From: an uncultured Muribaculaceae bacterium
GTDB taxonomy: Bacteria > Bacillota_I > Bacilli_A > RF39 > UBA660
Assembly (NCBI GenBank): GCA_964513345.1
Contig: CAZELY010000003.1
Span: 9,371-73,370 of the forward strand
Reading direction: 5' to 3'
DNA: 64,000 nucleotides
This document shows positions 1 through 64,000 of the stretch, one piece after another (within the stretch, counting starts at the first letter, position 1; the number at the start of each line of letters is the position of its first letter). Made by a program: the position numbers and the translations under genes. The notes below the pieces were generated by a model. It made no database searches, had not been told where the DNA came from, and worked only from the letters and a program-made list of their open reading frames with translations.

Positions 1-267
1 GCATATTGTTGATACTGGAGTAAATACTAAATAAAATAATGCTACCTTCATCATCGCAATCGGAATATTATTAGCAGCTCTAAAAGTAAAATTTCTATTT
101 AATGTAAAGTTCCAAACTACTGAAGCTATCAAAGCCACTAAATAATTAACCCAGTAGCCAAATGCAAAAAACTGATTTAAAAATGCAAAGACTACTATTT
201 CAATAATTCCTGCCGATATCGAAAACAACGTAAATTTTGTCATCCTAATTATTTCTTTTTTATTCAT
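1..267 (-). CDS. GtrA-family membrane protein (N-terminal part; gene runs off the left edge)
   Basis: My own minus-strand translation from the ATG at 267 gives MNKKEIIRMTKFTLFSISAGIIEIVVFAFLNQFFAFGYWVNYLVALIASVVWNFTLNRNFTFRAANNIP. The WNF-x-LNR-x-FTF pattern is typical of GtrA-like proteins. It is absent from the ORF track because it is truncated. Confidence 0.55.
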   Translation of the reverse strand, partial: MNKKEIIRMTKFTLFSISAGIIEIVVFAFLNQFFAFGYWVNYLVALIASVVWNFTLNRNFTFRAANNIPIAMMKVALFYLVFTPVSTIC

Positions 268-414
268 TGAAATTCTCCATTCATAGTGTTGCTTATACAA
301 TAATTATACAAAGTATTTAAAAAAAGGACAACATTTTTTATAAAAACTTTACACAGGAAATGTTTTCCTTGTAAAAATATAGTAATTAGTATAAAATAAT
401 AATAGGGTGATAAC

Positions 415-699
415 ATGAAAAAGAACGGATTTACACTAATAGAACTACTAGGTATTTTAGTATTACTTGGAATAATTATTTTAGTAGCTGTTCCCGCTAT
501 TATTAAATCAAACTCTACCGCTAAAACTAATGAAGGTAAAGAATTTGATCAAATAGCTAAAAATGCCTGTGAGGCATATGAAGCAGTATATGGTAAGGAT
601 GCAGCTAAAGATAAGACACTAGAAGAACTTAAAAATGCAGGTTACATACAAAAAGATTTGACTAAACCAAATGGAGCAACGTGGACTAAATGTTCTTAA
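415..699 (+). CDS. Prepilin-type N-terminal cleavage/methylation domain protein (small pseudopilin/ComGC-like)
   Basis: The N-terminus MKKNG|FTLIELLGILVLLGIII is a class III signal (G-1, F+1, E+5 plus a hydrophobic helix). It has a LKNAGYI motif and two Cys. It ends 24 nt before pgk with no terminator in between. Confidence 0.8.
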   Translation: MKKNGFTLIELLGILVLLGIIILVAVPAIIKSNSTAKTNEGKEFDQIAKNACEAYEAVYGKDAAKDKTLEELKNAGYIQKDLTKPNGATWTKCS

Positions 700-723
700 A
701 AATAATTAATAGGAGGCATACTC

Positions 724-1911
724 ATGAAAAAAACAGTACGTGATTATGATTTAAAAAATAAAAAAGTAATTATTAGGTGTGATTTAAACGTACCTATTTC
801 TAATGGGAAAATTACTGATGATAATCGTATTAGGGAAGCGTTAAAAACAATTAAATATGTAATTAGAAATAGTGGTAAAGTAATAATTTTATCACATTTA
901 GGAAGAGTAAAAACTGAAGATGATAAAAAAGATAAAAGCTTAAAAATTGTTGCCGATAGATTGTCAGAATTATTAAAAAGAAAAGTAAAATTTATCGATA
1001 AAACAAGAGGTAAAGAAGTTGAAGAAGCTATCGATAAAATGAAAAATAGGGAAGTTATTTTACTTGAAAATACGCGATTTGAAGATTTAAAAGGCGAAAA
1101 GGAAAGCAAAAACAATTCATTATTGGGTAAATACTGGGCGTCATTAGGTGATATTTTTATCAACGACGCTTTTGGAACTGCTCACAGGAAGCATGCATCT
1201 AATGTTGGTATTGCCAAACATTTACCAAACGGATTAGGTTTTTTGGTTATTAAAGAACTAAAATATTTAAATCAAACTTTAGAAAAACCAAAAAAACCTT
1301 TTGTTATTATTTTAGGTGGCGCTAAGGTAAGCGACAAAATAAAAGTCATTGATAATTTAGCAAAAAAAGCTGATTATGTATTAATTGGTGGAGCTATGGC
1401 ATTTACTTTTTTAAAGGCGGCAGGCTTCAAAGTTGGAAAATCTCCAGTTGAAAAAGACAGCCTAGAATTTTGTACTAAAATGCTTGCTAAATACGAAGAC
1501 AAAATTATTTTGCCTATTGACATTGTCACAAGTACTAGTTTAAAAGATAGTAAAGAAACTAAAAACCGATTTATTAATGAAATTGAAGAAAACGAAATTG
1601 GTTTAGATGTTGGACCAAGAACTATTAAAGTATTCAAACAATATATTGAAGATGCGAAAACAATTTTTTGGAATGGTCCACTAGGATATTTTGAATCTGA
1701 AAAATTCGCTAAAGGAACTAAAAAAGTACTAGAAATTGTTTCAAACACTAAAGCCACTACAATTATTGGTGGTGGTGACACGGCAAGTGCAGCTATTAAT
1801 CTAGGATACAAAGATAAATTTTCATTAATTTCCACGGGTGGTGGTGCAAGTTTGGAAATGCTTGAAGGAAAAGTTTTACCAGCAATCAAAGTAATTGATG
1901 AAAAAGAATAA
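724..1911 (+). CDS. pgk: Phosphoglycerate kinase
   Basis: 395 aa with RCDLNVP, NDAFGTAHR and GGGDTA motifs. AGGAGG RBS upstream. Confidence 0.95.
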   Translation: MKKTVRDYDLKNKKVIIRCDLNVPISNGKITDDNRIREALKTIKYVIRNSGKVIILSHLGRVKTEDDKKDKSLKIVADRLSELLKRKVKFIDKTRGKEVEEAIDKMKNREVILLENTRFEDLKGEKESKNNSLLGKYWASLGDIFINDAFGTAHRKHASNVGIAKHLPNGLGFLVIKELKYLNQTLEKPKKPFVIILGGAKVSDKIKVIDNLAKKADYVLIGGAMAFTFLKAAGFKVGKSPVEKDSLEFCTKMLAKYEDKIILPIDIVTSTSLKDSKETKNRFINEIEENEIGLDVGPRTIKVFKQYIEDAKTIFWNGPLGYFESEKFAKGTKKVLEIVSNTKATTIIGGGDTASAAINLGYKDKFSLISTGGGASLEMLEGKVLPAIKVIDEKE

Positions 1912-1930
1912 ACTTTAAGGAGGATTAACC

Positions 1931-3163
1931 ATGCGCATTGGAATTTTTACTGAGACGTATACCCCATATATAAGTGGATTAGTTACTAGTGAAGTAATGC
2001 TTAAAAAAGCCCTTGAAAAAAAAGGGCATGAAGTATATGTTGTGACAGCCAATTTAGAAGGTTTCCATTATGATTATGATGAAGAGGAAAAAGTTTTAAG
2101 AATTCCTGGAATTCCAACCGGTATATATGATTCTAGACTTACTAGTATTTATCCTATTAAAGCTATTAATAAAATAAAAAGTTGGAAACTAGATGTTATT
2201 CATTCACAAACTGAATTTGCGATTGGATCTTTTGCCAGATTGTTTGCTAAACAATACAATATACCAATTGTTCATACATATCATACAATGTATGAAGATT
2301 ACGTTCACTATATAACTAAAGGACATTTCAATAGATCAAGTAAAAAACTTGTAGAATATTTGACAAAATTCTATTGCGACAAGACTATTAATGAACTTAT
2401 TGTACCAACTAAAAAAGCATACAATTTGTTTAAAGAAAAATATAATGTTGAAAGAAATATTCATATTATTCCAACCGGTATTGAAGTTGAAAGATTTTAT
2501 AAAGAAAATATTAATCTTCGAAAACTAGCTGAATTAAAAAGAAAATGTAAAATTAAAGCAAATGATTTTGTCTTGATTTTTGTAGGTCGTATTGCTGAAG
2601 AAAAAAACATTCCTTTTGTTATTGATGTTGTTAGTGAACTATCTAAAACTAATAAAAATTTAAAACTATTGATAATTGGTGATGGCCCTGATAAAGAAAT
2701 ATATGAGGAATATGTAAAGCAAAAAAAGGCGACAAGCAATATTATTTTTACTGGAAAGGTCCCATGGGAAGATATTCCATTATATTATAGTCTGGGAAGC
2801 GCTTTTATTTCAGCGTCAACCACAGAAACGCAAGGACTTACTATTATTGAAGCTATGGCAGCCTCACTTCCAGCTTTATGTATTGATGATGAAAGCTTTA
2901 ATGGTACAGTTGTTGATGATTTAAATGGTTATTTATTTAAAGATGAGAAAGAATGTCGAGAATGTATTTTAAAACTACTTAAAAGTAAGAAAAAACTACT
3001 TTATTTAAGTAAGGGCGCAAGAGCGAGTGCCGAAAATCATTCATCTAAATATTTTGCTGAAAGAGTTTTAGATGTTTATAAAAAAGCCATAAGAAAAAAA
3101 GAAAAAAGTTTTTATAGCAAATTTAAAAAAAGAATTCAAAAGTTTAAATTTTGGAAAAAATAA
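1931..3163 (+). CDS. GT4 glycosyltransferase, probably a diacylglycerol alpha-glucosyltransferase (glycolipid synthase)
   Basis: The N-terminus MRIGIFTETYTPYISGLVTSEVMLKKALEKKGHEVYVVT resembles alpha-monoglucosyl-DAG synthases of Acholeplasma and Streptococcus. A GT4 E-x7-E region (TETQGLTIIEAMA) is present. Confidence 0.6.
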   Translation: MRIGIFTETYTPYISGLVTSEVMLKKALEKKGHEVYVVTANLEGFHYDYDEEEKVLRIPGIPTGIYDSRLTSIYPIKAINKIKSWKLDVIHSQTEFAIGSFARLFAKQYNIPIVHTYHTMYEDYVHYITKGHFNRSSKKLVEYLTKFYCDKTINELIVPTKKAYNLFKEKYNVERNIHIIPTGIEVERFYKENINLRKLAELKRKCKIKANDFVLIFVGRIAEEKNIPFVIDVVSELSKTNKNLKLLIIGDGPDKEIYEEYVKQKKATSNIIFTGKVPWEDIPLYYSLGSAFISASTTETQGLTIIEAMAASLPALCIDDESFNGTVVDDLNGYLFKDEKECRECILKLLKSKKKLLYLSKGARASAENHSSKYFAERVLDVYKKAIRKKEKSFYSKFKKRIQKFKFWKK

Positions 3164-3166
3164 ATA

Positions 3167-3197
3167 AGAGAAGTACTAAAATACTTCTCTTTATTTG
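3167..3197 (+). terminator. Rho-independent terminator after the GT4 gene
   Basis: AGAGAAGTA-ctaaaa-TACTTCTCT hairpin followed by a T-rich run. Confidence 0.7.
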
Positions 3198-3209
3198 TTC
3201 TTAAAAACA

Positions 3210-3216
3210 TTCGACA
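3210..3216. promoter_or_regulatory. Candidate Spo0A (0A) box upstream of spo0A
   Basis: TTCGACA is the exact reverse complement of the TGTCGAA 0A-box core. It lies about 75 nt upstream of the spo0A start. Confidence 0.4.
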
Positions 3217-3290
3217 AAATTAGCTATTATTTACTCTAGAAAATGAAAATTATGTTTTGTATAATTAAAAAAAGTAAAGGAGAATAAGAA

Positions 3291-4058
3291 ATGGAAACAA
3301 TAAATGTATTAATGATTGATGATAATGTAAACTTAATAGACATGGTTAAAGAATATTTTAAGGAAAAGAAAGGTGTTAATGTTATAAAAGAAGCCTACGA
3401 TGGAATTCAAGGACTAGAAATAATTAAAGAAAACTTAGATGAAATTGACTTAATTATTTTAGATTTGATTATGCCAAAAAAAGATGGAATTTATGTTTTA
3501 AAAGAGATGAAAAAGTTAGGAATTGATAAAAAAGTAATTGTCGCAACTAGTTATAATGCTGCCGAAGTGATTAGAGAAGTTTCAGAATATGGAGTTAATT
3601 ATTATATTTTAAAACCATTTGATTTAGAAGACTTAGAAAAAAGAATTCACGAAATAACCAACAAAAAAAATGAAAATAAAAATATTGATTTTTACAATAG
3701 TAATATTCAAGTGTCAATTACTAAAATGCTGCATGAGCTAGGTATTCCATCACATATTAAAGGGTACCAATATATTAGAGAAGCCGTCAACATTATTTTT
3801 AAAAATCCCGAAGTTATTGGCGGCATTACTAAAGAATTATACCCTGAACTAGCTACTAAATTTTCGACAACTGTATCTCGAGTTGAAAGAGCTATTAGGC
3901 ATGCCATTGAAGTTAGTTGGAATCGAGGTAATTTAGATTTTATGGAGGAATTATTTGGATATAGTGTTGATATTGATAAAGCTAAGCCAACAAATTCAGA
4001 GTTTATTGTCACTATTGCCGATAAACTAAGATTAGATTACCATAAAGTTGGCAATTAG
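3291..4058 (+). CDS. spo0A: Sporulation master response regulator Spo0A
   Basis: Receiver domain (DD at 10-11, D in [11 protein letters not shown]) plus the Spo0A-specific C-terminal domain ([23 protein letters not shown] ... [19 protein letters not shown]). Confidence 0.9.
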
Positions 4059-4113
4059 AAAGTTTATACTTTCTTTTTTTTAATTTCTATTATATAATTA
4101 TTATGGTGATACT

Positions 4114-4470
4114 ATGAAGAAAAATGGTTTTACATTAATTGAACTAGTAGGCGCAGTCGTTATTATAGCTATATTGGCATTAATCGCGTTTCCAGCCTTA
4201 GTTAGTATGTTAAATAAAGGTCAAGCTAAAATAGATAAATCAGTTAAGGAATTTGTTATGGCGGCTGTAGCGGAGTATGTTAATGATAATATTGATAGTT
4301 TAGGTACAAAACGTAGAATTGATGTAACTGCAGATTTAATAGAAAATGGGTATATTTCAACATCGTTTGCCGATAAGTACTGCGAAATCAAAAATGATTA
4401 TGTCATAATAGATTTGGGAACATCTTTAAAACAAAAATATCAGGAAGTCATGCCAGACGATAATTGTTAA
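4114..4470 (+). CDS. Prepilin-type N-terminal domain protein (pseudopilin-like)
   Basis: MKKNG|FTLIELVGAVVIIAILALIAFPAL, an LIENGYIS motif and a C-terminal Cys pair. It has its own -10 (TATAAT) and its own terminator (AAAACTATTT/AAATAGTTTTT). Confidence 0.8.
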   Translation: MKKNGFTLIELVGAVVIIAILALIAFPALVSMLNKGQAKIDKSVKEFVMAAVAEYVNDNIDSLGTKRRIDVTADLIENGYISTSFADKYCEIKNDYVIIDLGTSLKQKYQEVMPDDNC

Positions 4471-4547
4471 AAACTATTTTAAATAGTTTTTTTGTTTGCT
4501 AAAATTTATTTTTTATTATATAATACCTATCCAATGGGGGAATTAAT

Positions 4548-5024
4548 ATGAAAAATGTTCATTTTTTTGACAAAATTAAGGATGATAAATCATATAAATT
4601 AGCATTATCGACAGCCGTTCTAATAGCGGCTTTATTTCCAGTAAATGCCTATGCTTCTGAAGAACTTAGTGTAGAATATAAATATAATGGCACGCTAATT
4701 GATATGATTAATCCTACTAATTGGGATTATAATTATAACACAGCGATCATTAAAACAGCCAATACAAATATAACTATAAATAGTGAAGAGTTGGAAGCTT
4801 TAGTGGATACTGATGATGATACACTAACTATTAGTGACGGTGGAAGTACAATTACTTATAATAAGAGCGATTTAAAAAAGGAAATGATCAGTGCTAAAGA
4901 AAGTTATAATCCGAATGGCGAAAAAGTAAAAAAAATCATTTTAAATGGTGGTGTAACAATTACTTTTTTAGGAGCAACAGGATTATGTATTTACAATGAA
5001 ATGAAGGAAAGAAAAAGACGTTAG
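4548..5024 (+). CDS. Secreted protein with a C-terminal TM segment and basic tail (function unknown)
   Basis: Sec-type signal (..FPVNAYA|SEE) and a C-terminal NGGVTITFLGATGLCIY-NEMKERKRR. No LPXTG motif. Confidence 0.5.
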   Translation: MKNVHFFDKIKDDKSYKLALSTAVLIAALFPVNAYASEELSVEYKYNGTLIDMINPTNWDYNYNTAIIKTANTNITINSEELEALVDTDDDTLTISDGGSTITYNKSDLKKEMISAKESYNPNGEKVKKIILNGGVTITFLGATGLCIYNEMKERKRR

Positions 5025-5059
5025 TCTTTTTTTTATGATATAATGGTGGTGGTGATAAT

Positions 5060-6034
5060 ATGTGGAAAATTGGCAATGTTGAAATTAATAATAAAGTTGT
5101 TTTAGCGCCGATGGCTGGCATTTCAAATAGTGCGTATCGTCGTATTGTAAAAGAGATGGGCTGTGGACTAGTTGTATGTGAAATGGTTAGTGATAAAGCT
5201 ATTTTTTATGGTAGTACAAAAACCATTGACATGCTTTACATGACCGATTTTGAAAGGCCAATTTCCCAACAAATATTTGGAAGTGATTTAGAAAGTTTTA
5301 AAGTCGCTGCCAAATTTATTGAAGAAAAGATGCATCCAGATATTATTGATATTAATATGGGTTGTCCAGTTCCAAAAGTTGCGACTAGAGCACAAGCTGG
5401 AAGTGCATTATTAAAAAATCCAGAAAAAGTGTATGAAATTGTAAAGGCCGTTGCTGATACTGTGTCAGTTCCAGTAACTGTTAAAATTAGAAGTGGTTGG
5501 GATGCTAATAGTATCAACGCTGTAGAAATTGCTAAAGTATGTGAGAAAGCCGGAGCTAGTGCGATTGCTATTCATCCACGAACTCGTAGTCAAGGATATA
5601 GTGGCAAAGCCGATTGGACAATTATTAAAAAAGTGAAAGAAAGTGTGAATATTCCAGTCATTGGCAATGGGGACATCAAAAATCCAATAGATGCCAAAAG
5701 AATGATAGATGAAACGGGTTGCGATGCTGTAATGATAGGAAGAGCAGCGATTGGGAACCCTTGGTTGATACGTGATACTATTGAATATCTAGAAAATGAA
5801 ACTATTTTAGAAAAGCCAAGTTATAGTGAAATAATTGAAATGATAAAAAAACATTTAAATTATTTATTGGAAACTAAGAAAGAAAATATTGCGGTTAAAG
5901 AAATGAGAACTCATATCAGCTATTATTTAAAAGGAATGCCAAAAAGCAGTGAAGTCAAAGAAAAAGTTTTTAAAGTAACAACTAAAGATGAATTATTTAG
6001 CATTTTAGATGACTATTTACAAAAATTATCATAA
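5060..6034 (+). CDS. dusB: tRNA-dihydrouridine synthase
   Basis: LAPMAGISNSAYR, the INMGCP catalytic Cys region and MIGRAAIGNPW. Confidence 0.9.
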   Translation: MWKIGNVEINNKVVLAPMAGISNSAYRRIVKEMGCGLVVCEMVSDKAIFYGSTKTIDMLYMTDFERPISQQIFGSDLESFKVAAKFIEEKMHPDIIDINMGCPVPKVATRAQAGSALLKNPEKVYEIVKAVADTVSVPVTVKIRSGWDANSINAVEIAKVCEKAGASAIAIHPRTRSQGYSGKADWTIIKKVKESVNIPVIGNGDIKNPIDAKRMIDETGCDAVMIGRAAIGNPWLIRDTIEYLENETILEKPSYSEIIEMIKKHLNYLLETKKENIAVKEMRTHISYYLKGMPKSSEVKEKVFKVTTKDELFSILDDYLQKLS

Positions 6035-6087
6035 ATTTTTAATTTGTGGTACAATGAATATAGATATATATTAGATAGGGGCATGTT

Positions 6088-6615
6088 ATGAAGTTATATG
6101 TAGTTAGACATGGCGAGACACTTGCAAATCTTGAAGAAAGAGTTAGTGGTAGTAAAGAAAGCCCACTTACTTCTAAAGGGATCATGCAAGCAAAAAAATT
6201 AGGTGAGGAATTAAAAGATATATCATTTGATAGAGTTTTTTCGTCACCACTTTTGAGGACCATTGATACTGCTAGATTGATTACAAAAAAAACGGTAATT
6301 ATTGATGAAAGATTAATTGAAAGAGATTATGGTGACAACGAAGGTAAATTAAAGATCGAAACTAATCCCAATGAATTATGGGATTATAATTTAAACGTTG
6401 AAACTGGTGGCTGCGAAAAAGTCCATGATATTTTAAACAGGGCCAAAGACTTTATAAGTGACTTAAAAGAAAACTATCCTGATGAAACACTTTTGGTTGT
6501 TACGCACAGTGGTGTCGCAAGAGCAATTTATTATTCTTTGCATAAAATTCCTAAGGATGGAAATTTAAGAAAGATTGAGCTACCTAATTGTGGCTATCAA
6601 ATTTATGAATTATAG
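6088..6615 (+). CDS. Histidine phosphatase (phosphoglycerate-mutase-like) family protein
   Basis: The RHGET motif at the N-terminus (MKLYVVRHGETLAN) and a later THSGV histidine. Confidence 0.8.
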   Translation: MKLYVVRHGETLANLEERVSGSKESPLTSKGIMQAKKLGEELKDISFDRVFSSPLLRTIDTARLITKKTVIIDERLIERDYGDNEGKLKIETNPNELWDYNLNVETGGCEKVHDILNRAKDFISDLKENYPDETLLVVTHSGVARAIYYSLHKIPKDGNLRKIELPNCGYQIYEL

Positions 6616-6623
6616 GTGATAAT

Positions 6624-7577
6624 ATGAGCATATATGGACAAATATACAAAGAAATAAAAAATGCTGATACCATTGTTTTGGCTCGGCATATTGGGCCTGA
6701 TCCCGATGCTTTAGGCAGTACATTAGGCCTAAAAGAAGTAATTTTAAATACTTTCCCTAATAAAAAAGTATATGTTGTTGGGGCGCCTGCTAGTAAATTT
6801 AAATATTTAGGTGAATTAGATAAATTTAACAGTGATATGTACAATGGGCTTTTAATAGTTTTAGATACACCTGATGCGAAAAGAGTGGATGGCGTTGATG
6901 TTAAAAGATTTAATAAATCTATTAAAATAGATCATCATCCATTTATCGAAAAAATGTGTGATATCGAATGGATTGATGATTCGGCTTCATCAGCGGCGCA
7001 AATGATTATCGAACTTACTTATTATACTAAATTAAAGCTTTCAGATAGTGCTGCATTTAAACTTTATGCGGGGTTAGTATCTGATACAAATAGATTTCTA
7101 TTCAAATATTCAACTAATAAAACTTTTTATTTAGTTAGTTATTTATTACAAGAAACAAAATTAGATATTACGGAAGTGTATGAAAAATTATATTTAAGAC
7201 CATATTCTGAAATTAAATTCCATGGCTTTTTAGAACAGAATTTTAAATTTAGTGAAAATGGTGTTGGTTATATTATTATTTCAGAGGAAGATTTAAAAAA
7301 ATATAATATGGATGTAGCCACTTCTGGTAATATGATTAATGATTTTAATTACATAAATGAAATGCTAGTATGGGTAACATTTTCATATGACAAAGATGCT
7401 AAAAATTATCGGACATCAATTAGATCTAGAGGGCCAATTATAAATGACGTTGCTTCAGAGTTTGGTGGCGGCGGTCATATTTATGCATCTGGGGCTAAGG
7501 TTACTTCAAAAGAAGAAATTGACAAATTAATTAATGCACTGGATATAAAAGTTCAAAAATATTTAGAAAACAAATAA
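6624..7577 (+). CDS. nrnA: DHH/DHHA1 phosphoesterase (NrnA-type oligoribonuclease/pAp phosphatase)
   Basis: ARHIGPDPDALGS, a DHH-family layout and the GGGH motif (FGGGGHIYASG). Confidence 0.8.
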   Translation: MSIYGQIYKEIKNADTIVLARHIGPDPDALGSTLGLKEVILNTFPNKKVYVVGAPASKFKYLGELDKFNSDMYNGLLIVLDTPDAKRVDGVDVKRFNKSIKIDHHPFIEKMCDIEWIDDSASSAAQMIIELTYYTKLKLSDSAAFKLYAGLVSDTNRFLFKYSTNKTFYLVSYLLQETKLDITEVYEKLYLRPYSEIKFHGFLEQNFKFSENGVGYIIISEEDLKKYNMDVATSGNMINDFNYINEMLVWVTFSYDKDAKNYRTSIRSRGPIINDVASEFGGGGHIYASGAKVTSKEEIDKLINALDIKVQKYLENK

Positions 7578-7631
7578 ACATCTTTTGATGTTTTTTTTTA
7601 ATATTTTTGGTATAATTATAATGGTGGTAAG

Positions 7632-8246
7632 ATGGATTTATGGGCCTATGAAAAGGAATTGTTTGATCAAGGTATTAATATCATCGGAGGAACTGATGAA
7701 GCTGGCAGGGGGCCATTATTTGGGCCGGTTGTCGCAGCATGTGTCGTCTTACCGAAAGATTTTGTTTTAGAAGGTCTTACAGATTCAAAAAAACTATCTG
7801 AAAAGAAACGAAATATATTTTATGATTACATTATTAATAATAGTATTTGGGCTGTAGGAATTATTGAGCCAGAAGAAATCGACAGAATTAATATTTATGA
7901 AGCTAGTAGAAAAGCGATGATTAAAGCAATTAAAAAAGTTCAAAAACAAATTGACTTAGAGTATGTTTTATCAGATGCGATGCCAATAAATATTGATATT
8001 CCAGTCAAATCGATTATTAAAGGTGATGCCAAAAGTATAAGCATTGCAGCTGCTTCAGTAATTGCCAAAGTAACTAGAGACAGTATACTTTATGAAATCG
8101 ATAAAAAATATCCACAATATGGATTTGCCAATCACAAAGGTTATCCAACAAAAAAACATTTGGAAGCTTTAGAAAAGTATGGTTTAATTGATGGCTATCG
8201 TAAAACGTATGGACCGGTTAAAAAAATATTGGAGATGGTAAAATGA
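7632..8246 (+). CDS. rnhB: Ribonuclease HII
   Basis: GTDEAGRGPLFGPVVAA and KGDAKSISIAAASVIAKV. Confidence 0.9.
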   Translation: MDLWAYEKELFDQGINIIGGTDEAGRGPLFGPVVAACVVLPKDFVLEGLTDSKKLSEKKRNIFYDYIINNSIWAVGIIEPEEIDRINIYEASRKAMIKAIKKVQKQIDLEYVLSDAMPINIDIPVKSIIKGDAKSISIAAASVIAKVTRDSILYEIDKKYPQYGFANHKGYPTKKHLEALEKYGLIDGYRKTYGPVKKILEMVK

Positions 8247-8461
8247 TTATTAGAAGTGGTAATGAACCAGAGTTAAAAGGGACAGTCTTAAGAGGGTTTA
8301 ATCGTAAACCAGCGGATATTAAAGAGCAAATAGATAGAACGTTTATTCAAATGGAAGAATATAAAAATAGACAAAATAATATTGTAAAAGATCAACCTAA
8401 AATGTTTGATCCGAATAAACAACGCGAAATCATGAACAAAATGAATAGACTTAATAAGTAG
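8243..8461 (+). CDS. Small basic hypothetical protein, translationally coupled to rnhB (ATGA overlap)
   Basis: 72-aa ORF whose start overlaps the rnhB stop. No motif recognised. Confidence 0.4.
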   Translation: MIIRSGNEPELKGTVLRGFNRKPADIKEQIDRTFIQMEEYKNRQNNIVKDQPKMFDPNKQREIMNKMNRLNK

Positions 8462-8516
8462 TATTTATTTTTTAAAATTAAAATGTTATAATGAAAAAAA
8501 GGTAGGAGGCTTATTT

Positions 8517-9209
8517 ATGCTAATGGAAGGAACTGGACTTTATATTGGTCTACTTATTTTAATAATATTTATTGTTTATGCAACTTCTAAAATATGCTTA
8601 GGGAGTTTACTTAAAAGGGCTAAATTACCAGCCTGGAAAGGTTATGTACCAATTTATTCTACATATGTATTAGTAGATTTATTAGAAATGAAAAAATCTA
8701 TTTTCTTCTTAACATTGATTCCAATTTTAAATTTGTATTTTTATAATTTAATTATGGCTAAATTTTTAGAAGGATTTTCCCTAGATTCAAAAGATTCTAT
8801 ATGGTATCTTATAATTCCTATGTACAAATTTCCAGAATTGGTGTTTAGAAAACCGAAATTTACTTTGAATGCATATGATTTAACTGAAGAGTTTGTCAGC
8901 AACCAAAAAGCTTTATTTGATAAGCCTATAGAAGAAAAAGAACCAGTTAATATTGACAATAATCAAAATGCAAATAATTTTGAAAATAATTTGGTCGATA
9001 CTGAACCTAATATTTATGAAACTACAATTACCGAAGAAGAGAAACATCAAACCACATATGTTGAAGCTCCTAAAGAAGAAGAAAAGAAAGAAGAAAAACC
9101 AATTATTCAACCACTTGATGATGGAAGGTTAAAGTTATGTCCTAAATGTAATACTAAATTAACTGCCGGCGCTGAAACATGCTTCATGTGCGGTTACCAT
9201 TTTGACTGA
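8517..9209 (+). CDS. Membrane protein (DUF5684-like N-terminus) with a C-terminal zinc ribbon
   Basis: The AKLPAWKGYVPIYSTYVLVDL pattern, a low-complexity E/K/N linker, and CPKCNTKL..CFMCGYHF. Confidence 0.5.
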   Translation: MLMEGTGLYIGLLILIIFIVYATSKICLGSLLKRAKLPAWKGYVPIYSTYVLVDLLEMKKSIFFLTLIPILNLYFYNLIMAKFLEGFSLDSKDSIWYLIIPMYKFPELVFRKPKFTLNAYDLTEEFVSNQKALFDKPIEEKEPVNIDNNQNANNFENNLVDTEPNIYETTITEEEKHQTTYVEAPKEEEKKEEKPIIQPLDDGRLKLCPKCNTKLTAGAETCFMCGYHFD

Positions 9210-9244
9210 CAGATGTCAGTTTTTTCCTATAAGGAGGCGATAAA

Positions 9245-10516
9245 ATGTTTGTTGATGAAGCGATAGTAGAACTTTTCGCTGGTGATGGTGGAAATGGATG
9301 TAAAGCCTTTAGAAGAGAAAAAGGAGTTCCACTAGGAGGACCATTTGGCGGAAATGGCGGAAAGGGCTCAAGCATTATTTTTAAGGTTGACAACGGTTTA
9401 AATACGTTAGTTGATTTTCGTTATAAAAGAATAATTAAAGGTTCAAACGGTGAAAATGGGCTTGGAAAAGGCATGAATGGCAAAAATGCCGAAGATATAG
9501 TTATCATGGTTCCACCAGGGACAGTAATTACTGATCTTCATACTAAATTAATTGTTGCTGATTTAATTAAAGAAGGAGATCAAGCAGTCATCGTTGAAGG
9601 CGGCCGTGGAGGAAGAGGTAACATTGCTTTTGCTACTAAAAATAATCCGGCTCCAGATTTTGCTGAAAATGGTGAACCAGGAGAATATAGAAAAATAAAA
9701 CTTGAACTAAAATTAATTGCTGATGTTGGTTTAGTAGGACTTCCTAGTGTCGGAAAATCTACAATAATTTCTCGAGTATCCTCATCAAAACCAAAAATTG
9801 CCGACTACCCATTTACAACATTAAAACCAAATTTAGGCGTTGTAAAAGTAGAAGATGGTCGTTCATTTGTTCTTGCTGATTTACCAGGATTAATTGAAGG
9901 CGCTTCATTAGGCCATGGATTAGGTGATCAATTTTTAAAACACATTGAAAGAACTAGAATAATCGCCCATATTATTGATATGGGTGGATATACTGGAAGA
10001 GACCCTTATAAAGATTATGAAATAATCAATAATGAATTAAAAGCATTTAATGAAAAAATATTAGAAAAACCACAGATTATTATTGCTAATAAAATGGATA
10101 TGATTAATGCTGAGGAAAACTTGAAAAAGTTTAAAGAGCAAGTTGATTTACCAGTTTATAAAGTATCTGCTGTGACTGGATATGGACTACGACAAGTAAT
10201 GGCAAAACTTGCCGATATGCTAGATGAAATACCTAAAAATAATTTATATGAGGAAGAAAAATTTGAAAGCCATGTAATTTATAAATTTAAAGAAGAAAAA
10301 CCATTTACAATTACTAAGGAAAATGATGCCTGGGTTATTAAAGGAAAACAAATAGAAAAACTTCTTCGTATGAGTAGATTTGATACCAACGAAGCTATAC
10401 TTAGATTTGCTGCTAAATTAAGAAAATTAGGTATTGATGATGAGCTTAGAAAATTAGGCGCTGAAGACGGAGATACAGTCAAAATATTAGATTATGAATT
10501 TGAATTTAGTGAATAA
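9245..10516 (+). CDS. obg: GTPase Obg/CgtA
   Basis: Glycine-rich Obg fold (GDGGNG.., GGRGGRGN), G domain (GLPSVGKST, DLPGLIEGA, NKMD) and the C-terminal OCT domain. Confidence 0.95.
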   Translation: MFVDEAIVELFAGDGGNGCKAFRREKGVPLGGPFGGNGGKGSSIIFKVDNGLNTLVDFRYKRIIKGSNGENGLGKGMNGKNAEDIVIMVPPGTVITDLHTKLIVADLIKEGDQAVIVEGGRGGRGNIAFATKNNPAPDFAENGEPGEYRKIKLELKLIADVGLVGLPSVGKSTIISRVSSSKPKIADYPFTTLKPNLGVVKVEDGRSFVLADLPGLIEGASLGHGLGDQFLKHIERTRIIAHIIDMGGYTGRDPYKDYEIINNELKAFNEKILEKPQIIIANKMDMINAEENLKKFKEQVDLPVYKVSAVTGYGLRQVMAKLADMLDEIPKNNLYEEEKFESHVIYKFKEEKPFTITKENDAWVIKGKQIEKLLRMSRFDTNEAILRFAAKLRKLGIDDELRKLGAEDGDTVKILDYEFEFSE

Positions 10517-10529
10517 CTAAATTCTTTTT
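10502..10529 (+). repeat. Direct repeat copy 1 (last four obg codons, stop codon and the obg terminator hairpin)
   Basis: GAATTTAGTGAATAACTAAATTCTTTTT, with stem GAATTTAG/CTAAATTC followed by a T-run. Identical to 11766-11793. Confidence 0.95.
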
Positions 10530-10606
10530 AATGTAAAGCAGAATAATAATTGTTTGTAAAAAAAGGTGAATTATGCTATATTTAATGTAGAAAATAGGGT
10601 GATTAT

Positions 10607-11656
10607 ATGAATAAAACAAAACAAAAAAATATATTTATCATTAGCTTACTAGCTATAGTACTAATAATGGCCGTAGGCTATGCAGCTTTCGCAACAAATC
10701 TAACGGTAAATGGGACAGCAAGTATTTCATCAAATTGGTGTATAGGGTTTGATAGTACTAAAACTACAGATTATGTAGCAAGTAAAACTCATTCTACTGG
10801 AGACACACCAACAGGAAGTATTTCATTTAGTGGAAATGCATGTCAGACTAACTATAAAACAAATGCATCTTTAGTAGCTAATTTTAAACAACCAGGAGAT
10901 AAAATAGAATATACCCTAACAATAGCAAATAAAGGAAGTTTAGCAGCAGCAATAGAAAGTATCTTAGTAGATAATAATAACGTAACATCTAATCAAACAA
11001 TAACAAAAGGAAATGTAAAATATACAATAGAGATGCCATTAGATACATCATTAGCAGAAAATGAAACCACAACCATGCAAATAACAGCGGAGTTTCAAAA
11101 TGATACAAATATAAGCACCTCTAGTACAAGTACAGAAACCATAAGTGTTCAAATTAATGCCACCCAAGATGATGGTAGTGGAGGCTTCACTCCAACCCCA
11201 GCAGCGCAAACAGTATACGCAATCAATACAAGTAGTATATATAAAAACACATCAACGCTACAAGATATAGGAACAACGTATAATAGTTGTTCCGCAACAG
11301 GGAAGAATACATGTATAAGATATACTATAGAAAATGATATCGTAACAGGAGCAGAAGCTTGCTTTGTAAAAGGCGGAACTGAGTATTGCCTAAAAGGCTG
11401 GGTAGATGAGTGCTTGTATGATGGTAACGATTGTACATTTACAGGAACACAAACAGTATATAATGCCAATAAAACAACATTACAAACAGCCTTTACAGAA
11501 ACAAATGCCTGTTCTGATATTGGCTATGATTTCGGCTGCGATGCTTCCGGTTTCGATGCCAGCGCCAATAATGAGGGCGGCGTCTATGCGTACGATGGCG
11601 GCTGGAGCTGCTATGTCTATTCAGATGGCAATGCCGACTGCAGCGACAGCAGTTAG
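10607..11656 (+). CDS. Secreted protein: TasA/SipW-type leader, TasA(camelysin)-like N-domain, six-Cys C-terminal module
   Basis: The leader ..IMAVGYA|AFATNLTVNGTAS parallels TasA ..GGTWA|AFNDIKS..ASGTLDL. NFKQPGDKIEYTLTIANKGSLAAAI parallels TasA NLKPGDKLTKDFQFENNGSLAIKEV. The C-terminal Cys-rich module is shared with 52331-52933 and 61948-62928. Confidence 0.65.
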   Translation: MNKTKQKNIFIISLLAIVLIMAVGYAAFATNLTVNGTASISSNWCIGFDSTKTTDYVASKTHSTGDTPTGSISFSGNACQTNYKTNASLVANFKQPGDKIEYTLTIANKGSLAAAIESILVDNNNVTSNQTITKGNVKYTIEMPLDTSLAENETTTMQITAEFQNDTNISTSSTSTETISVQINATQDDGSGGFTPTPAAQTVYAINTSSIYKNTSTLQDIGTTYNSCSATGKNTCIRYTIENDIVTGAEACFVKGGTEYCLKGWVDECLYDGNDCTFTGTQTVYNANKTTLQTAFTETNACSDIGYDFGCDASGFDASANNEGGVYAYDGGWSCYVYSDGNADCSDSS

Positions 11657-11765
11657 TAGCCTAGTTGCGGTCCGCCCATCTTGAAATCTTGAATCCTTCA
11701 AGATAAAGGAAAGGCAAAATGTGTTTGCTATAAGCAAATTAATATAAAATAACAAAACATTTTAA

Positions 11766-11793
11766 GAATTTAGTGAATAACTAAATTCTTTTT
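11766..11793 (+). repeat. Direct repeat copy 2 (fossil obg 3' end and terminator, now terminating the cassette gene)
   Basis: Letter-for-letter identical to 10502-10529. The T-run is longer here. Confidence 0.95.
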
Positions 11794-11859
11794 TTGTCGA
11801 CTGAAAACATGTGTATATATATAAGATTATCATAGAATATATATGAAAGGAGAAATATC

Positions 11860-14133
11860 ATGTTTGCTAATTTTGAAGAAGAGGCTAGAAAAGTTTTAGT
11901 AATGGCTAAAAAAGAAATGCTTGATTTAAAACATCCTTATGTTTCATCTGAACACCTTCTACTTGCTATTTTAAGAAACAAAAATGAAGTATCTGAAAGA
12001 TTATTAAATTATGATATAAATTATACTCTTATAAAAAATGAAATTATTAAAATAATTGGTAAAGGTTCAAAAGAAAGTGAATATTTTTTATATACACCAC
12101 TTTTAAAAAGAATTATTGAAAATGCCTCGTTTGATGCCAAAGAAAACAACAAAAACACCGTCACCATAAATCATTTATTTTCATCATTATTAGAAGAAGG
12201 CGAAGGTGTAGCCATTAGAATATTAATTGGCATGGGAATTGATGTAGATCAGTTATATAGTGAATTTGCTTTTAAATTAATTAATAAAAGCAAGTCAAAA
12301 AAAATGCTTTTGGAACAGTTAGGTATCGATTTAAATAAAAAAGCTTTAAATAACGAAATAGATCCAATCACGGGAAGACATAGTGAAATTAATAGAGTGT
12401 TGGAAATATTATCTAGAAGAACCAAAAATAATCCGTTGTTAATTGGTGAAGCCGGAGTGGGAAAAACCGCAATCGTTGAAGGCATTGCCAGTAAAATAGT
12501 AAGTGGAGAAGTACCAATATCTTTAAAAAACAAAAGAATAATCAGTTTAGATATGGGGTCTTGTGTAGCTGGAACAAAATATCGCGGAGAATTTGAAGAA
12601 AGGATCCATAAAATTTTAAAAGAGCTCGAACAAAATAATGATATAATTCTTTTTATCGATGAGATTCATACATTAGTAGGAGCCGGAGGCGCTGAAGGCG
12701 CCATCGACGCTTCTAATTTATTTAAACCGGCTTTGGCTAGGGGAACTATTAGATGTATTGGGGCAACAACCACCGATGAATACAAAAAATATATTGAAAG
12801 GGAGGGAGCTTTAGAAAGAAGATTTCAAAAAGTAACAATTAAAGAGGCCAATCAAGAAGAAGTAAAAAATATTCTTTTGAATTTGAAAAACATTTATGAA
12901 AGTTACCACAAAGTAATCATAAATGAAGAAATAATAGATTTGATTGTTAATTTGTCAAAAAAATATATTTATAACCGCAAAGAACCAGATAGATCAATCG
13001 ACATATTAGATGAAGTATGTGCCAAAACCAGTTTAAAAGAAAGCAAAGATTTAATTAGATATAATACCAGCACTAAAAAATTAAAAGAAATCACCAGCAA
13101 AAAGAAAAAAGCAATCATTGATAATAATTTTTTAAAAGCGGCAGATTACAAAAAAGAAGAATGTAAATTAATGAATGAAATTAATAATTTAGAACTAAGT
13201 CTTTATAAACCAAAATTTAAAAAGGTAACAAAATATGATGTTGCGAGAGTAATTAATAATAAAACAGGAATTCCAGTTTATGAAATATTCGGTCAAAAAA
13301 GCAAAGAAAACAATTTAAAGCAAAAAATAATTGGACAAAATGAAGCTATTAAACAAGTAACTAATATTGCCAAAAAAATAAAAATGGGTTTAAATGATAA
13401 ATGTTATTCAATGCTTTTTTGCGGACCATCGGGGGTTGGAAAAACTGAACTTGCTAAAGTGTTTGGGGAAACGTTGGTTGGAAAAGATAATGTGATTAAA
13501 ATAGATTGCTCAGAATATAAAGAAGCCCATAGCATTTCCAAAATTATAGGTGCCCCACCAGGTTATGTTGGGTATGATGAAAATAATGTTTTAGAAGAAA
13601 TTAAAAACAAACCATATTCGGTTTTAATCTTAGACGAAATTGAAAAAGCTCATAACGATATTATAAATTTGTTTTTAGGTGTTTTAGACGAAGGTGTAAT
13701 TAAAAACAATAAAACAAAAACGATAAATTTTGATAACGTTGTTATTATTTTGACCTCTAATATTGGATTTCATAATATTAATGTCGGCTTTGTTAATAAT
13801 GATGATTTTAAAACAAAATTGAATGACAAATTTTCTATTCCCTTTATGAATAGAGTGGATAATGTTGTTATTTTTAATAATTTAACTAAAGAGGATATTA
13901 TTAAAATAACAAACAAAAAAATTAAAAAGTTGAAAAATAAATATAAAAATAAAATACTTATTAGAATTGGCAAACAAGTAATAGAAGACATCGTTGACAA
14001 ATCAAATTACGAGCAATATGGTGCCAGAAGAATAAGTAAAATAATTAAAGATGATATAGAAACGCAAATAATAGAAGCATTATTAAATAGAAAAGAAACA
14101 ATTTACATTAAAAAAACATTACAAAAAGTATAG
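11860..14133 (+). CDS. clpC: ATP-dependent Clp protease ATP-binding subunit ClpC
   Basis: Clp_N repeats, two AAA+ modules (GEAGVGKTAIVEG and GPSGVGKTELAK) and a UVR-like linker (FLKAADYKKEE). Confidence 0.9.
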   Translation: MFANFEEEARKVLVMAKKEMLDLKHPYVSSEHLLLAILRNKNEVSERLLNYDINYTLIKNEIIKIIGKGSKESEYFLYTPLLKRIIENASFDAKENNKNTVTINHLFSSLLEEGEGVAIRILIGMGIDVDQLYSEFAFKLINKSKSKKMLLEQLGIDLNKKALNNEIDPITGRHSEINRVLEILSRRTKNNPLLIGEAGVGKTAIVEGIASKIVSGEVPISLKNKRIISLDMGSCVAGTKYRGEFEERIHKILKELEQNNDIILFIDEIHTLVGAGGAEGAIDASNLFKPALARGTIRCIGATTTDEYKKYIEREGALERRFQKVTIKEANQEEVKNILLNLKNIYESYHKVIINEEIIDLIVNLSKKYIYNRKEPDRSIDILDEVCAKTSLKESKDLIRYNTSTKKLKEITSKKKKAIIDNNFLKAADYKKEECKLMNEINNLELSLYKPKFKKVTKYDVARVINNKTGIPVYEIFGQKSKENNLKQKIIGQNEAIKQVTNIAKKIKMGLNDKCYSMLFCGPSGVGKTELAKVFGETLVGKDNVIKIDCSEYKEAHSISKIIGAPPGYVGYDENNVLEEIKNKPYSVLILDEIEKAHNDIINLFLGVLDEGVIKNNKTKTINFDNVVIILTSNIGFHNINVGFVNNDDFKTKLNDKFSIPFMNRVDNVVIFNNLTKEDIIKITNKKIKKLKNKYKNKILIRIGKQVIEDIVDKSNYEQYGARRISKIIKDDIETQIIEALLNRKETIYIKKTLQKV

Positions 14134-14153
14134 ATATTAATCTATACTTTTTT
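14124..14153. terminator. Bidirectional terminator shared by the convergent clpC and asnB genes
   Basis: AAAAGTATAGAT-atta-ATCTATACTTTT: a 12-bp stem spanning both stop codons, with A/T runs on both sides. Confidence 0.8.
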
Positions 14154-15978
14154 CAAAATCAATAAAGAAAGTTTTGTACCAAATAAGGAATGCATAAACC
14201 GTCCAAATTTTGCGGCAATTGTTTTTTCTGCCTTTATAATGATCGTCAAGCATTTTATTCAATTTATTTATTTCAAAAAACTCTTTTGTAAAGTCCTGAT
14301 TAAATAAATCCTTAGCTAAATTATAATATTTTTCCTCTCTAAACCATTTAATAATTGGAACAGGGAATCCTTTTTTAGGTCTTTTGTACCAATCTTCAGG
14401 AATTCTTTTTGAGGCTGCTTGCCTTAAGGCATATTTAGTTGTGCCATGTGATATTTTATAATCCGTTTGAATAGTATTAGCTAAGGCAAATACCTCTTTG
14501 TCAAGTATTGGTACACGAAGCTCTAATGAATTTGCCATACTCATTTTATCAGCTTTTAGAAGAATATCATTAGGAAGCCAAAAGTGCATATCCAAATATT
14601 GCATTTTTGTAACATCATCTTCATTTTTAACTTCGTCAAAATAAGGTCGCGTAATATCTTGATACGTAGTACTATTTTTATATTTATCACTTAAAATATT
14701 ATTGGCACCTTTATTATCAAAAACGAAAGCTTCACCAACAAAGTAATCTTCAACTTTGCTGCCACCTTTAGTTAAGAAATTCTTACCGTGAAAATCAGGT
14801 AGGGGAGAAATAATAGTTTTAATAAATTTTCTTATAAAGAAAGGTAATTTACGGTATTTAATTAACAAATCATCTTCTTTATAAAATGGATAACCCCCAA
14901 ATAATTCGTCGGCACCCTCACCAGATAAAACAACCTTTACATATTTGCTTGCTAATGCTGATAAAAAATAAAGTGGCACTGCTGATAAATTAGCCGTTGG
15001 TTCATCAGCATAATATTCTACTTTATCTAAGCTTTCAAAAAAATCATCAGCATCTATTAATTCATTAATGTTTTCAATTTTTAAAATATCTGATAGTTCT
15101 TTAGCATAGGGCACTTCATTAAATATTTCATAATCAAAACCAACAGAAAAAGTCTTATCTGGTTTTAAATAAGAAACTACATATGAAGAATCAATTCCAC
15201 CAGACAAATACGCACCTAAAGGCACATCAGAAATTAAGTGAGTGTCAATTGATGAAGTAACAGTATCGTCGATCTTTTTAACTAAGCTATCAAAATCTTG
15301 ATTGGTTGGTTTAAATTCAATTTGATAATATTTATTAATTTTAAGGTCATTATTAATAAAATCATATATAAAATAGTGACCAGGCAATAGCTTGTAAACA
15401 TTTTTAAAAAATGTCTCTTCATATACAGAAGTTTGAAAAGTTAAAAAAGGTTTCAATGATTTTTCATTAATTTCTTTTACAAAATCAGGGTGATATAAAA
15501 AACTTTTTATTTCTGAACCAAACATAAAAGTATCATTCATATTCGTATAATAAAAAGGTTTTTGTCCAAAGTGATCTCTGGCTCCAAAAAGAATATTATT
15601 CTTTTTATCCCAAATAACGAAAGCAAACATTCCCCTTAAATGATCTAATACTTTTTCTTTGTATTCTTCGTAACCATGAAGTAATACTTCAGTATCCGAA
15701 TTAGTTTTGAAAATATGGCCCTTTTTAACTAAATCTTCTTTTATATCTTTAAAATTATAGATTTCACCATTGAAAGTAATAACATAATCGTTATCAAGCA
15801 TTGGTTGACGTCCATTTTGTAAATCAATAATTGATAATCTTCGAAACCCCATATTAATGTAGTTATCTTTATAGTAATTTTCATCATCTGGTCCTCGATG
15901 AGCAATCGCATCAGTCATTTTTTTAATATCTATTTCATTTTTTTCTTTTTTATTTATATATCCGCAAAAACCGCACAT
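14137..15978 (-). CDS. asnB: Asparagine synthase (glutamine-hydrolysing), AsnB family
   Basis: I place the start at MCGFCGY (Cys2 nucleophile), with GAAAGGAAG 7 nt upstream. The 9 extra codons in the ORF track are rejected. SGGIDSS PP-loop present. Confidence 0.85.
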   Translation of the reverse strand: MCGFCGYINKKEKNEIDIKKMTDAIAHRGPDDENYYKDNYINMGFRRLSIIDLQNGRQPMLDNDYVITFNGEIYNFKDIKEDLVKKGHIFKTNSDTEVLLHGYEEYKEKVLDHLRGMFAFVIWDKKNNILFGARDHFGQKPFYYTNMNDTFMFGSEIKSFLYHPDFVKEINEKSLKPFLTFQTSVYEETFFKNVYKLLPGHYFIYDFINNDLKINKYYQIEFKPTNQDFDSLVKKIDDTVTSSIDTHLISDVPLGAYLSGGIDSSYVVSYLKPDKTFSVGFDYEIFNEVPYAKELSDILKIENINELIDADDFFESLDKVEYYADEPTANLSAVPLYFLSALASKYVKVVLSGEGADELFGGYPFYKEDDLLIKYRKLPFFIRKFIKTIISPLPDFHGKNFLTKGGSKVEDYFVGEAFVFDNKGANNILSDKYKNSTTYQDITRPYFDEVKNEDDVTKMQYLDMHFWLPNDILLKADKMSMANSLELRVPILDKEVFALANTIQTDYKISHGTTKYALRQAASKRIPEDWYKRPKKGFPVPIIKWFREEKYYNLAKDLFNQDFTKEFFEINKLNKMLDDHYKGRKNNCRKIWTVYAFLIWYKTFFIDFEKSID

Positions 15979-15992
15979 AATATTCTTCCTTT

Positions 15993-17201
15993 CTAGGATT
16001 TCCAATATCCATTTTTGTAGTCTTTAAAATATCTAAAGTTTTTTCTTACAAGAAACAATATTCTTTTAAATGGCAAATCTTTTTTATAATAAAGAGGATT
16101 TACAACTTTTTTTTCTTTATAAAGCTTAAGAATTTCTTTTTTGAATTCTTCGTTTACAACATATTTTTTAACAATAGCTTTAGGAACGTAACTCAAAGCT
16201 ATTTTATTTTTGACAATTTGAAAATCATTGGTTTTATGATAAACCAAATCATCAACCACGTATTTTACTAAATTAAAACCAGCTGCTGTTACATAATAAC
16301 TACATCTACCTTGTCTAGCGTTAATTTCTAAAATTTTATATTTTGAATCACGATAATCATATTTAATATCTAATTCGGCTAATCCTTTAAAATTAATACT
16401 TTCCATAAAATCTTTAAATTTAGTAATAGTTTTTTCATCGTAACCATTGGTTGTAAAACCATTAATTAAACAAGCGGCGTTTCCAACCATTTTTGACGTA
16501 TGTTCCTGAAGACCAATTTGAGCAAAAGCGGCAAATTCACATTTACCATTAGAATTACAGTATACGACCATATCGTGAAGAGCACTATCATCGCCAGGAA
16601 TATATTCTTGGATGATTAATGTGTCAGTATAATCACTATTTTTAAAATAATTGATTGTTTCATTTACCTCATCCATATTATTTAATTTATATATTTTCTT
16701 TTTACCAGCAAATTCTATATGATTAAACATAATTACATTACTAGGTTTAATAATAACAGGAAAATCAAAATCTATTTTTAATTCATCTTTTAAATTATAA
16801 ATAATAGTTTTAGGAAGCAATCCAGAATCACCATACGTTTTAAAGAATAAATCTTTCATCATTAAAGAATCTAAGAATTTTAAATCAACATAATTGAAAA
16901 CAATACGATCGTCAAGCTTATCTTTATTGAAAACTAAATTTCTTGCATAAGTTTCATTAGAACTAATGCAAACAATTTTGGAAGCTTTAATATCAGAAAC
17001 ATATTCATTTAAGGCTTCGGCAAAAGTGTTAGTATCCCATAGTCGATTATCAATAGTTAAATTAATTATATTTGAATGGTTGACAAAACTCATTGATTTA
17101 ACAGCAATAACTCTAACTTTTTTTCCATATGCTTCATGAGCACATCTGGCCATATAATAAGCATTTGCATCGCTTCCAATAATAATGACTTCAAATTCCA
17201 T
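15993..17201 (-). CDS. ATP-grasp carboxylate-amine ligase, D-aspartate-ligase-like
   Basis: IIIGSDANAYYMARCAHEAYG, EYIPGDDSALHDM and LDIKYDYRDSKYKILEINARQGRCSYYVT match my recollection of the Enterococcus/Lactococcus D-Asp ligase (Asl) family. This is from memory, not a search. Confidence 0.55.
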   Translation of the reverse strand: MEFEVIIIGSDANAYYMARCAHEAYGKKVRVIAVKSMSFVNHSNIINLTIDNRLWDTNTFAEALNEYVSDIKASKIVCISSNETYARNLVFNKDKLDDRIVFNYVDLKFLDSLMMKDLFFKTYGDSGLLPKTIIYNLKDELKIDFDFPVIIKPSNVIMFNHIEFAGKKKIYKLNNMDEVNETINYFKNSDYTDTLIIQEYIPGDDSALHDMVVYCNSNGKCEFAAFAQIGLQEHTSKMVGNAACLINGFTTNGYDEKTITKFKDFMESINFKGLAELDIKYDYRDSKYKILEINARQGRCSYYVTAAGFNLVKYVVDDLVYHKTNDFQIVKNKIALSYVPKAIVKKYVVNEEFKKEILKLYKEKKVVNPLYYKKDLPFKRILFLVRKNFRYFKDYKNGYWKS

Positions 17202-17211
17202 AATTGTCCTC

Positions 17212-18366
17212 CTAGTATTTTATTTCAGTTTCTTTGTTATCCTCAATATATACTCTAGGAACTCTATTAGTAATACTTATAAATAATTGGTAAGCACTAA
17301 TTCCAAGTTCTTGAGATCTTTTTCTTATATTTTTATATATAATAACTTCATCATATAATTTAACACTATCATCGATTAAAACAGCGGTCATATCCATACC
17401 AATTTCGCCGATAATAGGATATTCTTTATCATTAATAGTAACATTTAATCCTTCATTTTGTTTTAATAATCCATCAGCATAGCCAATTGCCATAATACCA
17501 ATTTTGATATTTTTATTAGCTACAAATTTAGCTCCGTAACCTACATATTCACCTTTTCTAACATTTTTAATGGCGATAATTTCAGAATGTAGTGATAATG
17601 CTGTTTTTAAATTCAAATTATTTGTAAATGTTACTCTACTAATATTGTGTTTTTTCAAATAATGATTTCTTTTAATTAATCTAAGACCAGTTGGTTCGTT
17701 TAAACTTTGACTAAAACCATACATAATAATACCAAGTCTAACACCATTTACAAAAGATGGAAATTTATGTTGAACCATAGTAAGGGATCTGCCCAAATGA
17801 ATAATTGGTATTTTATTAAGGTCGATTAAACTAGTAATTTCTTTGAAATTTCTAAAGCCATCATCAAAATGTTTATCCCACATACCACTAGTCCCAAAGT
17901 GTGTATATATACCTTCAACTTCCATCTTGCTATTTAATAATTTATCAAAAACTTCTTTTAATTGATTCTTGTCTTTAAATCCAAGACGATTCATACCATT
18001 ATCAACTTTTAAATGAACTTTTAATTTTTTAGATAAATCTAATTTGTTAAAATAATCTATATCAGGAATAGTAATGGTAATGTTTTCTTTTTCACAAACA
18101 TCCAAAAAATCCACATGAATAGGTTCTAAACATAAAATAGGTATGTGTTTATTTCTTTTTCTAATTGAAATACATTCTTCCAAAGAAGAGGCTGCCAAAT
18201 AATTTATACCACCATCAATTAAAGAATTAACAACATAATCACCATGCCCATAAGCATTAGCTTTAACAACACCAATATAATATTGATAGTCGTATTTTTC
18301 TTTAATTTCCTTAATATTGTTTTTAAGTGTGTTACAATCAATTTTAACGTAAGTTTTTCGATACAT
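17212..18366 (-). CDS. alr: PLP-dependent alanine-racemase-fold racemase
   Basis: The VVKANAYGHGD motif (PLP lysine) and the C-terminal beta domain. First gene of a tightly packed three-gene minus-strand operon. Confidence 0.8.
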   Translation of the reverse strand: MYRKTYVKIDCNTLKNNIKEIKEKYDYQYYIGVVKANAYGHGDYVVNSLIDGGINYLAASSLEECISIRKRNKHIPILCLEPIHVDFLDVCEKENITITIPDIDYFNKLDLSKKLKVHLKVDNGMNRLGFKDKNQLKEVFDKLLNSKMEVEGIYTHFGTSGMWDKHFDDGFRNFKEITSLIDLNKIPIIHLGRSLTMVQHKFPSFVNGVRLGIIMYGFSQSLNEPTGLRLIKRNHYLKKHNISRVTFTNNLNLKTALSLHSEIIAIKNVRKGEYVGYGAKFVANKNIKIGIMAIGYADGLLKQNEGLNVTINDKEYPIIGEIGMDMTAVLIDDSVKLYDEVIIYKNIRKRSQELGISAYQLFISITNRVPRVYIEDNKETEIKY

Positions 18367-18514
18367 ATATTCACTTTCTTTCTTCTTAATAATTATATAA
18401 TATTTTAATTAGTAACGCAAATAAAAAAACGAGGAGATTTACAATAAATTTATATCATAATTCAAAAAATGTGGTATACTTATTAATAGAAGGATAATTG
18501 GAGTGTGTTGGCTT

Positions 18515-19123
18515 ATGTCACAAAAGAAATCATTACATATAAAAAGTGTTAATATTGATTATAATAAGGATTATTCATTTATAAGTCTCGTATTGCTTTT
18601 TTTCATATTTGCTTTTGTTGGATGGATTTGGGAAGTTTTTCTATGCTTAGTAATGGATGGTTCGCTAGCTAATAAAGGAACTTTGTTTGGACCATGGCTT
18701 CCTATATATGGTTTTGGTATGATTTTAATATTGGTACTATTAAGACCATTTAGAGGTAAATTAATTTTATATTTTTTCGCTTCAATGGCTTTAGCAATAG
18801 TACTAGAATATTTAACGGCTGTTTATTTGGAAACTATAATGCATATGAAATGGTGGGACTATAGTAATTATTATTTAAATTTTCAAGGGCGAATTTGTTT
18901 AGAAGGAGCATTGATGTTTGGACTAGGCAGCCTTTTAGTTACATATTTTGTAGCTCCAGTTTTGGATAACTGGTTCATGAGTCTTAGGCCTGATATTTTA
19001 ATCATGATATGTGTTATACTAGCAATATTCTTTTGCATCGATGTAATATATTCTAGTTATCATCCAAATAAAGGAGAAAACATAACTTCCTATAGGCCTG
19101 TGAATGCATATATTTATAAATAA
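18515..19123 (+). CDS. Polytopic membrane protein (DUF1113 / putative ABC-transporter type IV family)
   Basis: The FVGWIWEV...GTLFGPWLPIYGFG pattern. I prefer the ATG at 18515 to the GTG at 18503. Confidence 0.5.
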   Translation: MSQKKSLHIKSVNIDYNKDYSFISLVLLFFIFAFVGWIWEVFLCLVMDGSLANKGTLFGPWLPIYGFGMILILVLLRPFRGKLILYFFASMALAIVLEYLTAVYLETIMHMKWWDYSNYYLNFQGRICLEGALMFGLGSLLVTYFVAPVLDNWFMSLRPDILIMICVILAIFFCIDVIYSSYHPNKGENITSYRPVNAYIYK

Positions 19124-19185
19124 AAAGGGGACTTTCCTGTTGAAAAAGCCTCTTTTTACTTTACAATTACTTGACATTATACCCC

Positions 19186-19207
19186 TGTGGATAAGTGGTG
19201 TGGAAAA
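19186..19207. promoter_or_regulatory. Two same-orientation DnaA-box-like 9-mers
   Basis: TGTGGATAA (the exact complement of TTATCCACA) at 19186-19194 and TGTGGAAAA (one mismatch) at 19199-19207. Confidence 0.35.
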
Positions 19208-19333
19208 CTTCTTTATTTTTAAAGGAAAATTGAAAAAATAGTAAAATAAGTGTCAAAAAAAATTAAAACTTTGTAATTTTTTGATGTACTTTTAAAGAGG
19301 CTTGTGTTATAATATTGGACAGGTGATTGGATT

Positions 19334-19867
19334 ATGGTAGAAACGCTTAAAAATACTCTTAATGCAAATCAAAATATCACACCAGAGGTAAAGGAAAACC
19401 TCATAGAATTAATTGAACTTTTTAATAAAAAATTTCCAGATGTTGATCTAAATAACTTAAATGAAAGATTAAAAACATTAAAGATTAAAAGAGCTAGTAT
19501 GTTTTTAGTAAAGCTACCTTGCCAATATAATCCACACGCGAATGAGATAATGGTCAATCTTGGAAGGTTTGAACAAAGTGATGCAAGACACTGGATGATG
19601 CATGCATTACTTGGTATAATTACAGCAAAAGAAAACTACTATGGATTTAACAATGCTGATGATTCCTTAGTTGCTTTAAATGAGGGCTATACAGAAATAA
19701 TTACTAACTACTTAGTTGGTGATATAGAAGAAAATTTCTTCTTTGATGAAATCGTTATTACTAATTTAATAAGTAAGGCTATTGGTGAAGACGTATTATT
19801 TGATGCTTATTTTAGTAACGATTCTAAAAAGGTGCTGGAAGCGATGATTGAAGCGGAGGGTAAATAG
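19334..19867 (+). CDS. Hypothetical protein
   Basis: 177-aa ORF with a GGTGAT RBS. No motif recognised. Confidence 0.5.
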   Translation: MVETLKNTLNANQNITPEVKENLIELIELFNKKFPDVDLNNLNERLKTLKIKRASMFLVKLPCQYNPHANEIMVNLGRFEQSDARHWMMHALLGIITAKENYYGFNNADDSLVALNEGYTEIITNYLVGDIEENFFFDEIVITNLISKAIGEDVLFDAYFSNDSKKVLEAMIEAEGK

Positions 19868-19868
19868 T

Positions 19869-20168
19869 ATGTCAAAAACAGTTGAAAAAGTAGGAGCATT
19901 TCTTGATTTAACCAGAAAAAATTTGAGTATGAAACTTAGTAGTATGGAACATAATTCTTTGCTGCCTGATTTACAAAGCATGCTTCAAACGATGTATAAA
20001 AATATACCATTATTTAACTATGTTACTAATTCTAATTTGTGTCCAGATTTAGGAACATACAATATTCATTATCCAGAAGAAACGTTTGCGCCTTTGCAAC
20101 AAACATTACAAAAACAAGAACAAGACAAAACAGAAGTTTTAGAAGTAAAAACAAAAAGTAAAAAATAA
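19869..20168 (+). CDS. Hypothetical protein, coupled to the upstream ORF
   Basis: The ATG at 19869 lies 1 nt after the upstream stop and follows GGAGGG. The longer ORF-track start at 19848 is rejected. Confidence 0.45.
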   Translation: MSKTVEKVGAFLDLTRKNLSMKLSSMEHNSLLPDLQSMLQTMYKNIPLFNYVTNSNLCPDLGTYNIHYPEETFAPLQQTLQKQEQDKTEVLEVKTKSKK

Positions 20169-20235
20169 CTAACTAATGTTAGTTTTTTTGTGCCATAAAA
20201 TATATTTATAAACATATAATTTATTGGTGATATTT

Positions 20236-22140
20236 ATGTTTTTTAAAAGCATTCATAAAAGAATAAAAATAGTATTATTAATTATTCTTTTTTTGTTTTT
20301 GTTAGTCACTTTAAAAGTTTTTTATATTCAAGTAATTCAATATAAAAAAATAAATAAATTAGCTGAAAACTTGTGGAGTAGAAATTTGCCTATAAAAGCT
20401 GATAGGGGATTAATTTTTGATCGTAGTGGAAAAATTCTTGCTGATAATTTAACAACGACATCGCTTGTTTTAATACCAAATCAGATAAAAGATAAGGAAG
20501 CAGTTGCCAAAACATTATCACAAATATTAAATGTACCATATGAAGCAATGGCAAAGCATGTAAATAAAAAGGCTTCCATTGAACGGGTCCATCCAGAAGG
20601 AAGAAGACTCTCTTATGAAATTACGGATAGAATTAAAAATTTGAAACTAGATGGAGTATATTTATTAAAAGAATCAAAGCGATATTATCCAAATGATACA
20701 TATATGTCGCATACCCTTGGTTATGTCGGAATTGATAATCAAGGATTAAGTGGTCTTGAACTTATGTATGATGATTATCTAACTGGCGAAGATGGCGCAA
20801 TTAAATATTTTAGTGATGCTAAAGGTAATAGACTAAAATTATCAGAAGTTTATGAAAAACCACAAAAAGGCATGAACATTACTTTAACAATTAACAAAGA
20901 TATTCAAGCATCAATTGAAAGGGAACTAGATAATGCGGTAACTAAATACAATCCTGATCATGTAATTGGTCTAGCAATGGACCCTAACAATGGTGAAATA
21001 TTAGGTATATCGGCAAGACCAAATTTTTCGCCAAATAATTATCAAAAATATACAACTGAAGAGATTAATCGAAATCTACCAATTTGGGCCACTTATGAGC
21101 CAGGATCAACTTTTAAAATTATAACTTTGGCAGCCGCTTTAGAAGAGGGTGAAGTTGATTTAGAAAAAGATACCTTTCATGATAGTGGTAGTATTAAAGT
21201 GGAAAATGCCACCCTCCATTGTTGGAAGCATGGAGGTCATGGTAAAGAAACATTTTTAGAAGTAGTAGAAAATTCATGTAATCCAGGGTTTGTTGTTTTA
21301 GGGCAAAGGCTTGGCAAAGAAAAATTGTTTAGTTATATCAAAAAATTCGGTTTTGGTAAAAAAACAGGCATTGATTTAAATGGCGAATCTACAGGTATTC
21401 TTTTCAGTATGGATAAAATTGGGCCAGTTGAGTTGGCAACAACAGCTTTTGGTCAAGGTGTTTCTGTTACACCAATTCAACAAGTAACAGCTGTTTCGGC
21501 AGCTATAAATGGGGGTATATTATATCAACCATATATTGTGAAAAGCATTAATGAACCAGAGACAAATAACGTTATTGAAGAAAACAGAAAAGCAGTTATT
21601 CGTAAGGTGATAAGTGAAAAAACTAGTGAAAAAGTAAGATATGCTTTAGAAAATGTTGTCGCCAATGGAACAGGAAGAACAGCATATATTGATGGTTATC
21701 GCGTTGGTGGTAAAACGGGAACCGCACAAAAAGTATTTGAAGGGCACTACTTATTTAATAATTATATATTATCATTTATCGGTTTTTTGCCAGCCGATGA
21801 TCCAAAAGTCGTTGTTTATCTTGCAATTGATAATCCAAAAGGTGTGCCACAATATGGAGGAGTAATTGCTGGACCACCAGCTAAAAACATTTTAAGTGAT
21901 GCGGTGGAAGCATTAAATATTAAAAAACCAAAAGGTGGCATGGAAAAAAAGTATCAATATACTGACAAAAAATATACTACTGTTCCAAATTTTGTTGGCA
22001 TGACTATTAAAGAAGCAAAAGAACAAGTAACCAAAGTAAACATCGAAATTGAGGGAAGTGGCAATCAAGTTATTTATCAATCACCAGATGCTGGAAGTCA
22101 TATATATGAAGGTGAAGCTGTTAGATTATTTACTAATTAA
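20236..22140 (+). CDS. Class B penicillin-binding protein (PBP2B/SpoVD-type) with a C-terminal PASTA domain
   Basis: N-terminal TM, dimerisation domain, transpeptidase motifs STFK, SCN (ENSCNPG) and KTGTA, and a PASTA domain (VPNFVGMTIKEAKE). Confidence 0.9.
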   Translation: MFFKSIHKRIKIVLLIILFLFLLVTLKVFYIQVIQYKKINKLAENLWSRNLPIKADRGLIFDRSGKILADNLTTTSLVLIPNQIKDKEAVAKTLSQILNVPYEAMAKHVNKKASIERVHPEGRRLSYEITDRIKNLKLDGVYLLKESKRYYPNDTYMSHTLGYVGIDNQGLSGLELMYDDYLTGEDGAIKYFSDAKGNRLKLSEVYEKPQKGMNITLTINKDIQASIERELDNAVTKYNPDHVIGLAMDPNNGEILGISARPNFSPNNYQKYTTEEINRNLPIWATYEPGSTFKIITLAAALEEGEVDLEKDTFHDSGSIKVENATLHCWKHGGHGKETFLEVVENSCNPGFVVLGQRLGKEKLFSYIKKFGFGKKTGIDLNGESTGILFSMDKIGPVELATTAFGQGVSVTPIQQVTAVSAAINGGILYQPYIVKSINEPETNNVIEENRKAVIRKVISEKTSEKVRYALENVVANGTGRTAYIDGYRVGGKTGTAQKVFEGHYLFNNYILSFIGFLPADDPKVVVYLAIDNPKGVPQYGGVIAGPPAKNILSDAVEALNIKKPKGGMEKKYQYTDKKYTTVPNFVGMTIKEAKEQVTKVNIEIEGSGNQVIYQSPDAGSHIYEGEAVRLFTN

Positions 22141-22151
22141 GGGGTGATTAA

Positions 22152-23138
22152 ATGCTTACAAAATCAGTTATAGCGATGCTTATTGGTTTCATAACATCAA
22201 CTATTATGGCATTAATTTTAATTCCTATTTTGAAAAAACAGAAAGCCTCACAAAGCATTAGTATTTATCTTCAAAAAAGTCATGGTAATAAGAAAGACAC
22301 TCCGACAATGGGCGGCTTAATATTTATTATTTCCACTATTCTAATAGTTACTATTTTTTTACTAATCAATAAATTCAATTTTAGTTATACGTTAATAATT
22401 ATTTTATTTACATTATTTAGTTATTCATTAATAGGATTCATAGATGACTATTTAATAATTAGAAGAAAAAATAACGATGGCCTCAGCAGGTCGCAAAAAC
22501 TATTTTTACAGATGATAGTAGCTTTGATATTTTTTTATTTATTTATGAAAAGTGGTAATGAACCATTACTTTGGATTCATTCGCTACACTTTAAATTAAA
22601 TATTGGTTTTTTGTATGGAATTTTTATTCTTTTTGTTTTAGTTGCCTCATCCAACGCCGTAAATTTAACTGATGGCTTAGATGGTTTAGCTGGTGGGCTT
22701 TCATTAATATGTTTTTTTACGTTTGGGATTCTTTCATGGTATGCTGGATGGCTTGATGGTTATGAAGAAATTGCTGTTACATCTTTTATTTTAGTAGGTA
22801 GTTTATTAGGCTTTTTGATTTTTAACATTAATCCTGCCAAAATATTTATGGGTGATACAGGTTCTTTAGCTTTAGGCGCTACTTTAGGTGCTTATGCAAT
22901 TATGACGCGGCACGAAGTTTTATTAATATTAATTGGTTTAGTATTTGTTTTAGAAACCATGAGTTGTATTATCCAAATTATATATTATAAATTAACAAAG
23001 AAAAGATTTTTTTCAATGACACCAATTCATCATGCCTTTGAAAAAAAAGGTATAAAAGAAGTCAATGTTGTTAGAATATTTTGGTTAATTGGTTTACTTT
23101 CATCATTAATTGCTTTGATATATGGGGTGATTTTATGA
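22152..23138 (+). CDS. mraY: Phospho-N-acetylmuramoyl-pentapeptide transferase
   Basis: TPTMGG, NAVNLTDGLDGLA and MGDTGSLALG. Confidence 0.95.
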   Translation: MLTKSVIAMLIGFITSTIMALILIPILKKQKASQSISIYLQKSHGNKKDTPTMGGLIFIISTILIVTIFLLINKFNFSYTLIIILFTLFSYSLIGFIDDYLIIRRKNNDGLSRSQKLFLQMIVALIFFYLFMKSGNEPLLWIHSLHFKLNIGFLYGIFILFVLVASSNAVNLTDGLDGLAGGLSLICFFTFGILSWYAGWLDGYEEIAVTSFILVGSLLGFLIFNINPAKIFMGDTGSLALGATLGAYAIMTRHEVLLILIGLVFVLETMSCIIQIIYYKLTKKRFFSMTPIHHAFEKKGIKEVNVVRIFWLIGLLSSLIALIYGVIL

Positions 23139-24214
23139 AAAAAATCAATATATCTTTATTTATTACTATAGTTGTTATTTCGCTTTTAGGGTTATTGATG
23201 ATTTATTCATCTTCTTATGTCTGGGCTGAATACAAATTCAATGATCCATTTAAATATGTTAAAAATCAAAGCTTGTTTTTAATTGTCGGTATTTTACTTA
23301 TGTATTTAATAAGTAAAGTTGATTTTAAAAATTATTATAAATATGCCAATAAAATATTTTTAATTGGATTTATTTTGCTTATTTTAGTGTTAATTTTTGG
23401 AACTGAAAGAAATGGATCAAAAAGCTGGTTTGGGATAGGTTCTTTTGGAATTCAGCCTTCGGAATTTATGAAATTAGTAATGATTATTTTTACTAGTAAA
23501 TATTTATACAATAATCAAAAAAACATTAGGAATATTAGAAAAGGTATAATCCCGATACTTTTTTTGACATTTATTATTTTTGCTTTAATAATGCTTCAAC
23601 CTGATTTTGGCACCGGATTAATTTTAGTAATGGGAGTAATTGGTTTGTTATTTATTGGTGGGGTAGATGTGAAATTCTTTTTAAAAATTGGATTTTTTGG
23701 AATGGCTGGTATAGCTGGATTAATCATGGCTGCCCCATACAGATTAAAAAGAATACTCTCATTTTTAAATCCATGGCAAGATCCATTAGGAAGTGGATTT
23801 CAAATAATTCAGTCTCTTTATGCGATAGGCCCAGGTGGAATTTTCGGTTTTGGTTTAGGTAATTCAAGGCAAAAACACTTTTATTTACCAGAACCACAAA
23901 CGGATTTTATTTTTTCTATAATTAGTGAAGAATTTGGTTTTATAGGCATTTTAATTGTTTCAACACTTTTTATTGTAATAATAACTTTATCTATAAAAAT
24001 AGCTTTAAATTGTGAAAACTTATTTGGTAAATACTTAGCCTTTGGTATTGCTTTTGAGCTTGGCTTTCAAGCATTGCTTAATTTAATGGTAGTAGTTGGA
24101 TTAGTTCCAGTAACAGGAGTTACTTTACCATTTCTCTCTTATGGAGGAAGTAGTTTACTAATTACTTTACTAAGTATGGGAATTATACTTAATATATCAA
24201 GGTACCAAAAATAG
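23135..24214 (+). CDS. ftsW: SEDS-family peptidoglycan polymerase FtsW/SpoVE
   Basis: The start ATG overlaps the mraY stop (ATGA). FQPSEFMKL, TDFIFS and LPFLSYGGSS motifs. Confidence 0.9.
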   Translation: MKKINISLFITIVVISLLGLLMIYSSSYVWAEYKFNDPFKYVKNQSLFLIVGILLMYLISKVDFKNYYKYANKIFLIGFILLILVLIFGTERNGSKSWFGIGSFGIQPSEFMKLVMIIFTSKYLYNNQKNIRNIRKGIIPILFLTFIIFALIMLQPDFGTGLILVMGVIGLLFIGGVDVKFFLKIGFFGMAGIAGLIMAAPYRLKRILSFLNPWQDPLGSGFQIIQSLYAIGPGGIFGFGLGNSRQKHFYLPEPQTDFIFSIISEEFGFIGILIVSTLFIVIITLSIKIALNCENLFGKYLAFGIAFELGFQALLNLMVVVGLVPVTGVTLPFLSYGGSSLLITLLSMGIILNISRYQK

Positions 24215-24268
24215 AATTGACACACGAACAAACATTTGCTATTGTATAATTAAGGGGGAATAGCAAAT

Positions 24269-25126
24269 ATGAATAATACACTAGAAAAAGAAAAAATTGA
24301 AAACTTAATTTATGTAATAAGAGGAAAGCAAGTGATTTTAGCTTCCGATGTGGCTAGATTATACGAATCAGAAACAAAAATAATAAACCAAGTCGTAAAA
24401 AGAAATATAAATCGTTTTCCTGAAAACTTTTGTTTTCAACTTACGAACGAAGAATATATTTCTTTAAGGTCACAAACTGTGACCTTAAAAGAAACTGGAC
24501 GTGGCCGCCATATTAAATATTTACCCTATGCTTTTACAGAACATGGGATAATGATGCTTTCTGGATTATTAAAAAGTAATATTGCAGCAAAAGTTAATGT
24601 AGAAATTATAAATGCTTTTGTTGCAATGAGAAAATACATCTCTACAAATTTAATTGAGCAAAATTATATTAATGAACTTGTATTAAGAGATAGCAAAAGA
24701 ATTGATTTAATAGAAGAAACCTTATCTAGCTTTAAAGAGAAGAATAATCATCTATTCTTTGAAGGACAAATATATGATGCATATTCTTTATTACTTGATA
24801 TAGTTAATAAAAGTAAAAATGAAATCATAATCATCGATAACTATATTGATAAACATATTTTGGATATATTATCCAAAACAAAAAAGCAGATTATTTTAAT
24901 CACAAATAGATATAATAATAATGATTATAATGTATATAAATCTCAATACAAAAACATAAGAATGATTATCAACAATAAATTTCATGATAGATTTATCATA
25001 ATTGATAGAAGTGTTTTATATCATTGTGGAGCTAGTTTTAAAGATTTAGGAAATAAGTGTTTTGCAATAACAAAAATTGAAGATGGTGAATATTTAAATG
25101 AAATTATTAAAAAAACAGCCATATAG
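24269..25126 (+). CDS. ORF6N (KilA-N-like) DNA-binding domain protein with a conserved uncharacterised C-terminal domain
   Basis: IYVIRGKQVILASDVARLYESETKIINQVVKRNINRFPENFCFQLT is the ORF6N pattern. The C-terminal part carries FHDRFIIIDRSVLYHCGASFKDLG. Confidence 0.7.
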   Translation: MNNTLEKEKIENLIYVIRGKQVILASDVARLYESETKIINQVVKRNINRFPENFCFQLTNEEYISLRSQTVTLKETGRGRHIKYLPYAFTEHGIMMLSGLLKSNIAAKVNVEIINAFVAMRKYISTNLIEQNYINELVLRDSKRIDLIEETLSSFKEKNNHLFFEGQIYDAYSLLLDIVNKSKNEIIIIDNYIDKHILDILSKTKKQIILITNRYNNNDYNVYKSQYKNIRMIINNKFHDRFIIIDRSVLYHCGASFKDLGNKCFAITKIEDGEYLNEIIKKTAI

Positions 25127-25168
25127 ATTTTATTTTTCAATTATTATATAATTTAAGTAGGTGATAGT

Positions 25169-27322
25169 ATGTATGCAGAAGTACTGGTAGAAATTAAAGC
25201 AAAGGCAGTTGACAAAACTTTTACTTATAAAATTCCTGAAAATTTTAATATTGAAGTAGGTAAAAGAGTATTAGTTCCTTTTGGTAATAGAAAATTAGAA
25301 GGCTTTGTTTTAAAAATTGATAATAAAGAAGTGGACTATGAAGTAAAAAACATAATTGACGTTATTGATGAAAAACCAGTTATTAATGAAGAAATGCTTA
25401 AATTAGGAATTTATATTAGCAAAAAAACACTATCACCATTAATCAGTTGTTATCAAACGATGTTACCTAAAGCTTTAAAAGCTAAACATAATACTATTAT
25501 TCACAAAAAAATGGTAAGTTATTTATTGATTACTGATAAAACTAATGATTTAAAAAGTGAAAAGCAAATTAATATTTATAATTTAATTAAAAAAAATAAA
25601 AAGGTTTTAAAAACTGAAATGAATAATATTTCTACTTCAGTTGTAAAAACATTATTAAAAAACGGGTATATTAAAGAAGAAACAGAAGAAGTATATCGTC
25701 TTGATGATGATGTAAAACAAGAAAAATATAATTATAAATTAACCGATGATCAAAAAAGAGTTATTACTTCGGTTGATTTATCATGTTTCAAACCTTATTT
25801 ATTACATGGTGTTACAGGCAGTGGCAAAACATTAGTATATATTAAAATAATTGAAGAAGTTATAAAACAAGGCAAAGAAGCTATTTTGCTAGTTCCTGAA
25901 ATAAGTTTAACGCCGCAAGTAGTCAATATTTTTAAAAAGCATTTTGGTAAAGTTGTTGCCATTTTACATAGTGGTTTGAATGATGGCGAAAAATATGATG
26001 AATGGCGTAAAATAGAAGAAAAAAAAGTTTCTATCGTTATTGGTGCCAGAAGTGCAATATTTGCACCATTTACAAACATAGGCGTTATTATTATTGATGA
26101 AGAACACTCAGAAACGTACAAACAAGAAAATACTCCTAAATATAATACGGTGGATATTGCCATAAAAAGAAGCCAAACACATAATTGCCCACTTATTTTA
26201 GGAAGTGCTACACCATCTATTCAAAGTTATACTAGAGCTAAAACAAATAATTATGAACTTTTAGAATTAAAAGAAAGAATCAATCATAATTTACCAAAAG
26301 TATCTTTAGTTGATATGAAAAATGAATTTAAAAAAGGCAATAGAGTATTTTCTGAAAAATTAAAAAACTTGATTAATATAGCTTTAGAAAAAGATGAACA
26401 GGTTATAATACTTTTAAATAGAAGAGGTTTTAACACAGTCATTACGTGTAAAGAATGTGGTTTTACACACAAGTGTCCAAATTGTGATATTCCCCTTACT
26501 TATCATAAAAACACGAATACGATGAAATGTCACTATTGCAATTATACGACTCACAAATTATTTGAGTGTCCAACTTGCCATAGTAAAAGTATTAATTCTA
26601 AAGGAATGGGTACTGAAAAACTAGAAGAACTTTTAAAAGAAGAATTTTCACAAGCTAAAGTAGTAAGAATGGATATTGATACGACTAGAAAAAAAGGCAT
26701 GCATGCAAAAATAATAACTGATTTTAAAAATGGTAAATATAATATTTTAGTTGGGACGCAGATGATTTCTAAAGGATTAGATTTTCCAAATGTCACAGTT
26801 GTTGGTGTTATTAATGGTGATAATTCTTTAAATATTCCTGACTATAGAAGTTCAGAAAGGACTTTTTGTCTTTTGAATCAGATCGCTGGAAGAGCCGGAA
26901 GAGCTGACAAAGAAGGACAAGTTGTTATTCAAGGATTTAATATGGACCATTACAGCATTGTTGCGGCTAGTTTACACAATTATCAAATGTTTTATAAAGA
27001 AGAAATCAAAATTAGAAAAATACTAAAATACCCGCCTTTTTATAATTTATGTTATATCAAAATATCATCTAAAGATTACAATATGGCTTTTGATGAGGCT
27101 GATAAAATTTCTCATTATTTACAAAAAGAGATACCAAATAATATTATTTTAGGGCCATCACCAGCCAGTATGCCTAAGATAAATAATATTTATTACTTTG
27201 GTATTATTATTAAATTTAAAAATACTAAAGAAATAATAGAGAGTCTATATTTTGTCGATAACAAGTATAAAACGAGTAATAAAGTAAAGGTGGAAATAGA
27301 CTTAAATCCATCAAAAATATAG
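25169..27322 (+). CDS. priA: Primosomal protein N' (replication restart helicase PriA)
   Basis: GVTGSGKT, DEEH and the Cys-rich zinc region CKECGFTHKCPNCD..CHYC..CPTC. Confidence 0.95.
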   Translation: MYAEVLVEIKAKAVDKTFTYKIPENFNIEVGKRVLVPFGNRKLEGFVLKIDNKEVDYEVKNIIDVIDEKPVINEEMLKLGIYISKKTLSPLISCYQTMLPKALKAKHNTIIHKKMVSYLLITDKTNDLKSEKQINIYNLIKKNKKVLKTEMNNISTSVVKTLLKNGYIKEETEEVYRLDDDVKQEKYNYKLTDDQKRVITSVDLSCFKPYLLHGVTGSGKTLVYIKIIEEVIKQGKEAILLVPEISLTPQVVNIFKKHFGKVVAILHSGLNDGEKYDEWRKIEEKKVSIVIGARSAIFAPFTNIGVIIIDEEHSETYKQENTPKYNTVDIAIKRSQTHNCPLILGSATPSIQSYTRAKTNNYELLELKERINHNLPKVSLVDMKNEFKKGNRVFSEKLKNLINIALEKDEQVIILLNRRGFNTVITCKECGFTHKCPNCDIPLTYHKNTNTMKCHYCNYTTHKLFECPTCHSKSINSKGMGTEKLEELLKEEFSQAKVVRMDIDTTRKKGMHAKIITDFKNGKYNILVGTQMISKGLDFPNVTVVGVINGDNSLNIPDYRSSERTFCLLNQIAGRAGRADKEGQVVIQGFNMDHYSIVAASLHNYQMFYKEEIKIRKILKYPPFYNLCYIKISSKDYNMAFDEADKISHYLQKEIPNNIILGPSPASMPKINNIYYFGIIIKFKNTKEIIESLYFVDNKYKTSNKVKVEIDLNPSKI

Positions 27323-27367
27323 TTATTTATAAAAAAATATGATAAAATTGAAGATAGGGTGAAACAT

Positions 27368-28324
27368 ATGGATATAGATAGTATTGAAATAAAACATGAC
27401 CCAATAATTATTTTTATGGGAACACCAGAATTTAGTAAAGAAGTCTTAGAAGGATTGATTCAAAATTATAAAATCAAAGCTATTGTAACGCAACCAGATA
27501 GACCAGTTGGAAGAGGTGGCAATGTTAAGCAATCTCCAGTTAAAGAAGTAGCTTTAGAAAATAATATTTTGTGCTTGCAACCGAATAAAATTAATGAAGC
27601 TTTGGAGGAAATTAATTCATTAGAACCAGATCTTATTATAACTTGTGCTTATGGTCAAATTTTACCATTGGAGCTATTGTTAATTCCTAAATTAGGATGT
27701 ATTAATGTGCACGCTTCATTGCTGCCAAAACTAAGAGGTGGAGCTCCAATTCACCGAGCTATTATAAATGGTTATTCAAAAACGGGTGTAACTATTATGT
27801 ACATGTCTAAAGATATGGATGCTGGGGATATCATCAGCACTAAAGAAGTAGAGATTACTGATATTGATACAGCCGAAACACTTCATGATAAACTTAAAAT
27901 AGTCGGAAAAGAATTACTGCTAGAAACACTTCCTAGTATTTTAAATAAAACAAATAGTAGAATAAAGCAAGAGGAATCTGAAGTCACTTATGCTCCAATT
28001 ATCACTAGGGAAGATGAAAAAATAGATTTTACCAAAAACAAAAGAGACATTGTGAATTTAGTACGTGGGCTTAATTCATGGCCAGGTGCATATTGCTATT
28101 TCGAAGATAAAATTATGAAAGTTTGGTCTTGTTATCGAACCGAAAATATATTTGACACGAAATTACCTGGTGAAATAACGGCCATCTATCCCGATGGGTT
28201 TGGAGTAAAAGTTTTAAATGGCGAAGTTGTATTTACAATTATTCAGCCTGAGGGTAAAGCTAAAATGAAATCCATTGATTTTATTCATGGCCATCCTGAT
28301 TTAGTCGGGAAAGTCTTAAGATAG
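27368..28324 (+). CDS. fmt: Methionyl-tRNA formyltransferase
   Basis: IIFMGTPEFS, INVHASLLPKLRGGAPI. The ATG at 27368 after GGGTGA is preferred to the GTG at 27359. Confidence 0.9.
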   Translation: MDIDSIEIKHDPIIIFMGTPEFSKEVLEGLIQNYKIKAIVTQPDRPVGRGGNVKQSPVKEVALENNILCLQPNKINEALEEINSLEPDLIITCAYGQILPLELLLIPKLGCINVHASLLPKLRGGAPIHRAIINGYSKTGVTIMYMSKDMDAGDIISTKEVEITDIDTAETLHDKLKIVGKELLLETLPSILNKTNSRIKQEESEVTYAPIITREDEKIDFTKNKRDIVNLVRGLNSWPGAYCYFEDKIMKVWSCYRTENIFDTKLPGEITAIYPDGFGVKVLNGEVVFTIIQPEGKAKMKSIDFIHGHPDLVGKVLR

Positions 28325-28334
28325 AGGTAGTAAG

Positions 28335-29033
28335 ATGTTTAAAAAAATAAAAGAAAATGAAAAGGTACAAAAAATAATTGAACTTTGGAAAAACCCTAAA
28401 ACTCACGACTTAATAGTTTTGGCTTTTTGGCTTATATTTATTTTCATTGTTATTATATTTGCTAGAAGTGTGGCATCACCAAATGTAAAAAATGTTGATG
28501 TAAAAGCTTATACAAACAGCTTTGAATATATTAATAATTATGATTTTACATATGAGTCACTTGATTATAAGGTTCATGGATCTTACTATGATGATAAATT
28601 AGTTTTCTACTTAGATAATAAACGCTATTATTATCATGAGAACACTTATTTGATTGATAAAGAAGCAACCTTAGTTCCAAATTATGATTTAGGTATTTTA
28701 AAGATCAACCCTAAAATGCTTAATAATTTAGTAGGTGGTATAACGCCAAGTGAAAATGGTGAATTTAAACAATATTCAGTGCCGCTTGATCGATTTATAA
28801 ATTTATATGAAATTGATACCGATGTTGATTTATCTAAAGCTGCTACATATAATGTAGTTATAAAAGTTTATTTAGTAGATAATGAAATATCGAAAGTTAT
28901 TTTAGATTTATCAAATTATTATTTAATGAAAGGTAATTTGATTAATAACCCAGTAACCATTTATTATTATAATATAAATAATATTAGTGATTTTAGTAAA
29001 GGTTATGACAAACTATTGGAGGTGAAGGAATGA
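28335..29033 (+). CDS. Membrane-anchored hypothetical protein
   Basis: One N-terminal TM followed by a Tyr/Asn-rich extracytoplasmic domain. No motif recognised. Confidence 0.45.
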   Translation: MFKKIKENEKVQKIIELWKNPKTHDLIVLAFWLIFIFIVIIFARSVASPNVKNVDVKAYTNSFEYINNYDFTYESLDYKVHGSYYDDKLVFYLDNKRYYYHENTYLIDKEATLVPNYDLGILKINPKMLNNLVGGITPSENGEFKQYSVPLDRFINLYEIDTDVDLSKAATYNVVIKVYLVDNEISKVILDLSNYYLMKGNLINNPVTIYYYNINNISDFSKGYDKLLEVKE

Positions 29034-29338
29034 CAATTCAATTATTAATTTTTGTTCTAGCGCTAGTAGCCATAATATTTTTCTTCAAAAACTTTAATGC
29101 TTGTGTATATTTTATCGTGATGGTTGATATTTTTCTTAGAATTGTTACTTACCTTACAGCGCATTATTTTAGAGCCGATGCTTTTAGTTTTTTAGATTCG
29201 ATTCCCGAAAGTGTTCTAGCAATTTTAAATAGCTTTGAACTGGGAGTAATTAATGAAATATTGGTCATCATCTATATTATTGTTTATATCATTTTTGAGG
29301 TTTTGCTAATTAGATTTTTTGTTAAAAGAAAATTTTAG
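29030..29338 (+). CDS. Small integral membrane protein (hypothetical)
   Basis: 102 aa, three hydrophobic segments, 4-nt overlap with the upstream ORF. Confidence 0.4.
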   Translation: MTIQLLIFVLALVAIIFFFKNFNACVYFIVMVDIFLRIVTYLTAHYFRADAFSFLDSIPESVLAILNSFELGVINEILVIIYIIVYIIFEVLLIRFFVKRKF

Positions 29339-29387
29339 ATTTTCTTTTTTTTATAAAGAAATATGTTATAATGAAAGTGGTGATAAC

Positions 29388-29939
29388 ATGTATGATTATA
29401 TAAAAGGTAAAGTAATTTCAATTGAAAGTAATTATATTGTTTTAGACAATAATGGTATAGGCTATTTAATATATACAGCGAACCCTTATTCTTTTGACGA
29501 AGGCGAAGAATATCTAATATATTTGTATCAGTATGTAAGAGAAGATGAAATTAGTTTATTTGGTTTTAAAACTAAAGAAGAAAAAGATTTGTTTTTAAAA
29601 TTAATTAGCGTTAAAGGTTTAGGTTGTAAAATGGCTTTGCCGATGATCGCTTCAGGCTCGCCTAGTGGCATTATCGATGCTATTGAAAGAGAAAACATTT
29701 TATATTTGAAAAAATTCCCAAAAATAGGTGATAAGGTAGCTAGACAAATTATTTTGGATTTAAAAGGGAAATTAGTATCTAAAGAAGAAGCAGCTACAAA
29801 TAATTTTGAAGAACTTACAGAAGCTTTAAAAGGTTTAGGGTATAAATCTAGTGACATTAATAAAATTACAAAACAAATCAATCCAAATGACGAGATTGAA
29901 ACTCAAATAAAAGAGGCCCTAAGACTATTACTTAAGTAG
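29388..29939 (+). CDS. ruvA: Holliday junction DNA helicase subunit RuvA
   Basis: MYDYIKGKV..., LISVKGLGCKMAL (HhH). The start at 29388 follows GGTGAT; the upstream extension from 29319 is rejected. Confidence 0.9.
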   Translation: MYDYIKGKVISIESNYIVLDNNGIGYLIYTANPYSFDEGEEYLIYLYQYVREDEISLFGFKTKEEKDLFLKLISVKGLGCKMALPMIASGSPSGIIDAIERENILYLKKFPKIGDKVARQIILDLKGKLVSKEEAATNNFEELTEALKGLGYKSSDINKITKQINPNDEIETQIKEALRLLLK

Positions 29940-29947
29940 GTGGTAAA

Positions 29948-30559
29948 ATGGCAAAATTGCATTTTAAATATGCAACAATGAATTCTGGCAAAAGTATTGA
30001 TTTAATTAGGACTGTTTACAATTATGAAGAAAATGGTTTTCAAGTATTAGTTATGAAACCAGAAATTGATACAAAAGCGGGAAATAATATTCAAACTAGA
30101 ATCGGTTTAGAAAGAAATGTTGATATTTTAATTAAACAAAAAAGTAGTATTTTAAGTTTACTAAAAGGTAAATTAAAAAAAGTTGATGCAATTTTTATTG
30201 ACGAAGTTCAATTTTTAAGCAAAAAACAAATTGATGAATTATTTACGATTAGTAAAGTAATGGATATTCCAGTTATTTGTTATGGACTTCGTAATAATTT
30301 TATGATGAAGTCATTTGAAGGAAGTAGAAGATTATTAGAAATTGCTGACGTTTTAGAAGAGTTTCAAACATTATGTAGCTGTGGTAATATCGCACGTTTT
30401 GTTGGTCGCAAACACAATGGTAATTTTCAAAGAGATGGAAAGGAAGTTGTCATTGATGGAGAGGCTAAATACGAGTATGTTCCACTATGCGGGAAATGTT
30501 ATTTAAAAGAAGTAAAAAAGATTAATTTCGATAATTTTTTCAAGAAATTAGATAAATAG
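29948..30559 (+). CDS. tdk: Thymidine kinase
   Basis: MNSGKS P-loop, IDEVQF and a C-terminal zinc motif (CSCG..CGKC). Confidence 0.9.
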   Translation: MAKLHFKYATMNSGKSIDLIRTVYNYEENGFQVLVMKPEIDTKAGNNIQTRIGLERNVDILIKQKSSILSLLKGKLKKVDAIFIDEVQFLSKKQIDELFTISKVMDIPVICYGLRNNFMMKSFEGSRRLLEIADVLEEFQTLCSCGNIARFVGRKHNGNFQRDGKEVVIDGEAKYEYVPLCGKCYLKEVKKINFDNFFKKLDK

Positions 30560-30565
30560 AAATCC

Positions 30566-30594
30566 TTGACACAAGAACGTTTGTTTTATACAAT
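30566..30594 (+). promoter_or_regulatory. Sigma-A-type promoter of ruvB with an embedded LexA (Cheo-box)-like site
   Basis: TTGACA-17 nt-TACAAT. The spacer contains AGAACGTTTGTTTT (GAAC-N4-GTTT, against the consensus GAAC-N4-GTTC). Confidence 0.4.
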
Positions 30595-30626
30595 ATAAGT
30601 AAGAAAAATATGTAGAAGGTGATAAC

Positions 30627-31634
30627 GTGGAAGAAAGAATTGTAACCAATCATGAGTTATCGGAAGATACTTTTGAGGGCACCATTAGACCAGATAGTCT
30701 TGATGAATATATAGGTCAATCTGAAGTGAAAGAAAATTTAGATGTTTTTATTAAAGCCGCTAAAATGCGTGATGAAGCATTAGATCATGTCTTATTATAT
30801 GGCCCACCGGGTTTAGGAAAAACAACTTTGGCATATATTATTGCCAACGAACTTGAAAGTAATATCAAAACAACAAGTGGACCCGCAATTGAAAAAAGTG
30901 GGGACCTAGCTGCAGTTTTAAGCACATTAGAAAATGGTGATGTTCTTTTTATCGATGAAATTCATAGAATTCCTAGATACATTGAAGAAATATTATATTC
31001 GGCTATGGAAGATTTTACTTTAGATATTATCGTTGGTAGTGATTCTTCCAGCAGAAATATTAAAATTGATTTACCACCATTTACTTTAGTAGGAGCAACA
31101 ACTAGAGCTGGTGATTTAACAGGCCCACTTCGTGATAGATTTGGAATTGTGGCCAAATTAAACTATTATACCGAAGAAGAACTTACTGATATTGTTAAAA
31201 GAACAAGTAGAGTTTTAGATACTGATATAGAAGAAAAAGCCGCTATTGAACTTGCTAGAAGAAGTAGAGGCACGCCAAGAATTGCCAATAGATTATTTAA
31301 AAGAGTTCGTGATTATGCTTTAGTTAAAGGTAGTGGATCAATTGATTTAGAAATCACAAAAATTGCCTTAGATAAATTAAAAGTTGATGAGCTTGGTTTG
31401 GATGAAACTGATTACAATTTATTAAAATCAATTATTGAAAAATTTAACGGAGGTCCCGTTGGCATTGATGCTTTAGCTTCATCAATTGGTGAAGAAGCTA
31501 CAACGATTGAAGATGTTTATGAACCATATTTACTTCAAAATGGTTTTTTGAAAAGAACATCTAGAGGTCGAATTGTGACAGATAAAGCTTATGAACATTT
31601 AAAAGTTAATAAACAAGGAAGCTTATTCGAATAG
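30627..31634 (+). CDS. ruvB: Holliday junction DNA helicase RuvB
   Basis: GTG start. [17 protein letters not shown] and RTPRIANRL. Confidence 0.95.
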
Positions 31635-31644
31635 GGGTGATAAA

Positions 31645-32667
31645 GTGACAACCAATGATTTTGATTTTGAATTACCAGAAGAGTTAATTGCGCAAACACC
31701 TTTAGAAAAAAGAGATGCATCGAGGATGCTAGTTCTAGATAAAAAAACTGGAAAAATTGAACATAAGCACTTTAAAGATATTGTTGATTATTTAAATGAG
31801 GGAGACACTTTGGTTTTAAATGATACCAAAGTAATTCCAGCTAGATTAATTGGAGTAAAAGAAGATACTAACGCGGTAATTGAGCTTTTGATGTTAAAAG
31901 AAGTAAAGCCTAATGTTTGGGAGTGTCTTACGAAACCAGCTAAAAGAATTAAGGAAGGAACTATAGTTAGTTTTAGTGATAAATTACAGGCTAAATGTAT
32001 TTATATTGGTGAAGAAGGCATAAGACATTTTGAGCTGATTTATAAAGGTATTTTATATGAAATACTAGATGAATTAGGTGAAATGCCTTTACCACCTTAT
32101 ATTCATGAAAAATTGAAAGATAAAGATCGCTATCAAACAGTCTATGCTAAAAATATAGGTAGTGCAGCTGCTCCTACAGCGGGTTTGCATTTTACTAATG
32201 AATTACTTCAAGCAATAGAAAAAAAAGGCATAAATATTGCCTACGTCACTCTACATGTTGGACTTGGCACTTTTAGACCGGTGAGTGTAGAAAATATAAA
32301 AGATCATAAAATGCATAGTGAATATTATTGTATGGATGAAAGAACAGCCCAATTGCTTAATGACACAAAAAATAACAATCATAGTGTCATTGCAGTTGGT
32401 ACTACTAGTACCAGAACATTGGAAACAATTATTAATTTGTATGGAAATTTTAAAGAATGTTCGGGCTGGACTGATATTTTTATTTATCCGGGTTATGAAT
32501 TTAAGGCCATTGACAAATTAATTACTAATTTTCATTTGCCAAAATCAACTTTAGTGATGTTAGTAAGTGCTTTAGCGGGTAAAGAAAATATCATAAATGC
32601 TTATAACGAAGCTATAAAAGAAAAATATCGCTTTTTTTCATTTGGCGATAGTATGTTTATAAAGTAG
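31645..32667 (+). CDS. queA: S-adenosylmethionine:tRNA ribosyltransferase-isomerase
   Basis: [29 protein letters not shown]. Confidence 0.95.
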
Positions 32668-33333
32668 GTGATGAATATAGTAAAAGCCGTTATTTTTGAT
32701 ATGGATGGTTTAATGTTTGATACCGAAAAATTATGGGAAGACGCTTTTTATCATATTGGTAAGGATTTTAATGTAACGCTTGATGCAAAATTTCATATGA
32801 GAACAATTGGCATTACAGAAAAAAACATTTGTGCTATATTTAAGAAAGAATTTGGTCAAGATTTTCCTTTTGATGAGTTTCTTTATAAATGTCGTCAATA
32901 TATGGATGATATTATTAAAAAAGGCGGTTTAAAGCAAAAAAAAGGATTAAAAGAATTATTGGAATATTTACATTCTAATAACTATTTAATTGCTATTGCT
33001 TCTTCATCTAAAAGAAAGAGAATTCTTTGGTATTTAGAATGTGCTGGTATTGATAGAAATATATTTCAAACTATTATCAGTGGTGAGGATGTTACTAATG
33101 GAAAACCAAATCCTGAAATTTTTCTTAAAGCAAGCAAGCTTTTAAAGACTATTCCAGAAGAGACGATAGTATTAGAAGATTCTAATAATGGTTTAAATGC
33201 GGCCATTGCGGGCGAATTTATAAGTATAGCTATTCCTGATATAGATATCATAAAAAAAGATGTTCTAGATAAAGTTGATTATAAATTTGAATCATTATTA
33301 GATGTAATTGATTTATTAAAAGAAGGTGAATAA
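32668..33333 (+). CDS. HAD-IA family hydrolase (beta-phosphoglucomutase-like)
   Basis: Motif I FDMDGLMFDTE, S-S motif II, and K...EDS..G motifs III/IV. Confidence 0.8.
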   Translation: MMNIVKAVIFDMDGLMFDTEKLWEDAFYHIGKDFNVTLDAKFHMRTIGITEKNICAIFKKEFGQDFPFDEFLYKCRQYMDDIIKKGGLKQKKGLKELLEYLHSNNYLIAIASSSKRKRILWYLECAGIDRNIFQTIISGEDVTNGKPNPEIFLKASKLLKTIPEETIVLEDSNNGLNAAIAGEFISIAIPDIDIIKKDVLDKVDYKFESLLDVIDLLKEGE

Positions 33334-33334
33334 T

Positions 33335-34210
33335 ATGGTTATTGTTATAACTGGCCCAACGGCGACTGGCAAATCAGAATTAAGTTTGTTCTTAGCTAAA
33401 AAGTTAAAAGGTGAGATTATTAATGCAGATAGTACACAGGTATATGAAGGACTTGATATTGCCACGAATAAAATTCAAGATAAAAAACATATTTATCATC
33501 ATTTGTTTGATATTATTCCAATAGTTGAAGATTATACAGTTTTTGATTATCAAAAAGATACGAGAAAAATAATTGATCGCATTTTAGAGCAAGGAAAAAC
33601 ACCTATTTTAGTCGGTGGCACGGGGCTTTATATAAAAGCCGCTTTATATGATTATGAATTCACCAAAAAAGAAAAAAACACATATGAGGGGATTGATAAT
33701 GAAAAACTTTATAAAAAACTATTAAGTATTGATCCTGATACTGATATTCATAAAAATAATCGTGTGAGAATAATTAATGCCCTAAATTATTATGAAGCTA
33801 ATCATAAACCATATAGTAAAAAAGAAAAAAACGAAAAATTATTATATGATACACTATTTATTGGACTTACAGCTGATAGAAAAATTCTTTATGATAAAAT
33901 TAATACAAGAGTTGACAACATGTTTGAAGAAGGTCTTTTGGAAGAAGCAAGAAGATTGTATGATTCAAAAATTAGAACAAAAGCAATTATGACACCAATA
34001 GGATATAAAGAATTGTTTGATTATTTTGAAGGTAATATAACATTAGAAGAGGCTACAGAGCTTATAAAAAGACATAGCCGCAACTATGCTAAGAGGCAAT
34101 ATACATGGTTTAATAATCAAATGAAATTAAAATGGTTTAATACTGATTATGATGATTTTAAAAATACTGAAAATGAAGTTTTAGAATATATTAATAGTAA
34201 GAAAAAATAA
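33335..34210 (+). CDS. miaA: tRNA dimethylallyltransferase
   Basis: ITGPTATGKS P-loop, VGGTGLY and RQYTWF. The ATG at 33335 is preferred to the GTG at 33326. Confidence 0.9.
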   Translation: MVIVITGPTATGKSELSLFLAKKLKGEIINADSTQVYEGLDIATNKIQDKKHIYHHLFDIIPIVEDYTVFDYQKDTRKIIDRILEQGKTPILVGGTGLYIKAALYDYEFTKKEKNTYEGIDNEKLYKKLLSIDPDTDIHKNNRVRIINALNYYEANHKPYSKKEKNEKLLYDTLFIGLTADRKILYDKINTRVDNMFEEGLLEEARRLYDSKIRTKAIMTPIGYKELFDYFEGNITLEEATELIKRHSRNYAKRQYTWFNNQMKLKWFNTDYDDFKNTENEVLEYINSKKK

Positions 34211-34231
34211 ATATTTTTTCTTTACACAAAT

Positions 34232-34260
34232 TTGACATTTTTCATAATTTGTGCTAAAAT
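34232..34260 (+). promoter_or_regulatory. Strong sigma-A-type promoter driving the large noncoding region
   Basis: TTGACA (34232-34237), a 17-nt spacer, then TGc-TAAAAT (extended -10, 34252-34260). Confidence 0.65.
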
Positions 34261-34265
34261 TTTAA

Positions 34266-34735
34266 GTGTTGTGGTGCATTATTCTAGTTACATAACGCTA
34301 AAGGAAGGTAGGCCTAAAAATCTACCGGTTGCTGTAACGACACTTTATATATTTGCTTTTTCTGCCCAAGTTAGGGTGAATATATAATTTAAAGATCTAG
34401 GAACTCTATAATGGCATATAGTAGCTACTCCTGGATTTGCGTCATTATCAATCAAATCGGCAGGTCGTGAGTGGTATTGTGGGATAAACTTTTAACGATT
34501 AATACCCTGATCAGGTTTTAAATCTTTTGAAAACAATACTGCAAAAGCGGATAAGCTTAGCTCATTATGTATTAGGGAAAACCTCTAGAGTGTATATATT
34601 ATAAGTCTTGTAGTGCGGACCGAATGGCAATCGAGTCATTAATTCGGCGACGATTAATTGCTTTCTTTAAATAGAAATAGCCGGTGGGTAACCTAAGGTA
34701 GAAAGTAGAGAAATTCAACTCGACCACAGCCGTAA
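34266..34735 (+). ncRNA. Large structured noncoding RNA candidate (possibly OLE-class); not RNase P or tmRNA by motif
   Basis: No ORF in 567 nt of intergenic DNA, which is visibly more G+C-rich than the flanks. A long-range closing helix pairs GTTGTGGT (34268-34275) with ACCACAGC (34723-34730). There are many local hairpins: GGTAG/CTACC 34307-34326, GATTTG/CAAATC plus CCTG/CAGG 34430-34464, GGTATT/AATACC 34473-34506, and CCGAAT/ATTCGG 34620-34647. No terminator precedes the downstream four-TM gene. Confidence 0.6.
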
Positions 34736-34777
34736 AATTAATTTATAATATACCATAATGTTTTTTAAGGTGATCAA

Positions 34778-35290
34778 ATGAAAAGAGATAATTGGATTTT
34801 AATTATATTTATATTAACGTTCATATTGTCTTTTTTATTTAGTTCTATTTCTAATTTAATTTCCAATTTTAATATAGTTGCGATGATAATAATATTACTT
34901 GCTACTATATGCTTTGGTGTTGTTTTCGATATGATTGGTGTTGCCGTATTAAGTGCTAATGAAGCCACTTTTCATGCTAAAGCAGCTAACAAAATATATG
35001 GATCTAAAAAGAGTATAGAACTAATTAAAAATGCCAATAGAACTAGTAGTATTTGTAATGACGTTGTCGGTGATATTTGTGGAATTATTTCTGGTGCTCT
35101 AGCAGCTGGATTAATTATCATGCTGTGGGATACGCCAATTTTTGCTGCCATAATTACAGCTATTGTTTCGAGCCTTACGGTTGGCTTTAAAGCCATCGGT
35201 AAAAAAATGGCCATTAAACATGCTGACAATATTGTGGAAAAAGTTGGCATTATTATTAGTAGAATAGAATTTAAAAGAAAAGAAAAATAG
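34778..35290 (+). CDS. Small four-TM membrane protein with basic loops (OapA-like position)
   Basis: 170 aa with four hydrophobic helices, acidic motifs in the helices (FDMIGVA, NDVVGDICG), and Lys/Arg-rich loop and tail. Lies directly downstream of the structured RNA. Confidence 0.6.
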   Translation: MKRDNWILIIFILTFILSFLFSSISNLISNFNIVAMIIILLATICFGVVFDMIGVAVLSANEATFHAKAANKIYGSKKSIELIKNANRTSSICNDVVGDICGIISGALAAGLIIMLWDTPIFAAIITAIVSSLTVGFKAIGKKMAIKHADNIVEKVGIIISRIEFKRKEK

Positions 35291-35308
35291 ATCAAATTGA
35301 TCTATTTT

Positions 35309-36205
35309 TTATTGACCTTCTACATAATAAGCATAATATTCTTCTAAAGTAAGGTTTTCATCTTTAATTATTTTAGCTACTTCTTTTCCGACATAGCGGT
35401 AGTGCCATGATTCATAAGTATACCCTGTAACATCTTCTTTATTCTTTGGAAATCTTAAAATAAATCCATATTTATGAGCGTTTTTATCTAGCCATTTAAA
35501 AGCATCAGTGTTTTCAAATCCACTATTTATTTGATTAATATCGGTAGCTAAGCCAGTTTGATGTTCAGAAAAACCAGGCCTTGCTGAATATGTATCAGCG
35601 GCTTCTTTGCCATCTTTGGAAACGTAGTTATTGTATAAAGTAACTTGGTAGTCATAGCTTCTAAAAGCGGATGCATTTTTAATCGAAATATTTTCTAGCA
35701 ATGCGGCATTACTCATTTCCATAAATGCATCAGCGGCCACTTTACGCATTGTATTGTTTTTGCCAATATTATATTCATCGGTTAATACAACTAGATCATT
35801 AGGTATATAATTATCTTTCAAATAGTAATATTTATTTACTAACATTAGATTACCTTTACTTAAATCTGTTTCAAAAACATCTTTGTATTTTTCTTTGTCT
35901 AAATTGGCATTAACATCAGTAATAACTTTATTTAGTGATAAACTATTATTCTTATTGTAATAGTCGACATAGCGTTTCAAATTGTTTTTGATAAAATACT
36001 TTTCTTGCGCTAATTTTTCTTCAAGTGTAATTTCATCTTTGGTGTTGTCTTTTGTATCTTCTGTAACATTTGCTTGTTTCACATTATCACCAGTTTCTTT
36101 TGGGTTATTAGTAATAAAATAAATTCCTATTATAATTAATACTATGAATATAAATAAAACAATACTTTTATTTTTTTTCTTTCTTTTTCGAACCATCGCT
36201 AACAT
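35309..36205 (-). CDS. Membrane-anchored M15B (VanY-type) D,D-carboxypeptidase
   Basis: SEHQTGLATDI and ESWHYRYVG zinc-site motifs, plus an N-terminal TM. Confidence 0.85.
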   Translation of the reverse strand: MLAMVRKRKKKNKSIVLFIFIVLIIIGIYFITNNPKETGDNVKQANVTEDTKDNTKDEITLEEKLAQEKYFIKNNLKRYVDYYNKNNSLSLNKVITDVNANLDKEKYKDVFETDLSKGNLMLVNKYYYLKDNYIPNDLVVLTDEYNIGKNNTMRKVAADAFMEMSNAALLENISIKNASAFRSYDYQVTLYNNYVSKDGKEAADTYSARPGFSEHQTGLATDINQINSGFENTDAFKWLDKNAHKYGFILRFPKNKEDVTGYTYESWHYRYVGKEVAKIIKDENLTLEEYYAYYVEGQ

Positions 36206-37154
36206 CCTTATCTAAATAAAATGCATAATATTCATCATATGTCAAACCAGAATTTTTAACTTTAGTGGCTAAATCTTGACCTAAATAACGGTAGTGCCAA
36301 GATTCATAAGAATAGCCTGTAATATTTTCTTTATCCTTAGGATACCTTAAAATAAAGCCGTATTTATGAGCATTTTTACTAAGCCATTTGAAAGCATCGG
36401 TCTGGTCAAAGTTTTTACCATTTGCTCCATAAGTAATAATATCAATAGCTAAACCGGTTTGGTGTTCAGAGTGATTTGGTCTAGCAGCATAGCCATCAGC
36501 ATATTCTTCACCTTTAGTGTTTTTATAATTATCATATAATCCTTTTTGATATTCATAAGTGCGAAAACCAGAATTTATGATTAGAGTTATATTTTCTTTT
36601 TTGGCAGCGTTAAACATATTCTTAAAAGCATCATATACTTCGCTTCTTAAACTATTATCACCATAGGCATATTGATTACTGGCTTTTACAAGATCTTCGG
36701 GTTTATATTTTTCAGGCAAAGAATAATACTTATTAACTAAAATCGAATATCCATTATCCATATTAGTTTCTTTAATGTGAGTATAGTAATCATAATTACG
36801 TTTAACATTTACAATAGTAATAATTTCGCTGTAATCTATTTTATTAGTTTCTTGTTTTTTCTTATTTATATATTCCTTATAAGTATTATAGTTTTTCCAA
36901 ATAAAGTATTTTTCGCTAGTTAAAGGAATTAACTCTTTATCATATTTTGTTAGCGCTTTATCGATAACTTTTTGGTCTGATTTTATTAGTGTGCTAATTT
37001 CGCTTTCATTGTACCCAATCTGACCAAGTTTATATTCATAACTATTATAATATTTATATAGTTTAAAACCAACAATTCCGCCAATTATCAGTAACACAAA
37101 AATTATTAAAATAACGATTGGCCATTTTTTAATTCTTCTTCTTGTTTGATACAT
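36168..37154 (-). CDS. Membrane-anchored M15B (VanY-type) D,D-carboxypeptidase, tandem paralog
   Basis: SEHQTGLAIDI and ESWHYRYLG, plus an N-terminal TM. The start is taken at MYQTRRR (37154). Confidence 0.85.
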   Translation of the reverse strand: MYQTRRRIKKWPIVILIIFVLLIIGGIVGFKLYKYYNSYEYKLGQIGYNESEISTLIKSDQKVIDKALTKYDKELIPLTSEKYFIWKNYNTYKEYINKKKQETNKIDYSEIITIVNVKRNYDYYTHIKETNMDNGYSILVNKYYSLPEKYKPEDLVKASNQYAYGDNSLRSEVYDAFKNMFNAAKKENITLIINSGFRTYEYQKGLYDNYKNTKGEEYADGYAARPNHSEHQTGLAIDIITYGANGKNFDQTDAFKWLSKNAHKYGFILRYPKDKENITGYSYESWHYRYLGQDLATKVKNSGLTYDEYYAFYLDKDVSDGSKKKEKK

Positions 37155-37279
37155 AAAGTCACTACCTTTCATAACAAAATTGTATCATAGTTTTTACACT
37201 TTAAAAAAAGAAAAATTTGTTTTTTGATTTACGATGTAAAGTAAAAGTGATATAATGTAATAAAGAATAGGGTGAATCT

Positions 37280-38395
37280 ATGAGAGGATTAAGAAGACAT
37301 AGAAATAGAAAACAAGTAAAAATAGTACTTTGTATGGCCATATGTTTATTAACTATCATGACAGTTGGCTATGCTGCTTTTAGTACTAATATTGGATTAA
37401 ACGCTAAGGGGAATTTGATAGAGTGCTATCAAAACAGAAAATGGGATTTTGATCATAAAAAAGAAGCTCAAGAAATTACCATTTCTTGCCCGGGAGTTTA
37501 TCTGTTTGAGCTGTGGGGCGCAGGAAACAATTATTCTGGCGGTGGTTATACTTCTGGTAAAATAAGCTTGCAAAGAAATGACAAATTTTATCTATATGTT
37601 GGTGAACAAGGCCATGATAATAACAGTGATACAATTGGGGGATGGAATGGTGGTGGCAACACCATTGCGACAACACAGGGTAAATCTGGAATGACTGGTA
37701 GTGGTTCAACTGATGTAAGGACAGTATCAGGTGACTGGGATAATTTTAATTCTTTAAAGTCAAGAATTATGGTTGCTGGAGGCGCTGGAGGAGTAGGAGG
37801 CGCAAACCAAGGTGCCAATGGTGGCGGCTTGGTTGGTTATGATGGATCCTCTACTAATACAGATTATTTAATTTATTTAGGTAAAGGTGGTACCCAAACA
37901 GCCGGAGGCGCTGCACCTACCAAATATGATGCTGCTCAATCTAATGGCACACCTGGTTTGTTTGGTAAAGGTGGCACCGGTGGCGCAAGTCGCGATGATA
38001 CTTCGACCGGTGGTGGCGGAGCTGGTGGTGGCGGCTACTTTGGTGGTTCAGGAGCCAGTGGACTTTCCAATGGCACGTTTGCTGCTGGTGGTGGATCATC
38101 ATTTATATCAGGGCATGTTGGTTGTATAGCTATTGATCAAAATTCTACTGAAAGTAATATTCAGCAAAGAAAAGGAACAAATAATGCAACTTGTGTAGAT
38201 AATTCCACTGATGTATTATGTTCACGTCATTATTCAAATTATATATTTACCGAAACTGAGATAATTGATGGTAAAGGTTATGGATGGACAAACAATATTG
38301 GAAGTTATGAAGGTCAACCACAACCAGATAGTACTATTGCTGCTGGACATATTGGTAATGGCCACGCTAGAATAACATTGATCTCACTTAATTAA
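37280..38395 (+). CDS. Secreted glycine-rich-domain protein with a TasA/SipW-type leader
   Basis: Leader ..TIMTVGYA|AFSTNIGLNAKGN. The body reads CPGVYLFELWGAG..GGGYTSG..LYVGEQG..GGWNGGG..GSGSTDVR..IMVAGGAGGVGG..GGGGAGGGGYFGGSGA..GGGSSFI, which resembles the bacterial 'glycine rich protein' family related to the ALK/LTK glycine-rich domain. Confidence 0.6.
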   Translation: MRGLRRHRNRKQVKIVLCMAICLLTIMTVGYAAFSTNIGLNAKGNLIECYQNRKWDFDHKKEAQEITISCPGVYLFELWGAGNNYSGGGYTSGKISLQRNDKFYLYVGEQGHDNNSDTIGGWNGGGNTIATTQGKSGMTGSGSTDVRTVSGDWDNFNSLKSRIMVAGGAGGVGGANQGANGGGLVGYDGSSTNTDYLIYLGKGGTQTAGGAAPTKYDAAQSNGTPGLFGKGGTGGASRDDTSTGGGGAGGGGYFGGSGASGLSNGTFAAGGGSSFISGHVGCIAIDQNSTESNIQQRKGTNNATCVDNSTDVLCSRHYSNYIFTETEIIDGKGYGWTNNIGSYEGQPQPDSTIAAGHIGNGHARITLISLN

Positions 38396-38516
38396 ATTAG
38401 TAGAGAATTAAATCTACTAATTTTCTTTTGTAAAATTATTATTAAATTAAAAAAATACTATACTTTTTTTAAAATAAATGTTAAAATGATAGTGTATTCA
38501 AATAGAGGGTGGTTAT

Positions 38517-38936
38517 GTGAAGTATTTAGGTTTGGATCTTGGAACAAGAACGCTCGGTATTGCCGTATCTGATATAACCAAAACTATTGCTTCTTCATTA
38601 AAAACCATTCATTTTTCGGAAGAAAATTATGAAGAGGCTATTGAAAAACTAATCCCTGTAATTGAAGAAGAAAAGGTTGAGTTGATAGTTTTAGGACTTC
38701 CTAAAAACATGAACAATTCAATTGGTCCACGGGCAGAGGTTACAATGGAGTTTAAAAAAATGCTTGAGGAGGCCTTTAATATTGAAGTAGTTATGCAGGA
38801 CGAAAGACTATCGACTAAAGAAGCCAGTAGTTATATGATAGAAGCTGACATGTCTAGAAAAAAAAGGAAGAAAAAAATAGACAGTTTAGCCGCTACTATA
38901 ATACTACAGACATATTTAGATAAAAGAAAGGATTGA
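38517..38936 (+). CDS. ruvX: Holliday junction resolvase-like nuclease RuvX/YqgF
   Basis: GTG start. YLGLDLGTRTLGIAVSD and DERLST. Confidence 0.9.
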   Translation: MKYLGLDLGTRTLGIAVSDITKTIASSLKTIHFSEENYEEAIEKLIPVIEEEKVELIVLGLPKNMNNSIGPRAEVTMEFKKMLEEAFNIEVVMQDERLSTKEASSYMIEADMSRKKRKKKIDSLAATIILQTYLDKRKD

Positions 38937-38940
38937 TAAT

Positions 38941-39255
38941 ATGCCAGAAAACACTGAATTACAAGAATTAAAATTTAAAGCCGTAGATGCGGAAGGAAGA
39001 CAAATCGATTGTGATGCTTTATTTATGTTTGAATCTCCAGAAACAGGAAAGAATTATATAGTTTATACTGATAATTCAATCGATGAAGAAGGTAATACTA
39101 GAGTATATGCTTCAATTTACAAACCTGAAGATTTAAAAATGAATGAGGGCGAAGAATTAGCTGCTTTAGAACTTATTCCTATTGAAACAGATAAAGAATG
39201 GAAGATTATTGAAACTATTTTAGAAGAAATGCAAAATGAAGTAGAAGAAGCATAA
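38941..39255 (+). CDS. DUF1292 (YrzB-like) protein
   Basis: An acidic 104-aa protein in the conserved position between ruvX and mltG. YIVYTDNSIDEEGNTRVYASIY pattern. Confidence 0.7.
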   Translation: MPENTELQELKFKAVDAEGRQIDCDALFMFESPETGKNYIVYTDNSIDEEGNTRVYASIYKPEDLKMNEGEELAALELIPIETDKEWKIIETILEEMQNEVEEA

Positions 39256-39260
39256 GCACT

Positions 39261-40340
39261 GTGAAAAGACGTAAGTTTTCATTTAGAAAAACTGCACTAT
39301 TTTTTATAGTGCTTATTCTTTTGATAATCCTTGTTTTTTTAGGACTTTATAAATTTAATACATCTAGTGTTGGTGGTAATGACAAAGCTATTAGTATTGC
39401 AGTTGAAAAAGGTGACAATTACTATACGATTGCCAGCAAATTAAAAAACAAAGATTTAATAAGATCTGAATTCTTCTATAAAATCTTCTTAAAACTTCAT
39501 AAACCAAGCAAATTAGTTTTGGGTGAATATGATTTAAATAAATCAATGAATGTCTCAAAAATAGTAGAAACTTTATCTGATGAGAAAAATGTTAAGAAAA
39601 ACATTGTTAAATTAACTTTAAAAGAAGGTACAAATGTTAGACAAATGGCTAAAGCTATTGAAGAAAAAACTGGCATTAAAGCTGACGATTTCTTAAATAA
39701 AATTAATGACGAGACGTATATAAATACATTGATTGACAAGTATTGGTTTATTACCGATGCAGTTAAAAACCCACAAATATATTATGATTTAGAGGGATAT
39801 TTATATCCAGATACATATATATTCGAAGATAATCAAATGACTATAGATATAATATTATCAACAATTTTAAAAAATACTGACAAAAAACTTACAGAGTTAA
39901 AATCGGATATTGAAAAAAGTGGATATTCTGTTCACCAAATATTAACAATGGCCTCTTTAGTAGAATTAGAGGCGGTAACAGAAAGCGATAGAAAAACTGT
40001 GGCTGGTGTATTTTACAATCGTTTAAACAATAAATGGAGCTTAGGCAGTGATGTAACAACATATTATGCTTCTAAAAAATCAATGACCGAAGCATTGACT
40101 GGTGATGATTTAAATGCTTGCAATGGCTATAATACGAGATGTAAAACTATGCAGGGTCTACCAGTTGGACCGATTGCCAATTCATCATTAACTGCAATTA
40201 AGGCCGCAATTAATCCTGAAAAGACAGATTATTATTATTTTGTCGCCGATAGTTCAAAAAAAGTATATTTTACAAAAAATGCCACCGAACACGCGAATAT
40301 CATTGCGAAACTTAAAAAGGAAGGCAAATGGATAGGTTAG
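39261..40340 (+). CDS. mltG: Endolytic murein transglycosylase MltG (YceG-like)
   Basis: N-terminal TM, LysM-like region, and ASLVELEA plus GLPVGPIANSS motifs. Confidence 0.9.
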   Translation: MKRRKFSFRKTALFFIVLILLIILVFLGLYKFNTSSVGGNDKAISIAVEKGDNYYTIASKLKNKDLIRSEFFYKIFLKLHKPSKLVLGEYDLNKSMNVSKIVETLSDEKNVKKNIVKLTLKEGTNVRQMAKAIEEKTGIKADDFLNKINDETYINTLIDKYWFITDAVKNPQIYYDLEGYLYPDTYIFEDNQMTIDIILSTILKNTDKKLTELKSDIEKSGYSVHQILTMASLVELEAVTESDRKTVAGVFYNRLNNKWSLGSDVTTYYASKKSMTEALTGDDLNACNGYNTRCKTMQGLPVGPIANSSLTAIKAAINPEKTDYYYFVADSSKKVYFTKNATEHANIIAKLKKEGKWIG

Positions 40341-40897
40341 AGAAATATGCTAAAGAAAACAAAATTCCCATTATGCAAAAGGATGGGATTTTGTTTTTAA
40401 CTAATTATATTAAAAAAAACAACATAACTAAAATATTAGAAATTGGAACAGCAATTGGATATTCGGCAATAAATATGGCATTAGTTTCTAAAGATATTGA
40501 AGTCACAACAATTGAAAGAGATGAAAATAGATATAAAGAAGCTATCAAAAACATCAAAGAATTTAACGTAGAGAAACAAATTAAAGTTATTTTAGGTGAT
40601 GCTTTAGAAACAAATATTAGCGGTAAATACGATTTAATATTTATTGATGCAGCAAAAGCTCAATATATAAAATTTTTTGAAAAATATAAACACAATTTAA
40701 ATAAAAATGGTGTTATTATATCAGATAATTTAGATTTTCATGGGCTTACTCATGAAGATGTTATTATCAAAAACAAAAATTTAAAACAATTAGTTAAAAA
40801 AATTAATAATTATAAAGCCTTTTTAAAAGAAAACAAGGAATTCACTACTGATTTCATAGAAATTGGTGATGGAATTGGAATTAGTAGGAAAATTTAA
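40328..40897 (+). CDS. trmR: SAM-dependent O-methyltransferase (TrmR/YrrM-like)
   Basis: Class I methyltransferase motif ILEIGTAIGYS, FIDAAK, and synteny with mltG and the U32 genes. Confidence 0.75.
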   Translation: MDRLEKYAKENKIPIMQKDGILFLTNYIKKNNITKILEIGTAIGYSAINMALVSKDIEVTTIERDENRYKEAIKNIKEFNVEKQIKVILGDALETNISGKYDLIFIDAAKAQYIKFFEKYKHNLNKNGVIISDNLDFHGLTHEDVIIKNKNLKQLVKKINNYKAFLKENKEFTTDFIEIGDGIGISRKI

Positions 40898-40974
40898 TTT
40901 TTGAAAAATTAAAAAAAAGTTAAAAAAAAAGTAAAATTATGATATACTTAATAGTAGGGAGAGGGGCATGTCAT

Positions 40975-41853
40975 ATGAATAGTTCAAAATTAAAAGCCAA
41001 AGCAAGAAAAAATTTAAAGAAAAATTTATATCCATTTACAATCGCAACAACTATATTTATTGCTTTAATATTGTTTTGCTCATTAATCGGATTTATTGTT
41101 CAAAAGGATTGGTTAGCATCATTATTAATGATTGTTGTTGAAGGATTGTTCATGATGGGATTAATTAGAATGGCTAATAAAACAGCTGACAATAAGACAG
41201 TAACGATAAATGATTTTTCATCTAGGACGGAGTTGTTTTTCAAATATATTGGTCTATATTTGGTAATATTCTTTATTATATTTGTACTTTTCTTATTACT
41301 TACGATTGCCTTTAAATCATTAGTTGCTATTATGTTCTATCATGGCGAAATCTCAATGGCTTTATCAATATTTATGATTGCTTTAGGACTACTTTTAGTC
41401 GTTGCCATATTACTAGTTACCCTATATATTGGTATTTCATTTTCACAAGTATTATTTATTTTAGATGAAGAACCAAAACTTTCAATTAGAGAAATTCTTG
41501 GTAGGAGCTTTGATTTAACAGAAGGTTATGCCGTTGATTATTTTAGTCTTCTTTTGAGTTTCATTGGTTGGTTTATATTAGGCATATTGACCTTGGGAAT
41601 TTTATTTATTTGGATTGCACCATATATGATGGTTACAATGGCTTGTTTCTATCAACAGCTAAAAAAAGACTATCAAAAATACATAGGAAAGCAAAAAGTT
41701 GAAAAAATTATAAATGATGCTGATGCTTTAGAAGCAACAATAACCGAAAAAATAGAAGAGGTTAAAGAAACAACAACTAAAAAAACTGTAAAGCCAAAAA
41801 CCTCAAAGGCAAAGCCAAAAACATCAAAGGCAAAATCAAAAAAAACAAAATAG
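40975..41853 (+). CDS. DUF975-family membrane protein with a Lys-rich repeated tail
   Basis: A start at MNSSKLKAKARKNLKKNLYP is typical of DUF975. The tail KPKTSKAKPKTSKAKSKKTK is encoded by tandem roughly 18-nt repeats. Confidence 0.6.
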   Translation: MNSSKLKAKARKNLKKNLYPFTIATTIFIALILFCSLIGFIVQKDWLASLLMIVVEGLFMMGLIRMANKTADNKTVTINDFSSRTELFFKYIGLYLVIFFIIFVLFLLLTIAFKSLVAIMFYHGEISMALSIFMIALGLLLVVAILLVTLYIGISFSQVLFILDEEPKLSIREILGRSFDLTEGYAVDYFSLLLSFIGWFILGILTLGILFIWIAPYMMVTMACFYQQLKKDYQKYIGKQKVEKIINDADALEATITEKIEEVKETTTKKTVKPKTSKAKPKTSKAKSKKTK

Positions 41854-41900
41854 TAGCAATGTCTACTATTTTTTGATATAATTACACCTGAGGTGTAATT

Positions 41901-42710
41901 ATGTTAGTTTCAGCAGTTGTTAAGTCAGTAAATCAAGCCAAGAAACTAGAAAATTTAGTTTCTAGTTTTATTGTGCCTTTAGATGATTTAAGTGTCAATT
42001 ATGAAAAAACTTTATCATTAAGTGATGCTAAAGAAGTAAATAATATTAAAAAATCATTTATCGTTTTAAATAAAAATATTCATAATAATGAACTGAATAA
42101 ATTAGAAGAAACTTTAAAAGAAATTGAAAAAATGGATTTCTTGGGTATAATTTTTTATGATATTTCATTAATTAATTTAAAACAAAAATTAAATCTCGAA
42201 ACACCTCTTGTTTGGGCTCAAGAGCACTTAACTACGAACTATGGAACGGCAAATTATTGGTATGAGCATGGATCAGAGTATGCTTATTTATCATCAGAAC
42301 TTACAAAGAAGGAACTTGATGAAATTGCCTCAAAAACTAAAGCTAAAACATTAGTAAATGTTTTTGGTTATTTACCGATGTTTACTTCCAGAAGACATTT
42401 AGTAAATAATTATATGGAAAACTTTAACCTAGAAGATAATCATCAAAAGCACTTATTTAAAGAAGACAAAAATTATATAATTCAAGATAAAAACTACGGA
42501 ACAACTGTATTTTCTGATTATATATTAAATGCTTTAGACGAAGATTTTAGTAAGTTTGATTATATTGTTTTTAATAGTAATTATATTAGCGATAGCGATT
42601 TTTATGAAGTCCTTTTAAACTATAAAGAAAATAAAAAAGAATATAAATTTCCTTTTAATCATGGTTTTTTATATCAAGAAACTATATATAGGGTGAAAAA
42701 AGATGCGTAA
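41901..42710 (+). CDS. Peptidase U32 family protein (YrrN/TrhP1-like)
   Basis: U32-like core (VFGYLPMFTSRRHL) and synteny with the next gene. Confidence 0.6.
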   Translation: MLVSAVVKSVNQAKKLENLVSSFIVPLDDLSVNYEKTLSLSDAKEVNNIKKSFIVLNKNIHNNELNKLEETLKEIEKMDFLGIIFYDISLINLKQKLNLETPLVWAQEHLTTNYGTANYWYEHGSEYAYLSSELTKKELDEIASKTKAKTLVNVFGYLPMFTSRRHLVNNYMENFNLEDNHQKHLFKEDKNYIIQDKNYGTTVFSDYILNALDEDFSKFDYIVFNSNYISDSDFYEVLLNYKENKKEYKFPFNHGFLYQETIYRVKKDA

Positions 42711-43896
42711 GATTGAATTATTGGCCCCTGCAGGGGATATAGAAAGGCTTAAAATAGCCTTAATGTATGGCGCTGATGCGGTTTACATTGGCGGACTTTA
42801 TAGTTTAAGGGCAAATGCTGATAATGGTACTATTGATGAGTTAAAAGAGGGTATAGATTATGCGCATAGGTTGAATAAAAAAGTTTATGTTACTGTAAAT
42901 ATTGCGATGCATAATCAAGAGTTGAATCAAATTAAAGATTATTTAATTGAATTAGACAAAATAAAAGCTGACGCTATTATAATTAGCGATCCAGCTATTA
43001 TAAAAATTGCTAGAAAATATACTAATTTAAACATTCATTTATCAACTCAAGCGTCTTCTTTAAATAAAGAAGCAATTGAATTTTGGAAAAACGAAGGTGT
43101 TAGCCGTGTCGTTTTGGCACGTGAATGTACGAAAGAAGACATAGAAGACATTAAAAAGAATGTTGATATTGAGCTTGAAACATTCATTCATGGAGCCATG
43201 TGTGCTTCATATAGTGGTAGATGTGTTCTTTCCAATTTTTTAACTAATCGCGACTCTAATAGGGGTGGATGTAGTCAAATATGTAGATGGGATTTTGATT
43301 TAATTGGTAAAGAACCATTAAAAGGTGAAAAACCATTTACCTTCTGCACAAAAGATTTATCATTACTTAAATATATTCCAGATTTAATCGATATGGGTGT
43401 TGATAGCCTAAAAATAGAAGGACGTATGAGATCAAGTTATTATATTGCCACAGTTATTAGAACATATCGAAAGGTTATCGATGAATATATGCATAATAAA
43501 GAAAATTATAAATATAATATTTTATATGAGAAGATACTTCGAAGATGCGCTAATCGCGATTCTGTCCCGCAATTTTTTGATGGTTCATTCGATAAAAACA
43601 CTCAATACTATAATGGTAGAGTAGAGCTTACAAATCAAGATTTTTTAGCCGAAGTACTCGCATATGACGAAAAAAGTTCTATGGCCAAATTACAACAAAG
43701 AAATTATTTTAAAAAGGGTGATAAAGTAACGATTTTTGGCCCTAAAGATGAATTTTCTTTTGAAATAGATGAAATATATGATGAGGACATGAATTTGATT
43801 GATATTGTTCGCCATCCTAAGCAAATTATTTATATAAAAATGCCATGTAATGTCGGTAAAAATTATATGTTAAAAAAATTCTTGACAAACGACTAA
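42703..43896 (+). CDS. Peptidase U32 family protein (YrrO/TrhP2-like, tRNA ho5U pathway)
   Basis: The U32 signature ETFIHGAMCASYSGRCVLS and EGRMRS. Confidence 0.8.
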   Translation: MRKIELLAPAGDIERLKIALMYGADAVYIGGLYSLRANADNGTIDELKEGIDYAHRLNKKVYVTVNIAMHNQELNQIKDYLIELDKIKADAIIISDPAIIKIARKYTNLNIHLSTQASSLNKEAIEFWKNEGVSRVVLARECTKEDIEDIKKNVDIELETFIHGAMCASYSGRCVLSNFLTNRDSNRGGCSQICRWDFDLIGKEPLKGEKPFTFCTKDLSLLKYIPDLIDMGVDSLKIEGRMRSSYYIATVIRTYRKVIDEYMHNKENYKYNILYEKILRRCANRDSVPQFFDGSFDKNTQYYNGRVELTNQDFLAEVLAYDEKSSMAKLQQRNYFKKGDKVTIFGPKDEFSFEIDEIYDEDMNLIDIVRHPKQIIYIKMPCNVGKNYMLKKFLTND

Positions 43897-43947
43897 TTGT
43901 GTAGTATCATTTTGTGAAGTCAAGACATTAGAAGCGAGGTGAATGAC

Positions 43948-44412
43948 ATGACTGAAAAAACATATGTAACTAAAGAGGGCTTTGAAAATATGAAAAAAGA
44001 ATTAGAAATGTTACAAACTGAAAAAAGACCTCAAGTTATCGAAGCACTAAAAGAAGCTCGTGCACTTGGCGACTTAAGTGAAAACGCTGAATATGATGCT
44101 GCTAGAACTGAACAAGCGGAAGTTGAAGCTCGTATTGTAACTTTAACTAGAATGATTGAAAATGCTGAAGTTATTGAAGAAGCTGGTACTGATGAAGTTT
44201 CAATTGGAAACATCGTTGAAATAGAATATACAGAAGATAAAGAAAGGGAAACTTATACTATTGTAGGTAGTTCAGAAGCCGATCCTTTTGCTAACAAAAT
44301 TTCTAATGAATCTCCAATTGCGATAGCTATTATGGGTAAGAAAAAAGGTGAAAAAGCCAAAGTAGCTAGCCCAAATGGTGAGTATGAAGTAAAAATCATT
44401 AAAATTAAATAG
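43948..44412 (+). CDS. greA: Transcription elongation factor GreA
   Basis: ALKEARALGDLSENAEYDAAR. The ATG at 43948 follows GAGGTGA. Confidence 0.9.
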   Translation: MTEKTYVTKEGFENMKKELEMLQTEKRPQVIEALKEARALGDLSENAEYDAARTEQAEVEARIVTLTRMIENAEVIEEAGTDEVSIGNIVEIEYTEDKERETYTIVGSSEADPFANKISNESPIAIAIMGKKKGEKAKVASPNGEYEVKIIKIK

Positions 44413-44520
44413 ACCAAATTGGTCTTTTTTTTTATTTTTTGGTGAATTTTACTTTTTAAAATTGAAAAAAATTGGTATAATTAAAATGATAGTATTAAAG
44501 TAGTGCAAAGGGGCGATTCT

Positions 44521-46923
44521 ATGTATAACTTAGGCGAGCATTTCAAAATTGATATGGAAAAAGCCAAAGCCAATGAAAAAAGTATTATCGCTGGCGATAA
44601 ATACCGTTTTACTGTTTTATCACCAAGATTAATACGTTTGGAATATAATATTGGTGGCGATTTTTTAGATAATCCAACGGAATTTGCTTTGTATCGTAAT
44701 TTTGATCCAGTTTCATTTGATTCTAAGGATACATCTTCAACTGTCGAAATAAGCACAAAATATTTTAAGTTAACCTATACTAAAAATGCGGTATTTGAAG
44801 GAAATAAAGTTAATCCATATGCCAATTTAAAAGTTGAATTGATCGGTACTGATAGATCATGGTACTATGGCTCAGATGAAATTCGTAATTTTAAAGTTCC
44901 TTCTGGCAATCTTGAAAAAGAAGTTTTAAATGGACGTGGATTATATTCGGCTGATGGTATAGCGAGTTTTAATGACTCTGCTTCTTTAGCATTTAACGAA
45001 GATGGTACAGTCAATGTCCGCACGGATAATAGTACTGATGTTTATTTATTTATGTATGGTAAAGATTACGAAGAAGCCCTACAAGATTATTATAAATTAA
45101 CTGGCTATCCAGCCTTAATTCCAAGATTTGCATTAGGAAATTGGTGGAGTAGAAATATTTCATATGATGATTTAGAATTAAAAGATCTTGTGGATACTTT
45201 TGAGAAAAAAGAAATTCCGATTTCAATAGTTTTGCTTAATCAAGAATGGCATAAGAAAAAAATGAATGGTAAAAAAGCCTTGCATACAGGATTTACTTTT
45301 AATAATGAATATTTTAAAAATCCAACTGCGATGCTTAATTATTTACACTCTAAAAATATTCATCTAGGATTAAATGTTAATCCATTAGAAGGTCTTACAG
45401 ACGTTGATACATATTATAGTGAAGCCATTAAATTTATTGAAACGGATAAAGATGGCGTTATACCATTCAATGCATTAAATCCGAAATTTATTGATGCTTA
45501 TTTGAAATTATTTATTCATCCACTTGATATGTTGGGTATTGATTTTTTCTGGTTAGATGCCTATAGCGATAGTAAGCTAGTAGAATTATCATTATTAAAG
45601 CATTATCAGTTTTATGACACGTCAAGGGACTATAAACGTTGTTCCTTAGTTCTAGCGCCAGATACGAAGATTGCGCCTCACCGTTATCCTGTACTTTATT
45701 CGGGACAAACTACTGTTAGTTGGGATACTCTTAAAAAAGTTCCATTTTATAATGCTTCAGCATTTAATAATGGAGTGAGTTTTTGGGCCCATGATATTGG
45801 TGGATATCATAAAGGTGCTGAAGATGGCGAACTTTATACAAGATTTGTCCAATTAGGAACTTTTTCACCAATTTTAAAATTTGGTGTAGAAAAAGGGAAA
45901 TATTATAAGCGTGAACCATGGCTTTGGGATATTAAAACATATACAATTGTTAAAGATTATTTACAGCTTCGTCATAAATTAATTCCATACATTTATAGTG
46001 AAGCTTATAAATATCATAAATTTGGTTTACCTTTAGTAAAACCAGTCTATTTTACTAATCCAGAATTTTATGATGACGTTTTATATCGTAATGAATATTA
46101 CTTTGGTGGTGAATTATTGGTTTGTCCAATAGTCTCTAAAAAGGATTATGTCATGAATAGGGTTGTTCATAATTTCCATGTTCCCGATGGTATGTGGTAC
46201 GATTTTGTGACTGGTAAAAAATTCCCTGGTGGGCATAATTATATTTCGTTCTTTAAGGATGAAGATTATCCAGTGTTCGCTCGTTCAGGAGCTATTATTC
46301 CAATGGGAACTAATGAGAACATTAATGATACAACGCCACCTACGGATATGGAAATTCATATTTTCCCAGGTCAGAACAATACCTATACATTATTTGAAGA
46401 TGATGGGTTAAGTGATTTATATCGTAAAGATTTCTACTTACTTACGGAAATTGAATATAATTATCTTCCAAATAATTACAGCGTAATTATTAGGTCTAAA
46501 GAAGGTAAGAGTGGTATTGTCCCAGACAAGAGGAATTACAAAATTGTCTTTAGAAATACAAAACGTACTGAAGATGTAACGATTTATAGTAATCAAGATA
46601 AAGTATCATTTAAAACTTACGTCGATGGACCTGATTTCATTATTGAAGTTGAAAACATTAAAACTGTTGGTCAGTTAACAATTAACTGTAAGGGTAATGA
46701 TATTGAAATTGATGCGGCTTATCTTATTAACAAAGATGTTGAAAGTATTATTAATGATTTATTAATTCCAACTGAGATGAAAGAAATCATTGATGGTATA
46801 CTATTTAGTAATTTGTCAATTCAAAAGAAACGTATTGAAATAAGAAAACTTGGTAAAAAAGGTTTGGAGAAAAAATTTATTCGTATGTTTATTAAATTAC
46901 TGGAGTATATTAATACAATTTAA
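44521..46923 (+). CDS. Glycoside hydrolase family 31 protein (alpha-glucosidase/xylosidase-like)
   Basis: LTGYPALIPRFALGNWWSRN, GIDFFWLDA and FWAHDIGGY are GH31-type catalytic-region patterns. Confidence 0.7.
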   Translation: MYNLGEHFKIDMEKAKANEKSIIAGDKYRFTVLSPRLIRLEYNIGGDFLDNPTEFALYRNFDPVSFDSKDTSSTVEISTKYFKLTYTKNAVFEGNKVNPYANLKVELIGTDRSWYYGSDEIRNFKVPSGNLEKEVLNGRGLYSADGIASFNDSASLAFNEDGTVNVRTDNSTDVYLFMYGKDYEEALQDYYKLTGYPALIPRFALGNWWSRNISYDDLELKDLVDTFEKKEIPISIVLLNQEWHKKKMNGKKALHTGFTFNNEYFKNPTAMLNYLHSKNIHLGLNVNPLEGLTDVDTYYSEAIKFIETDKDGVIPFNALNPKFIDAYLKLFIHPLDMLGIDFFWLDAYSDSKLVELSLLKHYQFYDTSRDYKRCSLVLAPDTKIAPHRYPVLYSGQTTVSWDTLKKVPFYNASAFNNGVSFWAHDIGGYHKGAEDGELYTRFVQLGTFSPILKFGVEKGKYYKREPWLWDIKTYTIVKDYLQLRHKLIPYIYSEAYKYHKFGLPLVKPVYFTNPEFYDDVLYRNEYYFGGELLVCPIVSKKDYVMNRVVHNFHVPDGMWYDFVTGKKFPGGHNYISFFKDEDYPVFARSGAIIPMGTNENINDTTPPTDMEIHIFPGQNNTYTLFEDDGLSDLYRKDFYLLTEIEYNYLPNNYSVIIRSKEGKSGIVPDKRNYKIVFRNTKRTEDVTIYSNQDKVSFKTYVDGPDFIIEVENIKTVGQLTINCKGNDIEIDAAYLINKDVESIINDLLIPTEMKEIIDGILFSNLSIQKKRIEIRKLGKKGLEKKFIRMFIKLLEYINTI

Positions 46924-46989
46924 AGACTTTATAAAAAGTCTTTTTGTTTATACTTGAATTAAACTTTAATTTGTACTATAATTATTTTA

Positions 46990-47200
46990 ATTGCGATGAA
47001 TAAGAGTAGTAATAATTTATTTGTTTTAAAGAGAGAAAACGGTTGGTGAAAGTTTTTAAATAAAGGTTATGAACTTACTTAGGAGCTGCATATATGATAA
47101 GTATATGCCGTATGTGGTGCGTTAAACTATTGAGATAATTAAAGCATTATAAAATAAGGTGGTACCACGTTCAATACGTCCTTATGCATAATGCTTTTTA
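46990..47200 (+). promoter_or_regulatory. T-box leader (Leu, specifier CUU)
   Basis: Promoter TTGAAT-17 nt-TATAAT (46954-46982). Stem I elements AGAGA and GGTTGGTGAAAG, a GAA-CUU-A specifier at 47071-47077, the T-box AAGGTGGTACCACG at 47156-47169, and a terminator ending in TTTTT. Confidence 0.85.
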
Positions 47201-47214
47201 TATTAGGAGGACTT

Positions 47215-47559
47215 ATGAAATATTTATTAACGTTTATTTTTAGTTTTGTTATTATTTATTTGCTTTATTATTTAACGGTTGTAAGACGTGACAAGGGGAT
47301 TGAAGCATTCAAACAAGGAAAACAACTTTTATTTTTTAAAAATGCTTATAAATTAAATATTGATAAGTTGAATTATAAAAAATTTGCTAATGCACTAGCG
47401 ATAACTAATGCTTTTATCGTGGCATCAGTTGTAACGATTATTGAATGCGTAAATGGCTATATCCTTAAGCTACTCGTTGGCTTTGTAATTTTAATTCCGC
47501 TTATTTTAATTTGTTATTACATTTTAGGACGCATTTATAAAAAGAAAGAGGGTAAATAA
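47215..47559 (+). CDS. Small membrane protein between the T-box leader and leuS
   Basis: AGGAGG RBS; 114 aa with N-terminal and C-terminal TM segments. Its stop lies 1 nt before the leuS ATG. Confidence 0.5.
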   Translation: MKYLLTFIFSFVIIYLLYYLTVVRRDKGIEAFKQGKQLLFFKNAYKLNIDKLNYKKFANALAITNAFIVASVVTIIECVNGYILKLLVGFVILIPLILICYYILGRIYKKKEGK

Positions 47560-47560
47560 A

Positions 47561-49975
47561 ATGTATGATTATAAAAAAATAGAAAAGAAATGGCAAGAAT
47601 ATTGGGATAAGAATAAAACTTTTAAAACTGATAGTTGGGATTTTTCTAAACCTAAGTTTTATGCCCTTGATATGTTTCCATATCCATCAGGAGTTGGACT
47701 TCATGCTGGACATCCAGAAGGATATACGGCAACAGATGTTGTTTGTCGTATGAAAAGAATGCAAGGTTATAATGTTCTTCATCCAATGGGTTATGATTCT
47801 TTCGGACTTCCTGCTGAACAATATGCTATTCAAACGGGTAACCACCCAGCTATATTTACTAATGAAAATATTAAAACTTTTAGAGGGCAATTAAAATCAC
47901 TTGGTTTTTCGTATGATTGGGATAGAGAAATATCAACTTCTGATCCCGAATACTATAAATGGACCCAATGGATTTTTAAAAGACTTTTTGAAGATGGTCT
48001 TGCTAAATATGTTGATATGCCTGTCAATTGGTGTGAAGGATTAGGTACAGTTTTATCAAATGATGAAATTGTTGATGGAAAATCAGAACGCGGAGGATTT
48101 CCAGTCGTTAGAAAAAATATGAAACAATGGGTTATTGATATTCCGAAGTATGCCGAAAAATTGCTTGAAGGATTAGATGAATTAGATTGGCCAGAATCAA
48201 CTAAAGAAATCCAAAGAAATTGGATTGGTAAATCAAAAGGTGTCGAAGTTAAATTTAATATTAAAGGTGGCGGTTTTTTCAAAATATATACAACGTGTAT
48301 TGAAACTATATATGGTATTACTTTTATGGTTCTAGCGCCTGAAAATCCTTTAGTTGATGAGCTTAAAGATAGAATAGGTAACTGGGATGAAGTAGTTAAA
48401 TATAGAGAAGAAACTGCTACAAAATCGGATATCGATAGAACCGAATTAAATAAAGAAAAAAATGGTGTTATTCTTGAAGGTGTATATGCGATTAACCCTG
48501 TGAATAATAAAGAAGTGCCGATTTATTTAGGTGACTTTGTTCTAGCAAGTTATGGAACTGGTGCTGTGATGGCTGTACCATCACACGATCAAAGAGATTT
48601 CGAATATGCTTTAAAATATGATATTCCAATGATTCAAGTTATCGAAGGTAAAGATACGTCTAATGAGGCTTTTGAAAAGCAAGATTATTTAGGTAAAGAT
48701 TGCAAACTTATCAATAGTGATGAATTTAATGGAATGACAGTTGAAGAGGCTAAACCAGCAATTACTAAAAAATTAATTGATATGGGCGTTGGTGAAGAAA
48801 AAACCAATTATAGATTAAGAGAATGGATTTTTGCTCGTCAAAGATATTGGGGTGAACCAGTGCCGATTATCCATTTAGAAGATGGAAAAAGTATAGCTTT
48901 ATCTGATGATGAATTACCATTAATTTTGCCAACATTAGATGACTATCAAGGTAAAAAAGGGAAAGCTCCTTTGGAAAATGATCAAAATTGGGTTAATGTC
49001 GAAGTGAATGGTAAAAAAGGAAGACGCGAAACATCAACGATGCCAGGCTCAGCTGGATCTAGTTGGTATTTCTTACGATACATCGATCCACATAACGAAA
49101 AAGAATTTGCTGATTATGAATTGTTAAAACATTGGATGCCAGTTGATCTATACGTTGGAGGCCCTGAACACGCTGTTGGTCATTTGCTTTACTCCAGAAT
49201 GTGGAATGAATATTTATATGATAAAGGATTAGTTCCATGCAGTGAACCATTTAAAAAATTAGTTCATCAAGGAATGATTTTGGGCTCTAATGGACTTAAA
49301 ATGGGTAAACGTTTTCCTAAATATTGTATTAATCCATCGGATATTGTAAGGGATTTTGGTGCAGATACATTAAGGCTTTATGAGATGTTTATGGGGCCAC
49401 TTGATGCCGACAAACCATGGAGTGATGCTGGAGTCGTTGGCGCCAAAAAGTTTATTGACAAAGTATTCAAATTATATACTGAAGAAAACAAAATCTCTGA
49501 TGAAGAAAATAAAAATCTCGAAATGATTTATCATCAGACCGTAAAGAAAGTTACTAATGATTATGAAACATTAAATATAAATACGGCAATATCACAAATG
49601 ATGATATTTATGAATGCCGTTCAAAAAGAAAATACATATCCAAGAAAATATGCCGAAGGGTTTATTAAACTTTTAAATCCACTTTGCCCACATGTAACTG
49701 AAGAACTATGGGAAATATTAGGTCACGAGGATACTATTGCTTACGAAGATTGGCCTATATATGATGAAGAAAAGACAATTGATTCATCATATGAACTAGT
49801 TATTCAAGTTAATGGCAAGGTAAGAGGTAAGATAACATTACCAATGGACTCTCCTAAAGAAGAAATGGAAAAAGCTGCGATGGAAAATGAAAATACTAGA
49901 AAGTTTATTCAAGATAAAGAAATTGTCAAGGTTATTTCTATTCCAAACAAACTTGTAAATATTGTTGTAAAATAA
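47561..49975 (+). CDS. leuS: Leucine-tRNA ligase
   Basis: HAGHPEGY (HIGH region), KMGKR (KMSKS-like), 804 aa. Confidence 0.95.
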   Translation: MYDYKKIEKKWQEYWDKNKTFKTDSWDFSKPKFYALDMFPYPSGVGLHAGHPEGYTATDVVCRMKRMQGYNVLHPMGYDSFGLPAEQYAIQTGNHPAIFTNENIKTFRGQLKSLGFSYDWDREISTSDPEYYKWTQWIFKRLFEDGLAKYVDMPVNWCEGLGTVLSNDEIVDGKSERGGFPVVRKNMKQWVIDIPKYAEKLLEGLDELDWPESTKEIQRNWIGKSKGVEVKFNIKGGGFFKIYTTCIETIYGITFMVLAPENPLVDELKDRIGNWDEVVKYREETATKSDIDRTELNKEKNGVILEGVYAINPVNNKEVPIYLGDFVLASYGTGAVMAVPSHDQRDFEYALKYDIPMIQVIEGKDTSNEAFEKQDYLGKDCKLINSDEFNGMTVEEAKPAITKKLIDMGVGEEKTNYRLREWIFARQRYWGEPVPIIHLEDGKSIALSDDELPLILPTLDDYQGKKGKAPLENDQNWVNVEVNGKKGRRETSTMPGSAGSSWYFLRYIDPHNEKEFADYELLKHWMPVDLYVGGPEHAVGHLLYSRMWNEYLYDKGLVPCSEPFKKLVHQGMILGSNGLKMGKRFPKYCINPSDIVRDFGADTLRLYEMFMGPLDADKPWSDAGVVGAKKFIDKVFKLYTEENKISDEENKNLEMIYHQTVKKVTNDYETLNINTAISQMMIFMNAVQKENTYPRKYAEGFIKLLNPLCPHVTEELWEILGHEDTIAYEDWPIYDEEKTIDSSYELVIQVNGKVRGKITLPMDSPKEEMEKAAMENENTRKFIQDKEIVKVISIPNKLVNIVVK

Positions 49976-49978
49976 TTG

Positions 49979-50007
49979 AAAAAGCTATAGAAAACTATAG
50001 CTTTTTA
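49979..50007. terminator. Bidirectional terminator between leuS and the convergent small gene
   Basis: AAAGCTATAG-aaaa-CTATAGCTTT flanked by A and T runs. Confidence 0.8.
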
Positions 50008-50190
50008 ATATGGCCTATAGCCATAATATGGATAAGGATAATAATAGTAAGTGTTATAAGGTCTATTGTATCCACCATAAAATAATGGTGCTACTAAACC
50101 ACCAGTTAGTCCGCCTAATAAAAATGGACCTAAAAATCCACCGCCCAAATTGTTATTAGGACGAAATGATCGCGATCTTCCATAATTCAT
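50005..50190 (-). CDS. 61-aa Gly/Tyr/Pro-rich small protein (spore-coat-like composition)
   Basis: MNYGRSRSFRPNNNLGGGFLGPFLLGGLTGGLVAPLFYGGYNRPYNTYYYYPYPYYGYRPY. GAGGGGG RBS 8 nt upstream; the longer ORF-track start is rejected. Confidence 0.55.
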   Translation of the reverse strand: MNYGRSRSFRPNNNLGGGFLGPFLLGGLTGGLVAPLFYGGYNRPYNTYYYYPYPYYGYRPY

Positions 50191-50259
50191 ATTTATGCCC
50201 CCTCTCATAATATAATATGAAAAATCATTTAACATGTTTATAAAACATATAATTATTAC

Positions 50260-50562
50260 ATGAAAAAACTATTCCGTATTATCGGGGTTATAAGCTTACT
50301 TATTGGAAGTTTTATGTATAATGAAACAGTAGAAACGGTTTTTAAATATGAAAATGGTATAAAAAGAAATGTTACATTAATTTTGGTAGAAAGCAATAAC
50401 AATGCGATAGCTAAAAATCCATTTATATATGTTAAGAATAATTTAAAACCTAATAGTGTTTTTATAATTAAAAAAAATGATCAAACAAAAAAAGAATTAC
50501 AAGCCATAATTAATTATATTAAAGCTAAAGGTTATGAAATAAATTTAGTGGATAAAGAATAA
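50260..50562 (+). CDS. Hypothetical membrane-anchored protein
   Basis: 100-aa ORF with an N-terminal TM. No obvious RBS. Confidence 0.35.
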   Translation: MKKLFRIIGVISLLIGSFMYNETVETVFKYENGIKRNVTLILVESNNNAIAKNPFIYVKNNLKPNSVFIIKKNDQTKKELQAIINYIKAKGYEINLVDKE

Positions 50563-50601
50563 AAAACAAAAACAAAAATATAATTATATAGGAGGTTCAA
50601 A

Positions 50602-51198
50602 ATGAAAAAAACAGTGCCATTTAAAAAAGAAATTGTTTTTGATAATAATATTGATGAAATTAATAGTATTTCATTAGAATATGAAGTAAATGAAAAAAGT
50701 AATAATTTAATAAAGGGTAATTTTATAATTAATGGAGATTATCGTATGGCTAGTGGTAGTTCTAATCTCGATACATTTTCATATAATTTGCCATTTAGTA
50801 TCAATGTTGACAGCAAATACAATATCGATGAAGCGGAAATCGAAATTAGTGATTTTTATTATGAGGTTGTAAATAATAAAATATTATCGGTTAATATTGA
50901 ATTAGAAGTCGATAATATTTTAGAAAACGAGCAAAACATAAAACTAGAAGTAGATGAGCCAGTAAAAGAGGCTGAAGTAATTGAAACTCAGTCTACTGAA
51001 ACAATTAAATCACTATTCGATAATTTAGAAGATAATGAAACATATACAACGTATAAAGTTCATATCGTAACAGAAAATGATACCATAGAATCGATAATAG
51101 TAGATTATGAAATAACTAAAGAAAAATTAGAAAATTATAATAATTTAACTGATATTAAAATTGGCGATAAAATTATTATCCCAGCCAATGAAAATTAA
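50602..51198 (+). CDS. spoVID: SpoVID-like spore coat morphogenetic protein (N-terminal SpoVID-type region, acidic linker, C-terminal LysM)
   Basis: LysM at the C-terminus (YKVHIVTENDTIESIIVDYEITKEKLENYNNL..IGDKIIIP), a highly acidic middle, and a CotS/YsxE-like gene downstream as in B. subtilis spoVID-ysxE. Confidence 0.55.
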   Translation: MKKTVPFKKEIVFDNNIDEINSISLEYEVNEKSNNLIKGNFIINGDYRMASGSSNLDTFSYNLPFSINVDSKYNIDEAEIEISDFYYEVVNNKILSVNIELEVDNILENEQNIKLEVDEPVKEAEVIETQSTETIKSLFDNLEDNETYTTYKVHIVTENDTIESIIVDYEITKEKLENYNNLTDIKIGDKIIIPANEN

Positions 51199-52057
51199 TG
51201 AAGATTTAAAAAAGTATTCTTTGATACCAAAACGCTATACAAAAAAGAATAAGTCATTTATTATTGATACCAATAAAGGAAAATTTGTATATAAAAACTC
51301 TAAACCCAAAAAAGAAATTTTGGATTATTTAAAAACGAGAAATTTTGATTATATACCAAAATATATAACTAAATCATTTGACAATTATCAAATAACTGAA
51401 TATTTAGAAAATTACAATATTCCGAAAGAACAAAAAATATTAGATATGATTAATTTAGTTTCTCTTTTACATAGTAAAACCACCCATTATAAAGAAATTG
51501 ATATTAATGAATATGAAAAGATATATGAAGAAGTAATTAATAATATTGATTATTTAAGAGGTTATTATACTGATTTAATAACAATTATTGAAAGCAAAGT
51601 ATATCCGAGCCCAAGCGAATATTTACTTGAACGTAATATTAGTATTATTTTTGGTACTTTAAATAGTTTAAACGAGCGTCTTGAAAAATTTAATACTTTA
51701 ATTACAAATAAAAAAACTGATAGAAATGTTATTTTACACAATAATTTAAAATTGGATCATTTTATTAGAAATAATAAATCATATTTAATTAATTGGGATT
51801 ATGCAAAAATAGGAAATCCTATATTTGATATTTATAAACTATATAAAAACCATGTTAGTGATTTTGATTTTTTAGAATTATTAAAAGCATATGAAAAAAA
51901 TTATCCTTTAAAAGATGATGAAAAGGAACTTTTGTTTATTTTAATAAGTTTACCGGATAAAATAGAATTTAATGATAATGAATATGAGATGTGTAAAAAA
52001 ATAAGTAAATTTGTCGATGAATTATATAAAACAAATAATTTTACCAAAACAATTTAA
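51188..52057 (+). CDS. ysxE: CotS/YsxE-family spore coat protein (kinase-like fold)
   Basis: The LHNNLKLDHFI and NWDYAKIGNPIFDI patterns (aminoglycoside/choline-kinase-like), overlapping the spoVID-like stop. Confidence 0.55.
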   Translation: MKINEDLKKYSLIPKRYTKKNKSFIIDTNKGKFVYKNSKPKKEILDYLKTRNFDYIPKYITKSFDNYQITEYLENYNIPKEQKILDMINLVSLLHSKTTHYKEIDINEYEKIYEEVINNIDYLRGYYTDLITIIESKVYPSPSEYLLERNISIIFGTLNSLNERLEKFNTLITNKKTDRNVILHNNLKLDHFIRNNKSYLINWDYAKIGNPIFDIYKLYKNHVSDFDFLELLKAYEKNYPLKDDEKELLFILISLPDKIEFNDNEYEMCKKISKFVDELYKTNNFTKTI

Positions 52058-52215
52058 AAAATGATAAAAAGCATAATAAAAGGAAAATAATTACTAAAAA
52101 TAAATTAAATCTTGTTAAAATAAACAATGTTAAAATTAATTGATAAAATAACAAAATAATACTAACTAATCCGCAAATACACCATATTCCACGATTTGGC
52201 CACCATTGTTTCATA
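52041..52215 (-). pseudogene. Possible frameshifted small hydrophobic ORF
   Basis: AGGTGAT RBS followed by ATG AAA CAA TGG TGG G. After the GGG run the reading frame stops at codon 18, whereas the adjacent frame is open for 56 hydrophobic codons (..GIWCICGLVSIILLFYQLILTLFIL..) but has no start codon. Confidence 0.3.
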
Positions 52216-52330
52216 ATATCACCTAATATAATTTATGATAATAAAATAGACTAGTAATAATACTAGTCTATTTTTCTTGAAACTTTATCATAAATATTAT
52301 ATAATTAATAGAGAATAGGAGCGGGTAGGT

Positions 52331-52933
52331 ATGAATCAAAAAGGATTTATTGCTTCATCACTTTTATATGGTATGCTGGCGCTTTTCTTAACATTAATGA
52401 TAAGTACCTTATTTATTTTTGGTAATAATAAATTAAGTATGGATAGATTAAAAGAAAAAGCTTTGAATGATTTAGGAACACCAGTAGAAATTATTAGTAT
52501 TCGCCAAGTTTATGCATATCATTTGGATCAGAAGACTATCGGTACAAGTACAATTACAGATGGTGTTGAGGATTATACAGCTTTAAGTTCATATCAAAAT
52601 GGTAAAAAATGGTTTTTAAAATATGAAATTAATTCAAGTAATGTAATTCAAAAAGCATGGGCCTGCATGAAATATGATTTTATAACAGAACCTGTATGTA
52701 TTCAAGGTGGCGGAAGCGAATTTTATAGTCCTAACAGAGAATTATTACAAGGATTAACGGATCTTTTTACGTCAAATGGTGGTTCATGCGTTCCAGCATC
52801 AAATCGAATTGATTGTTCTGCCGGCGAGTTGGAAATTACTAATATGAATACAAATAATTATTTGACTTGGAATGATTCTTTAATGGAGTATTGTGAAATA
52901 AATGGGAATAAGGCTTATTGTGGTCAAGAATAA
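52331..52933 (+). CDS. Pilin-like protein with a degenerate class III leader and the six-Cys C-terminal module
   Basis: MNQKG|FIASSLLYGMLALFLTLMISTLFIF has G-F but no Glu at +5. The C-terminal part (ACMKYDFITEPVCIQGGG..C-x8-C-x25-C-x8-C) is shared with 10607-11656 and 61948-62928. Confidence 0.6.
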   Translation: MNQKGFIASSLLYGMLALFLTLMISTLFIFGNNKLSMDRLKEKALNDLGTPVEIISIRQVYAYHLDQKTIGTSTITDGVEDYTALSSYQNGKKWFLKYEINSSNVIQKAWACMKYDFITEPVCIQGGGSEFYSPNRELLQGLTDLFTSNGGSCVPASNRIDCSAGELEITNMNTNNYLTWNDSLMEYCEINGNKAYCGQE

Positions 52934-52975
52934 TAGATTATTGACAAAACAAACATAAAAGATTATAATTTATAG

Positions 52976-53190
52976 AAAACGAAGAACAAGAGGAGTAGAG
53001 TATATATTTTTTAAAGAGAGTTAGTGGTTGGTGAAAACTAATAAAAATAATATTTGAAGGTAGCTTGGGAGTTGATGCACGAATAGTTAATGTACTCCGC
53101 TAAAACGGCGTTATTGTTTTAAGGTAATTAATAATTACAAATTAAGGTGGTACCACGTGCAAAACGTCCTTATACAGGGGCGTTTTTTTA
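52976..53190 (+). promoter_or_regulatory. T-box leader (Val, specifier GUA)
   Basis: Promoter TTGACA-17 nt-TATAAT (52941-52969). AGAGAG and GGTTGGTGAAAAC, specifier region GAAGGUAG at 53056-53063, the T-box AAGGTGGTACCACG, and the terminator AACGTCC..GGGGCGTTTTTTT. Confidence 0.85.
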
Positions 53191-53207
53191 TTGGAAAGGA
53201 TGATAAC

Positions 53208-55730
53208 ATGTTAGATAAGAAATACAATCATTTAAAAGTTGAAGAAGGAAAGTATGAAAAATGGAAGGAAAAAGGTTATTTTGCTAGCGGAGACACTTCA
53301 TTAAAGCCATATTCCATTGTAATACCCCCTCCAAATGTAACAGGGAAATTACATTTAGGTCATGCATGGGATACAACACTTCAAGACATTTTAATTAGAT
53401 TTAAAAGAATGCAAGGGTATGATGCATTATGGCTTCCTGGCATGGATCATGCGGGTATTGCCACACAGGCTAAAGTTGATGCCAGACTTCGTGAAAATGG
53501 TATTAATCCTCGTGAGATGAGTAGAGAAGAATGGCTTAAAGCCGCTTGGGCTTGGAAAGAAGAGTATGCTGCTAACATCCATGATCAATGGGCAAAATTA
53601 GGGCTTTCATTAGATTATTCTAAGGAAAGATTTACTTTAGATGAAGGCTTATCTGAGGCTGTTCGTCACGTTTTTGTTACTTTATATGAAAAAGGTTTAA
53701 TTTATCAAGGTGAAAGAATAATAAACTGGGATCCCGTTCAAATGACAGCTTTGTCTAATGAAGAAGTTGTTTATAAAGAAGAACCTGGTAAATTTTACCA
53801 TATTAAATATTTTATTGAAGGAACTGATGAATATTTAGATGTTGCAACAACTAGACCAGAAACTCTATTCGGCGATACTGCTGTAGCGGTTAATTCTAAA
53901 GACAAAAGATATAAAAAATATATTGGTAAGAATGCCATTTTACCAGTTTTAAATAAACCAATTCCAATTATTGCTGATGAGCATGCTGATATGGAAAAGG
54001 GAACTGGTGTTGTTAAGATTACCCCTGCTCATGATCCAAATGACTTTGAAGTTGGAGAAAGACATAATTTAGAAAAAATTGTTATCATGAATAAAGATGC
54101 TACTATGAATGAAATATGTGGTAAATATGCAGACATGGATAGATATGAATGTCGCAAGGAACTTTTAAAAGATTTAGAAAAAGACGGATTATTAATCGGT
54201 ATGGAAGATATTGTCCACTCAGTTGGTCACTCCGAAAGAAGTGGGACGGCAGTAGAACCATATCTTTCAAAACAATGGTTTGTTAAAATGCGTCCATTGG
54301 CTGATAACGTTTTGAAAAATCAAAAAGATAAAGATAAGAAAGTAAATTTTGTACCATCAAGATATGAAAAAACTATGAACCACTGGATGGAAATTACTTA
54401 TGATTGGTGTATTTCTAGACAATTGTGGTGGGGTCATAGAATACCAGCTTGGTATAAAGGCGATGAAGTATATGTTGGTATGGAAGCACCAACTGAAGAA
54501 GGTTGGGTACAAGATGAAGACGTATTAGACACTTGGTTTTCATCAGCTTTATGGCCATTTAGTACGATGGGCTGGCCAAAGAAAACAGAAATGATGGAAA
54601 GATATTATCCTAATAATGTTTTAGTAACAGGATTTGATATTATTTTCTTTTGGGTTAGTAGAATGGTATTCCAGGGATTAGAATTTACGGGGGAAAGACC
54701 ATTTAAAGATTGTCTTATCCATGGACTTATTCGTTCAAAAGATGGAAGGAAAATGAGTAAAAGCTTAGGCAATGGTGTTGATCCAATTGACATGATAGAA
54801 GAATATGGTGCCGATGCTTTAAGGTTTTATCTATCTACTTCAGCAGCAGCCGGAACTGATTTAAAATTTGATGAAGATAAAGTTAAATCAACTTGGAATT
54901 TTATTAACAAATTATGGAATGCTTCAAGATATGTTTTAATGAATACCGAAGAATATAATGAGACTTTAGATGATTTAACACTGGCGGACAAATGGATTTT
55001 AACTAAGTTAAATAAAACAATTAAACAAGTTACTAAAAATATGGAAAAATATGAATTTAATTTAGTTGGTTCTACCTTACATTCATTTATTTGGGATGAT
55101 TTCTGTGATTGGTATATTGAACTTTCTAAAATAAATATGAATGATACAACTAAAACTGTTTTAGTTAAAGTATTAAAAGATATTTTAAAGATGTTACATC
55201 CATTTATGCCATTTGTAACTGAAGAAATTTACACTAAAATTTCTGCCGAAGCAACAATTATGAAGTCTAAATATCCAGAATATGATAAAAAATGTGTTTT
55301 TGAAGAAGCAAATGACATGGATAACATTATTGAACTAATCACTAAAGTTCGTAAATTAAAACTAGAAAATAATATTAAGGAACTCTATTTGAAATATGAT
55401 AGTGACATTTTAAACAAAAACAAAGATATTATAGATAAATTATTAAAAGTAAAATACATTGATAACTATGCTAATTTGGATAGCTTTGAAATTAACTTTA
55501 ATGGTGAAAGTATATATTTATATTATGATGGGTCTGCCAATAAAGAAGCTGAAATTGATGGCTTACAAAAAGAAAAAGAAAGATTAGAAGCCTCAATTAT
55601 TAGGAGAGAAAAACTTCTTTCTAATGAAAACTATGTCAACAAAGCTCCTAAAAATATAGTAGATACTGAAAAAGCTAATTTAGAAAAAGAAAAACAAGAA
55701 TTAGAAATTATAATTAATAAATTAAAGTAA
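53208..55730 (+). CDS. valS: Valine-tRNA ligase
   Basis: The start at MLDKKYN follows the T-box terminator. [13 protein letters not shown] (HIGH), KMSKSLGN, and a C-terminal coiled coil. Confidence 0.95.
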
Positions 55731-55823
55731 AATAGTGTCTAAAATATATTTTGCATAAATTTTGATTGATTTTTTAAAATAATTGTGTTATATTTGTTAT
55801 ATAGAATACAAGGAGGATTTAAT

Positions 55824-56270
55824 ATGAATAAGAAAGGTTTTACTTTAGTTGAGTTATTAGCCGTTATCGTTATTTTAGCTATCATTGCATTAATTACCGC
55901 ACCAGCAATATTGAATGTCATTAATGATGCTCGTCAAAAAGGAGCAGAAGATAAAGCTTGGGGTACAATTGATGCCGTTAGACTTGCTTATACTCAAGAA
56001 CAAGGGTTTGGCACATCAACACTTACAAGAAATGATGGATCTACTAGTGGGGATGAAAAATATATTGTAACATTTGGAACAACTACGGGGAATGCACATG
56101 AAGTTGTTGGATCTCGTTCAATCACTGTAAGTGGTGAAAAACCAGTATCTGGTAAAGTAATAATAAATTTAACTTCTGGTCAAATTTCTTGTGAAAACTT
56201 AGAATTTACTGCCAATGGTAAATTTAAATGTTCTTCATCAGGTAACACAATGACTTGTACTGCACAATAA
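55824..56270 (+). CDS. Prepilin-type N-terminal domain protein (type IV pilin/pseudopilin-like)
   Basis: MNKKG|FTLVELLAVIVILAIIALITAPAIL, three C-terminal Cys, AGGAGG RBS and its own terminator (AAGCACTTT/AAAGTGCTT). Confidence 0.85.
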   Translation: MNKKGFTLVELLAVIVILAIIALITAPAILNVINDARQKGAEDKAWGTIDAVRLAYTQEQGFGTSTLTRNDGSTSGDEKYIVTFGTTTGNAHEVVGSRSITVSGEKPVSGKVIINLTSGQISCENLEFTANGKFKCSSSGNTMTCTAQ

Positions 56271-56353
56271 TAATTAAGCACTTTAAAAAGTGCTTTTTTC
56301 TTGCTTATTTTTTTATATCATGATAAAATAAATGAAGATAGAGGTATAAAAAG

Positions 56354-56773
56354 ATGCAAGAAAAGGGTATTGAATTTATGGTAATCGTAATATTATTAAT
56401 GGTTGTTGGCATTTTGCTTTTTCCAATATGCAAAAAAATGGTATATAACGCACAAGATTCTTCAGCTTCTACTAGTGTCTATAATATGATCGATTCAGTT
56501 AAAAATTTATATTTAGTAGAAAATCAGCAATTGGATAATAAAGTCTATCTACCATTTGCGGTTGAATATAATGAAGAAAGTTATAAAACATATTGTAATG
56601 GTAATGAGGTAGATCTTCCAACTAAGTTGAAATTAGAAGGTAACAAACCAACTTCTGGAACAATTGTATGGCGTAAGGACAATAGTATTGTAGTTAATGA
56701 TTTAGTATATAATAATCATACGTGTAATAAACTTCCTGAAGGTGACGTAGAATGTGTCAGAAACTCTAAATAG
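56354..56773 (+). CDS. Pilin-like paralog with an eroded cleavage motif
   Basis: MQEKG|IEFMVIVILLMVVGILL looks like KG-FTL-IE with the FTL missing. It shares a G-x-KP-x-SG-x-(V/I) motif with the upstream pilin (SGEKPVSGKVI versus EGNKPTSGTIV). Confidence 0.55.
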   Translation: MQEKGIEFMVIVILLMVVGILLFPICKKMVYNAQDSSASTSVYNMIDSVKNLYLVENQQLDNKVYLPFAVEYNEESYKTYCNGNEVDLPTKLKLEGNKPTSGTIVWRKDNSIVVNDLVYNNHTCNKLPEGDVECVRNSK

Positions 56774-56819
56774 AGTTTTTTTTCTTTGTTAAAAATGGTA
56801 TAATGGTTGTGGTGGTAGT

Positions 56820-58619
56820 ATGAATCAAAACAACATTCGCAATTTTTCTATCATTGCCCATATTGATCATGGTAAAAGTACGATTGCCGATAGGATATTA
56901 GAATTAACTGGGGCAATAACTGATCGTGAAAAACAAGATCAATTACTTGACAGTATGGATATTGAAAGAGAAAGAGGCATTACAATAAAATTAAATGCGG
57001 TTCAATTAAATTATCATTATAAAAATGAAGATTATATTTTACATCTGATCGATACTCCGGGTCATGTGGATTTTTCCTATGAAGTATCGCGCAGTTTAGC
57101 AGCTTGTGAAGGTGCTGTTTTAGTCGTTGATGCTGCTCAAGGAATAGAAGCTCAAACACTTGCTAATATTTATTTAGCTTTAGATAATAATTTAGAAATA
57201 ATTCCTGTTATTAACAAAATTGATTTACCAAATGCTGATGTTCCAAAAGTTAAAAAGGAACTTATGGATACTTTTGGTTTCAAGGAAGAAGAAATTATTT
57301 TAACTAGTGCGAAAACTGGTGAAGGAATTAAAGAATTAGTGGACGCCATTGTTGAAAGGATTCCTGCTCCAGAAGGAAATATTAATGGTAAGTTACAGGC
57401 ATTAGTTTTTGATAGCTATTTTGATTCATATAAAGGTGTGATTGCTTTAGTTAGAATTGTTAATGGTAAAGTAAGCACAAAAGATAAGATAAAAATGATG
57501 GCAACTTCAGCTGTGCATGATGTCGTGGAACTTGGTGTCCATAATCCAAAAGAAGTAGTTAAAGATGAACTAGTTACTGGCGAAGTTGGGTATATATGCG
57601 GCAGTATAAAAAGTATTAGTGATGTTAAAGTAGGAGATACTATTACTTTAGCCAATGATCCTGCTTCAAAAACACTACCGGGTTATAAACCAATGAAACC
57701 TATGGTTTTTTGTGGATTGTACCCAATTGAATCAAATAAATACCCAATGTTAAGAGAAGCTTTAGAAAAATTAAAATTAAATGATGCAGCCCTAGAGTTT
57801 GAACCAGAAACATCTAAAGCCTTAGGGTTTGGTTTTAGATGTGGTTTTTTAGGCTTATTACACATGGAAATAACTACTGAAAGAATTAAAAGAGAATTTA
57901 ATATTGACATTATTGCGACAGCGCCATCAGTAATTTATAAAATAACGAAAACTGATAATGAAACTATTTATATTGATTCTCCAGCTAAAATGCCGGAAAA
58001 ACAAAAAATTAGAATAATTGAAGAACCATATATTAAAACCGATATTTTAGTACCAAGTGATTATATTGGCCCAGTAATGGAACTATGTCAAAACAAAAGA
58101 GGTAATTACATAAGTATGGATTATTTAAATCAAACAAGAGTAAATATTCATTATGAAATACCACTTTCAGAAATAGTCTATGACTTTTTTGACAAATTAA
58201 AAGGAAGCACTAAAGGTTATGCTTCATTCGATTATGATTTAATCGGTTATAAAGAAAGCAATTTAGTAAAAATGGATATTTTATTAAACGGATCAATTGT
58301 TGATGCCCTAAGTTTAATTGTCCATAAAGATTTTGCTTATAAAAGGGGAAGAAATATTGTCGAAGCTTTAAGAAAGCAAATTCCAAGACAAATGTTTGAA
58401 GTGCCTATTCAAGCTGTAATTGGTACTAAAGCTATCGCCCGAGCAGATATTAAAGCCATGCGCAAAAATGTTTTAGCTAAATGTTATGGTGGCGATGTTT
58501 CAAGAAAACGAAAACTATTAGAAAAACAAAAAGAAGGTAAAAAGAAAATGAAAATGGTAGGTAATGTCGAAGTGCCGCAAGAGGCCTTCTTAGCTGTTTT
58601 AAGTATGGATGAAGAATAA
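56820..58619 (+). CDS. lepA: Elongation factor 4 (LepA)
   Basis: [23 protein letters not shown], and the LepA C-terminal domain. Confidence 0.95.
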
Positions 58620-58630
58620 GGAGGAATTAA

Positions 58631-59701
58631 ATGATATCAGTTTATATTCATATTCCTTTTTGCAAGGGCATTTGTAATTATTGTGATTTTTGTAAAATGT
58701 ATAAACATGATCTTTGGATAGACAAATACTTAATGGCTTTAGAAAGAGAGATCAGAAAATATTATGCTTTTGATAAAGTTAAGACTTTGTACTTTGGTGG
58801 TGGAACGCCAAGTTCTTTAAATATTGAACAATTAGAAAAACTATTTGAAATAACAAAAGTTTTTGATTTAGATGAAAATGCCGAAATTACTTTTGAATGT
58901 AATGTCGAAGATTTAACCATTGAAAAACTTAAGTTTTTAAAAAATAAAGTTAATAGATTAAGCATTGGCGTGCAAACATTTGATAGTTCTACATTAGAAG
59001 AGCTTGGAAGAAAAAATATCGATATGAATAAAATAATTAGAGCTAAAAAATATTTTAAAAACATCAACATCGATCTGATGTACGGATTTCAAAAAGGCAC
59101 GCTTAAAAATTTAAAAAACGATTTAAAACTTTTTTTAGAACTAGATGTACCACATTTATCAGCATATAATCTTATTTTAGAAGAGCATACAATGCTATAT
59201 CTTAACGATTATAAAATTAAAGAAGACATAAGATTTGATAAGCTAATTGATGATATGCTCACTAAACATGGATATAAACATTATGAAATAAGTAACTATG
59301 CTAAAGAAGGTTATGAATCAAAACATAATTTAACATATTGGAATAATGAAAAATATTATGGCTTTGGATTAGGCGCATGCGGATATTTATATGATGCCAG
59401 ATATGAAAACACTAGAAGTTTAAATAAATATTTAATGGGTGAATTTCGAAAAAAAAGGGACACTCTAGATGAAAATGAAAAAATTCAAAATGAATTTATT
59501 TTAGGTCTTCGAAAAATTGATGGTATAAATAAAGAAGAGTTTAGAAAAAAATATAAGAGGGATATTAAAGATATTAAACATGTAAAAACATTACTAAGGA
59601 AAAAACAATTACTGGAAAATGAAAGTAATATTTATATTAATCCTGAATATATTTATGTTTCCAATGATATTCTAGTAAATTTTATAGATGACCTTTTATA
59701 A
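58631..59701 (+). CDS. hemW: Radical SAM HemN-like protein (heme chaperone HemW)
   Basis: CxxxCxxC (CKGICNYCDFC) and GGGTPS. Lies downstream of lepA as in Bacillus. Confidence 0.85.
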   Translation: MISVYIHIPFCKGICNYCDFCKMYKHDLWIDKYLMALEREIRKYYAFDKVKTLYFGGGTPSSLNIEQLEKLFEITKVFDLDENAEITFECNVEDLTIEKLKFLKNKVNRLSIGVQTFDSSTLEELGRKNIDMNKIIRAKKYFKNINIDLMYGFQKGTLKNLKNDLKLFLELDVPHLSAYNLILEEHTMLYLNDYKIKEDIRFDKLIDDMLTKHGYKHYEISNYAKEGYESKHNLTYWNNEKYYGFGLGACGYLYDARYENTRSLNKYLMGEFRKKRDTLDENEKIQNEFILGLRKIDGINKEEFRKKYKRDIKDIKHVKTLLRKKQLLENESNIYINPEYIYVSNDILVNFIDDLL

Positions 59702-59758
59702 AAAATATGGTATTATTAAAAGCAGTAAAAGGGGCCTTTATAGAAAGAAGGTTTTATA

Positions 59759-60715
59759 GTGACAAAATGGGATGAATTATACCTAGAATTATGTAAAAGA
59801 ATATTAGATGAGGGAATTGAAGTAGAAAATCGAACAGGAATTAATACAATAAAAGTACCTTCACATCATTTTCGTTTTGATGTTGGTGAGGAATTTCCAA
59901 TTTTAACTACTAAACAATTATATATAAGACAAGCTGTTTTAGAAATGCTTTGGATATATCAAGCCCAAAGCAATGATGTAAGATGGCTCCAAGAAAGAGG
60001 CGTTCATATATGGGATCAATGGGAAGCTGATGAAAAAGGTGACTACGTTGATAACGATGGAACAATAAGGCATTTTGGGAGCGACTTTGCCTATACTATT
60101 GGAACGGCATATGGTTATATAGTTAATAAATTTAAACTAACCGATAATTTAATAGAAAGTATCAAAAATAATCCTAATGATCGTCGTAAAATAATGAGTT
60201 TATGGCAAAATGATTATTTACCAACTGCCGTTTTACCATCATGTGTATTTCTAAGCATGTGGGATGTTACTGATAATAAATTAAATGCCACTGTCATTCA
60301 AAGAAGTTGTGATGTTCCACTAGGACTTCCATTTAATGTTACTCAGTATTCAGTTTTATTAAGTATGCTGGCAAAAGAAACTAATTTAAAACCAGGTACT
60401 ATTGACTGGATGATCAAAGATGCGCATATATATGTAAATCAAATTGATGGTATTAGAGAACAACTACAAAGACAAGCCACATTTAATAACCTTGAAAAAT
60501 TATCAAAAGATGAATTGCTTGCTTTAAAAGAAAAAGTAAAAGACGAATCAGAAGTTAGAATGGTTGATATGCTTTTAGAGCCAGAAAAACCAGAATTATG
60601 GTTAAATCCTGAAGTTCAAAGCTTCTATGATTATGACAATTCGAAAGAATGTAAAGACATTAAAGTGAAAAAATATAAACACATGGGAAAAATTGATTTT
60701 CCACTTGCGAGGTAA
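59759..60715 (+). CDS. thyA: Thymidylate synthase (long ThyA form)
   Basis: GTG start. RTGINT, LPSCVFLSMW (catalytic Cys), QRSCDVPLGLPFN and DAHIY. Confidence 0.9.
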   Translation: MTKWDELYLELCKRILDEGIEVENRTGINTIKVPSHHFRFDVGEEFPILTTKQLYIRQAVLEMLWIYQAQSNDVRWLQERGVHIWDQWEADEKGDYVDNDGTIRHFGSDFAYTIGTAYGYIVNKFKLTDNLIESIKNNPNDRRKIMSLWQNDYLPTAVLPSCVFLSMWDVTDNKLNATVIQRSCDVPLGLPFNVTQYSVLLSMLAKETNLKPGTIDWMIKDAHIYVNQIDGIREQLQRQATFNNLEKLSKDELLALKEKVKDESEVRMVDMLLEPEKPELWLNPEVQSFYDYDNSKECKDIKVKKYKHMGKIDFPLAR

Positions 60716-60719
60716 TATT

Positions 60720-61205
60720 ATGAATTTATCAATAATTGCGGCTATAGGCAAAAATAATGAACTCGGTAAAGATAATGATTTAATTTGGCATTTAAAAGAT
60801 GATATGAAATTTTTTAAAGAAACCACATGGGGTCATACAGTAGTTATGGGAAGAAAAACCTTTGATTCACTTCCAGGATTACTTAAAGGAAGAAACCATA
60901 TTGTAATTTCAAGAAAAACTTTAGAACTTCCGAAAGAAGTGAAGCTTTATAAAAGTCCACAAGAATTTTTAGAAGATTATGAAAATAGTGATGAAGAAAT
61001 ATTTAATATTGGTGGAGCTTCAATGTATAAAGAACTATTGGATTATGCTAATAAATTATATTTAACAGAAATTGATGCAGAAGCAAAAGCTGATGTTTAT
61101 TTTCCTTATTTTGATAAAAATGATTATGATAGAGAAATATTAGGAGTTCATGAGAATCAAGAAATTAATTTTAAACATGTACTTTATAAAAGGAGACAAA
61201 TATGA
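60720..61205 (+). CDS. folA: Dihydrofolate reductase
   Basis: IAAIGKNNELGKDNDLIWH, VVMGRKTFDSL and IGGASMY. The start at 60720 is preferred to the ORF-track 60693. Confidence 0.9.
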   Translation: MNLSIIAAIGKNNELGKDNDLIWHLKDDMKFFKETTWGHTVVMGRKTFDSLPGLLKGRNHIVISRKTLELPKEVKLYKSPQEFLEDYENSDEEIFNIGGASMYKELLDYANKLYLTEIDAEAKADVYFPYFDKNDYDREILGVHENQEINFKHVLYKRRQI

Positions 61206-61879
61206 GGGGTAAATTAATAGTAATCGAAGGAACTGATTGTTCTGGTAAAGAAACACAAACAAATTTATTGATTGAAAAATTAAGAGACAAAGACATTAAA
61301 GTTGATAATTTTAGCTTTCCAAATTATAATTCACCAACAGGCAAAATAGTGGGTGGGCCTTATTTAGGGAAAGACTATATATCAGATACTTATTTTGAAG
61401 AAGGACCAACACAAGTTGACCCTAAAGTAGCATCTTTATATTATGCAGCGGATAGAAAATATAATATTAGTAAAATTATTTTCCTTTTAGAAAATGGCTA
61501 CAATGTTATATTAGATCGATATATATATTCAAACATGGCTCATCAAGGTGGCAAAATATTTGATGATAAAGAGCGAAATAGCATATATAATTGGCTAGAA
61601 AAATTAGAATTTGATCTATTGGAATTACCAAAACCTGATATCGCCATTTTTCTTCATATGCCAACTAATTATTCACAAGTTTTAAAAGCCGAAAGAAATG
61701 AAAAACCAGATGGACATGAACAAGATATTAATCATTTAAAACACGCCGAAAAAGCTTATGTTGAACTAGCTAAAAGATATAAAATGCATACTATCGAATG
61801 TGTTAAAAATGATATTATTAGAAATATTGATGATATAAGTGATGAAGTATATGATTATGTTATGGATAAATTAAAGTAG
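61202..61879 (+). CDS. tmk: Thymidylate kinase family protein
   Basis: IVIEGTDCSGKETQ P-loop and DRYIYSNMAHQG (DRY motif). Overlaps the folA stop. Confidence 0.7.
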   Translation: MRGKLIVIEGTDCSGKETQTNLLIEKLRDKDIKVDNFSFPNYNSPTGKIVGGPYLGKDYISDTYFEEGPTQVDPKVASLYYAADRKYNISKIIFLLENGYNVILDRYIYSNMAHQGGKIFDDKERNSIYNWLEKLEFDLLELPKPDIAIFLHMPTNYSQVLKAERNEKPDGHEQDINHLKHAEKAYVELAKRYKMHTIECVKNDIIRNIDDISDEVYDYVMDKLK

Positions 61880-61898
61880 GTGTCAACCTACTTTTTTT
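61874..61898 (+). terminator. Terminator after tmk
   Basis: AAGTAGGT-gtca-ACCTACTT followed by T7. Confidence 0.8.
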
Positions 61899-61947
61899 GT
61901 TGTTGAAAATAAATAAAAAATCGATTATAATTAAAATGGGTGAGAGC

Positions 61948-62928
61948 ATGAGTAAAAAAGGGTTTACGTTAATCGAATTACTTGTTGTAATTGTTATACT
62001 TGCAATTATTGCTTTAGTAGCTGTCCCGGTGATAATTGGTGTCATTAATAGTTCCAAAGAAAAAGCATATCAGGAACAGGAAAGAGCTATTGTCACAGCA
62101 GCTAGAAATTATATTGCTAAAAATTCAAAAGAAATGCCAACAATGAAAGGTGCAAGTAAATGTATACCGGTTGAAACTTTAAAAAACGCTGGATTATTAA
62201 AAGATCAGACAATTCAAAATCCAGTTGGAGTTAATTATAAAGATTACACCGAAAAAGATGACAATTTTAACGGCGGTGTTTTAGTTGAAAATAATAACAA
62301 CAATTATACATATAATTATGTTGATGACTGCTCAACTATAACATTTACTGGAACGATATATAGAAATAATCAAGTTGGAGCAGGCATTGGAAGTTCGATA
62401 ATACCAGTAAGTGGGACTAAGTACGTTATAACTAACGGCGAGTATGTTGCCCCAGTTGGCCCATATAATAGTCAAAATGAATGCCAAACGGCATTAACAG
62501 AACATGGGGCCCCCGAAGAATTTTATTGTGAAAAACAAACTGGAACATTTGGGGGAATCGGTGAATACACAAAAGATGCTTCAGGTTTGAATAAAAAACA
62601 TTATTTAAAACACGAAGTAGTAGACAATATAATAACTGCATCATATGCATGTTTTGTAACGGACAAAGAATATTGTATGCAAGGGGGAAATGCATCTTAT
62701 TATGCTGCCAACCAAGCAATATTACAAAGCCAAGATGCGTGGTTTAATAACAGCGATGGTTACTGCTATATTGAATCTGAATTTTCAGGTTGTTACAGTT
62801 ATAATAAATATAATATTGGTGCAAATTCATATGGTGAGGTTTATACTAGATCATCTGACATTCTTGGATGTATAGTGGAGAAAGATGGCTTTTCCCACTG
62901 TAATAAAAGAGAAGAATCGGCTATGTAG
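61948..62928 (+). CDS. Type IV pilin-like protein carrying the six-Cys C-terminal module
   Basis: MSKKG|FTLIELLVVIVILAIIALVAVPVI, a pilin-type Cys pair (KC..DC) and a LKNAGLL motif. These are followed by an extra roughly 190-aa region ending in ACFVTDKEYCMQGGN..C-x8-C-x25-C-x9-C. Confidence 0.8.
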   Translation: MSKKGFTLIELLVVIVILAIIALVAVPVIIGVINSSKEKAYQEQERAIVTAARNYIAKNSKEMPTMKGASKCIPVETLKNAGLLKDQTIQNPVGVNYKDYTEKDDNFNGGVLVENNNNNYTYNYVDDCSTITFTGTIYRNNQVGAGIGSSIIPVSGTKYVITNGEYVAPVGPYNSQNECQTALTEHGAPEEFYCEKQTGTFGGIGEYTKDASGLNKKHYLKHEVVDNIITASYACFVTDKEYCMQGGNASYYAANQAILQSQDAWFNNSDGYCYIESEFSGCYSYNKYNIGANSYGEVYTRSSDILGCIVEKDGFSHCNKREESAM

Positions 62929-62992
62929 TATCATAGCTACATATGAGTAATTATTTTATAGCATTCGAGTTTTCTGGATAAATAAAAAAACA

Positions 62993-63262
62993 CTACTTTG
63001 TAGTGCTTTTTTTATTTTCAATTTTTTCTTCAATAAAGCTTCCTATATATGATCCAATTAATGAACCAAGCGCATAAAAGAAAATTTTAATGGGATCATT
63101 TTTAATATTCATAATGACATTACCAGTTACAATAATCCAAATCAAGGCCACAAAAAACTGTAAAATAGCGCCTAATATTTTTTTGCCATTGGCAATAACA
63201 ATAATCCTAAGTGTTTTCAAAGCTTCCTCAATAATCATAAAAATAAAGATAAATATATACAT
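62993..63262 (-). CDS. Small membrane protein (DUF5698-like)
   Basis: 89 aa with the LRIIVIANGKK..GAILQFFVALIWI pattern, as in the N-terminal module of DUF2179/YitT-type proteins. Confidence 0.45.
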   Translation of the reverse strand: MYIFIFIFMIIEEALKTLRIIVIANGKKILGAILQFFVALIWIIVTGNVIMNIKNDPIKIFFYALGSLIGSYIGSFIEEKIENKKSTTK

Positions 63263-63317
63263 ACTTATAGTGTTTACAATTCACAAAATTTTATAAGTTG
63301 CATAAATTTTTATTTTT

Positions 63318-63344
63318 TTAGCATTCTATTATTGACAGTGCTAA
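63318..63344. promoter_or_regulatory. CIRCE operator 1, overlapping the -35 of the hrcA promoter
   Basis: TTAGCATTC-N9-CAGTGCTAA against the consensus TTAGCACTC-N9-GAGTGCTAA. Promoter TTGACA (63332-63337), 17 nt, TATAAT (63355-63360). Confidence 0.85.
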
Positions 63345-63363
63345 AATAAGGTGCTATAATGTA

Positions 63364-63390
63364 GTAGCAATCATCCGATAAGACTGCTAA
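63364..63390. promoter_or_regulatory. CIRCE-like operator 2 in the hrcA leader
   Basis: GTAGCAATC-N9-GACTGCTAA, a weaker match immediately downstream of the -10. Confidence 0.6.
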
Positions 63391-63404
63391 AAAAGAGGTG
63401 AAGT

Positions 63405-64000
63405 ATGATAACCGAAAGACAAGAAGGATTATTAAAATTAATTGTTGAAGAGTATATTAAAACGGCAAAACCTGTTGGTTCTAAAGCCTTATGTGATGCA
63501 ATGAAATGTTCTTCAGCTACCATTAGAAATGAAATGGCATCGTTAGAGGAAACTGGATTACTTGAAAAAACGCATACATCTTCTGGAAGGATTCCTAGTG
63601 ATAAAGGGTACAGATATTATGTTGATAATATTATGCAACCTAAAGAATTAACTGGGGAAGATATGTTGAAACTACAAACGATTTTTAAAAATAATTCATT
63701 AGTTTTAAGTGATGCAATTATTAAAAGTATGGAAATTGTTTCTGAACTTACAAATTATACGGCGATCGTGCTAGGAGAAGCATCTTATGATAATAAAGTT
63801 GCGAAAGTCGAAGTTGTTCCAACGGGCGAGAATAAATTAACAGCTTTAGTAATTACTGATAAAGGCCACGTTGAAAATAGAAATGTTGTTTTAGAAGAAA
63901 AAGTCTCACCAGAAGAAGTAAGACAAACGGTTGATATTATTAATAAATTAATCGTTGGCGTGCCACTTTCAGAAGTTAGTCAAGTTTTGGAATTTGATGT
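63405..64000 (+). CDS. hrcA: Heat-inducible transcription repressor HrcA (N-terminal part; runs off the right edge)
   Basis: MITERQEGLLKLIVEEYIKTAKPVGSKAL...SSATIRNEMASLEETGLLEKTHTSSGRIPSDKGYRYYVD. Confidence 0.9.
   Translation, partial: MITERQEGLLKLIVEEYIKTAKPVGSKALCDAMKCSSATIRNEMASLEETGLLEKTHTSSGRIPSDKGYRYYVDNIMQPKELTGEDMLKLQTIFKNNSLVLSDAIIKSMEIVSELTNYTAIVLGEASYDNKVAKVEVVPTGENKLTALVITDKGHVENRNVVLEEKVSPEEVRQTVDIINKLIVGVPLSEVSQVLEFD

Follow-up and report, generated by a model that had tools for sequence, protein, structure and literature searches.

The stretch of DNA analyzed here (the window, 64 kb) almost certainly carries an ole-oapA cassette. In this cassette, a dedicated sigma-A promoter precedes a compact OLE RNA of ~490 nt without P7 and P8, which is followed by oapA. 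The identity of the RNA was revealed by a scan of the whole window with Rfam 15 at gathering thresholds. Three matches were found, one to OLE (RF01071) and two to T-box leaders located elsewhere in the window. The OLE match scores 229.2 bits, compared to a gathering score of 50. It is untruncated and covers model positions 1-616 of 616. The original prediction had proposed a pair of OLE RNA and oapA at this locus and had named a cmscan against RF01071 as a check. That search is positive over the full length of the model (E 2.3e-63), and the protein encoded downstream has the published characteristics of OapA, as described below.

The RNA is located between miaA and oapA. miaA occupies 33335-34210, with its stop at 34210, and the next ATG is at 34778, leaving a gap of 567 nt. 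The longest open reading frames inside the gap are 51 aa and 42 aa and are mechanical only, in line with the earlier description of the gap as devoid of a real reading frame. The G+C content of the gap is 0.36-0.37, compared to 0.20-0.30 in its flanks, so the higher value noted earlier also stands. The other features that had been listed for the region were all located where the original prediction had placed them.

A near-consensus promoter had been proposed upstream of the RNA. It consists of a -35 element TTGACA (34232-34237), a spacer of 17 nt and an extended -10 element TGcTAAAAT (34252-34260). Across 33200-36400 it is the top-scoring promoter-like site (11/12, TG present). All 24 close relatives have a promoter at the same position, with TTGACA/TTTGCA, a spacer of 17-18 nt and TGnTATAAT. 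The -10 element in these relatives ends 7-12 nt 5' of the conserved GUGGUGCA. Since its position is kept across relatives, the promoter call is far better supported than it would be by a lone consensus match. L042 and L077, two related loci with full-length OLE, do not have an equivalent promoter. In the window, the transcript is predicted to start at ~34267-34269.

A scan for canonical intrinsic terminators between the RNA and the oapA reading frame found none, consistent with the earlier claim that the RNA runs into the reading frame without a terminator. A U6 run (34761-34766) located after P1 was considered as a terminator and rejected; the run is not conserved among relatives. A spacing of 18 nt separates the oapA reading frame from the P1 3' strand. 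At the end of the reading frame, a hairpin at 35282-35310 has a folding energy of -12 kcal/mol (z -4.98), and none of 200 shuffles folds equally well. The terminator scan missed this hairpin because its stem is A+U-rich. It is likely a bidirectional intrinsic terminator that would serve both oapA and the convergent vanY-like gene. The promoter, ole, oapA and the terminator together appear to form a self-contained cassette. The features of the locus are listed in the table.

Table. Features of the ole-oapA locus, in coordinates of the window. Pairing and both-sided changes refer to the 25 aligned sequences.
Feature	Position	Strand	Remarks
Sigma-A/sigma-70 type promoter	34232..34260	+	11/12 match, extended -10
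OLE (RF01071) match including model flanks	34255..34772	+	229.2 bits, E 2.3e-63
Functional RNA, predicted span	~34267..34759	+	~490 nt
P1 5' strand, GUUGUGGUG	34268..34276	+	pairs with 34751-34759; true closing helix
P2 5' strand	34282-87	+	pairs with 34585-90; 100% paired, one pair GC 12/UA 12
P3 5' strand	34289-95	+	pairs with 34565-71; 5 pairs changed on both sides
P3.1 5' strand	34297-301	+	pairs with 34557-61; 5 pairs changed on both sides
P4 hairpin, conserved A-rich loop CCUAAAAA	34307..34326	+	99.3% paired, 3 pairs changed on both sides
P5/P5.1 hairpin, loop GCCCA (34364-68)	34343..34388	+	10/19 pairs changed on both sides
P6/P6.1 hairpin, loop AUGGCA (34411-16)	34393..34438	+	loop complementary to P5.1 loop
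P6-to-P9 linker	34439..34463	+	17 nt at 34442-34458 replace P7/P8 subtrees
P9 long arm	34464..34551	+	distal part kept; palindrome UGAUCA 34508-34513, compared to consensus GGCC
3' strands of P3.1, P3 and P2	34557..34590	+	around P10 hairpin 34574-34584, AGGGAAAACCU
3' domain (P12-P15 region)	34595..34752	+	outer helix 34595-605/34742-52
Inner helices of 3' domain	34614-18/34730-34 and 34631-36/34718-23	+	Rfam alignment and covariation
P13	34638-58	+	GNRA loop GCGA (34647-50), 1-nt bulge U34643
P14 and P14.1	34659-34707	+	loop GUAA (34688-91)
P1 3' strand, UACCAUAAU	34751..34759	+	probable 3' edge of folded RNA; U6 34761-66 next
Shine-Dalgarno AAGGUG of oapA	34767..34772	+	5 nt 5' of ATG, read from sequence
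oapA, 170-aa four-TM CNNM-like membrane protein	34778..35290	+	DxxxD motif D95-VVG-D99
13-bp hairpin with A-tract and U-tract	35282..35310	.	overlaps oapA stop; likely bidirectional terminator

The fold of the RNA was analyzed in an alignment (A1) of the window RNA and 24 short-form relatives from uncultured gut Bacilli/Erysipelotrichales MAGs, with a mean identity of 71%. The base pairs projected onto A1 were those of Rfam and those of the long-range helices P1, P2, P3 and P3.1, which were found by complementarity. Over the 25 sequences the OLE fold is 89.2% paired and 79 of its 139 pairs are changed on both sides, figures to be read with the caveat that the tested structure derives from the Rfam alignment of the window sequence itself. 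These figures are not attained by any of 500 shuffles, and the slid controls come to 36-42%. Covariation supports the multi-helix fold in these sequences. The minimum free energy of the single window sequence is not significant (z -1.27), as 11 of 100 shuffles fold equally well. The structural evidence therefore lies in the covariance model and the covariation.

The 5' and 3' ends of the RNA are brought together by P1, which is 79.6% paired across the 25 sequences. Five of its pairs are changed on both sides, and none of 500 shuffles reaches the observed pairing. The MFE fold of the window RNA also closes with P1. The original prediction had placed an 8-bp closing helix between 34268-34275 and 34723-34730. 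The complementarity it described does exist, as seven Watson-Crick pairs and one G-U pair. The helix is not conserved, however, and was rejected. It is 60% paired in the 25 sequences, a level reached by 426 of 500 shuffles, and three of its pairs each fail to form in 21 or more of the 25. It is also in conflict with two helices of the consensus. Because P1, the supported closing helix, closes ~30 nt further 3', the RNA is ~490 nt long, rather than the ~470 nt proposed earlier.

The helices in the 3' domain are 69-100% paired, and most have 5-7 pairs changed on both sides across the 25 sequences. P-numbers were inferred from the order of the hairpins and the loop identities in PMC12265935. The landmarks were the A-rich loop of P4, the kissing loops of P5.1 and P6.1, and P9, which is long and has a symmetrical loop. 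P3 and P3.1 together comprise 12 bp in the window OLE, the same as the published total (PMC12265935).

The RNA was compared to the sites described for dimerization and partner binding in OLE. The A-rich loop of P4 is a dimerization contact in published OLE structures (PMC12265935). The dimer-loop sequences are present in the window OLE, CCUAAAAA in P4, GCCCA in P5.1 and AUGGCA in P6.1. The fold of the P9 tip is ambiguous, and an alternative fold buries the UGAUCA palindrome. [quoted passage not shown] The OapC k-turn sequences of J4a/5 and J6/7 (consensus GGGCACAUCGAUGAAG, GUGGAGA) are conserved in full-length OLE, whereas they have diverged in the window OLE and are unrecognizable. A short pairing between J4a/5 and J6/7 persists and covaries among the window OLE clade, and no k-turn G-A pairs were identified in this region of the window OLE. 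Since the k-turn sequences are unrecognizable, part of the canonical RNP may be missing. The Pfam-annotated gene lists, which cover most of the window, contain no genes for OapB (KOW/YbzG), OapC (L7Ae-like YbxF) or MpfA-type proteins.

The window OLE is a short form. Two subtrees of the Rfam model, of 44 and 36 positions, have shrunk to 5 and 12 unpaired nucleotides in it. The full-length OLE RNAs of L077 and L042 form two hairpins there, at model positions 198-254 and 262-277. The hairpins that are present in these RNAs and absent from the window OLE are probably P7 and P8. With RF01071, the short forms in the window and seven close relatives score 209-252 bits and the full-length forms of L074, L042 and L077 score 459-542 bits. 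OLE RNAs entirely without P7 and P8 have been described as variant 2 (Fernando & Breaker 2024, mSphere, PMC11332333). They are common among uncultured gut RF39 Bacilli, which have reduced genomes and from which OapB and OapC are largely missing (PMC11332333). Neither P7 nor P8 takes part in dimer contacts (Lyon & Breaker, PMC12265935). The window RNA fits a compact OLE of the published variant 2 type, with the reservation that the variant 2 band of 235-310 bits was set on the authors' own covariance model (Fernando & Breaker 2024, PMC11332333) and is not directly comparable to the 229 bits obtained with the Rfam model.

The window RNA and its 24 relatives might even constitute an OLE subclass more reduced than variant 2, a tentative reading that we regard as rather doubtful. 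The features behind it are a length of ~450-490 nt, the lack of P7, P8 and a recognizable k-turn, and, in most of these RNAs, the lack of the distal P9 dimerization arch. Distal P9 is kept in the window OLE, whereas it is lost in 23 of the 24 close relatives. The short-form cassettes each have a dedicated promoter and are found in varied genomic contexts. If such a subclass exists, the clade would define a minimal OLE/OapA core. The window copy, with its long P9 and GAUC palindrome, would then be an intermediate form. With Rfam scores of 209-252 bits, these RNAs come close to the lower limit of the published survey (235 bits), which belongs to the other model, and some short forms were perhaps uncounted.

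The 170-aa protein encoded downstream of the RNA was compared to published OapA. The earlier description of a four-TM protein with basic loops agrees with our analysis. Hydropathy analysis places four hydrophobic segments at residues ~6-25, 33-57, 96-117 and 121-140. Net charges are +4 for the loop at 58-90 and +6 for the C-terminal tail. The motif D95-V-V-G-D99 (DxxxD) is located inside the block SSICNDVVGDICG and does not vary among the 81 sequences compared. Pfam PF01595 (CNNM) scores 27.8 bits against the protein, under its cut-off of 28.4. No NCBIfam model matches it. A sequence search of the PDB returned CorB entries 7M1T and 7M1U only, both weak matches (E 0.039), and no solved OapA structure. 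The proline of GEIGPK in CorB faces a lysine in the 170-aa protein (AIGKKM); we take this proline to be the published CNNM proline.

Published OapA is a distant relative of CNNM proteins, with four TM helices and a PF01595 score just below that of MpfA (Fernando & Breaker 2024, PMC11332333). It is marked by a distinctive DxxxD motif and by the absence of the CNNM proline, and the structure nearest to it is CorB 7M1U (Fernando & Breaker 2024, PMC11332333). OapA is further characterized by a mass of ~20 kDa and a basic cytoplasmic cluster. By these published criteria, the sequence of the 170-aa protein supports its identification as OapA. Binding of OapA to OLE RNA and its localization to the membrane have been demonstrated for H. 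halodurans only (PMC12265935).

Related loci were collected from a scan of GTDB species genomes, in which 542 stretches encode OapA relatives. The closest of these relatives is only 60% identical to the window protein. The best 80 of the 542 were compared. A search with the window RNA (nhmmer) found OLE-like DNA upstream of the oapA relative in 78 of these 80. The two loci without it have less than 200 nt of upstream sequence. OLE is located directly upstream of oapA in all of the 78 except one (L004). An Rfam re-scan confirmed OLE in each of the 13 related loci checked.

The genes around the cassette differ from those in relatives. Near ole, none of the best 80 of the 542 related loci carries miaA, queA or the genes for the HAD hydrolase and VanY. 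The original prediction had pointed out that the RNA locus occupies the slot after miaA that often belongs to hfq. This finds no comparative support, as miaA is near ole in 0/80. It indicates that the position next to miaA is lineage-specific and resembles the hfq slot only by coincidence. The usual ole neighborhood (ispA/dxs and others) is absent at the window locus. A search on both sides for direct or inverted repeats, as a sign of a mobile cassette, found nothing convincing.

The nearest related loci are labeled uncultured Bacilli, Erysipelotrichales or Clostridia. The window also encodes Spo0A and carries T-box leaders. Together these identify the host as a member of the Bacillota, as originally predicted. 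A spore-forming host, also predicted, is unproven; Spo0A alone does not establish sporulation. The exact proteins of the window are found on few ENA/NCBI metagenomic contigs, in tiny clusters. Considering also that the nearest OapA is 60% identical, the host is an uncultured member of the Bacillota that has rarely been sampled.

These data are consistent with the following mechanism. The sigma-A promoter at 34232-34260 would drive a transcript from ~34267 that contains OLE (~490 nt), 18 nt of spacer and oapA, and that ends at the hairpin at 35282-35310. Both ends of this transcript, the co-transcription of ole and oapA, and any processing are predicted. OLE RNA would dimerize through the P4 loop and the P5.1/P6.1 loops, and possibly through the GAUC palindrome in P9. 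A membrane-embedded OapA dimer would bind OLE near P2 and P4a and keep the RNA at the membrane. The RNP may aid adaptation to stress, including excess Mg2+, alcohols, cold and poor carbon sources, possibly by controlling the transport of divalent ions. A role in stress, Mg2+ stress included, has been proposed for H. halodurans. Dimerization, membrane localization and the physiological role are here proposed by analogy with the Halalkalibacterium and Clostridium systems. To our knowledge, functional studies of OLE have been limited to distant species, in which the RNA is full-length. Recent cryo-EM work reportedly suggests that OLE RNA may span the membrane.

An autonomous RNP scaffold is not the only role that the arrangement of the locus could suggest. 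The P1 3' strand (34759) is 8 nt before the Shine-Dalgarno sequence of oapA and no canonical terminator lies between them, so OLE would physically be the 5' UTR of the oapA mRNA. Close relatives also keep the tight spacing between ole and oapA. OLE could then be mainly cis-acting, as a long structured leader that controls the translation or stability of oapA. We consider this unlikely. In H. halodurans, OLE is processed at its 3' end, is an abundant and stable RNA, and binds OapA (PMC11332333; PMC12265935). The ~490 nt and roughly 17 conserved helices are also well beyond the needs of known leaders. A cis-acting leader and an RNP scaffold are not mutually exclusive.

It is far less probable that the RNA has no function and is a decaying OLE remnant in a reduced genome. 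Compensatory changes keep nearly every remaining helix in the 25 sequences, the promoter is kept in 24/24 relatives, and OapA is both intact and invariant in its core motif. These observations indicate purifying selection, and the covariation already largely refutes decay, even though the score of 229 bits is under half of full-length scores (~540), P7 and P8 are gone, the k-turn sequences are unrecognizable, and most relatives have lost distal P9. Least credible of all is a large unclassified ncRNA unrelated to OLE, or a coding region that was missed. Only the mechanical 51-aa and 42-aa reading frames in the gap could be cited for it. It is refuted by the full-length match to OLE (E 2e-63) and by the substitutions in relatives, which are compensatory within stems and not codon-like. 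The ole-oapA cassette with a compact OLE RNA thus remains the preferred reading.

The RNA class, its pairing with OapA and the form without P7 and P8 have all been published, and the locus is in this sense already known. As a routine Rfam scan is enough to annotate it, it adds no new type of element. It has modest practical value as a naturally trimmed unit of promoter, ole, oapA and terminator from a gut bacterium that is rarely sampled. The window and its relatives indicate which parts of OLE are dispensable, namely P7, P8 and often distal P9. Always kept are P1-P6, proximal P9, P10, P12-P15 and the DxxxD core of OapA. This division could guide the design of minimal constructs.

Compared to known proteins, the window OapA is distinct from the MpfA/CorB/CNNM Mg2+ transporters (PF01595), with which it has weak similarity across the transmembrane CNNM domain. 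Unlike these transporters, it has no CBS and CorC domains, and it contains four TM segments instead of three. It also differs from them in having the DxxxD motif, a lysine for the GEIGPK proline and an RNA partner. With published OapA it shares a location directly 3' of ole, a length of ~170 aa, four TM segments, basic cytoplasmic segments, the DxxxD motif, sub-threshold CNNM similarity and the absence of the CNNM proline. The window OapA is 36-45% identical to the OapA proteins beside full-length OLE in L042, L074 and L077.

Among known RNAs, variant 2 OLE likewise lacks P7 and P8, and the window OLE has kept the remaining conserved nucleotides. The nearest relatives of the window OLE are from uncultured gut Bacilli-type MAGs. 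Full-length OLE (RF01071), as in Halalkalibacterium halodurans and Clostridium acetobutylicum, is ~600 nt long, compared to ~490 nt in the window. Also missing from the window OLE is a small hairpin (model positions 426-437), and the window RNA is very A+U-rich (35% G+C), unlike full-length OLE. The palindrome in the P9 loop is GAUC in the window OLE and GGCC in full-length OLE. The window ole has its own promoter, whereas full-length ole is located within a long operon of the ispA-dxs type. The two forms share helices P1-P6, P9, P10 and P12-P15. They also have conserved sequence blocks in common, namely GUGGUGCA..CUAGU, CCUAAAAAUC, GCCCA, AAUGGCAU, GAGUG, UGCAAAAG, GGAAAAC, CUAGA, GUGCGGAC..UGG.AAUC, GAGAAAUUC and GACC..AGCCGUAAAAUU. 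At the window locus and at full-length OLE loci alike, oapA is located immediately 3' of ole.

The terminal loop of the OLE helix P9 varies in sequence by lineage yet stays palindromic in the window, in several loci encoding OapA relatives (L021, L063, L074) and in others. Most lineages carry GGCC or UGGCCA. The palindrome is UAGCUA in L063 and GAGCUC in L074, and L021 and the window share UGAUCA (window 34508-34513). Palindromy kept in a varying loop would fit a self-complementary kissing loop. The window palindrome can also be buried by an alternative hairpin, and distal P9 is entirely missing in 23 of 24 close relatives.

Among the 78 loci with OLE-like DNA upstream of an oapA homologue, the ole-oapA pairing is interrupted only in L004. 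There, an ORF of 409 residues (3488-4717) with a signal-peptide-like N-terminus separates ole (2846-3349) from oapA (5326-5850). The cassette adjoins a tRNA in L001 and is followed by L31 ribosomal-protein leaders in L010 and L021, and its context is therefore variable. Cell-wall genes near ole are recurrent according to the literature. The two carboxypeptidase genes beside the window cassette are absent near ole in all 80 related loci, the best 80 of 542 stretches. The domain matched by the glycine-rich protein is unusual in bacteria. The window encodes several prepilin-type N_methyl proteins as well.

Two tRNA-synthetase genes in the window lie downstream of T-box leaders. LeuRS is a single ORF here, whereas the gene calls on the ENA contig L085 divide it into two parts of 204 and 549 aa. 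The Spo0A homologue is relevant to the original prediction that the host is a spore-former, but is not proof of sporulation.

Features of the window and of related loci
Feature	Position	Strand	Details
J4a/5-J6/7 pairing	window 34339-34341 with 34441-34443		
VanY/LdcB-like D-Ala-D-Ala carboxypeptidase	window 35309-36205	-	tandem pair, convergent on oapA
VanY/LdcB-like D-Ala-D-Ala carboxypeptidase	window 36168-37172	-	tandem pair, convergent on oapA
Glycine-rich protein	window 37280-38395		371 aa; PF12810 (ALK_LTK_GRD)
T-box leader	window 46987-47186		124.9 bits
ORF	window 47191-47559		122 aa; no Pfam match; between leader and LeuRS
LeuRS	window 47561-49975		804 aa
T-box leader	window 52973-53174		122.7 bits
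ValRS	window 53157-55730		downstream of second leader
Spo0A homologue	window 3291-4058		Response_reg + Spo0A_C
tRNA	L001 5347-5420		
L31 leader	L010 6572-6603		
L31 leader	L021 3484-3514		

In the compact clade, J4a/5 and J6/7 are joined by a covarying pairing of 3-4 bp (columns 83-94 and 192-202 of alignment A1, the window RNA with 24 short-form relatives). It is UGAC/GUCA in most members, UGGC/GCCA in L013, GAU/AUC in L001 and UUUC/GAAA in L006. This pairing may be a remnant of the k-turn helix, the OapC site that J4a/5 and J6/7 form in full-length OLE.

Follow-up and report, generated by a model that had tools for sequence, protein, structure and literature searches.

It is likely that two adjacent genes in the window, by which we mean the whole stretch of 64,000 nucleotides analyzed here, encode an ordinary type IV pilin (D) and an ancient, uncleavable paralog of it (E), that the pair is an inherited module, and that it belongs to a genome with a dispersed filament machine and with pilins that divide into a core and an accessory set. 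By the usual view, every subunit of a type IV filament has first been processed by prepilin peptidase. A conserved and selected pilin paralog of an apparently uncut type, standing beside the likely main subunit, gives a testable lead on how filaments start, stop or are anchored in a stripped-down monoderm machine. Literature searches on type IV pili in RF39 bacteria and on pilin-like proteins that have no cleavage motif returned nothing directly on this topic and no description for the lineage. The features are collected in Table 1, where the other six genes of interest are named by their first nucleotide; a slash in a motif marks the cleavage position.

Table 1. Features of the window that are discussed in the text
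Feature	Position	Strand	Description	Support
Gene 415	415-699	+	Small prepilin, 94 aa, 24 nt upstream of pgk	N_methyl, 24.5 bits
Gene 4114	4114-4470	+	Small prepilin, 118 aa, behind spo0A	N_methyl, 31.1 bits
Gene 10607	10607-11656	+	Secreted protein, SipW-type leader ...AVGYA/AFATN, between obg and clpC	Leader like that of gene 37280
Gene 37280	37280-38395	+	Glycine-rich-domain protein, leader ...TVGYA/AFSTN, between vanY-like gene and ruvX	PF12810, 1.7e-38
Gene 52331	52331-52933	+	Pilin-like, MNQKG/FIASSLLYG, Cys-rich C-terminal module	No model match
T-box	52973-53174	+	Leader of valS, between gene 52331 and valS	Rfam RF00230, 122.7 bits (gathering score 93)
valS	53157-55730	+	Conserved upstream neighbor of D	tRNA-synt_1, Anticodon_1, Val_tRNA-synt_C
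D	55824-56270	+	Canonical type IV prepilin, 148 aa, leader MNKKG then FTLVELLAVIVILAIIALITAP	N_methyl, TIGR02532
Hairpin	56276-56295	+	Terminator-like, directly 3' of D	8-bp stem, then T-run
E	56354-56773	+	Pilin paralog without prepilin-peptidase site, 139 aa, MQEKGIEFMVIVILLMVVGILLFP	Profile homology to D
lepA	56820-58619	+	Conserved downstream neighbor of E	GTP_EFTU, LepA_C
Gene 61948	61948-62928	+	Modular prepilin, 326 aa, pilin module and Cys-rich head, between tmk and DUF5698 gene	N_methyl, 33.2 bits

D is an ordinary type IV pilin, with a class III signal peptide. It scores above the cut-offs of both Pfam N_methyl (32.6 bits) and the TIGR02532 model (32.7 bits), bearing out an earlier sequence-only reading that had called it a canonical prepilin. 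The cleavage region, MNKKG/FTLVE, combines a short basic leader with Gly at -1 and a hydrophobic residue at +1; about 20 hydrophobic residues are present, and the equivalents of Glu5 and Pro22 are E10 and P27 of the precursor. The AF2 model (pLDDT 85) has a helix over residues 8 to 62 and a five-strand sheet, and by sequence the best PDB match of the D-family profile is PilE1, the major pilin of S. sanguinis (8pfb, E = 5e-9, residues 7 to 100). Among 13 orthologs, the N-terminal ~60 residues are nearly invariant. The codon-adaptation value of D is the highest among the pilins of this genome (88th percentile), a weak signal as a proxy for expression, given a reference-set mean of 0.68 and a genome median of 0.66. 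From its sequence, D is a candidate for the major subunit.

The neighboring gene, E, had been described as a paralog of D, and this description holds up: E is a real open reading frame, and the two families are homologous over their full length (hhalign probability 99.7%, E = 7.9e-26). In the alignment, Glu7 of E falls on Glu5 of mature D, with the Pro also in register, so that E7 and P24 of E match E10 and P27 of D column by column at the same 17-residue spacing. Identity between the proteins is only 21%, and E is an ancient paralog rather than a recent tandem copy. It has no canonical leader and matches no model in Pfam or NCBIfam, N_methyl and TIGR02532 included. Both AF2 models show an N-terminal helix of ~55 residues, followed by four to seven strands; that of E (pLDDT 87) places the helix at residues 3 to 58. 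Foldseek comparison of the two models with the PDB gave nothing significant, the best pilin match being C. difficile PilW at E ~0.5, so that the fold of D and E is assigned from profile homology and secondary structure. Judged in this way, E is predicted to keep the pilin fold and the long hydrophobic alpha-1 helix; it also keeps equivalents of Glu5 and Pro22 and a C-terminal Cys pair. E7, P24, C124 and C134 are invariant in the E orthologs, which have 12 to 13 invariant columns in all, and among 45 E-type representatives from public data the Glu is found in 40, the Pro in 41 and the Cys pair in 43.

What the E family as a whole appears to lack is the Gly-1/Phe+1 cleavage box. The canonical G/FTLxE motif is absent from all 11 E orthologs of the genus; together with the low identity to D, this shows that E is not D with "FTL" freshly deleted, as had been proposed. 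The residue at -1 is unconserved in the 45 representatives (G, N, K, S, D, E, M, T and others), the implied leader is 1 to 12 residues long (2 in the E of the window and in many relatives), and Lys or Arg stands at +2 in 35. Gly is found at the canonical -1 position, five residues ahead of the Glu, in only 9 of the 45 (for example, MGNSG/KTIWE), which means that some E-type proteins may still be cleaved. When 1.84 billion representatives were searched, about the best 36 matches were all non-canonical, and the first canonical pilins appeared at E = 1.1e-19. Since E matches neither N_methyl nor TIGR02532 and Gly-1 is rarely kept, we regard E as pilin-like and not as a canonical prepilin.

A different view of the same N terminus is that E is an ordinary minor pilin, present in the filament without canonical processing, either because its natural N terminus already lies near the mature position or because PilD or another protease cuts it at a non-Gly site. 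As in assembling pilins, the counterparts of Glu5 and Pro22 are conserved, and so is the hydrophobic pattern of alpha-1; the two-residue implied leader and the minority of relatives with Gly-1 would fit as well. However, PilD-type peptidases require Gly-1, and the -1 residue is unconserved here; leader length varies as well, and the basic residue at +2 contrasts with the Thr or Ser of assembling pilins. We find the minor-pilin view somewhat doubtful, and continue with E as an uncleaved paralog.

The dN/dS values, 0.19 to 0.28 for D and 0.13 to 0.21 for E, show that both genes are under purifying selection. It is hardly credible, then, that E is the decaying, nonfunctional remnant of a duplicated pilin gene, as might be imagined from its lost cleavage box, its lack of a database model match and its absence in one species (G016): the frame is intact in every other species, the constraint extends to the invariant columns and their Cys pair, and at least 45 representative clusters all share the same non-canonical N terminus. 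G016 has D without E, so E is dispensable in that species. At E <= 1e-18, E-type proteins were found in this genus only, among 48 genera sampled, and a profile search of genome contigs with the E alignment yielded a single locus, in a rabbit-derived MAG labeled "uncultured Bacilli bacterium." The genus with the D-E module consists of uncultured Bacilli with genomes of ~1 Mb.

Throughout this genus, the two genes D and E stand together as a fixed module ahead of lepA, usually behind valS. The order D-E-lepA, usually with valS ahead, is present in 15 of 16 related loci; the full valS-D-E-lepA arrangement is seen in 10 of the 11 genus loci, G016 lacking E, and in G078, L114, L115, L117 and L120. 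Across the related loci, ValS is ~70% and LepA ~80% identical, and valS is upstream of D in most of them. The pair is thus old and syntenic. A 115-aa gene behind valS in the outgroup G024 was considered as E-like and rejected (hhalign probability 0.4%). The true start of valS is probably the ATG near 53208, 3' of the T-box. If the order in B. subtilis is valS-folC-comC, the place behind valS may be an inherited site for pilus genes.

This bears directly on the idea, put forward in the sequence-only reading, that single subunit genes had been inserted repeatedly and recently beside highly expressed housekeeping genes at breaks in gene order, with E as a tandem copy minus "FTL." For D and E, the idea is refuted by synteny: the genes have the same positions in relatives, an outcome that the earlier reading had itself named as decisive, and their divergence and the family-wide lack of a canonical motif tell equally against a tandem copy. 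Across the window, the outcome divides. Five genes (415, 4114, 52331, D and E) keep their positions across the genus, and three (61948, 10607 and 37280) are species-specific, as the earlier reading would have it. Put generally, the small core pilins are at inherited positions, and the large genes that are modular or have a SipW-type leader come and go by insertion.

Among the core genes, a pilin upstream of pgk is present in G002, G005, G007, G009 and G011 and absent from the outgroups G019 and G024. Where G007 and G011 read gap-pilin-pgk, G024 reads gap-pgk, a difference that resembles an old insertion into an operon. The site behind spo0A is occupied in the same five genomes. Gene 52331, too, keeps its place in these five. 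In G002, G009 and G019 its orthologs lie behind ysxE, and in G007 the ortholog is upstream of valS, all keeping KGF[IVT]xS.LLYG; a similar gene behind ysxE is found even in another family of the order. Gene 52331 matches no model in Pfam or NCBIfam; its Gly-1 and Phe+1 are in place, but Ser stands at +5 instead of Glu5, and on this sequence pattern it is a candidate tip subunit. Its C-terminal module is 30% identical to that of gene 61948 over 122 aa (E = 1.5e-9), and the Cys-rich head is also common to gene 10607.

As for the accessory genes, no counterpart of gene 61948 was found at the corresponding junction in G009, G007 or G005, and none of gene 10607, which has no family match, behind obg in G009, G002 or G011. 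The G009 junction corresponding to gene 37280 is empty, at 278 bp, and G011 also lacks the gene there; genes 61948 and 37280 are clean insertions in junctions otherwise collinear with G009. The pilin module of gene 61948 is closest to a paralog in the same genome (53% identical to the tandem pilins of contig C20), which fits duplication followed by insertion. Outside the window, the giant pilin arrays on contigs C1 and C10 were inserted in the same way, at junctions that span only 3 to 6 bp in G009. Genes 10607 and 37280 have a common ...VGYA/AF... leader by blastp, and the PF12810 domain of the latter is an ALK/LTK-type glycine-rich domain; neither matched TasA/camelysin (Peptidase_M73) or TIGR04088 at E <= 1 in Pfam and NCBIfam. 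Of the eight fiber-subunit genes originally proposed, then, four (D, 415, 4114 and 61948) are prepilins with N_methyl above cut-off, one lacks Glu5, one (E) lacks Gly-1, and two have a SipW-type leader, the last two being those whose identity as fiber genes was not upheld.

The claim that all eight lie at synteny breaks could not be sustained. Compared with one complete congeneric genome, 9 of 19 fiber-gene junctions are at rearrangement breakpoints, against 133 of 523 junctions overall (26%), an odds ratio of 2.6 with p = 0.058. This mild enrichment would suit repeated insertion, as do the arrays and the empty or missing counterparts described above, but it is not significant, and about a quarter of all junctions are breakpoints anyway. 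With genes 415, 4114 and 52331 at the same positions genus-wide, and D-E-lepA so well kept, we think repeated recent insertion improbable as a general account, and an inherited D-E module remains our preferred one. The fiber genes themselves were considered as recombination substrates behind the rearrangements, and this was rejected: nucleotide similarity is <=77% over <=126 nt. As protein, the Cys-rich modules common to the fiber genes are only 27 to 30% identical. Two further parts of the earlier description proved sound. Pilin genes are dispersed singly or in pairs between housekeeping genes and not gathered in a comG or pil operon, and the neighbors are, by Pfam, PGK, Spo0A, Obg, RuvX, a CotS/YsxE-like kinase, Tmk, HrcA and ValS, and LepA too.

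An own promoter had also been assigned to each fiber gene, and an own terminator to seven. Promoter-like matches were not commoner than in shuffled sequence (77 versus 74.1; 76 versus 67.6), a 12/12 match at 52941-52969 lying near the T-box of valS; because matches equal the shuffled expectation, the promoter scan is uninformative in this DNA of 30% GC, and own promoters were not confirmed. Terminators were found only behind D, behind tmk (61873-61894) and behind gene 61948 (62991-63005), and the scan gave none behind genes 4114, 10607, 37280 and 52331. Terminator-like sites in the D region exceed those in shuffles (10 versus 3.5).

Pilin richness is an order-wide trait: prepilins are present in 60 of 61 genomes, with a median of 8 and a maximum of 35 per ~1 Mb. 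Within 886 kb, this genome encodes 17 canonical prepilins (16 N_methyl matches and one more at C1:26161). Fiber-type genes are ~3.7 times as dense in the window as in the genome, with 8 observed where 2.17 would be expected (Poisson 0.0018, calculated post hoc). A single type IV filament machine, minimal and dispersed, is encoded in the genome, with assembly ATPase, platform protein and peptidase all present. The PilB ATPase and two minor pilins are on contig C1 at ~24.5 to 27.3 kb (T2SSE at C1:24929-26065, 411 bits), and the PilC platform and PilD peptidase are on the same contig at ~95.3 to 97.6 kb (Peptidase_A24 at C1:95442-95768, T2SSF at C1:96122-97102). PilM was not found in the genome, where only FtsA matched, nor was a retraction ATPase (PilT) among the three T2SSE-family matches; with an assembly that is 84% complete, PilT and PilMNO can be called absent only provisionally. 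Six SipW-type (TIGR02228) peptidases are above cut-off in the genome, none of them within the window; those at C6:31185, C16:8711 and C16:17108 adjoin genes with VGYAAF or IGFSAF leaders. Replacement of sortase-anchored proteins by pilins was considered and is not supported, since three sortase genes are present.

Such a minimal machine resembles ComGA, ComGB and ComC, and it is possible, if only tentatively, that the D-E module, together with the small pilins, is part of a Com-type pseudopilus for DNA uptake and not of an adhesive or motility pilus. ComEC is present in the genome, and genes 415 and 4114 score best against the ComGC model. However, no pilin reaches any Com equivalog cut-off (for ComGC, NF040999, the cut-off is 75 bits, and genes 415 and 4114 and D score 46.3, 32.3 and 28.0); the ATPase (507 aa) and the platform protein (510 aa) are PilB/PilC-sized; the nearest solved relative of D is a type IV pilus major pilin; and the many pilins with large heads (326 to 1199 aa) are typical of adhesive modular pilins. 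Com-type and adhesive or motility roles are not mutually exclusive.

For D as ordinary pilin and E as its uncleaved partner, we infer that D would be cleaved and methylated by PilD and then polymerized by PilB and PilC as the main subunit, with the product of gene 52331 capping the tip and the remaining pilins serving as minor or cargo-bearing subunits. E, uncut by PilD, would stay in the membrane; it might dock through Glu5 under the last D subunit and offer the next subunit no free mature N terminus. E would then end or anchor the filament, or would partner D from within the membrane; this specific role is a tentative suggestion. Still more speculative is the notion that E-type proteins are a dedicated class of uncleavable pilins, encoded directly behind the main pilin, docked by their conserved Glu5 beneath the last subunit and held in the membrane by an unprocessed N terminus with Lys or Arg at +2, that stop elongation and anchor the filament. 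In that event E might, by analogy with the basal pilin of sortase-assembled pili, be a built-in terminator or anchor for a monoderm filament without PilMNO or PilT.

Whatever the role of E, pilins account for an unusual share of the genes in these uncultured gut Bacilli with ~1 Mb genomes, and among them a stable core at fixed sites is combined with fast-changing, large, head-bearing pilins inserted between housekeeping genes. This richness bears on surface attachment or DNA uptake by reduced bacteria that are probably dependent on a host or partner.

Among known systems, the Com pilus of Bacillus and Streptococcus comprises ComGC-GG with ComGA, ComGB and ComC, and comG is a single operon. The genome described here is like it in its reduced machinery and in having ComEC, and unlike it in having 17 prepilins rather than 5, in reaching no Com cut-off and in the dispersal of its genes. 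The leader of TasA ends in ...GTWA/AF, and the ...VGYA/AF... leaders resemble it, in a genome with SipW-type peptidases; genes 10607 and 37280 differ from TasA/CalY in having no TasA/camelysin or SipW-cognate-signal match and in the glycine-rich domain of the latter. PilE1 and PilE2 of S. sanguinis are canonical, cleaved pilins with extensive sequence identity, both of them major subunits (Anger et al. 2023, PMC10628169; PDB 8PFB), and the type IV pilus genes of that species are clustered together (review, PMC10191384). As there, a monoderm has two paralogous pilins, and PilE1 is the best solved match of the D profile; unlike there, the two are far diverged, E has no cleavage box, and the genes for the machinery are dispersed. 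In pilins of the GspK/PilK/PilX type, a Glu5-less subunit caps the minor-pilin tip complex (review, PMC10191384). Gene 52331 is similar in keeping Gly-1 and Phe+1 without Glu5, and dissimilar in having no detected sequence similarity to those families and in sharing its Cys-rich head with genes 61948 and 10607. Finally, S. sanguinis PilB and PilC are modular type IV pilins (Raynaud et al. 2021, PMC8179133). Gene 61948 and the prepilins of 548 to 1199 aa on contigs C1 and C10 are built likewise, from a pilin module and a large grafted C-terminal part, but the heads are others, and here they are carried by many scattered genes that turn over between species.

The prepilin gene D behind valS and its paralog E, just 3′ of it, occupy the same place across the genus, which on that proposal's own terms tells against the sequence-only reading of D and E as inserted genes. 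The order valS-D-E-lepA was found in 10 of 11 genus loci, with identities of ~70% for ValS, ~80% for LepA, 45 to 51% for D, and 31 to 38% for E. Of the 48 genera of the order sampled in 61 genomes, only this one showed E-type genes at E<=1e-18 per genome, and no D/E-like pair lies behind valS in the outgroups G019, G021, G024, and G025. D copy number varies, with D, a second D, and E in G014 (locus L002, G014:C42 1191-2626) and in G078 (L122, C16; order D-D'-E-lepA); in G016 (L007, C16), D is present and E absent. The order is valS-D-E-lepA in L115 and spoVID-ysxE-D-E-lepA in L120; between E and lepA, L117 (D-E-lepA) has an adhesin-like gene (1353-2846; product of 497 aa, AgI/II C2 domain) and L114 (valS-D-E-lepA) a reverse-transcriptase/maturase-like gene (4895-5740). 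In the window, the longest valS ORF (GTG, 53157) overlaps the T-box terminator at 53161-53186, and thus the true start is probably an ATG ~17 codons further 3′ (MLDKKYNHL...; 53157-53208).

Features of the gene pair, the other pilin genes, and the associated machinery (positions without a contig prefix are those of the window)
Feature	Position	Remarks
T-box leader	52973-53174	5′ of valS
valS	53157-55730	upstream of D
D	55824-56270	148 aa, start MNKKG|FTLVELLAVIVILAIIALITAP; above Pfam N_methyl and TIGR02532 cut-offs
Hairpin and T-run	56276-56295	directly 3′ of D
E	56354-56773	139 aa, start MQEKGIEFMVIVILLMVVGILLFP; 83 nt 3′ of D
lepA	56820-58619	downstream of E
Pilin upstream of pgk	415-699	Pfam-positive prepilin
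Pilin behind spo0A	4114-4470	Pfam-positive prepilin
Gene behind ysxE	52331-52933	KG|F kept, Ser at +5
Large pilin gene	61948-62928	Pfam-positive prepilin
SipW-type peptidases	C6:31185, C16:8711, C16:17108, C18:28, C18:7413, C1:144734	
PilB	C1:24566-26089	two minor pilins adjoin
PilC and PilD	C1:95319-97621	behind dnaG-sigA
Tad-type gene set	C1 ~117-121 kb	separate

Family models searched with E gave no match. Eleven further species of the genus supplied orthologs of both genes; when these were aligned per family, the two profiles matched each other with a probability of 99.7% (E=7.9e-26, 134 columns), and Glu7 and Pro24 of E fell onto Glu5 and Pro22 of mature D. The earlier description of the two as paralogs therefore stands, but the pair is old, at 21% identity; judged from these profiles, E is an old pilin paralog. 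Alignment-based AlphaFold models gave a helix at 8-62 and five strands for D (pLDDT 85) and a helix at 3-58 followed by strands for E (pLDDT 87); a Foldseek search of the PDB with both models returned no significant neighbor. By sequence, the closest solved relative of the D profile is the Streptococcus sanguinis major pilin PilE1 (8pfb, E=5e-9).

The G|FTLxE box is absent from every E ortholog in the genus. Searching 1.84 billion representative proteins with the E profile gave 18 matches at E<=1e-30; the best ~36 matches are all noncanonical, with D-like canonical pilins appearing only from 1.1e-19 downwards. Across 45 E-type representatives, the Glu (40/45), the Pro (41/45), and a Cys pair (43/45) are kept, Gly is found at the canonical -1 position in only 9, Lys or Arg is at +2 in 35, and the implied leader is 1 to 12 residues long. 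In four related species, dN/dS was 0.13 to 0.21 for E and 0.19 to 0.28 for D. The KG|IEF of E, which had been read as the result of an FTL deletion, thus owes its look to chance in this one species; the E family lost the cleavage box ancestrally, and selection maintains the gene.

We infer that D is the best candidate for main subunit, since its alpha-1 is almost invariant among orthologs, it resembles PilE1, and its codon adaptation, a weak signal, is the highest among the pilins. Because E lacks a PilD site, it would most likely remain anchored in the membrane. One can imagine that its Glu5 docks under a D subunit while the next subunit is offered no mature N terminus, which tentatively suggests a terminator/anchor or a membrane partner. 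That E is instead built into the filament as a minor pilin, bypassing canonical processing, seems slightly less likely to us. The filament may serve DNA uptake, adhesion, or both.

The claim that the fiber genes all lie at synteny breaks went too far. Between this genome and the complete congeneric genome G009 (576 reciprocal best hits, median amino acid identity 64.6%), 142 of 542 junctions between consecutive ortholog anchors are breakpoints (26%), and these are two species of one GTDB genus. Of the 19 junctions that hold fiber genes, 9 are broken; of the other 523, 133 are (Fisher p=0.058, odds ratio 2.6). This enrichment is weak, and with genomes so heavily rearranged, the claim is unsupported; in the window, the junctions of D/E, 4114-4470, 37280-38395, and 61948-62928 are collinear with G009, and those of 415-699, 10607-11656, and 52331-52933 are broken on one side. 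Fiber genes as the cause of rearrangements were ruled out, DNA-level similarity being too low. The gene ysxE adjoins obg in G002, G003, G009, G012, and G018; in the window, its 3′ neighbors are 52331-52933 and valS, and obg is ~40 kb off.

Insertion of individual subunit genes held for some of the set and not for others. Comparison with chosen regions of G002, G005, G007, G011, and outgroups, and with all of G009, indicated inherited positions, kept across the genus, for 415-699, 4114-4470, 52331-52933, D, and E; a 52331-like gene also lies 3′ of ysxE in G019, from another family of the order. The small prepilin sits inside the glycolytic operon, as gap-pilin-pgk, in G007 (L026, C16, 1748-4480) and G011 (L030, C4, 7712-10309), and gap and pgk are direct neighbors with a 10-bp gap in outgroup G024. 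In the window's genome, gap no longer adjoins pilin-pgk. Insertion is favored for 61948-62928 and 37280-38395, whose junctions are collinear but empty in G009, and for 10607-11656, to which nothing in G009, G002, or G011 corresponds. As for 61948-62928, its pilin module is nearest to a paralog of its own genome (53%). Across this genome, positional counterparts in G009 exist for 11 of 30 fiber-like genes, namely the small ones, and for none of the large arrays on C1, C10, and C16.

A gene at 4548-5024, between the spo0A-linked pilin and dusB, encodes a protein of 158 aa that has a signal peptide and, at its C terminus, a membrane anchor; G007 lacks this gene there. Spo0A itself is intact (3291-4058; Spo0A_C, 1.6e-41) in this ~1-Mb genome, SpoVID-like/YsxE-like genes lie at 50602-52057, and a SASP gene is on the related contig L120; sporulation capacity may be retained. 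The window also carries a full-length OLE RNA (Rfam RF01071, 229 bits, model 1-616) at 34255-34772 (+), directly followed by a gene for a 170-aa membrane protein (34778-35290); the RNA thus occurs here in a gut bacterium with a small genome and not in an extremophile. Neighbor gene identities assigned earlier were borne out by Pfam.

Orthologs of 52331-52933 conserve KGF[IVT]xS.LLYG. Since a minor-pilin tip complex capped by a subunit without Glu5 has been described (PMC10191384), we regard this gene as a tip-subunit candidate. A ...VGYA|AF... leader is common to the putative fiber subunits 10607-11656 and 37280-38395, the latter of which contains PF12810; TasA/camelysin and SipW-cognate models matched neither. 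The genome encodes six paralogous SipW-type signal peptidases (TIGR02228; archaeal/ER-type signal peptidase I), several adjoining other genes with a ...[VI]G[YF][AS]AF... leader, which makes a SipW-type export route plausible for both; taken together, the peptidases look like an expanded second route for the export of surface proteins. Another glycine-rich-domain gene, C8:10880-12034, has a leader nearly identical to that of 37280-38395 (MRGLRRHRNRKQ.K.VL....CLL.IMTVGYAAFSTNI), and both junctions are empty in G009.

The assembly (886 kb, 31 contigs, 30% GC, 84% complete), of which the window is C3:9371-73370, holds 16 N_methyl matches above cut-off plus one KGF|LLVE pilin adjoining PilB, as well as ComEC and three sortases. 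Within this 84%, a PilM search found FtsA matches only, and no PilT-like third ATPase was found. Prepilins occur in 60 of 61 genomes of the order (median 8, range 0 to 35 per 0.7 to 1.6 Mb); the D N terminus has 10 to 23 matches per species in the genus and 0 to 3 in most other Bacilli families sampled. Fiber-gene density in the window is ~3.7 times the genome average, a post hoc figure.

In the literature searched, we found no description of a conserved cleavage-box-less pilin family tied to a main pilin gene, nor of pilin richness in this lineage. Two major pilins (PMC10628169) and modular pilins (PMC8179133) are known from S. sanguinis. The pilin-system genes are scattered here, as likewise in diderm T4aP, where scattered pil genes are normal (PMC10191384).
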